A model generated the notes under the pieces. The model did no database searches, was not told where the DNA came from, and was given only the letters and a program-made list of their open reading frames with translations. A program made the position numbers and the translations under genes. A stretch of 33,401 nucleotides of DNA from a virus (Duplodnaviria; Caudoviricetes). Below, piece by piece: positions 1-33,401 of this stretch; the stretch's first letter is position 1; every line of letters begins with the position of its first letter. The DNA is taken from the IMG/VR virus record IMGVR_UViG_3300020413_000035, positions 1 to 33,401 of that record; one strand, 5' to 3'.

Positions 1-98
1 GATGTCTAAGAATACCTATTTGAATTTTTTAAAAAGAGAAAAGAAATACACCTTTTTAAATTACAAAGGAATGACTGAAAATGAAAAAAAGAAATTAA
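1..98. repeat. Terminal direct repeat / circular assembly overlap (left copy)
   Basis: 1-98 aligns to 33304-33401; exact over 23-98 (76 nt), mismatches at 5, 7 and 22. Confidence 0.95.
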
Positions 99-334
99 TA
101 GAAATGCCTAGAGTTTTTGAAAATGAAGAAAGCATTTACCAACAGGTAGATGATTATGTGAATACTTTTTACTGGTTTGATCGTAAGCTATTTGACTTGT
201 ACAGATACGAATTCAAATTACACAAAACTAACATGAGCAAAAAAACTAACATTTCTTATTCAACAATTCATAGAACAGTAAAGCGGTGTAAGGTTAAAAT
301 AAAGGACAAACTAAAGGATCAATACTATGAGTAA
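1..334 (+). CDS. C-terminal part of ECF/sigma70-like sigma factor (begins at 33071, ~188 aa across the junction)
   Basis: In frame with the ORF from 33071 through the overlap; KNTYLNFLKREKK (region 2-like) and C-terminal HTH-like MSKKTNISYSTIHRTVKR (region 4-like). Confidence 0.7.
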   Translation, partial: MSKNTYLNFLKREKKYTFLNYKGMTENEKKKLIEMPRVFENEESIYQQVDDYVNTFYWFDRKLFDLYRYEFKLHKTNMSKKTNISYSTIHRTVKRCKVKIKDKLKDQYYE

Positions 335-701
335 AAGCAAAGGCTTAGGAGATACAGTAAAAAAGGCTGCCAGATATTTAGGACTTGACAAGTTGGCTAA
401 AGAGTACGAGAAAGCAACAGGAAAAGATTGTGGCTGTGATGATAGGCAAGCATCTCTAAACAGATATTTTGCTTACAAGGGTACAATGTTTCAATGGGAA
501 TTTGAATACTTAGACAGCTTTTTTCTAAACTACAATGGCTCAAGACTAAAAAGTCATGACGAAAAAGAAATGCTTTATCAAATATCAAACAGGATTTTTA
601 ACAGAAAAGAAACTCCTTCTAACTGCTCTTCATGTCTAAAAAATATGATTAACGAATTAAAAACAGAGTTTGATAAGTATGAAAAGACTGGAAATAATTA
701 A
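327..701 (+). CDS. Hypothetical Cys-motif protein (CGC and CxxC, possible Zn binding)
   Basis: GLGDTV...DCGCDDR...LN and CSSC motifs; overlaps the sigma gene end. Confidence 0.7.
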   Translation: MSKSKGLGDTVKKAARYLGLDKLAKEYEKATGKDCGCDDRQASLNRYFAYKGTMFQWEFEYLDSFFLNYNGSRLKSHDEKEMLYQISNRIFNRKETPSNCSSCLKNMINELKTEFDKYEKTGNN

Positions 702-717
702 TTATTAAATAAAAATT

Positions 718-1326
718 ATGAATAGCGTAGAAAAAAGAAAGGTCGAATTAAGAGAAATTAAGCCATCAAAAAAAAACCCAAGATTAATTAAAAACAAAAA
801 ATATTTTGATTTAGTCGAATCATTGAAAAGTTTTCCTGAAATGCAGAAAATAAGGACTATTGTAGTTGATGAAAACATGATAACGTTAGGAGGTAATCAA
901 AGACTAAAAGCAGCAAAAGATGCAGGATTAAAAGAAGTTTGGATTGATCAAGCTATCGGATGGACTGATAAACAAAAACAAGAATTTGTAATTAAAGACA
1001 ATATTTCTGCAGGAGAATGGGACAATGACATTTTAGCAAATGAATTTGAAGCAGAAGACCTTAATGCATGGGGTATGGATGTTCCAATTATAGAAGGAGA
1101 AGAAGAAGACATCAAAGAGCAAGAAATAGAATTTAGCGAATACTTGGATGAATCTCACAACTATGTTGTTTTAACATTTGACAATGATATTGATTGGCTT
1201 TCTGCTCAAACTCATTTCAAACTGAAATCGGTTTATTCAAAAAGACAGAATGGCAAACCTTGGAGCAAGGGAGTTGGAAGAGTTGTAAATGGAGCGGAAT
1301 ATCTAAAGAACCTCAAGGATGAATAA
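718..1326 (+). CDS. ParB/Srx N-terminal domain protein
   Basis: NPR...LVESL...IVVDENM..LGGNQRLKAA...IKDN motif pattern; acidic linker and extra C-terminal domain. Confidence 0.85.
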   Translation: MNSVEKRKVELREIKPSKKNPRLIKNKKYFDLVESLKSFPEMQKIRTIVVDENMITLGGNQRLKAAKDAGLKEVWIDQAIGWTDKQKQEFVIKDNISAGEWDNDILANEFEAEDLNAWGMDVPIIEGEEEDIKEQEIEFSEYLDESHNYVVLTFDNDIDWLSAQTHFKLKSVYSKRQNGKPWSKGVGRVVNGAEYLKNLKDE

Positions 1327-2035
1327 CATTTACATCATTTCTTATAAAAGACCAGAGATTGTTAGGACGTATGATTATTTAGGAACAGGGCATATAATTG
1401 TGCCTAAATCTCAGGAAAAAGATTACAGAAAGAAATATGGAGATGCTGTTCTTTCAATACCAGATAAACAAGATGGATCAGAGTGCAGAAAAAGAAATGC
1501 TGTAATCGATTTAATAAAAGAAAGAGAACCAAATGGCATTGGTTGGATGATTGATGATGATCTACTTTATCTAAAAAGAAAAAAAGAAAGGGGGGTTTTG
1601 TCTGGAGATCAAGCTTTGGAAGTAATGGAAATTTTGCAGATAATGATGGAAGATTCAAACATAACATTTTCTGGGTTTGATTATACAGAGGATAATATGA
1701 AAAATAAAGATTTTGCACCATTTAGTTTAACAAAGTTTTTTTGTCAAATGGTTTTATTAAATGTCAATGATGGGCTAAGATATGATGAAAGAATGCGAGT
1801 AAATGGTGACTTAGATTTTTGGGTACAAAAAATGCAAAGAAATAGAAGAATTTTAAAAATGAATCAATTTGCTGCAATTTGTTATGGAGAAGAAGGAGGC
1901 GAGGGTTCGGTTATAGGCTGGGATGAATCAGACAGAACAAAAGCACATAAATTTATAAATAAAAAATTTGGCTTTCCAATAACAACTTGGAACAAAACAA
2001 GATGGGAATATAAAACTCCAATCAAAGGCATATGA
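1319..2035 (+). CDS. TAGT/GREB1-like GT-A glycosyltransferase 1
   Basis: IYIISYKRP, RN, MIDDDL (DxD), D.DF..Q motifs. Confidence 0.7.
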   Translation: MNNIYIISYKRPEIVRTYDYLGTGHIIVPKSQEKDYRKKYGDAVLSIPDKQDGSECRKRNAVIDLIKEREPNGIGWMIDDDLLYLKRKKERGVLSGDQALEVMEILQIMMEDSNITFSGFDYTEDNMKNKDFAPFSLTKFFCQMVLLNVNDGLRYDERMRVNGDLDFWVQKMQRNRRILKMNQFAAICYGEEGGEGSVIGWDESDRTKAHKFINKKFGFPITTWNKTRWEYKTPIKGI

Positions 2036-2775
2036 AGATTTACAGTCCATCTTACAAAAGACCTAATGGATTAAAAACTCACAAATTAATTCCTGAAGTA
2101 ATTTATTGTATTGATAAAAAGGATCAAAAAGATTACAAAAAAAATAATGTGAATTTGCACATCTTGCCAGATGGAATTCAGGGCAATATTTCAAGGGTAA
2201 GAAATTACATAAAAGATGAACTCGTAAAGGACAAGGGATTGATCATTGATGATGACATTGAAGCTATAAAAATATGGACAAAAAAAGATGATTTACCTTA
2301 TCCAAAAAAGATCGATGACATTATTGAGTTCTTTGAAATGGCTTTCAATTTTTGTGAAGAAGCAAATTGCAAACTCTGGGGGGTAAACATTGTTGGAGAT
2401 AAAGGATCATACAGGGAGTACACACCAATCAGTTTTACAAATTGGATTTCTGGCAGTTTAATGGGATTCATAAATAATGAATGCAACTTTGATGAAAGAA
2501 TACCTTTGAAAGAAGATTTAGATTTCTCTTTACAAACGTTACATAAGTACAGAAAGCTGATTAGATTCAATTTTGTGCATCTGGTCAAAAAGGATCACGG
2601 AAACATTGGAGGTTGTGCTGATTATAGAACAATTGCAAAAGAGAAAGAACAATTTAAAATCTTCCAACGTAAATGGGGAACAGACATTGTAAAATCTGAT
2701 ACAACACAAAAAGGAAAAAAGAAGAAAACTTTTGATATCAACCCAATAATTAAAGTGCCAATAAAAGGAGTATAG
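2032..2775 (+). CDS. TAGT/GREB1-like GT-A glycosyltransferase 2
   Basis: IYSPSYKRP, RN, IIDDDI, KEDLDFSLQ, GGC motifs; ATGA overlap with the paralog. Confidence 0.75.
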   Translation: MKIYSPSYKRPNGLKTHKLIPEVIYCIDKKDQKDYKKNNVNLHILPDGIQGNISRVRNYIKDELVKDKGLIIDDDIEAIKIWTKKDDLPYPKKIDDIIEFFEMAFNFCEEANCKLWGVNIVGDKGSYREYTPISFTNWISGSLMGFINNECNFDERIPLKEDLDFSLQTLHKYRKLIRFNFVHLVKKDHGNIGGCADYRTIAKEKEQFKIFQRKWGTDIVKSDTTQKGKKKKTFDINPIIKVPIKGV

Positions 2776-2804
2776 GCTTTAAAAATCCCTTTAAAATTAA
2801 AATT

Positions 2805-2826
2805 AACAGAGAGAAAACAGAGAGAA
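2805..2826 (+). repeat. 11-bp tandem repeat AACAGAGAGAA x2 immediately upstream of terS
   Basis: Directly visible. Confidence 0.7.
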
Positions 2827-2829
2827 ATA

Positions 2830-3180
2830 ATGGCTAACGAAGAAAACTTAAAAGTTTTTAAAAAGGGACAATCAGGCAATCCAAAAGGTAGACCTAAAGG
2901 TGTGCCAAATAGAAGTAAAACAATATTAGATATTTTATCACTAGAGCAAAAGGCTGTAAATCCTATAACAAAAAATGAAGAAATATTAAATCAATTTCAA
3001 TTAGTTGTATTAGCTATGCTGAAAAAAGCAAGAACAGGAGATGTAAGAGCAGCACAATGGCTTTTAGATAATGGCTATGGCAAATTAATTGAAAATTTTG
3101 AAGTTAATCAAACAGGAGAAAATACAGGAAACTTAAAGGATTTAATACGTGCATTTAGATCAAACGATTCAGATACATGA
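2830..3180 (+). CDS. terS: Terminase small subunit
   Basis: FKKGQSGNPKGRPKG motif, GDVRAA..L.D.GYGK; directly before TerL. Confidence 0.8.
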   Translation: MANEENLKVFKKGQSGNPKGRPKGVPNRSKTILDILSLEQKAVNPITKNEEILNQFQLVVLAMLKKARTGDVRAAQWLLDNGYGKLIENFEVNQTGENTGNLKDLIRAFRSNDSDT

Positions 3181-4372
3181 TAAATACCTAAAACCGTTTC
3201 TAAATGATAGCAGGTACTTTATCGTAACAGGAGGCAGAGGAAGCAGTAAATCTTTTTCTATTTGCTTTATAGTTCTTGCTTTAATATCTGAAGAAACAGG
3301 ACATAGTGTATTGTTTACAAGATACACTTTACGATCTGCATCAATATCAATCATACCAGAATTTATAGAAAAAATAGAATTGGCAAATATGATAGATCAA
3401 TTTTATGTAACAAGGGATGAAATAATACATAAAAAAACTGGTAGCAAAATAATCTTTAGAGGATTAAAAACATCTAGTGGAGATCAGACAGCTAGTTTAA
3501 AATCACTTACAGGCATTTCTACTTGGGTAATGGATGAGGCAGAAGAGTTAAACAGCGAGGATGTTTTTGACAAGATAGATTTATCAGTTAGAGAGCAAGG
3601 TGTTTTAAACCGTGTTATAATGATTTTAAACCCCACAACTAAGGAGCATTGGATATATACTAGATTTTTTGAATCGAAGGGCGTAGAAGGTGGTTTTAAT
3701 GGCTCTAAAGATGATACAACCTACATACACACAACTTACTTAGATAATATTAAAAACCTTTCTGAAAGTTTCCTGCAAAGGATCGAACAAATGAAATTAC
3801 GCAGACCTGAGAGATACAAGCACCAAGTTCTAGGAGGATGGCAAGCGAAAGCTGAGGGAGTAATTTTTGAGAACTGGAAGTTAGGAGATTTTAAAGAAGT
3901 TGGAAAAATTGTAGCAGGTGCAGATTTCGGATTTTCTACAGATCCATCAACTTTAATTTTAACTAGTATTGACAAGGATAACAAAATCATTTATTTAAAA
4001 GAGTGTTTTTATTTAAAAGGATTGACAACATCTGAACTTTCTGATTTATATCAAAAGCATGCGAAGGATAATCTCATAATCGCAGATTCAGCTTCACCAA
4101 GACTAATTCACGAATTGGCTTTAAAATCAAATGTAAAAGCAAGTATCAAAGGACAAGGCTCAGTTATCTATGGGATAAGTTTAATGCTAGACTATGATCT
4201 GATAGTCGACCCTGAAAGTAAAAATCTAATAAAAGAACTAAATAATTATAGATGGCTAGAAAAGAAAAGCCAAACTCCAATTTCAGATTTTGACCATTGC
4301 ATTGATGCAATCCGTTATAGTGTTGCTTATCAATTAGCAAACCCTTATGCAGGACAATATCATATTATTTAA
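3149..4372 (+). CDS. terL: Terminase large subunit (PBSX-like)
   Basis: Walker A GGRGSSKS, Walker B WVMDEAEE, LNP, nuclease DFGFSTDP and DHCIDAIRY; exact start uncertain. Confidence 0.95.
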   Translation: MHLDQTIQIHDKYLKPFLNDSRYFIVTGGRGSSKSFSICFIVLALISEETGHSVLFTRYTLRSASISIIPEFIEKIELANMIDQFYVTRDEIIHKKTGSKIIFRGLKTSSGDQTASLKSLTGISTWVMDEAEELNSEDVFDKIDLSVREQGVLNRVIMILNPTTKEHWIYTRFFESKGVEGGFNGSKDDTTYIHTTYLDNIKNLSESFLQRIEQMKLRRPERYKHQVLGGWQAKAEGVIFENWKLGDFKEVGKIVAGADFGFSTDPSTLILTSIDKDNKIIYLKECFYLKGLTTSELSDLYQKHAKDNLIIADSASPRLIHELALKSNVKASIKGQGSVIYGISLMLDYDLIVDPESKNLIKELNNYRWLEKKSQTPISDFDHCIDAIRYSVAYQLANPYAGQYHII

Positions 4373-4380
4373 AAAAAGTA

Positions 4381-4420
4381 GACAGAAAAACCGTAGCATA
4401 ATTGCTTATATAATATAACC
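4381..4420 (+). promoter_or_regulatory. Putative late promoter GACAGAA-N12-AATTGCT-N7-TATAACC (copy 1)
   Basis: Same three blocks and spacing at 14762-14801; both intergenic and just upstream of structural gene blocks. Confidence 0.7.
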
Positions 4421-4429
4421 ACACTAAAG

Positions 4430-5113
4430 ATGGTAACACAGAAAATAAACGTACCGAATAAACTTTCTGAAATCACTCTAGGACAATACCAGAAATTCAG
4501 CAAGATATTTAATGAAGATACAGACCAAGACTTCTTGCAAAAAAAGATGGTTGAGATATTTTGTGGCATACCCCTAGCAGATGTAAATAAGATTAAATAC
4601 AGTTCTGTTAAAAAGGTAGTAGATACAATCTCTAAAATGTTTAATGAAAAGCCTAAACTGAAAAAGATATTTGACTTTGGCGGAAAACAGTTTGGTTTTC
4701 ATCCACAGCTTTCAGAGATGACATTTGGCGAGTTTGTAGATGCAGACACCTTTACAGGGGATTGGGATACTATGGACAAAGCTATGAGTGTTTTGTATCG
4801 ACCCATCAAAGATAAATTTAACAATAGTTATCTGATTGAGGAGTACGATGGAGAAACAAAAGAGTTTATGAAAGAGATGCCTTTGGATGTAGCCTTTGGT
4901 GCGATTTTTTTTTTGTGGAATTTAAGAAACGAACTCATGCAACTTATCCTAAACTATTCAGCCAAAAAGATGAAGAAGCTTACCCCACGACAAGTTCAAG
5001 TTTTGGAGCAAAATGGGGATGGTATAGCTCGATGTATAGCCTCGCTAGAGAGGACATCACAAAGTTTGAAGAAGTTGAAAGGCTCGGAGTTAACACCTGC
5101 CTTACATGGTTGA
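4430..5113 (+). CDS. Tail assembly chaperone-like protein (0-frame product)
   Basis: EITLGQYQ and MTFGEFVD motifs; T10 slippery run at 4905-4914. Confidence 0.6.
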   Translation: MVTQKINVPNKLSEITLGQYQKFSKIFNEDTDQDFLQKKMVEIFCGIPLADVNKIKYSSVKKVVDTISKMFNEKPKLKKIFDFGGKQFGFHPQLSEMTFGEFVDADTFTGDWDTMDKAMSVLYRPIKDKFNNSYLIEEYDGETKEFMKEMPLDVAFGAIFFLWNLRNELMQLILNYSAKKMKKLTPRQVQVLEQNGDGIARCIASLERTSQSLKKLKGSELTPALHG

Positions 5114-5184
5114 CATTTGTAAAAGAAAAGAATGAACTCGAACAAACCCAAATCCGAAATGCTAGACAAAACCAACTTAGTTGA
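4905..5184 (+). CDS. -1 frameshift extension of the chaperone (gpGT-like)
   Basis: T TTT TTT slippery site; -1 frame open to 5184 with protein-like FGAKWGWYSSMYSLA sequence. Confidence 0.65.
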
Positions 5185-5440
5185 TTCGCTTTATGAAAGG
5201 CGATTGCTTGAAGATGATGAAGAAATAGTTTTATCAGATGGCTTTGATGCTGCACTAATTGGTGTAAGTAGTTCAGACCCTAAAATTGCTATATACGACT
5301 TTTGGAAGGCTTTAGACTGCATCATAAAGAAAAACCCAGACTTAGAGTTTAATTCTGCATTAGATTGGTTAGAAGATTTTAGCAAACTTAAAATCGAGGG
5401 AAGCGAAGACTTAACACCAATTTTTGTAAAAACACTATGA
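5159..5440 (+). CDS. Conserved phage hypothetical protein
   Basis: DGFDAALIG...YD...TPIF pattern; start 5132 or 5159. Confidence 0.6.
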   Translation: MLDKTNLVDSLYERRLLEDDEEIVLSDGFDAALIGVSSSDPKIAIYDFWKALDCIIKKNPDLEFNSALDWLEDFSKLKIEGSEDLTPIFVKTL

Positions 5441-5892
5441 ACACATATTTTAAAGTAATTGAAGATATTAAGACTGCTCTTAATGCAGAACCTTTTATAA
5501 ACAAAGTCAGTCAGGGGGACATCTATGAAGTCGATTTGAGCAAGAAAACGCTGTTCCCCTTGGCTCACTTAATTATTGATAGTATAGACATACAGACAAA
5601 CAGAATACAGTTATCTCTAAGTCTTTTGCTTATGGATATTGTTGATCTATCAAAAGAATCCTCTAGTGATTTAATCAGGGGAAATGACAACGAACTTGAT
5701 GCGATTAACAACATGATAAACGTAGCAGCAAGACTCCAGGCTGTATTATCTAGAACAGAAACCTATCATGCAAACTACGAACTAGAAGGATCATTAAGCT
5801 GTACACCATTTAAAGAAAGATTTGAAAACAACCTAGCAGGAGTAAGTGCAGACTTTACAATTAACCTTGCTAACGATATGACAAAGTGCTAA
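5437..5892 (+). CDS. Putative tail terminator/completion protein
   Basis: 151 aa, GDIYEVDL.K.TLFPL.H; position within tail module. Confidence 0.5.
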   Translation: MNTYFKVIEDIKTALNAEPFINKVSQGDIYEVDLSKKTLFPLAHLIIDSIDIQTNRIQLSLSLLLMDIVDLSKESSSDLIRGNDNELDAINNMINVAARLQAVLSRTETYHANYELEGSLSCTPFKERFENNLAGVSADFTINLANDMTKC

Positions 5893-6455
5893 TGGCTACT
5901 CTAAGCGACTTTATGAAATTTACTAAGATAGTTTTTGATGACTTTGCTAAGTATGTCGAAGACAATTCTAGGAAAAGGTTTCTCAGAAAATATAAGTTTC
6001 AGAAAAAAGCATCTTCAAAGGGAAAGCTTTATAACGCAATAGACTCTAATGTAGAAGTTTTTGAAAACAGCATCCTAGTCCGCTTCCCATTTATGAAAGA
6101 TGTAGACTATGCAAAGTTTGTAGATCAGGGTGTAAAAGGCAAGACATCGACTTATAGTCCATCAAAGGGATCACCTTTTAGGTTTGGATCAGGGAATAAA
6201 GATGGAGGCCTTAGAGAAGGCATTAACAAATGGGTAAAAGCTAAGAGGTTTCAGTTTAGAACAGAGGATGGCAAGTTTATGAGTTACCAATCTATGACTT
6301 ATCTAATCTCAAGGAAAATCTACAATAAGGGAATCCCTGCTAAAAAGTTTTTTACTAGATCATTTGATGAAGCCTACGAAAACCTACCCCAAGAAATTGT
6401 TGAGGCATTTGCCCTAGATGTAAAAGAACGATTTAAAGAATTTACTAAGAAATGA
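5886..6455 (+). CDS. Putative neck/tail-completion protein
   Basis: Basic protein with YAKFVDQGVKG and I..KGI....FF motifs. Confidence 0.5.
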   Translation: MLMATLSDFMKFTKIVFDDFAKYVEDNSRKRFLRKYKFQKKASSKGKLYNAIDSNVEVFENSILVRFPFMKDVDYAKFVDQGVKGKTSTYSPSKGSPFRFGSGNKDGGLREGINKWVKAKRFQFRTEDGKFMSYQSMTYLISRKIYNKGIPAKKFFTRSFDEAYENLPQEIVEAFALDVKERFKEFTKK

Positions 6456-8092
6456 GTACAAAAATAAACGCAAGAAGCCCACACTATCTTTCCTACACAG
6501 AACCTGCCCTTCCGACGGTTGCCCTTACTTGTACACTTGTAAACTTGCAAGGCATGGAGGTTAATCAGTTTGGTGCAATTCAGTTACCTACGACAGACTT
6601 CGGAACTCTTAAATCATACACAAGCACAGCATCCGACTTTTCAAATACAAAGTTTGCAACAGTAAGCTCACCAACAAGTAGAACAGTTAATTTTTCCGTT
6701 GCCATACCTTCAAACTACAGTAACTCAGGTGATGAAATACTTACTTGCTCTGCAACAGCAACACAACCTGCTTACACCTGCACAGGAGGAATCACAAATA
6801 ACGGATCAATACCTAACCAATCACTAAACACAGGAGGGGCAACTGCAACAATAACCCTTACAAGTTATTTTACTGGTAGTATTCAGGGATATGTTATAGG
6901 AAACCCATTTACAGATTTTGTCGCTACTTCTATTGATGGGGATATTTTAAGCTTATTCTCTCAAAGTAAAGCAGGAGTAAAAACAATCTCAGTAACAGCA
7001 TTTGATGGCAATGATCTTACTTGCGATGCTACTCAGACTATACAAGTTACTACAACCTCAGTATCAGCTTTTGCTTGTGCCGATGCGTTTTTAACAGGAG
7101 GAGCAATAAGTCAATCGGGAGCAATCACAGACCCTACCCTTGAAGGTGTTATCACAGCTAGGAAAAGTACATCAGCAGGATCAACTATTACATCTTACTC
7201 AGCAAACACAACAGGATCAGCTAGAGATGTTACTCTTTTCTTTGACATAACAGTTCCTACAGGGTTTAGTAATACAGGGGCAACAGTTGAATGCTCAAAG
7301 ACTTTTTCACAGCCATCTACTACCCTACCTCCTTTTGGTTGTACTGATGCAGGGTTAACAGGTCAAGGTATTGCAGTAAATGGAAGTATTAAAAAAGGGA
7401 CAGCAAACAAAGGAACGATCACAGCATTTAGTCCAATATCGTTTTCTAATGTATCTACAAACACAGATAGAGATGTAACCTTTTCTATAACCCCACCATC
7501 TAGTGGATACTCTAATAGCGGAGGAAGTGATATAAGTTGCACAATAACAATGCAACAACCTGCACCAGATATTCCAGCTCAAGGTAATGTGAGATGGTAC
7601 GCTGCTTTACAAAGTTGGCAATTTATGACTAACGAGCAATTTACTGCAGCAGGGTATAATATGAATACAATAAATCAGCGTGATAGATCATCAGGAAGGG
7701 TTTTACAGTATAATCTTGACCTAGAACAAAATAATTTAAGAGTAACAGCCTGTAATTTAGAATTAAGATTGACAAGTTCTGCAATTTTAGATAATATAAA
7801 TACAGCAGTTTATTCTAAACGTAACCTTTATGGCAATAGTAATAATTTTTCATTGCTTAATCAAACACAATTTTATGCTACTGATCCATTAACACCAAAC
7901 CCAACAGGGGGTGTATATATTAGAATTTCAGAAAGCTATGAGAACAAATCATGGGTAAATGCACCTGATTATCAACTTAGCTACTGGGATAGCTTGTCTA
8001 AAAGCTACTGGATAAAACTGGAACTTACTGGTTATATCTCTGAAATATGGAGTGTGAACTCTACAAGTCGAACCTTTTCAAGATTAGTATAA
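6452..8092 (+). CDS. Ser/Thr-rich virion protein with Cys-bracketed beta repeats (possible adhesin/receptor-binding protein)
   Basis: Three internal repeats plus one Ig/cadherin-like segment; tail module location. Confidence 0.6.
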   Translation: MSTKINARSPHYLSYTEPALPTVALTCTLVNLQGMEVNQFGAIQLPTTDFGTLKSYTSTASDFSNTKFATVSSPTSRTVNFSVAIPSNYSNSGDEILTCSATATQPAYTCTGGITNNGSIPNQSLNTGGATATITLTSYFTGSIQGYVIGNPFTDFVATSIDGDILSLFSQSKAGVKTISVTAFDGNDLTCDATQTIQVTTTSVSAFACADAFLTGGAISQSGAITDPTLEGVITARKSTSAGSTITSYSANTTGSARDVTLFFDITVPTGFSNTGATVECSKTFSQPSTTLPPFGCTDAGLTGQGIAVNGSIKKGTANKGTITAFSPISFSNVSTNTDRDVTFSITPPSSGYSNSGGSDISCTITMQQPAPDIPAQGNVRWYAALQSWQFMTNEQFTAAGYNMNTINQRDRSSGRVLQYNLDLEQNNLRVTACNLELRLTSSAILDNINTAVYSKRNLYGNSNNFSLLNQTQFYATDPLTPNPTGGVYIRISESYENKSWVNAPDYQLSYWDSLSKSYWIKLELTGYISEIWSVNSTSRTFSRLV

Positions 8093-9081
8093 TGCCTTTA
8101 AAAACAATTGACCTACAAATTTATATTTACTCAGGAACGCAAGGCTCTTACTCTGATTCAGATTTGAGATACACAATTACAAAAGAGAAACTAACAAACG
8201 ATACAAATATAATCTTTGAGGTTTCTGAACTTGTAAGAGATTACTTAGACCTAACTTTTAACAATGACTACATTTCAAGAACTCTCTGGGTAACAACAAT
8301 CGCAACACTTAAAGATGATGCTAATATAGTCTTTACCTATGGATCGCCTATCACAAATCACTACCTAGCACTTGAGGGATACGGATATTTTGAGGATCAG
8401 ATTAACCCACAACTTAGTACAAATGCTTTAATAACTACAAGCAACATTTATCTACCTGATGACACAGCAGGAAAGATTCCAATATTTGCAGAAGGTGTTG
8501 GAAAGTATGTAATTGGATCAACAACAACACAGGTTACAGATGATGGAAATACTAATCAAAAGATTCAGTACATAACTGTCCCTGCTAATACAACAGATAA
8601 TGTTGTAATCTATGGAACAGATGATGCAACTGTAGTTAAAACAATCGTAGTAAATAACGTATGTGAACCGAAATTTACTCCTTACAAAATAACCTTTGTC
8701 AATCGCTTAGGTGCTTACCAAGACCTTTGGGTGTTTAAAAAGACTACAGAAAAGTTTGCTGTAAATGATGAAACCTACAAAGCAAATACTGTAAGCAATT
8801 CTAGTGTTACTTACAATGTCTATGAAGGACAAGAGAGAAGATACAATGCAAATGCTAAAACCTCTCTTACACTTAACACAGGATATGTCAAAGAGGATTT
8901 TACAAGTGCTATAGAGGAATTGTTTCTATCTGAAAATACTTGGATTAGAATTGACAGTCAAACTCTGCCCATAATAATGAAAACCAAATCTATGACTATG
9001 AAAACAGTTCTTAATGATAGACTTATAGACTACACAATTGACATAGATTTTGCATTTGACAAAATAAACAATGTTCGATAA
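8092..9081 (+). CDS. Putative distal tail/baseplate protein
   Basis: TAATG overlap supports the 8092 start; F.NRLGA...W.F and LTLNTGY motifs; precedes the large tail protein. Confidence 0.55.
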   Translation: MPLKTIDLQIYIYSGTQGSYSDSDLRYTITKEKLTNDTNIIFEVSELVRDYLDLTFNNDYISRTLWVTTIATLKDDANIVFTYGSPITNHYLALEGYGYFEDQINPQLSTNALITTSNIYLPDDTAGKIPIFAEGVGKYVIGSTTTQVTDDGNTNQKIQYITVPANTTDNVVIYGTDDATVVKTIVVNNVCEPKFTPYKITFVNRLGAYQDLWVFKKTTEKFAVNDETYKANTVSNSSVTYNVYEGQERRYNANAKTSLTLNTGYVKEDFTSAIEELFLSENTWIRIDSQTLPIIMKTKSMTMKTVLNDRLIDYTIDIDFAFDKINNVR

Positions 9082-11786
9082 TGCTAAACCTACAGCTTTT
9101 TATCGAAGGTCAGGAGGTTGATCTATTTAAGGATGAATCTGTAACTCTTACTCAGTCGATTCAAGACATAATGAATCTTGACAAAGTAGGTATTGAGTTT
9201 ACCAGATCTTTTCAAGTTCCTGCATCTAAGAAAAACAACAAAATATTTAAGCATTTTCATAACCCAATGATTATAGGGTTTGATGCTAGACAAAAAAAGC
9301 CTGCTGAGTTATTACTTAATTACAAGCCTTTTAAAAAGGGAAAAATAAAACTAGAAGGAGCAGCAACAAAAAACAACAAGGCACACACTTATAAAGTAAC
9401 TTTCTTTGGCAATACAATAATCTTAAAAGACCTGTTAGGAGATGCAAAGCTTTCAGGTCTAACATACTTACAGCAGTTCTTTTCCTACAGTTATAACACT
9501 ACAAATATCAAAACATACATGACTGATGGTCTTGATATAAGCGATGGTACAGAAACTTATACAGATGCTATTTTATTTCCTCTTATCACGCACACAAAGA
9601 GGCTGATCTATAACACTAATTTTACTTCAAGTAATGTAAACTCTGAAACATTAAATAACATAGCTTACAATAGCTCTAGTGCAGACTACGGATTAGAGAT
9701 TAGCCAATTAAAACCTGCTCTTAGACTTTATGCAATAACAAGAGCAATTGAGGAAACCTATAAAATAAACTTTAGTACAGACTTTTTTTCTACTACAAAC
9801 GAAAACTTCTACAATCTTTATCTGTGGCTTAACAGCAAGGCAGGAGATAAACCTGACCCTACAGATAGCAATCCAATATTTGCAGCACTTTTTCAACAGA
9901 CTTATATTTTAAGAGGTGGAACTGTTCGTGTTAATTGGAATGATTTTTATATAGATGCAGAGCAAAATTTAGAAAGAAGATTTGGTGTAATAGTTACCCC
10001 TCCACACACAAACCCTTTTACTGTTCAACTATACAAAGATGGCGAGTTAGAAAGGGAATGGAAAAGCGTGACTGGAAATGTAGAAGGCAACACTAAATGG
10101 TCATCTATACAAGAGGGAGGAGATTTAATAGGAATAGGAAAAGCAAAGGCTAGATTTACACTTGCTATAATTGGGGACTCTGGAACTTACGATTTAGAAG
10201 GAGATGTTAGAACAGCAGGTAGTTCAACAAGCAAAAGAAGAAGGACTCTTTTTACTGCAACAGCTTTTGTTAGTTCTACCGATACAGAGATTAATGTAGC
10301 TTCTCAGATGCCTGACATGAAAGTGATAGACTTTATCTCAGGTCTTTTTAAGATGTTTAATTTAACAGCGACAGTTGATGAAAACGATGTTGTAAATATA
10401 AACAGCCTTGATAATTTTTATCAGAGCAGTACAAACCTGTGGAACATTACCGAGTATGTAGATAAAACTAAACAAAGCGTAGAAACAGTTATTCCATTTA
10501 GGGAAATAGACTTTTCCTACAAGGGATTAGAAAACTTTTTTGCAGCATCACATCAAGAATTATTTAATACAGATTGGGGAAGCGTAAAACAAAAAACAAC
10601 AGATGAAACTGGTGGAGAAGTTTTTAGCGTAGAACTTCCTTTTGAACATTTTAAATATGAAAGACTTAGAAATTTAACAGGATCAGTAAAAACAAACATA
10701 CAATGGGGATGGAGTGCAGACATTAAGCAGGATGCTTTTATGGGTGAACCCCTTTTGTTCTACCCTATTTTGCAAACCCTTGACATGGGTGTAAAAGACT
10801 TAGAGGGAAATGTGACTCAGTTTACAAGTGCTTACATACCTTCTAACTCTGTATCAACAACAGATTCATTTGCTATACATTTTAATGCAGAAACAAACGA
10901 GTTTGCAGAAGTGCCTTTTGAAAAAACTTTATTTTCTGAATATTATCAAAAGTATATAACAGAGATATTTGACTTACAGAGAAGATTAAAAAAAACAAAT
11001 GCTTTCTTGCCTTTGTCTATTATTACAAATCTAAGTTTAGCGGACAAGATTAGAATTTTTGATGTAATCTACCTAATCAACAAAATAGAAACAAACTTTG
11101 AAACAGGGGAATCTAAGCTAGAACTAATAAACACCAGAACAACTCTTGGTGAACTTGTAGAACAAGAAACTATTATTCCTGACAAGTTTATATTACAGCC
11201 AGATTCTATTCAATCAAGCCCACAACCTAACGCACCTTTATGTCTTACAGCAGATCAAACAGAGAGGATAGATGAGTTATATCAGATTACAATAGACAGA
11301 GAGTGTGAAAAAGATGGCTTTGATCAGTTATCTACAAGGGAAGTAATACCTAACGATTTGGATACAGGTACACAGCCTAAAGTCGTTAGAATAGATACTC
11401 CTCTTACTGTCACACCTGCTACGATTGGATCGTTTACAACTGCTGTAAGTTCTTCAATAATATACACAACATTTTATATACAGACACTTGGAAAAGTTGG
11501 ACAGGTAGGACAATTAAACGAATATGGAATTTTTCACTCTACGACAGCTTCAGATTTGACACCCACTACCTACACTACTCTTCGAGCAGGGAATGCAACA
11601 CACATAAAATTTGAAACTACAGAAATTGATAGAATACCCGATGTGCCAAAAAAAGTTGATGCACAAATTACAGGATTATCAAGTAGTACAACGATTTACT
11701 GGAAAGCTTACGTAAGGACTAATACTAACCCTTTATATGGAACATCTGATGTAATAGGTATTCTACAAACTGGAACAACATTATGA
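9081..11786 (+). CDS. Large tail tip/baseplate hub protein with C-terminal FN3-like domain
   Basis: 901 aa; VDLFKDESV...F.VPA..KNNKIF N-terminus; ITGLSSSTTIYWKAY at C-terminus. Confidence 0.65.
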   Translation: MLNLQLFIEGQEVDLFKDESVTLTQSIQDIMNLDKVGIEFTRSFQVPASKKNNKIFKHFHNPMIIGFDARQKKPAELLLNYKPFKKGKIKLEGAATKNNKAHTYKVTFFGNTIILKDLLGDAKLSGLTYLQQFFSYSYNTTNIKTYMTDGLDISDGTETYTDAILFPLITHTKRLIYNTNFTSSNVNSETLNNIAYNSSSADYGLEISQLKPALRLYAITRAIEETYKINFSTDFFSTTNENFYNLYLWLNSKAGDKPDPTDSNPIFAALFQQTYILRGGTVRVNWNDFYIDAEQNLERRFGVIVTPPHTNPFTVQLYKDGELEREWKSVTGNVEGNTKWSSIQEGGDLIGIGKAKARFTLAIIGDSGTYDLEGDVRTAGSSTSKRRRTLFTATAFVSSTDTEINVASQMPDMKVIDFISGLFKMFNLTATVDENDVVNINSLDNFYQSSTNLWNITEYVDKTKQSVETVIPFREIDFSYKGLENFFAASHQELFNTDWGSVKQKTTDETGGEVFSVELPFEHFKYERLRNLTGSVKTNIQWGWSADIKQDAFMGEPLLFYPILQTLDMGVKDLEGNVTQFTSAYIPSNSVSTTDSFAIHFNAETNEFAEVPFEKTLFSEYYQKYITEIFDLQRRLKKTNAFLPLSIITNLSLADKIRIFDVIYLINKIETNFETGESKLELINTRTTLGELVEQETIIPDKFILQPDSIQSSPQPNAPLCLTADQTERIDELYQITIDRECEKDGFDQLSTREVIPNDLDTGTQPKVVRIDTPLTVTPATIGSFTTAVSSSIIYTTFYIQTLGKVGQVGQLNEYGIFHSTTASDLTPTTYTTLRAGNATHIKFETTEIDRIPDVPKKVDAQITGLSSSTTIYWKAYVRTNTNPLYGTSDVIGILQTGTTL

Positions 11787-11935
11787 TAAGAGATATTATA
11801 GAATTGCTTGAGATAGCAAAAGAGAATAAACTAAAAGGAGACCTAACAAATATCGCATTAGGAAAGAATAAAATACCTGAGAATTTTAGCGAGGTTTTCA
11901 AATTAACACTACTTAAAAAATGGCAGAAAAAATAA
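11783..11935 (+). CDS. Small hypothetical protein (50 aa; not in ORF track)
   Basis: MIRDIIELLEIAKENK...KKWQKK; ATGA overlap upstream, overlaps the next gene start. Confidence 0.7.
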   Translation: MIRDIIELLEIAKENKLKGDLTNIALGKNKIPENFSEVFKLTLLKKWQKK

Positions 11936-13440
11936 CATTAGAACTAGAGGCTAAGCTAGGCGATGCTGTAAAAAGACTTGATGGCATTGAAAAGCAATTG
12001 GTTGATGTAGGCAAAGAATCTAAAAAAGCATCTAAAGGTGTTGGAGGGATCAAAACTGCTCTTTCTGGAGTTGGTGCTGTTTTAACTGGTGGACTGTTTA
12101 AAGCAGGTTCTTTGATCTTTGAAAAGCTTACAGAGTTGTTTATGAGCAATCAAACTGTAGTAGATGCTATGAGCGTTGCCATGAATGGTCTTAAAATCGT
12201 TTTTAATGACCTTGTAGGCTTTATAACTGATATATCCATCCCAAGCTTCTCAGAGTTAAAAGATACGATTATGCAGGGGCTTATTGATCGTTTTAATCAA
12301 GCGAAAGATGTAGCAGGTCTTTTGGGTAAAGCAGTAGTTAAGTTGTTTAAAGGAGATTTTTCTGGTGCTGTTGAATCACTAAAAGAAGCAGGCAAAGAAT
12401 CTATTGATGTTATTACAGGACAAGACAAGTCATTTGAAAAGGTTGCAGAGAGTGTAAAGAATTACGCAAAAGAAACTTTTAATGCTGCAAAAAGACAATC
12501 TGATCTTAATACACAAGCACAACTTGCTGAGGCTATAAACGCAAAACTTCTTCAGCAGTACGATAGAGATGCAGAATTGCAAAGACAAATTAGAGATGAT
12601 GTTTCACGTACTATTGAAGATAGGATTGCAGCTAATGTAAAACTCGGTGAAATTTTAGATGAACAGCAAAAAACAATGATGGACAATGCTCAACAGCAAG
12701 TTGATGCTGCGGAGGCAAATCTTGCTATTGATAAAAACAACCTTGACTTACAAATTGCTCTTATAAACGCACAAAGAGAACTTGTTGATGTTGAGGCTCA
12801 TGTTACAGGACTTAGAGCAGAACAATTAACAAATACAAACTCACTTCTTAAAGAGCAACAAGATTTAATAGATGAAAATGCACAAAAAGAATTAGATGCA
12901 GCACAAAAAATAAAAGATCAAAAAGCAAAAGATGATGCTGATAATAAAAAAATACGAGATCAAGAAGTAAAAGCTGCTGAAGAGCAACAAGAAGCTACTT
13001 TAGGCAATATTGTTTCATTAGCAGGAGAAGGCTCTGCTATCGGCAAAGCGGTAAGTATAGCACAGGTTACAATGGGAGGTATAGAAGGAGTACAGAATGC
13101 TTACACTACAGCACAAAAATCTCCCATAACAGCTTTAAATCCTGCTTATCCTGTTCTACAAGCAGCACTTGCAGGTGCTATGGCAGCAAGTCAATTAGCA
13201 GCGATTATGGCTGTACCTAAACCATCTGCCTCTGGAGGCGGTAGCGGTGGTGGTAATCCTGCAGGAGCAACCCCTCCTGCCCCACCTGCTTTTAACGTAG
13301 TAGGTGCAGCACCAGAAAATCAGTTAGCAGTAGCACTTGGACAAAACGAAAGCAAACCTGTTAAGGCATTTGTAGTAAGTAACGATGTAAGCACAGCACA
13401 AGCCTTAGATAGAAATATTGAACAACAAGCAACTATATAA
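11920..13440 (+). CDS. Tape measure-like protein
   Basis: Ala/Gln-rich helical and coiled-coil sequence with hydrophobic Gly/Ala segments; 506 aa. Confidence 0.7.
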   Translation: MAEKITLELEAKLGDAVKRLDGIEKQLVDVGKESKKASKGVGGIKTALSGVGAVLTGGLFKAGSLIFEKLTELFMSNQTVVDAMSVAMNGLKIVFNDLVGFITDISIPSFSELKDTIMQGLIDRFNQAKDVAGLLGKAVVKLFKGDFSGAVESLKEAGKESIDVITGQDKSFEKVAESVKNYAKETFNAAKRQSDLNTQAQLAEAINAKLLQQYDRDAELQRQIRDDVSRTIEDRIAANVKLGEILDEQQKTMMDNAQQQVDAAEANLAIDKNNLDLQIALINAQRELVDVEAHVTGLRAEQLTNTNSLLKEQQDLIDENAQKELDAAQKIKDQKAKDDADNKKIRDQEVKAAEEQQEATLGNIVSLAGEGSAIGKAVSIAQVTMGGIEGVQNAYTTAQKSPITALNPAYPVLQAALAGAMAASQLAAIMAVPKPSASGGGSGGGNPAGATPPAPPAFNVVGAAPENQLAVALGQNESKPVKAFVVSNDVSTAQALDRNIEQQATI

Positions 13441-13442
13441 TT

Positions 13443-14603
13443 ATGAGAATCGTAGAATTAATACTAGAAGATGACGACATAGGAGTTGAAGCTATTTCGG
13501 TAGTCGAAAACCCTGCAATAGAAGAAGATTTTATTGCTCTTAAAAAACAAGAATACAAGTTTGCAGAACAAGACAAAGAAAAAAGACTCTTAGTCGGTGC
13601 TGCTCTAGTTCCTAACAAACCAATCTTTAGAAAAAACAAAGATGAGGAATACTATATCTTCTTCTCCAAAGAGACTGTAAGAAAAGCATCACAAATGTTT
13701 TTTAAAAATGGCAATCAATCTCAAGCAACTCTAGAGCATGACGTTAAGCTAGATGGCATGACTGTGGTGGAGTCTTGGATAGTAGAATCTGAAAAAGATA
13801 AGTCAAGACATTATGGCTTAGATGTACCTGTAGGTACATGGATGGTATCAATGAAAGTTGAATCTGATGCTGTTTGGCAGGACTATGTTAAAGATGGTAA
13901 AGTCAAAGGTTTTTCTATTGAAGCTTTTTTTTCAGATCGTATGTCAAGACCCAAAGACAAAACACTCAAAGATTTAGTTGACATAGAAAATGAAATCTTA
14001 GTAGAAGAACTTAGAGAACTTCTTTCTGCCAAGAGAATAGCTCTTGTAAGCTATAATGATTACCCTAAGAGTGTTCAAAATAATGCAAAGAGAGGCATTG
14101 AAATGAACGATAAGGTAAACAATAAATGTGCTACCCAGGTTGGAAAAGTTCGAGCATCTACCTTAGCAAAAAAAGGTAAGATTACAGTAAACACAATTAA
14201 GAGGATGTACTCTTATTTATCAAGAGCAGAAACTTATTATGACCCAAATGATTCAAAAGCTTGTGGCACAATTTCATATTTACTCTGGGGAGGCAAATCT
14301 GCATTAGGTTGGAGTAGAAATAAACTTAGAGAACTTGGAGAACTAGAGTTAGAAACAAGAATAGTAAATGACAGCTACGCTATTATAGATGACAGACTTG
14401 CATACTCAAGTGAGGATAAAGCTACTGAAATGGCATTAAATATTGGATGTGAGGGTTTTCACGTGCATGAATTAGATGGAAAAAATTGGTACATGCCTTG
14501 TGAAGAACACGAGTTAAAAGCACCATGTTGGGCAGGGCATGAAATGGTTGGCTTTAAAACTAAAAATGGAAAAAAAGTGCCTAACTGTGTCCCTATAAAA
14601 TGA
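13443..14603 (+). CDS. Prohead protease (XkdF-like) with C-terminal accessory modules
   Basis: EH, VESWI, P.GTW and V.DG.VKGFSIE motifs. Confidence 0.75.
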   Translation: MRIVELILEDDDIGVEAISVVENPAIEEDFIALKKQEYKFAEQDKEKRLLVGAALVPNKPIFRKNKDEEYYIFFSKETVRKASQMFFKNGNQSQATLEHDVKLDGMTVVESWIVESEKDKSRHYGLDVPVGTWMVSMKVESDAVWQDYVKDGKVKGFSIEAFFSDRMSRPKDKTLKDLVDIENEILVEELRELLSAKRIALVSYNDYPKSVQNNAKRGIEMNDKVNNKCATQVGKVRASTLAKKGKITVNTIKRMYSYLSRAETYYDPNDSKACGTISYLLWGGKSALGWSRNKLRELGELELETRIVNDSYAIIDDRLAYSSEDKATEMALNIGCEGFHVHELDGKNWYMPCEEHELKAPCWAGHEMVGFKTKNGKKVPNCVPIK

Positions 14604-14743
14604 AAAAGAAAAAGAAATATAAATCAGAATCTAGGATAACACCTAAAGGTGGAAGGCGAGGTTGCTTGTGTAAGGATCGCAAAACGTACCATCCAGACTG
14701 TTGTACAGGAGAGATGCACGCACAAGGAATTGGTGCGATCTAA
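14600..14743 (+). CDS. Small basic Cys-rich protein (47 aa; not in ORF track)
   Basis: MKKKKK...PKGGRRGCLC...HPDCC.G...AQGIG; ATGA overlap. Confidence 0.75.
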   Translation: MKKKKKYKSESRITPKGGRRGCLCKDRKTYHPDCCTGEMHAQGIGAI

Positions 14744-14761
14744 AAAAAGTTAATTTTTTTT

Positions 14762-14801
14762 GACAGAATTTGTCTATGTCAATTGCTATACAAGTATAAC
14801 C
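14762..14801 (+). promoter_or_regulatory. Putative late promoter (copy 2)
   Basis: GACAGAA-N12-AATTGCT-N7-TATAACC, followed by TAAAGATG as in copy 1. Confidence 0.7.
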
Positions 14802-14808
14802 CTTAAAG

Positions 14809-15396
14809 ATGAAGGCAACAGATATTGTAAACCAGATTAAAGAAGTTCTAGGAATGGATTTATCAAAAGAAGTGCAATTGGCAGTTATGAAACTAGACAA
14901 TGGCACAGAGATCGAAGCAGAAGCTTTTGAGGTTGATCAACAAGTATTTATTAAAAACGAGGATGGCGAATCTATTGCTCTTCCAGTTGGAGATTATATG
15001 CTAGAAGATGGTCAAACCTTAAAAGTTGAAACAGAAGGAGTAATTGCAGCAATTGGAGAAGCAGAGGCAGAAGAAGAAGTAGAAGCTAAAGAAGAACCAG
15101 AACAAGCAAAAGCACCAACTGAAGAAGTTGTAGCTGAAGAAAAAGAAATGAGCTACGCTACTAAAGAAGAACTTGAAGAAGTAAAAGCAGTTCTTCAGGA
15201 AATAAAAGAAGAAATAAAATCTCTAGGCGAAAGCAAAGAGGAAATGAAAAAGGAATCTGTGGAGGATGTTGAAATGAATGCAGAAGTTGTTGAGCCAATT
15301 GCTCACAACCCTGAAGCTTTGTCATCTCATAAATACACGAGAGTAAAACCACAAAATTCTAAAATGGATTTAATAAGAAAAATAATTTATAAATAA
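14809..15396 (+). CDS. Capsid scaffolding protein
   Basis: Very acidic, coiled coil, upstream of capsid genes. Confidence 0.7.
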   Translation: MKATDIVNQIKEVLGMDLSKEVQLAVMKLDNGTEIEAEAFEVDQQVFIKNEDGESIALPVGDYMLEDGQTLKVETEGVIAAIGEAEAEEEVEAKEEPEQAKAPTEEVVAEEKEMSYATKEELEEVKAVLQEIKEEIKSLGESKEEMKKESVEDVEMNAEVVEPIAHNPEALSSHKYTRVKPQNSKMDLIRKIIYK

Positions 15397-15797
15397 TGGC
15401 AACATTTACTTCTAATGACATAATAAGAGCAAGATCAAAGCAAGAGACTTTGACTACCTCTGGCTCTGTCGATGCTAATCAAGCAGGTGCAGAATTTAAC
15501 ATAGCAACTGATGCTTTAGTAATCACTCTTCCTGCTATTGATGCAAACAACATTGGTATGGAATTTACTTTTAGAAACACAGGTGCAGATGGTAACAACA
15601 TTATCACTCTTTCTCCTGCTGCAACAGATGCATTTCATGGAACTGTTGGATCAGTACAATCAGGTGGTGTAGACAATAAAGATTGGATCAACACGAAAGC
15701 AACAGCTAACAAAGGAGATTGGTGTACAATTAAAGCGGTAGCACTTACAGACTGGTACTTAACTGGTGGTGATGGCGTTTGGGCATCTGAATCATAA
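15396..15797 (+). CDS. Putative head decoration/minor virion protein
   Basis: Small beta-rich protein (ITLPA, GDW..I...W...GG.G.W) between scaffold and capsid. Confidence 0.5.
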   Translation: MATFTSNDIIRARSKQETLTTSGSVDANQAGAEFNIATDALVITLPAIDANNIGMEFTFRNTGADGNNIITLSPAATDAFHGTVGSVQSGGVDNKDWINTKATANKGDWCTIKAVALTDWYLTGGDGVWASES

Positions 15798-15822
15798 TAA
15801 TTAACATTTAAAAAATAAAAAA

Positions 15823-16761
15823 ATGGCAACAAGTCATAATATAACAACAAGCTACAGCGGAAAAGCAAGTTCGCCATACCTGACTGCAGCTTTGCTAACT
15901 GGAAAAACTTTAGCTTCAGGTGCAATTGATATAAAAGATAATATTAAATACAAAGAAGTTTTACAAGTTATTTCTAGCGATGCTAATTTAATTAAACCGG
16001 GAACTTGCGATTTTGATGCAACTGGTACATTGACAACTACTGAAGTAGTAATTGAACCAAAAGAGTTTCAAGTAAACCTTGAACTTTGTGCTAAAAACTA
16101 CAGATCTTCTTGGGAGTCTGAGCAGATGAATGGTATTAAATCAGGTATGCCAAAAACATTTGGAGATTTTTTAATTGATCATGTTGTAGATGCAACAGCA
16201 GATGCAATTGAATCTGGAATCTGGAGCAATACTACTTCTTCTACGAACATTCCATTTTCAGGATTTGAAACTTTAGCTGCTGCTAATTCTGATGTTGTAG
16301 ATGTTTCTGCAACTACAGTAACTGCTGCAAACGTAACTACTGAAATAGGTAAAGTAGTAGACGCTATTCCTACTACTATTTATGGCAAAGAAAACCTTTA
16401 CATATATGTTTCAACAGCTATTTATCAGAAATACATAAGGGCTCTCGGAGGTTTTGGCGCAGCAGGAAGTGCTAATACAACTACAGGTATAGATAACAAA
16501 GGTCAAACTTGGTTTTCAGGACAGCAAGAAATTTTCTATGATGGAATTAAAGTATTGCATTCACCAGGCATGACAGCTACAAAAATGATGGCAGGTACTT
16601 CTAACAATTTGATTTTTGGTACTAGCTTATTTTCTGAGTTAAACCAAGCATCAGCTTTAGACATGAGCACTATTGATGGAAGCCAAAATGCAAGAATAAT
16701 TTTAAGAGGTTCTGCAGGTGCAGCAATAGGTATTGGTAGCGAAGTAGTACTATACGCTTAA
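15823..16761 (+). CDS. Major capsid protein
   Basis: 312 aa after scaffold; NIKYK, CDF, FQVNLELC, IW and NL.FGT motifs. Confidence 0.8.
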   Translation: MATSHNITTSYSGKASSPYLTAALLTGKTLASGAIDIKDNIKYKEVLQVISSDANLIKPGTCDFDATGTLTTTEVVIEPKEFQVNLELCAKNYRSSWESEQMNGIKSGMPKTFGDFLIDHVVDATADAIESGIWSNTTSSTNIPFSGFETLAAANSDVVDVSATTVTAANVTTEIGKVVDAIPTTIYGKENLYIYVSTAIYQKYIRALGGFGAAGSANTTTGIDNKGQTWFSGQQEIFYDGIKVLHSPGMTATKMMAGTSNNLIFGTSLFSELNQASALDMSTIDGSQNARIILRGSAGAAIGIGSEVVLYA

Positions 16762-16800
16762 TAACTGTTAGCTGAGATGCTAACTATAAAAATTTAAGAT

Positions 16801-17355
16801 ATGGCGTGTAATTTAACAAAAGGCTATGCAACGAACTGTAAGGATGTTGTTGGTGGCATTGTAAGAGCATGGATGACCAATTTCGGTGCAATCACAGGTT
16901 TTACAATAGATTCTGATGATCAAATTACTAATGCAAGTGGTACAGCTACTTTTTATCAATACGAACTAAAAAATAGTGGAAACACAATGGTGACAACTGC
17001 AACTGTGTCGAGAGATACAGGAACAAGTTACTTTTCTACTGTTTTGAGTTTAGTATTGCCAAAGCTAACGAAAGAGTTATCTGTTGAAACTAAATTGATT
17101 TCATACGGAAGACCGCATATTATAGTAGAGGATCGTGTTGGAAATTTCTTTTGGCTTGGTCGAGTGCATGGAAACGAACTTACTTCAGCTACAATCGCAA
17201 CTGGCGGTGCTATGGCTGATTTAAGTGGATACACACTTGAATTTACAAGCGAAGAAGTAGAGTCACCAATGTTTATTTCAGGCGGTACATCTGCAAATCC
17301 TGTTGCAGGGTTATCAGGTGTAACTGAAACTATAACAGTTGGTACAAATAGTTAA
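16801..17355 (+). CDS. Major tail tube protein
   Basis: MAC.LT.G...CKD.VGGI N-terminus; TGG...DLSGYTL.F. Confidence 0.65.
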   Translation: MACNLTKGYATNCKDVVGGIVRAWMTNFGAITGFTIDSDDQITNASGTATFYQYELKNSGNTMVTTATVSRDTGTSYFSTVLSLVLPKLTKELSVETKLISYGRPHIIVEDRVGNFFWLGRVHGNELTSATIATGGAMADLSGYTLEFTSEEVESPMFISGGTSANPVAGLSGVTETITVGTNS

Positions 17356-17360
17356 ACATT

Positions 17361-17407
17361 GTGTTTTGTGTTTGGGTGTATGCTTAGGCTGCACCCTACC
17401 AAAACGC
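17361..17407 (+). promoter_or_regulatory. Intergenic stem-loop after the tail tube gene (terminator/stability element)
   Basis: GGGTGTA/TGCACCC inner stem and GTGTTTTG/CAAAACGC outer stem; no U-tract. Confidence 0.55.
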
Positions 17408-17420
17408 TTAAATAATAATT

Positions 17421-17585
17421 ATGACTAAAGAAAAAACACAATATTTAAAAAAAGATTTTGATTCTCCTGATTGGAAACAGATTACAAAAACTCAATTACA
17501 TAGAGAATTATTAGACAAAGAAATAGAGGTATTAGAAAAGACAGGAAGGATAAAAACCTTCTTAGCTATATACCAAAAAGCATGA
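17421..17585 (+). CDS. Small hypothetical protein (54 aa; not in ORF track)
   Basis: MTKEKTQYLKK...IYQKA; ATGA overlap with the next gene. Confidence 0.65.
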   Translation: MTKEKTQYLKKDFDSPDWKQITKTQLHRELLDKEIEVLEKTGRIKTFLAIYQKA

Positions 17586-17947
17586 TCGTATTAGACCGAA
17601 CACAATCGAGCCATACTATCAGTTTTATACCAAGTTCTTACGAACCTACAGGATCGGCAATATTTAGATTTAAAGTGATTAAGGAACAACAAAACACAGA
17701 AGCGTATAATCAAACTACTTCAAGTTTTACAGCAGTAGATTATTATTACACTTATACAGCAAATCTAAATTTAGATTCAACTGTAGATCAAGATTATTTA
17801 TTAGAGATAACAAACACAGCAACAAATGAGGTTTTGTACAGGGATAAAATCTTTGCTACAAACCAGACAGTCGCTGATTATTCAGTAAATACTGGAAAGT
17901 ACACTACGAACACAACGCAGTCAAATGATTTTCTAGTATATGATTAA
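17582..17947 (+). CDS. Putative virion structural (head closure-like) protein
   Basis: 121 aa beta-rich, YRDKIF.T.Q motif; directly before portal. Confidence 0.45.
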   Translation: MIVLDRTQSSHTISFIPSSYEPTGSAIFRFKVIKEQQNTEAYNQTTSSFTAVDYYYTYTANLNLDSTVDQDYLLEITNTATNEVLYRDKIFATNQTVADYSVNTGKYTTNTTQSNDFLVYD

Positions 17948-19994
17948 TAGCGACTTTCACATAGTTAATCTTTCAGCTTATCAGACACCTGAAATAGTTG
18001 AAAATCCAAACGAGGAATTTATTTCTTACGGAGAAGATAACAATTACTACCAAGAACTTATAGATGCTTACCTAAACAGCCCTACGACAGGGTCAATTAT
18101 AAACGGTATAAGCAATCAAATCTATGGCAAAGGAGTAAATGCTCACAATGCATCAAAAAAGCCAAATGAGTATGCTCAAATGAAGTCATTATTTAAAAAA
18201 AAATGCCTTCAAAAAGTAGCAATGGATTTGAAGCTTTTAGGAGAGGCTGCTTTTCAAGTAATTTACAAAGGCAAAAAGGTTGTTAGTGTTTCTCACTTTA
18301 ATAGAGAGACTCTAAGAGCAGAAAAATCTGATGACAAGGGAAATATAAAAGCGTATTATTACCATCCAAAATGGAGTGATTACGAGAACCCTGAGGAACT
18401 GACTAGGATTCCTGTGTTTGGATCAGGTGCAAACAATGAAATTTATATTATTAGGAAGTTTATACCTTCAATGCACTACTATTCTCCACCAGATTGGGCA
18501 AATGCTCTTAATTATAGTAAGCTAGAGTGCGAGATTTCTGAGTATTTAGTTAATGAAGTACAAAATTCTTTTTCAGGGACTAAGCTTGTTTCATTTTCAA
18601 ATGGAGTACCTACTCAGGAAAAACAACATCTCATTAAGAATGAGATTATGAATAAGCTTACAGGAGCAAACGGAGAAAAAGTAATTATTTCTTTTTCGGA
18701 TTCTCCAGAGAGTAAAACACAAATTGAAGATATTTCTGTAAGTGATGCTGCTGATGTCTATTCTTACATCGCTGAGGAGTGTTCTAAAAAGTTACTTTTA
18801 GCCAACAGGATCACTTCACCTCTTTTAGTAGGTATTAGAGATAACAATAACGGATTAGGTAGTAACTCTGAAGAAATAGAAAACGCACACAATCTTTTTG
18901 AGAATGTTGTTATTAAGCCTTATCAAGAACTTATACTTAACGCTATTGATGACATATTAGCTGTAAACAATGTTGCTCTTGATTTGTTTTTTGAAACTCT
19001 TACACCCATTGAATTTGTAGACACAGAAGAGATCGAAACCAAAGAACAAAAAGAAGAAGAGACTGGAGAAATAATAGAAGAGCAATCCCCAATAGTAGAA
19101 GAAGTTGTAGAGGATGACCAAGACATTATAGACAAACAAGCTTCTTACAATGGAGCACAGATTGCTTCTGCTTTGTCAATTCTACAAAACGTAAAGGAAG
19201 GAATAATTACAGAAGATCAAGCTATTGTTTTCTTAGTACAGATGCTTCAGTTTGACATAAATGTTGCAAGGTCAATGTTTAGCGGTAATGGATCACAAGA
19301 ATTGTTTTCTAAAATAGAGCAAAAAAATAAAAAACAATTAAGCATAAGTGAAGAGTTAAAAAACAGAGAAAGCAACGCTGAGATTTTAATTGATTTAGGA
19401 GAGGATGAAGATTTAGAAAACTTTGAGTTAGTTGATGAAAGAGAGGTTGACTATGATCAGGAGGAAGCACTAGACAAAATGTTAAGTTTAGCAACGACAG
19501 GAACTGCAACACCAACTACAGGAACTGCTCGACCAAATGCAAACTCCGACCTTGATGGTGAAACAGAAACAGGTAAAAAATTTATTGTTCGCTACCAATA
19601 CGCTCCACTAATAGTCGGAAAAGACACTAGAGATTTTTGCAAGAAAATGGTAGCTGCAAAAAAAATATATCGCAAAGAAGATATTAAATTAATGGATAAG
19701 CAAGAGGTAAACGCAGGTTGGGGACCTAGAGGTGCAAGTAAATATTCAATATGGCTATACAAAGGCGGTGGATCGTGTAGACATTATTGGCTCAGGAAGA
19801 CATACATGGCAAAAGCAGGAATCAAACCTGATGTAAAAAGTCCACTTACAAAACCTGTGTATAAGCAAGAAAGAGCAAAAGAAGGTATTAGTGAGCCTAG
19901 TAAAAGAAAAGAACCTTCTAAAGTATCAGAAAGACCAAGAGACATGAAGAACAGAGGATTTTTAAAACCAAAAAACTGGACAACACCTAGATAA
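17940..19994 (+). CDS. Portal protein with long C-terminal extension
   Basis: YGEDNNY...Y..SPT...I, YYS.PD and L.G..G motifs; C-terminal FC..M...KGG..CRH.W domain. Confidence 0.75.
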   Translation: MINSDFHIVNLSAYQTPEIVENPNEEFISYGEDNNYYQELIDAYLNSPTTGSIINGISNQIYGKGVNAHNASKKPNEYAQMKSLFKKKCLQKVAMDLKLLGEAAFQVIYKGKKVVSVSHFNRETLRAEKSDDKGNIKAYYYHPKWSDYENPEELTRIPVFGSGANNEIYIIRKFIPSMHYYSPPDWANALNYSKLECEISEYLVNEVQNSFSGTKLVSFSNGVPTQEKQHLIKNEIMNKLTGANGEKVIISFSDSPESKTQIEDISVSDAADVYSYIAEECSKKLLLANRITSPLLVGIRDNNNGLGSNSEEIENAHNLFENVVIKPYQELILNAIDDILAVNNVALDLFFETLTPIEFVDTEEIETKEQKEEETGEIIEEQSPIVEEVVEDDQDIIDKQASYNGAQIASALSILQNVKEGIITEDQAIVFLVQMLQFDINVARSMFSGNGSQELFSKIEQKNKKQLSISEELKNRESNAEILIDLGEDEDLENFELVDEREVDYDQEEALDKMLSLATTGTATPTTGTARPNANSDLDGETETGKKFIVRYQYAPLIVGKDTRDFCKKMVAAKKIYRKEDIKLMDKQEVNAGWGPRGASKYSIWLYKGGGSCRHYWLRKTYMAKAGIKPDVKSPLTKPVYKQERAKEGISEPSKRKEPSKVSERPRDMKNRGFLKPKNWTTPR
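19492..19528 (+). repeat. 21-nt-period tandem duplication (TTGTA TP TTGTA) in the portal extension
   Basis: CAACGACAGGAACTGC / CAACTACAGGAACTGC. Confidence 0.7.
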
Positions 19995-20515
19995 TGGCAG
20001 ACGTATTATTTTGTAGTAAGGAGGATGTAGTAAGAAAATCGACTATGCTATCAGGATCAATAGATGCTGACAGCTTAATTCCTGCTATGCACCTTGCTCA
20101 GACACAATATTTAAGAGAAATAATCGGAACAGATTTATACAACAAATTTGCATCTGACATAACAGCTTTAATAAATAGCGGTACAACCTTTCCTGCTACT
20201 TATAAAGCCTTACTAGATGACTATGTAAAACCAATTTTAGTTCATCTGACAGTCCATGAGTTTATAAAAACTGCTCACGTAACTGTATCAAACAAGGGAG
20301 TGTTTAAGCATACATCTGAGGCATCTACAGATGTTTCTCAATCAGAGTTAAAAGAACTCATACAAGTTGCAAGAGATAGAGCAGAAAGCTACACACAAAG
20401 ATTTTTGGATTATATGAATTTTAATGCATCAGGAAATTTTCCTGAATGGTTTTCAAACAGCAATGCTGATGTAAGTCCGCTACATGAATCCTATACAATA
20501 GATTGGGTAATATGA
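19994..20515 (+). CDS. Putative head-tail adaptor protein
   Basis: AQ...L..IIG.DLY, LLDDYVKP, N.GV and FPE motifs; follows portal. Confidence 0.55.
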   Translation: MADVLFCSKEDVVRKSTMLSGSIDADSLIPAMHLAQTQYLREIIGTDLYNKFASDITALINSGTTFPATYKALLDDYVKPILVHLTVHEFIKTAHVTVSNKGVFKHTSEASTDVSQSELKELIQVARDRAESYTQRFLDYMNFNASGNFPEWFSNSNADVSPLHESYTIDWVI

Positions 20516-20545
20516 TTTATAAAAAAAAGATAATAATATTAATAT

Positions 20546-20737
20546 ATGGCTAATACTATAAATTGGGGCGAGTTATATTGTTCTACTTGGTTTGGAAACA
20601 CAGCCAGTACAACAGATGCAATACCTTTAGCTTCAGCCCCTGCTTGTTGGGCAGAAGATGTTTTAGCTTTAAAAGTAGATACAACTTCTATAATAAGTGA
20701 TAGTACACTAATAAGTGCTGACAGAACAATAATTTAA
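20546..20737 (+). CDS. Small virion-associated hypothetical protein
   Basis: MAN.I.WG..YC..W.G; D-T-x repeats at C-terminus. Confidence 0.6.
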   Translation: MANTINWGELYCSTWFGNTASTTDAIPLASAPACWAEDVLALKVDTTSIISDSTLISADRTII

Positions 20738-20741
20738 AGAT

Positions 20742-21491
20742 ATGGCAAAGACAAATGTAAATACAGGAAGTAGTGCAAATGATGGTACAGGAGACCCTTT
20801 AAGAACAGCTTTTACAAGCGTAAATTCTAACACAGATGAGATATATACTCTTTTTGGTAACGGAACTAATCTTGCAATAAGCGGAGATGCTACTGTTTCA
20901 TCAGGAGCTTTAACTATTGCTAATGATGCGGTAACAACTGACAAAATTCTTAATGATGCGGTAACTGCTGACAAATTAGCAAACTCAATCAATACTGAAA
21001 TTAGTGCTAATACTGCAAAGGTAACTAACGCAACTCATACAGGTGATGTTACGGGTTCTACTTCTTTAACAATAGCAAGTAGTGCTGTAACGACTGCTAA
21101 AATAGCAGGTAATGCAGTTGATTATTCAAAACTAGCAAATGTTTTTATAGCAAAAACTGCAATAACTACATTAACAGGAACAGTGTCCTACGATTGTAGT
21201 GTTTCCTCACTTTTCCAATTATCAGGCGATATAACAGGAGCCTATACAATTAGTCTTACTGGCTACAACAAAGGGCAAGTCATAACAATTTTTCCAATCA
21301 AAGGAAACCAAACTTTAAACCTTGCAGGTGCAGGTAGTTCAACAAATACCTTTAATAAAATTGGAGGTGATTATGATGACGATGGTAGTGCTTCGAATGT
21401 TCTACAAATTGAATGTGTAGACGATTCAGCTACAGACCCTATATTCTTTTATTCAATCGCTACGTTTACCGCAGATTCATCTGATATTTAA
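20742..21491 (+). CDS. Tail fibre/baseplate-attachment protein
   Basis: N-terminal G..ANDGTGDPLR.AF motif; AVT..KI repeats. Confidence 0.7.
   Translation: MAKTNVNTGSSANDGTGDPLRTAFTSVNSNTDEIYTLFGNGTNLAISGDATVSSGALTIANDAVTTDKILNDAVTADKLANSINTEISANTAKVTNATHTGDVTGSTSLTIASSAVTTAKIAGNAVDYSKLANVFIAKTAITTLTGTVSYDCSVSSLFQLSGDITGAYTISLTGYNKGQVITIFPIKGNQTLNLAGAGSSTNTFNKIGGDYDDDGSASNVLQIECVDDSATDPIFFYSIATFTADSSDI
20921..20980 (+). repeat. 30-bp tandem repeat (NDAVTTDKIL / NDAVTADKLA)
   Basis: TAATGATGCGGTAAC repeated at a 30-nt offset. Confidence 0.75.
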
Positions 21492-21495
21492 AAAT

Positions 21496-22413
21496 ATGGC
21501 ATTAGGAAAAAGATTATTAAGTTTTGGTGGTAGCGGAGGCGGTGCTAATGTGCATTTTCTTTTAGTTGCAGGAGGTGGCTCTGGAGGTGGACTTAGTCAA
21601 AAAAGTGGCGGAGGTGGAGCCGGTGGTCTTAGAACATCTTACGCTGCCTCTGGAGGTGGAGGTTCTGCCGAAACACCACTAGTATTTAACACAGGGGTAA
21701 CTTATACTGTAACAGTTGGAGCAGGTGGTGCGAATACAAATTCGCCTGGATTTAAAGACACACTACCGGGAGGTACTTCATCTATTACAGGTGCAGATAT
21801 AACATCTATAAGTTGTACAGGTGGCGGTGGTGGTGGTAGAAACTACAGAGGAGGTGGCTATCACTTGTCAGGACAATCAGGAGGCTCGGGAGGTGGTGGA
21901 AATTCAACCCATTCAGGCGGATCAGGAACCGCAAATCAAGGTTTTGCAGGTAGTGCAGGTAACACGGCTTATGGAGGAGGCGGAGGAGGAAGTGCTCAAG
22001 CAGGTGGCCCTCAAGTATCAGGCTATTCTACTGCAACAGGAGATAGTGGAGATGGTAACGCAGTAAATATTTTAAATGCAACCAATGCAAATACATCTTC
22101 AGTTGGAGACATACATGGTTCTGATGTTTATTATGCAGGAGGAGGTACAGGTGCGATTGGTTATGCAACTCCAGGCAAAGGAGGAGGAGTGGCAGCAAAC
22201 TTTCAAGGACCACAAGGAGCAGGTACGCCAAACACAGGTGCAGGAGGTTCTTCTATCTACAATACCGCAGCTAGATTAGGAGGTTCAGGTGTCGGTATTT
22301 TAAGGTTACCTACTGCAAATTATTCAGGAACTACAACAGGCTCTCCTGATGTTTACACAGAAGGTACTGATACAGTAATTGTTTTTAAAGGAACAGGAAC
22401 TTATACTCATTAA
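21496..22413 (+). CDS. Glycine-rich virion protein
   Basis: LVAGGGSGG...GGGGAGG, YYAGGG and GGSGV.ILR pattern. Confidence 0.75.
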   Translation: MALGKRLLSFGGSGGGANVHFLLVAGGGSGGGLSQKSGGGGAGGLRTSYAASGGGGSAETPLVFNTGVTYTVTVGAGGANTNSPGFKDTLPGGTSSITGADITSISCTGGGGGGRNYRGGGYHLSGQSGGSGGGGNSTHSGGSGTANQGFAGSAGNTAYGGGGGGSAQAGGPQVSGYSTATGDSGDGNAVNILNATNANTSSVGDIHGSDVYYAGGGTGAIGYATPGKGGGVAANFQGPQGAGTPNTGAGGSSIYNTAARLGGSGVGILRLPTANYSGTTTGSPDVYTEGTDTVIVFKGTGTYTH

Positions 22414-22415
22414 AT

Positions 22416-22835
22416 ATGGCACACTTTGCAAAATTAGATTCAAATAATATTGTCACAGAGGTTTTAGTTGTTAAAAATGATATTTTAAAGAATGAGTCAA
22501 ATCAAGAACAAGAATCATTAGGAATTAATTTTTTAAAATCAACTTTTGGCTCTGACACAATATGGGTTCAAACATCATATAATAATAAAATAAGAAGCAA
22601 GTTTGCAGGTACAGGAGATTTTTATGATTCTGAAAATGATGTTTTTTATAGTGAAAAACCTTTTGATAGTTGGACTTTAAATGAAACGACTTGGGAATGG
22701 GAAGCACCAAAACCTTACCCCATAACTTATCCTGAAAACCCTCCAGATGTAAATGCTGAAGATTATAATCCAGATTTATATAAAATTTATGATTGGGATG
22801 AAGAAAAACAAAAATGGGTTGAATTAACAGAATAA
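22416..22835 (+). CDS. Conserved partner of the glycine-rich protein
   Basis: MAHFAKLD..N.V..V.VV, W.QTSYN, KP..SW.L, W.AP.P.P. Confidence 0.7.
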   Translation: MAHFAKLDSNNIVTEVLVVKNDILKNESNQEQESLGINFLKSTFGSDTIWVQTSYNNKIRSKFAGTGDFYDSENDVFYSEKPFDSWTLNETTWEWEAPKPYPITYPENPPDVNAEDYNPDLYKIYDWDEEKQKWVELTE

Positions 22836-22840
22836 TTCCA

Positions 22841-22993
22841 ATGGAAGATATGAGGATATTTGGACTCTATGCTGCGAACATATTTGCTCTAGCATTTAGT
22901 GTAAGCGAAATAAATGGTGTTCTACAAATGCTAGTAATGGGTGCAACCTTAACCTTTACAGTAATACAAATTTATAAAGCCTTAAAAAAATAA
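22841..22993 (+). CDS. Small membrane protein, holin-like (50 aa; not in ORF track)
   Basis: Two hydrophobic segments and a basic C-terminus; first gene of the lysis region. Confidence 0.6.
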   Translation: MEDMRIFGLYAANIFALAFSVSEINGVLQMLVMGATLTFTVIQIYKALKK

Positions 22994-22996
22994 AAT

Positions 22997-23110
22997 ATGT
23001 TTTTCGGAATATCATTTAGACAAAATCAAATACAAGGTATCAGAATAAATCGCATCAAAGAAAGATTTGCTTCTTTATACCGACCAATATCTAAACCCTA
23101 CGACAAATGA
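22997..23110 (+). CDS. Small basic hypothetical protein (37 aa; not in ORF track)
   Basis: [10 protein letters not shown]...PYDK; fills the gap, ATGA overlap with 23107. Confidence 0.5.
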
Positions 23111-23517
23111 AATTACCTACTAATGGAGTTGCCAAAGATATAAGACATTTCGCAGGAAGTTTGTTAGTATTTTTTTTAGTTATTATTATACTTTTTTATC
23201 TGACAAAGTATTCAATACCTAATGAAAACGCACAGATAGTAAATACCTTAATAGGTATGATAGCAGCAAGTATAGCTATGGTAATAGCCAGTATTACAGG
23301 CAGAAACCCTGATGACCTTGAAGCTGCTAAAAAGAAGATTAGCAATCTTGAGATGAAGATAGAAATGCTTGTACAGGCAAAAGATACGCTTGAGAGTATG
23401 CTTATCAAAGTACAAGATGATACAATAGACAGACTGCTATTAAGTAAGACACTACAATATGATGACTGCAAGTCAGGAAAATGCGGATGTAAAAACAAAT
23501 GCAAAGATGAGTCTTAA
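23107..23517 (+). CDS. Two-TM plus coiled-coil membrane protein with Cys-rich tail (lysis module)
   Basis: Two hydrophobic helices, heptad region, C-terminal [12 protein letters not shown]. Confidence 0.6.
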
Positions 23518-23875
23518 ATATTTTAAACATGAAGAATTTGACAGCCCTGACCTGCCAAATAGTGGTGTTAACATGGATAGTGATTTCTTGCAAAAGCTCG
23601 ATCATGCACGTGAAATTGCAGGGATTCCCTTTAAAATCAATTCAGGGTACAGAACTAAAGAACATAACGATGCCATCTATTTTGGTAAAAAACCAATTAA
23701 ATCTTCTCACCTTATTGGAAAAGCAGTCGATATCGCTTACTCAAACTCGAGAGAAAGATGGCTTATTATTACAGCCCTACAAGACGCAGGGTTCAATAGA
23801 CTGGGAATCAGCAAAGGATTTGTACACGCTGATACAGATGAAACCAAAGCACCTAATGTCATCTGGACATATTAG
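23507..23875 (+). CDS. Endolysin, peptidase M15 family
   Basis: INSGYR...HN, SSHL.G.AVDI, F.H.D; likely start MSLKYF at 23507. Confidence 0.85.
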
Positions 23876-23901
23876 CGGAACAGCAGGAAACACTTTAAAA
23901 A

Positions 23902-24321
23902 ATGTCAAAAACTAAAAAAAAGTTTAAAGACACAGCAGTAGGTTCTTTTTTACTGCAAAAAATACCAAAAGTTGTAGGTGCGATAGCAGAAGATACTCCT
24001 GTCGGAAATGTAATACAGGCAATTATTGGTGGCTCAGATATGAGTGAAAACGATAAACAAATTGCCTTAGAAAAGTTAAAATTAGAGCGTGCAGAAATGG
24101 ATGGTGTTACACGCAGATGGGTTGCAGATGCAAGATCTGGAACTTGGTTAGCAAGTAACGTAAGACCGCTAGTTTTAGTTTTCTTAACTACTAGTTACGT
24201 AGTTGGTTGGTATTTAGGTTACCCATTAGATGAAATTACAGGATTGCTTACAATTGTGATTGGTGGATATTTCGGAAGCAGAGGAGTAGAAAAAGTATTT
24301 GGTAATAATAAACATAGATGA
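23902..24321 (+). CDS. Holin (3TM/GTA-holin-like)
   Basis: RW..D...WL..NVRPL and GGYFGSRG.EK motifs; C-terminal TM helices. Confidence 0.7.
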   Translation: MSKTKKKFKDTAVGSFLLQKIPKVVGAIAEDTPVGNVIQAIIGGSDMSENDKQIALEKLKLERAEMDGVTRRWVADARSGTWLASNVRPLVLVFLTTSYVVGWYLGYPLDEITGLLTIVIGGYFGSRGVEKVFGNNKHR

Positions 24322-24395
24322 CCTGTCCACATTGCATAGCGGTTTTTTTAATAGCATTAGTTCTATTAACAAAAGAAATATGGCAAAACAAATAA
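24318..24395 (+). CDS. 25-aa CPHC plus hydrophobic helix microprotein (not in ORF track)
   Basis: MTCPHCIAVFLIALVLLTKEIWQNK; ATGA overlap with holin, overlaps the next start. Confidence 0.5.
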   Translation: MTCPHCIAVFLIALVLLTKEIWQNK

Positions 24396-25096
24396 GACCA
24401 AGAATTTCAGCAAATTTAATTCCTAGTTACTATAACCTTATAAAAGCTGAAAAAAGAATTTTAGTAATCGGTGATCTTCACGAACCTTTTACACATCCTG
24501 AATATTTAGATTTTTGTAAAACTCAATATGCAAACTATAATTGCAACCAAGTGATTTTTATAGGAGACATAATTGATTCACATGGTTGGAGTTACCACGA
24601 AGCAGACCCTGATGGAATGTCAGCAGGAGATGAATTGAGCGTTGCTATTAAAAAGATTGCTAGATGGTACGAGGCTTTTCCTGTTGCAGATGTATGCATT
24701 GGCAATCATGATAGATTAGCATCTAGAAAATTGTTTACAGCAGGTGTGCCACAAAAATGGATCAGGGGCTATAATGATGTATTAGGAACACAACAATGGA
24801 ACTGGGTAGAGGCAATAGAATATGACAATGTACTCTATGAGCATGGAGAAGGTGGACAGGCACAAGCTAAAGCAAAAAACAACATGATGTCAAGCGTATG
24901 CGGACATACTCATACAGAAGCATATGTAAGGTGGTTTGTAGGTAAAAAATTTAGATGTTTTGCAATGCAAACAGGTTGCGGTATTTCTCCAACGACATAT
25001 GCTGCTGCTTATGCAAAGAATTTTAAAAGACAAGCACTAGGTGTTGGAATTGTTATAGGTGGACATACTGCTTTTAACCGTATGATGGAGTTATAA
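24380..25096 (+). CDS. Calcineurin-like metallophosphoesterase
   Basis: GDLH, GDIID, GNHD, HG and GHTH motifs; likely start MAKQ at 24380. Confidence 0.85.
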   Translation: MAKQIRPRISANLIPSYYNLIKAEKRILVIGDLHEPFTHPEYLDFCKTQYANYNCNQVIFIGDIIDSHGWSYHEADPDGMSAGDELSVAIKKIARWYEAFPVADVCIGNHDRLASRKLFTAGVPQKWIRGYNDVLGTQQWNWVEAIEYDNVLYEHGEGGQAQAKAKNNMMSSVCGHTHTEAYVRWFVGKKFRCFAMQTGCGISPTTYAAAYAKNFKRQALGVGIVIGGHTAFNRMMEL

Positions 25097-25136
25097 AAAA
25101 AAGGCAACCCATCTACGAAAATGAAACTGCCTTTTT
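25095..25136. terminator. Bidirectional intrinsic terminator with large loop
   Basis: AAAAAGGCA...TGCCTTTTT. Confidence 0.6.
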
Positions 25137-25172
25137 AGATTGTAAAATGTTTTTTGTGAACTACTTTTTACA
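25095..25172 (-). ncRNA. Candidate ~75-nt small RNA
   Basis: Minus-strand TATATTTG (25176-25183) upstream, TGTAAAA/TTTTACA hairpin, terminator with U-tract; no ORF. Confidence 0.4.
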
Positions 25173-25208
25173 TTTCAAATATAACGAAAATCTTTTAATT
25201 TTTAGCTA

Positions 25209-25231
25209 AACCGTAAGTAATAACGTAAGTA
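25209..25231 (+). repeat. Integrase arm-type direct repeats (left pair)
   Basis: AACCGTAAGTAATA ACGTAAGTA, 12-nt period. Confidence 0.7.
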
Positions 25232-25264
25232 AAAAAACAAACCCCTAGCATTTACAGGGGTTTT
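25231..25264. terminator. Bidirectional terminator downstream of the tRNA-like att core
   Basis: AAACCCCT-AGCATTTAC-AGGGGTTT flanked by A/T tracts. Confidence 0.75.
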
Positions 25265-25274
25265 CGTGATTTAT

Positions 25275-25290
25275 TGTAGCCCGTAGGGGA
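25275..25290 (-). other. attP: attP core matching the 3' end of a tRNA-Glu
   Basis: Minus strand TCCCCTACGGGCTACA matches the 3' end of Bacteroidota tRNA-Glu as I recall it; between arm repeats, next to the integrase. Confidence 0.75.
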
Positions 25291-25318
25291 CTATAACCTT
25301 TGATTTAAATTTTGAAAT

Positions 25319-25356
25319 ACTCAGTAAAACAGTACATATTTACTGGGGTTTTTTAT
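25319..25356 (+). terminator. Hairpin plus T-tract upstream of integrase
   Basis: CAGTAAA...TTTACTG followed by a T-run. Confidence 0.5.
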
Positions 25357-25391
25357 TTTTTTCTTTTTTTTATCTCTTTTTAATACTTTTG

Positions 25392-25414
25392 AACCGTAAG
25401 TAATACCGTAAGTA
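25392..25414 (+). repeat. Integrase arm-type direct repeats (right pair, abutting the int ATG)
   Basis: AACCGTAAGTAATA CCGTAAGTA. Confidence 0.7.
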
Positions 25415-26604
25415 TGGGTTTCTTTGTCGATTCTAAAACTAAAATTTTATTTTTCCATTTTTATTTATCAGGCGAAAGAAGTGCATACAATACAAAGATA
25501 AAAATAAAAAAAGAAAACTGGGATTTAAAAACACAAAGACCTTATACAAGAAGAGGTGAAGTTGGAAAACAAAACAGAGATATAACAAACACATTAAATG
25601 AATACCAAAGGGCATTTGAATTACTTAAATCTCAATACAAAGAGGCTTTAACTAAAAAAATAGTAAAACAGCAATTTGATAAATACTTTCATAATGTCAA
25701 AGAGCCAGTATTAAAAAAGTATTATTCTGAGTTTTACAAGGAGTTTCTACAAGAGAAAACAGAAATGCAATCTTTAACCAGACATTCTGTATCTAAATAC
25801 GTTGTACTTAATCGTAGGATTGAGGAAATGGAAAAATCAAACAATATCAAATATTCTTTAACTGACTTTAATAATAAATTTTTTGTGAAGTTTATTAGTT
25901 ATTTAAGAACAGACTTAGACATATCAGACAATACACTTTCCAGATACATAACAGCGTTTAAGTCTTTTTTAAATTGGTGTGCTAAAAATGATTACGATGT
26001 AAACAATGACTATAAAGATGTAAAAATTAAAGAAAGAGAAACTTCACAAATTCATTTAACAGATGAAGATTTAGTAGTATTAGAAGAAGTCAAACTTTCA
26101 AAATTTTTAGACTACTATAGAGACCTTTTTTTAATTGGTGTTTACTCAGGACAAAGGTTTAGTGATTATCACAGATTTAATAAGAAGTACAGACAAGGTG
26201 ATTTTCTTATTATAAGAGCAAAAAAAACAAGCGAGTTTAGTTACATTCCACTTACTAATAAACTTTTAAATCTTTTAGACAAATACGATTGGGTTTTTCC
26301 AAAGATAAGTGGTCAAAAATTTAATCCTCATGTTCAAAAAATTTGCAAGATTGCAGGGTTTGATGAAATTATACAAATAGATAAATTTTACGGAAACAAA
26401 AAAGTAAGCAAAGATGTTCCAAAATGGAAACTTATTGCTAGTCATACTGCACGAAGAACGTTTATAACCTTATCAGAGCAAAAGAATGTGCCTATAAGTA
26501 TGATTATGCAAACAACAGGCATAAAGTCTTTGAAAACACTTAGAAACTACATTAAATTTGATAAAGACAAACTGTTTGAAGCTATTTCTGAGGCTTGGGA
26601 TTAG
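25414..26604 (+). CDS. int: Tyrosine integrase
   Basis: GQRFSD (R), KKT (K), HTARRTF (HxxR), RNY (Y); N-terminal arm-binding and SAM-like domains. Confidence 0.92.
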   Translation: MGFFVDSKTKILFFHFYLSGERSAYNTKIKIKKENWDLKTQRPYTRRGEVGKQNRDITNTLNEYQRAFELLKSQYKEALTKKIVKQQFDKYFHNVKEPVLKKYYSEFYKEFLQEKTEMQSLTRHSVSKYVVLNRRIEEMEKSNNIKYSLTDFNNKFFVKFISYLRTDLDISDNTLSRYITAFKSFLNWCAKNDYDVNNDYKDVKIKERETSQIHLTDEDLVVLEEVKLSKFLDYYRDLFLIGVYSGQRFSDYHRFNKKYRQGDFLIIRAKKTSEFSYIPLTNKLLNLLDKYDWVFPKISGQKFNPHVQKICKIAGFDEIIQIDKFYGNKKVSKDVPKWKLIASHTARRTFITLSEQKNVPISMIMQTTGIKSLKTLRNYIKFDKDKLFEAISEAWD

Positions 26605-27238
26605 TATGTTTTTTAAATTCGCCTAGAACTTTGTCTGCTTTTTCATCAGTTCCTTTTTTAATAGAAAGTAAAAAATCAATTGCTTTTTTTGTGTTTTGAT
26701 CAGATTTACTTTCTACTGCTGTTTTCATTTCTTGAAGCTTAGTTTCTAGTTGATGATTAATTGCTTCAACAGCTTTTCCTCTATGCTCATTTAAAAACTC
26801 TATAAAATCATCTTGTTTCTGCTCAAAAGCATCCATTCTATTATTAACCTGCTGAAATGTTTTAACACTAGAAAGTAGTGCCTTTTCAATTTTATTAGCT
26901 AGATAGTTTAATGCATAGTCATGATTCTCAAGATACTCTTGAATATTATCATACGAAGCATCCATAGATTTTTTTAGAGAGTTAGCGTTCGCAGGCTGAT
27001 TTTGCATACCCTTGACAATCATTTCGCCATAACCTAAAAGTACCCAATCGTAATTTAGTTGTGGAAAACGCAATATAATTTTATCTAAAAGCTTTGCGGA
27101 TGGTGTTTTTCCATTCGTAATTACATGATGCAATGAACTACTGCTAGGTAATTTACATTGCTTACTAAATTCTCTTACTGACATCCCTGTTGAATCAATA
27201 AAAACTTTTAATCTTTTGCTTTGCGGTGAGATTTCCAT
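26582..27238 (-). CDS. HTH repressor (CI-like) with coiled-coil C-terminus
   Basis: RL..FI...GMS..EF, I...FP.LN.DW.L.G.GEM; only credible minus-strand gene, divergent from the early operon. Confidence 0.75.
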   Translation of the reverse strand: MEISPQSKRLKVFIDSTGMSVREFSKQCKLPSSSSLHHVITNGKTPSAKLLDKIILRFPQLNYDWVLLGYGEMIVKGMQNQPANANSLKKSMDASYDNIQEYLENHDYALNYLANKIEKALLSSVKTFQQVNNRMDAFEQKQDDFIEFLNEHRGKAVEAINHQLETKLQEMKTAVESKSDQNTKKAIDFLLSIKKGTDEKADKVLGEFKKHTNPKPQK

Positions 27239-27290
27239 GCTTATTTTTTGTTGTTATTTTTTTTAAAATTCGTTGTTTTTTAAAAAAATG

Positions 27291-27321
27291 TTTGTCTTTT
27301 TGTTGTTTTTGTGTATATTTG
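27291..27321 (+). promoter_or_regulatory. Early rightward promoter (Bacteroidota primary sigma type)
   Basis: TTTG-N19-TATATTTG matches the -33/-7 consensus. Confidence 0.75.
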
Positions 27322-27382
27322 TAACAGATTTAAAACATAAAAAATAAAATGTTTTTAAAGTATTCATTAAAAGTAAACAAAT

Positions 27383-27697
27383 ATGCAACAGGAAAAATAC
27401 AATAAACTAAAAATTTCTTTACAAGCTATTAACAAGATCAAAATTCAAAAGAATGATAATCAATCATTTTCTTCTAAGAAAAAAGTCAAGGATCAGACAT
27501 TACATCTTATGATTGATTTAGGGGAATTTACAATAATTGTTGCAGGACAATTGAGAAAGTTCTATAAAGTTCGCAAAAATGACAAAAGCATTTGGTTTGG
27601 CATTACAGTTTTAGATTCAGAACTAGAAGAGCAAACACCAACCAAACCACAGCATACAGAAATTAAAAAAGAAATCAGCAAAAAATTAGTAGCATGA
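27383..27697 (+). CDS. Hypothetical protein (first early gene)
   Basis: ORF after promoter, ATGA overlap downstream. Confidence 0.55.
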   Translation: MQQEKYNKLKISLQAINKIKIQKNDNQSFSSKKKVKDQTLHLMIDLGEFTIIVAGQLRKFYKVRKNDKSIWFGITVLDSELEEQTPTKPQHTEIKKEISKKLVA

Positions 27698-27987
27698 AAA
27701 AATTTGAAGGTAGTCCGATTGATGGTGTGTTAGAAGTTCTAAACTATATGCGAGATAGTATAGACAATAACACTAAATCAATTAATAAGCTAAGACAGAA
27801 AATTACTCACGATGAAGATGGAAAATTAATAGATCGGTTTTATACGATCAAAGAAGTCAGTAGCATAGTTGGTTTATCAGAATACTATGTAAGACAAGAC
27901 ATCAAAGAGGGAATGCTTAAACCTCTTGAAAGAGGTGGCAAGAACGTAATTACAAAAAAACAATTACAAGAATATTTAGACAGATAA
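27694..27987 (+). CDS. Excisionase-like HTH protein
   Basis: FYTIKEVSSIVGLS...V...IKEG.L...GGK..I....L..YL. Confidence 0.75.
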   Translation: MKKFEGSPIDGVLEVLNYMRDSIDNNTKSINKLRQKITHDEDGKLIDRFYTIKEVSSIVGLSEYYVRQDIKEGMLKPLERGGKNVITKKQLQEYLDR

Positions 27988-28005
27988 CACACTAATTAAA
28001 ACACA

Positions 28006-28197
28006 ATGAAAATTTACAAAACGTACGCAGACAAAGAAGATTGGTTTGAGACTACAGTTCAAGAATTTAAAGAAAAGTTTCAGGACTGGGATTTTGGAGA
28101 CTTAACAGCTTTACAGACCCTTAAATCATGTGGCACATTGAGAACACCATTTGCCTTCTACTCACTCAAACCATCATTTAAAAACAAAAGACAATGA
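28006..28197 (+). CDS. Hypothetical protein
   Basis: 63-aa ORF, A-rich start context. Confidence 0.6.
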   Translation: MKIYKTYADKEDWFETTVQEFKEKFQDWDFGDLTALQTLKSCGTLRTPFAFYSLKPSFKNKRQ

Positions 28198-28379
28198 GAA
28201 AATTAGAATCAGTTGGTTGCTATGTTGATGAAACAAAAGGAATCACATACCCAATAAAAAGCGATGATAAACCAGATTTTATGGCAGATGTACTAATCGA
28301 GGATTGTAGCTATGAATGGTTTAAGGCTTTATCAATAAAAGATAAATTAATTGTAAAAAAAATAATTGATCAAATATAG
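28194..28379 (+). CDS. Hypothetical protein
   Basis: 61-aa ORF, ATGA overlap. Confidence 0.6.
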   Translation: MRKLESVGCYVDETKGITYPIKSDDKPDFMADVLIEDCSYEWFKALSIKDKLIVKKIIDQI

Positions 28380-28389
28380 AAATAACACA

Positions 28390-28578
28390 ATGGCACAAAA
28401 ACACACAAAATCAGTATTAAAAAATTCAATAGCAAAAGAGGTTATTGGATATGACTATCATGAATTAGATGAATGTCAACAATCATTTATTGATGATGAA
28501 TACCAATCACTACATGATATAGCAATGAGTATTAAAATTAATTCTAAAATAAAACACAATGGCACAAAGCACAGTTAA
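28390..28578 (+). CDS. Hypothetical protein
   Basis: Likely start MAQKH at 28390 (AACACAATG context). Confidence 0.55.
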   Translation: MAQKHTKSVLKNSIAKEVIGYDYHELDECQQSFIDDEYQSLHDIAMSIKINSKIKHNGTKHS

Positions 28579-28915
28579 AAAAGTACAAGGAAACGGAGAT
28601 TTCCTGTATCAAAACAGACAATTTTATTCTTTTGAATATGAATTAGAGGATGGAGTTGTAGGAATGGCTAATCACACTACATCAACACCCAAATACAATC
28701 AAGGAGATTCTGTCAATTATGAATTAGCAGGAAAAGATATGCAAGGAAACAACAAGATAAAATTTGTTCAAGCACAGCAATTCTCAAACTCTAAAGAAAA
28801 AAGCTCAAACAAATCATTCGCTTTATCATATGCAAAAGATTTAGTAATAGCTGATAAAATAGGAATTGAAAAAATATTAGAAACAGCAGATAAGTTTAAC
28901 AATTGGATGAATTAA
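28559..28915 (+). CDS. Putative OB-fold/ssDNA-binding-like protein
   Basis: Beta-rich N-terminus, SFALSYAKD C-terminal motif. Confidence 0.45.
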   Translation: MAQSTVKKVQGNGDFLYQNRQFYSFEYELEDGVVGMANHTTSTPKYNQGDSVNYELAGKDMQGNNKIKFVQAQQFSNSKEKSSNKSFALSYAKDLVIADKIGIEKILETADKFNNWMN

Positions 28916-28917
28916 TT

Positions 28918-29424
28918 ATGAAAGTAATCAGATTAAAATCAGATAAAGAAACTCAAAAACCAGTTTCTCAGGAAATGCAGATTATTAGCAAAAAACATCT
29001 TGGGGAGAGTTATTTAGATAACATACTCAAAGAAGTACAAGAAGGAAATGTGCCTGCAACATTTGTCACATTTCAGATAAAAAAGTTTGAAAAACAAATA
29101 CAAATACTAAAACAAAAGATTGAAGATCAATCTATGACAGAACTTGTTGGAAACGGAGATTATCAAATAGGCGAAGAAAAATTGATTGTTAGACAAGGCA
29201 GTAGAACTTTTGACTATTCAAAATGTGAAGGAGTACAAAAAGCACAAGAATTATTAAAACAGGAAAAAGACAAATACAAATCCGCATATGAAGGTATTGA
29301 AAAGGGTAATACAGTTTTAACTGAAGACAATATGTTTGTCGATCAAGATGGTGTTACACAAAATTTTCCAACACCTAAGTACAGCAAGGATAGTATTGTT
29401 TTAACAAAAGTAGGCAGAGGCTAA
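28918..29424 (+). CDS. Hypothetical protein
   Basis: Coiled coil plus FDYS.C motif; start 28903 or 28918. Confidence 0.6.
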   Translation: MKVIRLKSDKETQKPVSQEMQIISKKHLGESYLDNILKEVQEGNVPATFVTFQIKKFEKQIQILKQKIEDQSMTELVGNGDYQIGEEKLIVRQGSRTFDYSKCEGVQKAQELLKQEKDKYKSAYEGIEKGNTVLTEDNMFVDQDGVTQNFPTPKYSKDSIVLTKVGRG

Positions 29425-29450
29425 TCCGACAATTAATCTGCCTACTTTTT
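29406..29450 (+). terminator. Intrinsic terminator with 18-nt loop
   Basis: Perfect 13-bp stem AAAAGTAGGCAGA/TCTGCCTACTTTT including the T-tract. Confidence 0.75.
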
Positions 29451-29462
29451 AACATTTAAATT

Positions 29463-29906
29463 ATGAAAGCAAATTTTAAAATTAGTCCTGACATATGTTT
29501 ATCAGAATACAAAAATACTATTCTTGAAGACTATGCAGTTGATATAACAAGTAAAAAACAAACTCAAAAAGACATAAAACTACTTTTAGTTTTTGTTAAA
29601 TATGTTAAGGTTAAATATTCAGGACTTAGAGATTTAACAATAGCTGAGTTTTTAAATAGAGAAAGCAAAGAAATTTTAAGATATTTAGTTGATCACGACA
29701 AACTTTATACTCAGTCGCAGAACTTCAAACATTTTTCCGATTACCTAAGAACTAAATTACGAGGTATAGATTCAGAAAGCTTACCAACACATTGGAAAGA
29801 ATTGTGTAATGAATTAATAGAAATATCTCCTGAAAATGTAAGGGAACAGATTTATTATTCTATCAAACAATTACACGAACAAATTAAAAATAAAGTTACA
29901 AAATGA
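29463..29906 (+). CDS. Hypothetical protein (possibly DnaA C-terminal-like HTH)
   Basis: DITSK...IAEFLNRE pattern, weak resemblance. Confidence 0.45.
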   Translation: MKANFKISPDICLSEYKNTILEDYAVDITSKKQTQKDIKLLLVFVKYVKVKYSGLRDLTIAEFLNRESKEILRYLVDHDKLYTQSQNFKHFSDYLRTKLRGIDSESLPTHWKELCNELIEISPENVREQIYYSIKQLHEQIKNKVTK

Positions 29907-30562
29907 GTAAAGACCCTGCATTTCTCTTTTACTCTTCAGACTGGATATCAGGAACAATGTTCTTAGATCATGAACAAAAAGGAAAGTTTATTGATCTTTT
30001 ATGTGCACAGCATCAAAGAGGAAGATTACGTAAAAAAGATATGTTAATCATATGTAAAACATATGATGAAGATGTGTTCAGTATGTTCAAAAGAGACAGA
30101 GAAGGGTTGTATTATAACGAAAAGCTTGAGTTTGAGCAGAATCGTAGAAGGGCTTATAGTGAGTCTAGGAGGGATAATAGAAAGAAAAAAACAAACTCTT
30201 TAGATAAGATATCTAAATCATATGTTAATCATATGGAAACTGAAACTGAAACTAAAACTATAAATGATACTAAAACTGAAATTTATCCAACCTTTCAAGA
30301 TTTTTGGAATTTATACGATTACAAACAAAATAAACCTAAATCCAATAAAGCTTGGGATAGATTAAAGCAAAAGGAAAAAGAGCAGATTATAGATTATCTA
30401 CCCTTTTACATTGAATCAACACCTGACAAATCATTTAGAAAACATCCAACAACCTTCTTAAACAACAGAGGTTGGGAAGATGAAATTATAAATAAAAAGA
30501 AAACTAATGACACAAACGCAAATCTCAGAGCAAAAATTACAAGAGAGTTACAGTCTAACTAA
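29903..30562 (+). CDS. Replication initiator (YdaU/DUF1376-like N-terminus)
   Basis: KDPAFLFY..DW; C-terminal F..FW..Y and KHP.TFLN...WEDE; internal iteron-like repeats. Confidence 0.75.
   Translation: MSKDPAFLFYSSDWISGTMFLDHEQKGKFIDLLCAQHQRGRLRKKDMLIICKTYDEDVFSMFKRDREGLYYNEKLEFEQNRRRAYSESRRDNRKKKTNSLDKISKSYVNHMETETETKTINDTKTEIYPTFQDFWNLYDYKQNKPKSNKAWDRLKQKEKEQIIDYLPFYIESTPDKSFRKHPTTFLNNRGWEDEIINKKKTNDTNANLRAKITRELQSN
30038..30283. repeat. Iteron-like origin repeats within the initiator gene
   Basis: CATATG-like hexamers at 11-bp period in two clusters; ATATGTTAATCATATG twice; 6-bp GAAACT-type repeats. Confidence 0.65.
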
Positions 30563-30986
30563 TTTTATTAATAACGATAAAATTGAAACCGTAGAACAGG
30601 CTCTACAAGATCGCACTACTCCTACTTTAGCGACTCTTAAAAAAACAAACAAGGAAAAAACATTGGCATTGTTAGAAGCTTTTATCCTAAGCATAAAAGA
30701 CCTAAAGGGATCAAGACAAGAAATATTAGATGTTCAGATTACAAACATGGCAAGAATAATATTAAAAGAATATTATTATCTCAAAACTTCAGAAATTAAA
30801 ATTATTCACGACAAGATTATACTTGAATCAGAACAGACCTATAGTCAAAACTTGTTGGAGAAGATAATGAACAACTTTAGAATCTATGCAAACAACAGGA
30901 TGCAAGTAGCAAAACAAACACACAGACCAGTTCAGGTACACAAAGACATAGAACAAAAGATTATTAATATATCAAAAACACAATAA
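30507..30986 (+). CDS. Hypothetical protein (helicase-loader position)
   Basis: Helical protein following the initiator. Confidence 0.5.
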   Translation: MTQTQISEQKLQESYSLTNFINNDKIETVEQALQDRTTPTLATLKKTNKEKTLALLEAFILSIKDLKGSRQEILDVQITNMARIILKEYYYLKTSEIKIIHDKIILESEQTYSQNLLEKIMNNFRIYANNRMQVAKQTHRPVQVHKDIEQKIINISKTQ

Positions 30987-30987
30987 A

Positions 30988-31344
30988 ATGATTATAGAAA
31001 CAAATGGTATAATTAAAAAAATATTCAATAAGCAATACAGAGGTGCTAACAAGTTTGAGATTGCACCTATCCTGTTGACCAGAGAAAACAAAGACTACTA
31101 CTTAGAGGCTATTGGTATGTATGCAGGAATACCAAATCAATTTCAAGAAGGAAACCCTGTAAGGTGTAAGCTTGAGGTAAGATCACAACAAAGCAAAAGT
31201 GATGAAGAGAAGTACTGGACTAATGTAAACCTAGTAGATTGTGAATTAGACATAGATCAACCAGATCAAGCACCGCCTAACCCATTTGAAATGATGCAAG
31301 AATCAAAGAAAGAACAAGAGGAAGAAAATGACTTACCATTCTAA
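30988..31344 (+). CDS. SSB-like OB-fold protein (DUF3127-like)
   Basis: OB-fold pattern and acidic tail ending DLPF. Confidence 0.7.
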   Translation: MIIETNGIIKKIFNKQYRGANKFEIAPILLTRENKDYYLEAIGMYAGIPNQFQEGNPVRCKLEVRSQQSKSDEEKYWTNVNLVDCELDIDQPDQAPPNPFEMMQESKKEQEEENDLPF

Positions 31345-31345
31345 T

Positions 31346-31891
31346 ATGAAATTTAAAAATTTAGCATTTGGAAAACACCCATCAGTTGAGGCTATAATGG
31401 CAAAAGTATTTACCGATGAAGGTAAATGCATTTCAATAGTATGCGGAGAAAATATGTACAGTTCATCTAAAGCAGGAAAAGGCAAAGCCTGTTCTAGTAT
31501 AAAAGATGCCATAAGTTTTGAAGTTATGGTTGGAGATGATGAACCATTAGGATGGCAGACAAAATTAGATATAGATGACATCTTAGCAGAGAATTTTAAA
31601 ATTAAAAAAGTAAATGAGTGGCTGTTAAACAAAGGAGAAAAAACAATTTTCGCAACAGTAAATAAAATACATACTTACTCACCACCACAAGATAAAACGC
31701 AAGACAATAACGAACTATTTATTGGGATGGAGTGCTTTGTAGAAGATACAGAAAACATAAAAGGTTTATCAATGCTTAATAGTTTTGATCTTACTCTTAA
31801 CATTAGTCCATACGAGTTTTTAAACACATTCGATCAAAAGACAATTAATCAAATTAAAAAAGTTTTAATCCAAAAAATCAAATCAAAATGA
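31346..31891 (+). CDS. Hypothetical protein
   Basis: Likely start MKFKN at 31346. Confidence 0.6.
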   Translation: MKFKNLAFGKHPSVEAIMAKVFTDEGKCISIVCGENMYSSSKAGKGKACSSIKDAISFEVMVGDDEPLGWQTKLDIDDILAENFKIKKVNEWLLNKGEKTIFATVNKIHTYSPPQDKTQDNNELFIGMECFVEDTENIKGLSMLNSFDLTLNISPYEFLNTFDQKTINQIKKVLIQKIKSK

Positions 31892-32211
31892 TACAATTAG
31901 AAATTAAAGAAAACGACATTTTTTACTCTTCATGGGGATATGAGCAAACCAATATTGACTTTTATAAAGTAAAGAAAGTAACTAAAGAAATGGTTTCTCT
32001 AGTTGCAATAGAAAGCAGAATAGTAGAAGAAGAATCAAATTATCATACAGATGCAGTTGTTCCTTATCCTGCAAATGAGGGAAAAAATGTATTTAGAAGA
32101 AAAGTAAAACACGCTTGTGATAGACCTTATGTAAGCATAAATAGTTTTGCTTGTGCTTTTCCATACAAGGGCAAACCTCTTGGTCAAACAAACCCAATGT
32201 ATGGACATTAA
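31888..32211 (+). CDS. Conserved hypothetical protein (SWGYEQTN.DFY motif)
   Basis: Motif recognisable from mobile elements; ATGA overlap. Confidence 0.65.
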   Translation: MIQLEIKENDIFYSSWGYEQTNIDFYKVKKVTKEMVSLVAIESRIVEEESNYHTDAVVPYPANEGKNVFRRKVKHACDRPYVSINSFACAFPYKGKPLGQTNPMYGH

Positions 32212-32350
32212 AGAAAATCTACAAGAAGAGAATACTGAACTTCATTCACAAGTAGAATGGCATAATTACTTCATTGATTATGTGTATAAAGTAAACAGAA
32301 ACTTATACAATGATGCTTGCCAGTATGCAGATAAAAAACAAAAAACATAG
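32201..32350 (+). CDS. Small hypothetical protein
   Basis: Likely start MDIKE at 32201. Confidence 0.5.
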   Translation: MDIKENLQEENTELHSQVEWHNYFIDYVYKVNRNLYNDACQYADKKQKT

Positions 32351-32396
32351 TCTGATCCACTTACGGATTGTTTCATTATTTTAATTAGTTTGGATT

Positions 32397-32421
32397 GCCC
32401 CCCTAGTCAGGGGGGTTTTTT
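32397..32421 (+). terminator. Intrinsic terminator of the early/replication operon
   Basis: GCCCCCCT-AGTC-AGGGGGGT followed by T-tract. Confidence 0.85.
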
Positions 32422-32444
32422 GTATATTTATATAAATTTATATT

Positions 32445-32603
32445 ATGGATAAAGAGATAGAGAACATTGCTACAATGTGCCTAAATTTACCTGAATATCA
32501 AAGGAAACAAATTATATCAATTTTAATAGCTTCAATGCTTACAGAAAAAAGCGATAAAGATGCTAGAAAAGCATATAATAAAATTATATCTACACTTTCA
32601 TAA
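32445..32603 (+). CDS. Small hypothetical protein (52 aa; not in ORF track)
   Basis: MDKEIENIATMC...STLS, open from ATG to TAA. Confidence 0.55.
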   Translation: MDKEIENIATMCLNLPEYQRKQIISILIASMLTEKSDKDARKAYNKIISTLS

Positions 32604-32614
32604 AAGAATAAATC

Positions 32615-32645
32615 TTGGTTTTTAAATAAAATTTACTGACATTTG
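32615..32645 (+). promoter_or_regulatory. Possible promoter for ninG-sigma
   Basis: TTG-N20-GACATTTG, one mismatch to TAnnTTTG. Confidence 0.4.
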
Positions 32646-32653
32646 AATGTCGG

Positions 32654-32679
32654 ATTAGCCTTACAGATGTATGGCTAAT
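32654..32679 (+). promoter_or_regulatory. Hairpin sequestering the ninG start codon
   Basis: ATTAGCC-T-TAC-AGAT-GTA-T-GGCTAAT; ATG 32671-32673 lies in the 3' arm. Confidence 0.6.
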
Positions 32680-33078
32680 AAAAAAACATATCTTAACAAG
32701 ACAATTCCGCAGTTAAAAAGAATTGCGGTAACTCACTTTCACAAATATATAAGAGAAAGAGATCAAGGCAAAGCTTGTATCTCATGCGGTAAATACACTA
32801 CTCTACAAGCAGGACATTTCTACTCAGCAGGACAAAACCCTTCAGTAAGATTTAACGAGGACAATGTGCATGGTCAATGTCTGCAATGCAACTACTTTAA
32901 ACATGGTGCATTAATGAACTACACTTATAACATTGTTGATCGAATCGGCAAAGAAAGATTTGACAAACTAAAATTTCACGTTGATGTTTCAAAGAGATTA
33001 CGATTCAAATGGGACAAATTTAATCTGATAGAAATAATTGAAAAGTACAAAGCCCTTAATAAAAAACCACATGGATAA
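32671..33078 (+). CDS. ninG: NinG/Rap-like endonuclease
   Basis: F..YIR.RD...CISCG, AGHF, RF.EDN.HGQC..CN. Confidence 0.88.
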   Translation: MANKKTYLNKTIPQLKRIAVTHFHKYIRERDQGKACISCGKYTTLQAGHFYSAGQNPSVRFNEDNVHGQCLQCNYFKHGALMNYTYNIVDRIGKERFDKLKFHVDVSKRLRFKWDKFNLIEIIEKYKALNKKPHG

Positions 33079-33401
33079 AAAACAAGCAATGGATATAATC
33101 TACAAGCAATATTTAAATATTAAGCAAATAGTTTATTTAATCGAACAGAAATACTTTAATCGCAAATACCAAATTTACGAAGACATTACTCATGATGTAT
33201 TTATAAAAATTGATACTGAATTTGATAAAATCAAAAATGACTCTCCTGAAACTTTAAAACTTCTTGACAGAATTTCAAACGGTCATTTGTCATATATATA
33301 TACGATGGCAAAGAATACCTATTTAAATTTTTTAAAAAGAGAAAAGAAATACACCTTTTTAAATTACAAAGGAATGACTGAAAATGAAAAAAAGAAATTA
33401 A
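33071..33401 (+). CDS. N-terminal part of ECF/sigma70-like sigma factor (continues at 1-334)
   Basis: My translation: MDKKQAMDIIY...YEDITHDVFIKI...SYIYTMAKNTYLNFLKREKK, matching ECF region 2 (EDxxxDVFIK; YxxxxAKN). Confidence 0.7.
   Translation, partial: MDKKQAMDIIYKQYLNIKQIVYLIEQKYFNRKYQIYEDITHDVFIKIDTEFDKIKNDSPETLKLLDRISNGHLSYIYTMAKNTYLNFLKREKKYTFLNYKGMTENEKKKL
33304..33401. repeat. Terminal direct repeat / circular overlap (right copy)
   Basis: Matches 1-98. Confidence 0.95.

Follow-up and report, generated by a model that had tools for sequence, protein, structure and literature searches.

Does a loop of early phage RNA decide when the late sigma factor is produced? The question arises from the window, the 33,401-nt stretch of phage DNA analyzed here, in which the leader of ninG, the gene ahead of the sigma gene, has its complement in a hairpin loop of the early operon. 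The loop is probably a trans RNA key that would open the hairpin around the ninG start codon (the lock), so that the late sigma factor would follow early transcription; because loop and leader change together among phages, early RNA is the likely key.

Gene organization of the locus

A plus-strand tyrosine integrase gene (25414..26604; PHROG 1, Pfam Phage_int_SAM_5), the product of which has a homolog with 57% identity named from a Flavobacteriaceae MAG, marks the phage as temperate by gene content. Divergent from the early operon lies a minus-strand gene for a CI-like protein (26582..27238; PHROG 8 transcriptional regulator), whose role as a repressor is suggested by its position. A perfect TAnnTTTG box (27314..27321, on the plus strand like all features below) is the predicted early lytic promoter, at which the key RNA would originate. 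The early operon includes F7 (28918..29424), a gene without functional assignment for which family and profile searches found no protein family and no further loci, followed by the key-presenting hairpin at the F7/F6 junction (29406..29449). Between key and lock lie F6, a replication initiator gene, a loader-like gene and an SSB gene (29463..31344), the label "loader-like" being a guess from position. An intrinsic terminator detected by a terminator scan (32397..32424) ends the early operon, so that key and lock fall on separate transcripts. The gated operon starts with the ninG/Rap endonuclease gene (32671..33078), the identity of which agrees with its PHROG assignment and a match to Pfam PF05766, and continues with the ECF sigma factor gene, whose 5' part (33071..33401) runs on across the terminal repeat into the 3' part (1..334). 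As the earlier note had described, the two genes overlap, by 8 nt at the sigma start.

The match in a single genome

The key (29418..29431) is the exact reverse complement of 32648-32661, without further exact copies in the 33,401-nt window, so that the 14-base complementarity reported earlier was borne out by a sequence search of the window. Folding also reproduced the 13-bp stem (29406-29418/29437-29449; z -4.5) with its 18-nt loop, the optional 4-bp helix inside this loop, and the hairpin (32654-32679) in which the ninG AUG sits. One refuting condition of the earlier note did come true, however, as such matches are frequent by chance in one genome: dinucleotide shuffles of the genome contained 8.35 fourteen-base inverted matches each, and one with at least seven G+C arose in 12% of 200 shuffles. 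A lone 14-base match in one genome is weak evidence, and since shuffled single genomes give equal matches, the support for key–lock pairing rests on relatives. Matches this long being common, the window by itself would fit a chance origin, or a DNA-level inverted repeat serving as a recombination or protein-binding site. Exact searches returned 77 viral stretches with the 14-mer and nine with the hairpin 15-mer, among which L086 alone was recognizably related; L086 is the same contig as L001.

Covariation of key and lock in related phages

Of 43 distinct related loci, 37 have a hairpin loop that pairs with the ninG leader, a count of related loci and not of independent events. The place of the key in the gene order is constant, namely the F7/F6 junction, and it lies 2-4.4 kb from the lock. 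An unbiased whole-locus scan placed the best site elsewhere in L109, L121, L127 and L233, although a junction key is present there; because the scan missed the junction key in these few loci, gene order was used to define the junction and the covariation test was redone at that position. In this narrower set, 33 of 35 junction loci pair, with -24.3 kcal/mol for cognate and -14.0 kcal/mol for non-cognate combinations (0/20000 permutations). In the wider set, the key of L202 is weak (-14.4). The key–lock sequences form 15 groups, and with one representative of each the cognate partner was best in 14 of 15 rows (0/100000). Compensatory swaps separate near relatives, namely a G-C to C-G exchange between the window and L001 and another between L120 and L127, and the mismatches at +1..+11 comprise 21 G-U against 3 A-C; together, swaps and G-U pairs point to pairing as RNA on the plus strand.

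The covariation check suggested in the earlier note thus turned out in favor of pairing, as complementarity is kept across the 15 groups while the sequence drifts and the key itself is not conserved. This pattern, together with the tolerance of G-U and not A-C on the plus strand only, largely refutes chance or a DNA-level repeat, to which almost no credence can be given. A candidate DNA inversion was likewise rejected, as the segment is inverted in no relative. Rfam covariance models gave two chance-level hits in positions 25000-33401 of the window and none in five relatives. In searches for cultured or prophage relatives, the sigma factor matched no phage record and its alignment matched no genome, and the single contig found by a genome scan with NinG belonged to a MAG bin. 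The genes of Riemerella phage RAP44 are arranged differently, and no lock or key was flagged there.

The lock hairpin, its predicted invasion and its loss

The lock (32654..32679) carries the ninG AUG. Among the 37 loci, the AUG is paired in 33 and lies at the stem foot in 4, and the start region needs 9.0 kcal/mol to be opened, whereas 1.4-3.5 suffice at other genes and 4.3 in key-less loci. Upon key binding, the calculated mean opening cost falls from 12.9 to 5.7, with a drop of more than 2 in 31/33 loci (15 °C), although net key binding is weaker than -5 kcal/mol in 4/33. The key invades the lower stem of the lock by at least three pairs in 37/37 loci (median 5 pairs), and Watson-Crick pairing ends no closer to the AUG than -10, with the final pair at -10 or -11 in 22/37. 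The leaders are about 20-35 nt long, and the lock loops are short, A/U-rich and lacking a Shine-Dalgarno sequence, in line with the absence of Shine-Dalgarno use in Bacteroidota described in the accessible part of PMC6847099. By its 5' toehold, its AUG within the stem and the invasion of its lower stem, the modeled lock and key pair has a toehold-switch architecture.

Six loci without a key are also without a lock, and four of these six start with UUG. In L287, lock and key occur on a DUF1064 gene instead of ninG, and two 4-nt overlaps link this gene to sigma. The L287 DUF1064 gene, which is unrelated to ninG, heads the gene chain that leads to sigma. Distant sigma relatives (approximately 35% identity) showed no lock at any neighbouring gene in the nine loci inspected. 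On the basis of these comparisons, key and lock covary, pair as plus-strand RNA and are lost together.

Antisense RNAs near an AUG usually repress, and the early RNA might likewise block the ribosome platform or recruit an RNase, so that sigma would be held back until the early RNA declines. The duplex spans about -22..-10 relative to the AUG and might itself hinder the 30S subunit, because this segment falls within the usual low-structure zone of Flavobacterium starts, -20..+20, as given in the accessible part of PMC6847099. Such repression would be redundant, however, because the AUG is locked even without the key; moreover, the key strips the 5' arm of the lock in every locus without passing -10, and the key-less lineages have lost the lock as well, with UUG starts in most of them. 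Repression by the key is accordingly considered distinctly improbable, and opening of the lock remains the preferred reading.

The leader promoter and the toehold

The earlier note had placed a weak promoter close to the toehold, and conservation of its box in relatives now supports this prediction. The predicted housekeeping promoter, which is of the Bacteroidota type (32615..32645), comprises TTG at 32615-32617 and a -7 box at 32638-32645 with one mismatch; from the reported position of the housekeeping -7 box, -12 to -5 (PMC9723704), +1 is predicted at 32649-32650. The TAnnTTTR box is perfect in 38 of 82 leaders and has at most one mismatch in 80 of 82, compared with 0-4% and 21-52%, respectively, for other genes. 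The predicted ninG transcript would thus begin with the toehold (32649..32653). The description of the toehold as six unpaired nucleotides held in part: in transcripts begun upstream of 32636 it is buried in a 7-bp hairpin (hairpin A, 32636..32653; unpaired probability 0.00-0.02), whereas from the predicted start 4-5 nt are partly free (0.15-0.95 in the fold model). Given the predicted starts, at least four toehold nucleotides are free in 32/37 loci (median 7) and fewer in 5/37. The key has no conserved promoter of its own, and a separate key promoter was rejected, since a box lies upstream in 2/33 loci against a background of 12%.

The position of this start also bears on whether the two RNAs meet as separate molecules. 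An antiterminated early transcript could pass the terminator, so that key and lock would pair in one molecule across a 2-4 kb loop, and the location of both sites on the same strand and in one order would suit such cis activation. Pairing, however, rises sharply from 12-14/37 loci at -2..-4 to 33-37/37 at +1..+11, without overall cognate extension upstream of +1 (9892/20000 permutations), although in eight loci (L112-L114, L133, L135, L137, L138, L140) it can extend 4-6 nt 5' of the better-box +1. Pairing that reaches into the promoter as DNA sequence was rejected for want of this extension. A terminator-like hairpin is present upstream of ninG in 36/43 loci, against 7/43 in which none was found, and a small conserved hairpin just 5' of the early terminator in 18/43 loci could be an antitermination signal. 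Read-through RNA would nevertheless bury the toehold in hairpin A in this phage, the genes in between are translated and of variable length, and the winding of 11-15 bp into a closed loop should be easier with a free 5' end. Cis activation is thus unlikely, and action in trans on a short leader is preferred.

The key hairpin as a scaffold

The key hairpin had been called a terminator, a label that did not hold: its loop has 18 nt, the terminator scan did not flag it, and its U tract is not conserved. Loops in relatives are mostly 16-29 nt, and a crude parse counted at least five U after the hairpin in 11 of 32 loci and three or fewer in 13 of 32; with the AU-only stem of L097, these features led to rejection of a conserved intrinsic terminator. 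The hairpin is a scaffold that presents the key, and the copy of this phage may additionally cause partial termination. The F7 stop codon lies inside the key here, and a function for it was rejected because most relatives have the stop 5' of the hairpin.

The hairpin directly precedes F6 and the replication initiator gene, and the leader RNA might therefore target it in the reverse direction, altering termination or cleavage and shutting down the replication genes behind. Although about one-third of the parsed hairpins have at least five U, many lack a U tract and the L097 stem offers AU pairs only; furthermore, the F6 start region is unstructured (2.6 kcal/mol), and this reading would account neither for the hairpin that locks the AUG, nor for the way in which that hairpin overlaps the paired stretch, nor for the -10 boundary. 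The reverse direction is very improbable as the main function, and leader action on the early hairpin could be a side effect of the proposed opening of the lock by the key.

The sigma factor, its coupling to ninG and the late promoters

The gene downstream of ninG is, by profile and fold comparison, an ECF sigma factor gene: the full-length sigma of L171 scores 50.9 bits against TIGR02937 (cut-off 42.9), and the top matches of a fold search were ECF sigmas, albeit weak (best E 0.0014). Direct ninG–sigma junctions have a -4 or -8 overlap in 29/34 cases. Obligatory coupling is weakened by the unstructured start region of sigma itself (2.2 kcal/mol) and by retention of the overlap in loci without the switch. 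L140 retains the switch; its sigma gene lies 3.1 kb downstream, and a gap of 71 nt interrupts the gene chain. Predicted late promoters for the phage sigma lie behind the terminase large subunit gene (4381..4406, a conserved motif) and, as a second copy found by motif match, ahead of the head-gene block (14762..14787). The motif occurs in 40/42 relatives with at least 47% identity and in 41/72 overall, compared with 1.5% of shuffles, and is predicted to represent promoters for the phage sigma.

Proposed mechanism

A possible sequence of events can be outlined. From the host housekeeping promoter, transcription of a short leader would begin right at the toehold, in the lysogen probably as well, and this leader would fold over the AUG and stay silent. 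Once the repressor is lifted, the early mRNA or a stable fragment would display the key in its loop; the key would seed on the free 5' end of the leader and then displace the lower stem. As the duplex would end at -10 or farther upstream, the initiation region would stay open. Translation of the first gene could then pass to sigma via the overlapping stop and start codons, or prevent polarity, and sigma would activate the late promoters. That an RNA key opens the ninG start hairpin and gates sigma, as the earlier note proposed, is strongly supported by comparison, the lines of support being covariation, strand polarity, the placement of a promoter box next to the toehold, the disappearance of both partners from the same loci, and the identity of sigma; as a whole, the proposal is partly supported. 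Nothing from the one RNA run of the same sample mapped to the window, an outcome that is neutral for the proposal.

Relation to known systems

No description of this element was found in the literature searched (mostly freely accessible main texts). The closest known system is IsrK/AntQ of the Gifsy-1 prophage, in which, in the accessible part of PMC4825925, IsrK RNA leads through orf45 and anrP to AntQ. In that account, a phage RNA opens a phage leader that is inactive in translation, acting in trans, the first frame is coupled in translation to the following one, and a regulator of lytic transcription is the end point; the present device is proposed to work along these lines, with coupling as a possible element. 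IsrK, however, is a small RNA of its own that shares a promoter with its target. In the present phages, the key is carried by an intercistronic loop of the early replication operon, 2-5 kb from the leader, and a separate promoter is predicted for the target; an ECF sigma factor is the output, and lock and key have split into many specificity types. Synthetic toehold switches, as described in part of PMC10132225, likewise combine a single-stranded 5' toehold and an AUG in the 3' arm of the hairpin with a trigger of freely chosen sequence, which pairs first with the toehold and then invades the lower stem, as predicted here. In contrast to their 12-nt toehold, the natural version is smaller, with a median of 7 free nt and 5 invaded pairs; its loop has no Shine-Dalgarno sequence, its trigger sits in a closed loop, and its activation is predicted.

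DsrA, RprA and ArcZ reportedly activate rpoS, the product of which is a sigma factor, by an anti-antisense mechanism. Phage StxS likewise activates rpoS by anti-antisense pairing and lambda PreS acts on dnaN, according to portions of PMC12197685 and bioRxiv 2024.10.31.621285, respectively. In these cases too, pairing of an RNA with a leader exposes the start region; as portrayed there, however, the RNAs are Hfq-dependent sRNAs that exist as free molecules and regulate host mRNAs with long leaders, whereas here the phage encodes both partner RNAs, the leader is short and coevolution is one-to-one. The lambda N/Q cascade, which occupies the same genome position (nin region, late activator, packaging genes), uses protein antitermination. 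In addition, the lambda aQ antisense RNA represses the late activator Q (accessible part of PMC12197685). The job is the same in both phages, namely to prevent action of the late activator before the early phase is over, but lambda combines protein antitermination with a repressing antisense RNA, in contrast to the activating RNA–RNA pairing at the level of translation predicted here. The c4 RNA of P1/P7 is said to give phage-specific immunity types. P4 CI antisense RNA is another case of phage-internal pairing (accessible part of PMC4825925). Both resemble the present pair as short phage-internal pairings; in the accounts available, they differ in that they repress or terminate to keep lysogeny, and no Rfam match was obtained here.

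Textbook phage early-to-late switches are protein devices (antiterminators and sigma cascades). The phages with this predicted switch are an uncultured marine temperate group, and a view held slightly more strongly than its opposite is that, in a widespread clade of temperate phages of marine Flavobacteriia, a natural toehold-switch family runs the early-to-late transition, with the early replication mRNA as trigger, the late-sigma mRNA locked, and largely orthogonal types by which each phage would unlock only the late programme that it encodes and leave the one of a related prophage shut. If true, a conserved mRNA-to-mRNA activation step performs the early-to-late switch, in a layout close to a design thought synthetic. 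More than 12 natural, partly orthogonal key–lock pairs without need of a Shine-Dalgarno sequence would then be on offer for Bacteroidota engineering, and long-range covariation between phage transcripts would represent a class of regulation overlooked by local searches of the Rfam type.

Covariation of the key and the lock

An earlier note on this DNA described a 14-base inverted match between the loop of a hairpin in the early operon (29418-29431, plus strand, the key) and the leader of ninG (32671..33078, plus strand), where a second hairpin (32654-32679, the lock) holds the AUG. The match, both hairpins and the 8-nt overlap of ninG with the following ECF sigma gene are all present in the window sequence as described; a match in a single genome is nevertheless weak evidence, since 8.35 such matches occur per shuffled genome and a G+C-rich one in 12%. 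NinG searches yielded 137 loci at ≥54% identity, many of them redundant between collections, of which 63 held both regions and gave 43 distinct pairs, the others being too short or lacking a recognisable junction. In an unbiased scan of upstream DNA, most of the loci that were long enough had the best partner of the leader at one gene junction, that of families F7 and F6, which precedes the replication initiator gene. With the site defined by gene order, the hairpin loop at this junction pairs with the leader in 33 of the 35 loci of the first set, at a pairing energy of -24.3 kcal/mol for cognate versus -14.0 kcal/mol for 1056 non-cognate pairs (0/20000 permutations). At most 3 of 200 leader shuffles matched the cognate energy for 31 of 33 loci, the exceptions being L202 (7) and L226 (18).

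In the wider set, pairing is kept in 37 of the 43 distinct pairs, with partners 2.1-4.4 kb apart and with matched changes, which is the conservation and covariation that the earlier note had asked for in relatives. A base pair is swapped in the middle of the duplex in the nearest relative, L001, and loci L094 and L095, whose NinG proteins are identical over the aligned part, carry different key-lock types that are each matched; further types came from the sigma search (L260, L261, and L287). When kinship was reduced by sorting the leaders by shared 9-mers into 15 groups with one representative each, the cognate junction was the best for 14 of the 15 representatives (0/100000). The duplex cores contain 21 G-U versus 3 A-C oppositions on the plus strand, and therefore the partners are RNAs of that strand; a DNA repeat as the basis of the match is ruled out by the same bias. 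Comparison of the loci thus makes RNA-RNA pairing almost certain. No Rfam family was matched. F7 (28918-29424) and F6 (29463-29906), on either side of the key, are kept across the clade, yet searches of Pfam, PHROG, and NCBIfam gave no family for either.

The lock, its predicted promoter, and the key hairpin

In 35 distinct switch loci, 9.0 kcal/mol is needed at 37 °C to open the start region of ninG, compared with 1.4-3.5 kcal/mol in ten other gene families and 4.3 kcal/mol in five key-less loci. Of 37 loci, 33 have a paired AUG, and the other 4 have it at the stem foot. In Flavobacterium, according to PMC6847099, structure around the start codon sets the initiation rate without Shine-Dalgarno pairing.

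A TAnnTTTR box, in which R was chosen after the data had been seen, is perfect in 38 and has at most one mismatch in 80 of 82 distinct leaders, versus 0-4% and 21-52%, respectively, before other genes. Boxes of this type are placed at -12 to -5 in PMC9723704. Counted from the predicted +1 (32649-32650 in the window), pairing is found in 12-14 of 37 loci at -2 to -4, which is background, in 24 at -1, and in 33-37 at +1 to +11; upstream of +1, the pairing of cognate keys is no stronger than that of foreign ones (9892/20000). For 8 loci, all of one type, the counting had been anchored on an earlier, poorer box; measured from the better box, pairing there reaches 4-6 nt upstream of +1, which runs counter to this pattern. 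Because pairing begins at the predicted +1 and the ninG promoter is preceded by a terminator-like hairpin (36/43 loci), the lock and the key are most likely on separate transcripts. The toehold (32649-32653), which the earlier note took to be unpaired, pairs within a second hairpin (32636-32653) whenever the RNA starts further upstream. Between the terminator and the ninG promoter, the window has an inserted ORF of 52 aa (32423-32603) with a promoter-like box of its own, and RNA from this ORF would fold the second hairpin over the toehold; the insert of L001 at this place is a different one, on the opposite strand. A possible site of antitermination or of protein binding is a small conserved hairpin or palindrome (32354-32369; 18/43 loci) that directly follows the stop codon of the last early gene, 45-100 nt upstream of the early terminator.

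The key hairpin (29406-29449) had been regarded as a terminator, a reading disfavored by its large loops (16-29 nt in most loci), by U tracts of ≥5 after only 11 of 32 parsed stems (≤3 in 13), and by an AU-only stem in L097. The best interpretation of the hairpin is a scaffold holding the key single-stranded. No conserved promoter was found ahead of it (box in 2/33 loci), and the key therefore belongs to the early mRNA or to a fragment processed from it.

The phage genome, the sigma factor, and late genes

A 98-nt terminal repeat at the window ends delimits a whole phage genome of 33.3 kb. Its copies (1-98 and 33304-33401) show three mismatched positions, all in the sigma gene, which suggests that two strain variants were assembled together. 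Genes for an integrase, a divergent repressor-like protein, an excisionase-like protein, a replication initiator, SSB, NinG, and terminase are present. The host probably belongs to the Flavobacteriaceae, because an integrase homolog is named from a Flavobacteriaceae MAG, the promoter boxes are of the TAnnTTTG form, and the sigma factor matches a Bacteroidota subfamily. The non-coding stretch ahead of the integrase gene (25097-25413), with recurring CCGTAAGTAA words and a minus-strand terminator, is likely attP plus integrase arm sites.

The sigma gene is split by the window ends. Its full protein was taken from L171, whose NinG is 100% identical; this protein scores above the cut-off for ECF sigmas, and the best fold matches of its model are ECF sigmas, though weak. 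Of 34 direct junctions of ninG and sigma, 29 have an overlap of 4 or 8 nt. Genes of 308-394 aa are inserted between the first gene and sigma in L115, L121, L194, L196, and L287 (a C5 methylase in the last), and 4-nt overlaps at their junctions keep the chain of overlapping frames. The sigma start region is unstructured, and A occurs at -3 in 29% of sigma starts versus 50-97% in nine other families. The overlap is also present in loci that lost the switch, and in L140, which retains the switch, sigma lies 3.1 kb away; coupling, polarity, or direct gating of packaging genes may link the lock to late genes. Ahead of the gene that follows terminase, a bipartite motif with an ECF-like CGT/TGT box is found in 40 of 42 close relatives and 41 of 72 loci overall (1.5% of shuffles), and its conservation supports a putative late role of sigma. 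The motif, a predicted late promoter with two copies in the window (4381-4406 and 14762-14787), consists of a TAGACCGA-like box, 12-16 nt, and the CGT/TGT box. A different motif is present in L139 and L140, in which sigma is displaced.

Joint absence of key and lock, and an operon without ninG

The key is missing from six loci. In L002, L003, L197, and L199, ninG starts with UUG and has no lock, and the hairpin of the junction is now part of the F6 frame; the UUG start is proposed as a different means of keeping sigma low. The former key hairpin lies inside the start of the F6 reading frame in L002/L003 (about 5500-5560), L197, L199, and L259. The leader of L196 is unstructured and its junction is absent, and L139 (6940-6990) has neither junction, lock, nor key; its promoter box ends 6 nt ahead of the AUG, which predicts a near-leaderless ninG mRNA. 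Both are nested among switch-bearing rows of a NinG tree whose base is not settled, which implies at least three losses. In L287, which lacks ninG, the box, lock, and key are found on a DUF1064 gene followed by the methylase and sigma genes with two 4-nt overlaps, and the device would therefore gate the operon rather than NinG itself.

Possible mechanism

The medians for the key are 7 free bases and 5 lock pairs taken up; in all 37 loci it invades 3 or more lock pairs, and its last Watson-Crick pair is at -10 or -11 in 22 of 37, never nearer the start. In an additive model at 15 °C, holding the target strand by the key lowers the cost of opening -10 to +12 from 12.9 to 5.7 kcal/mol on average (a drop of >2 in 31/33), and net binding is below -5 kcal/mol in 29 of 33 loci, the failures including L202 and L131, for which the short core alone was modelled. 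Activation would fit better than repression, because the duplex strips the anti-start arm yet ends short of the start region.

The nearest known system in the literature searched is that of the Gifsy-1 RNA IsrK, which acts in trans to open an inactive phage leader; the next frame is coupled and a Q-like antiterminator is induced (PMC4825925). The layout resembles that of synthetic toehold switches, as described in PMC10132225, without their Shine-Dalgarno loop, and activation of host mRNAs by phage sRNAs is known from PMC12197685 and, for PreS, bioRxiv 2024.10.31.621285. A literature search of partial coverage found no report of the key-lock element. The best mechanism, and a fairly probable one, is that the key acts in trans on the leader to activate translation, which would gate the late sigma factor of these phages.
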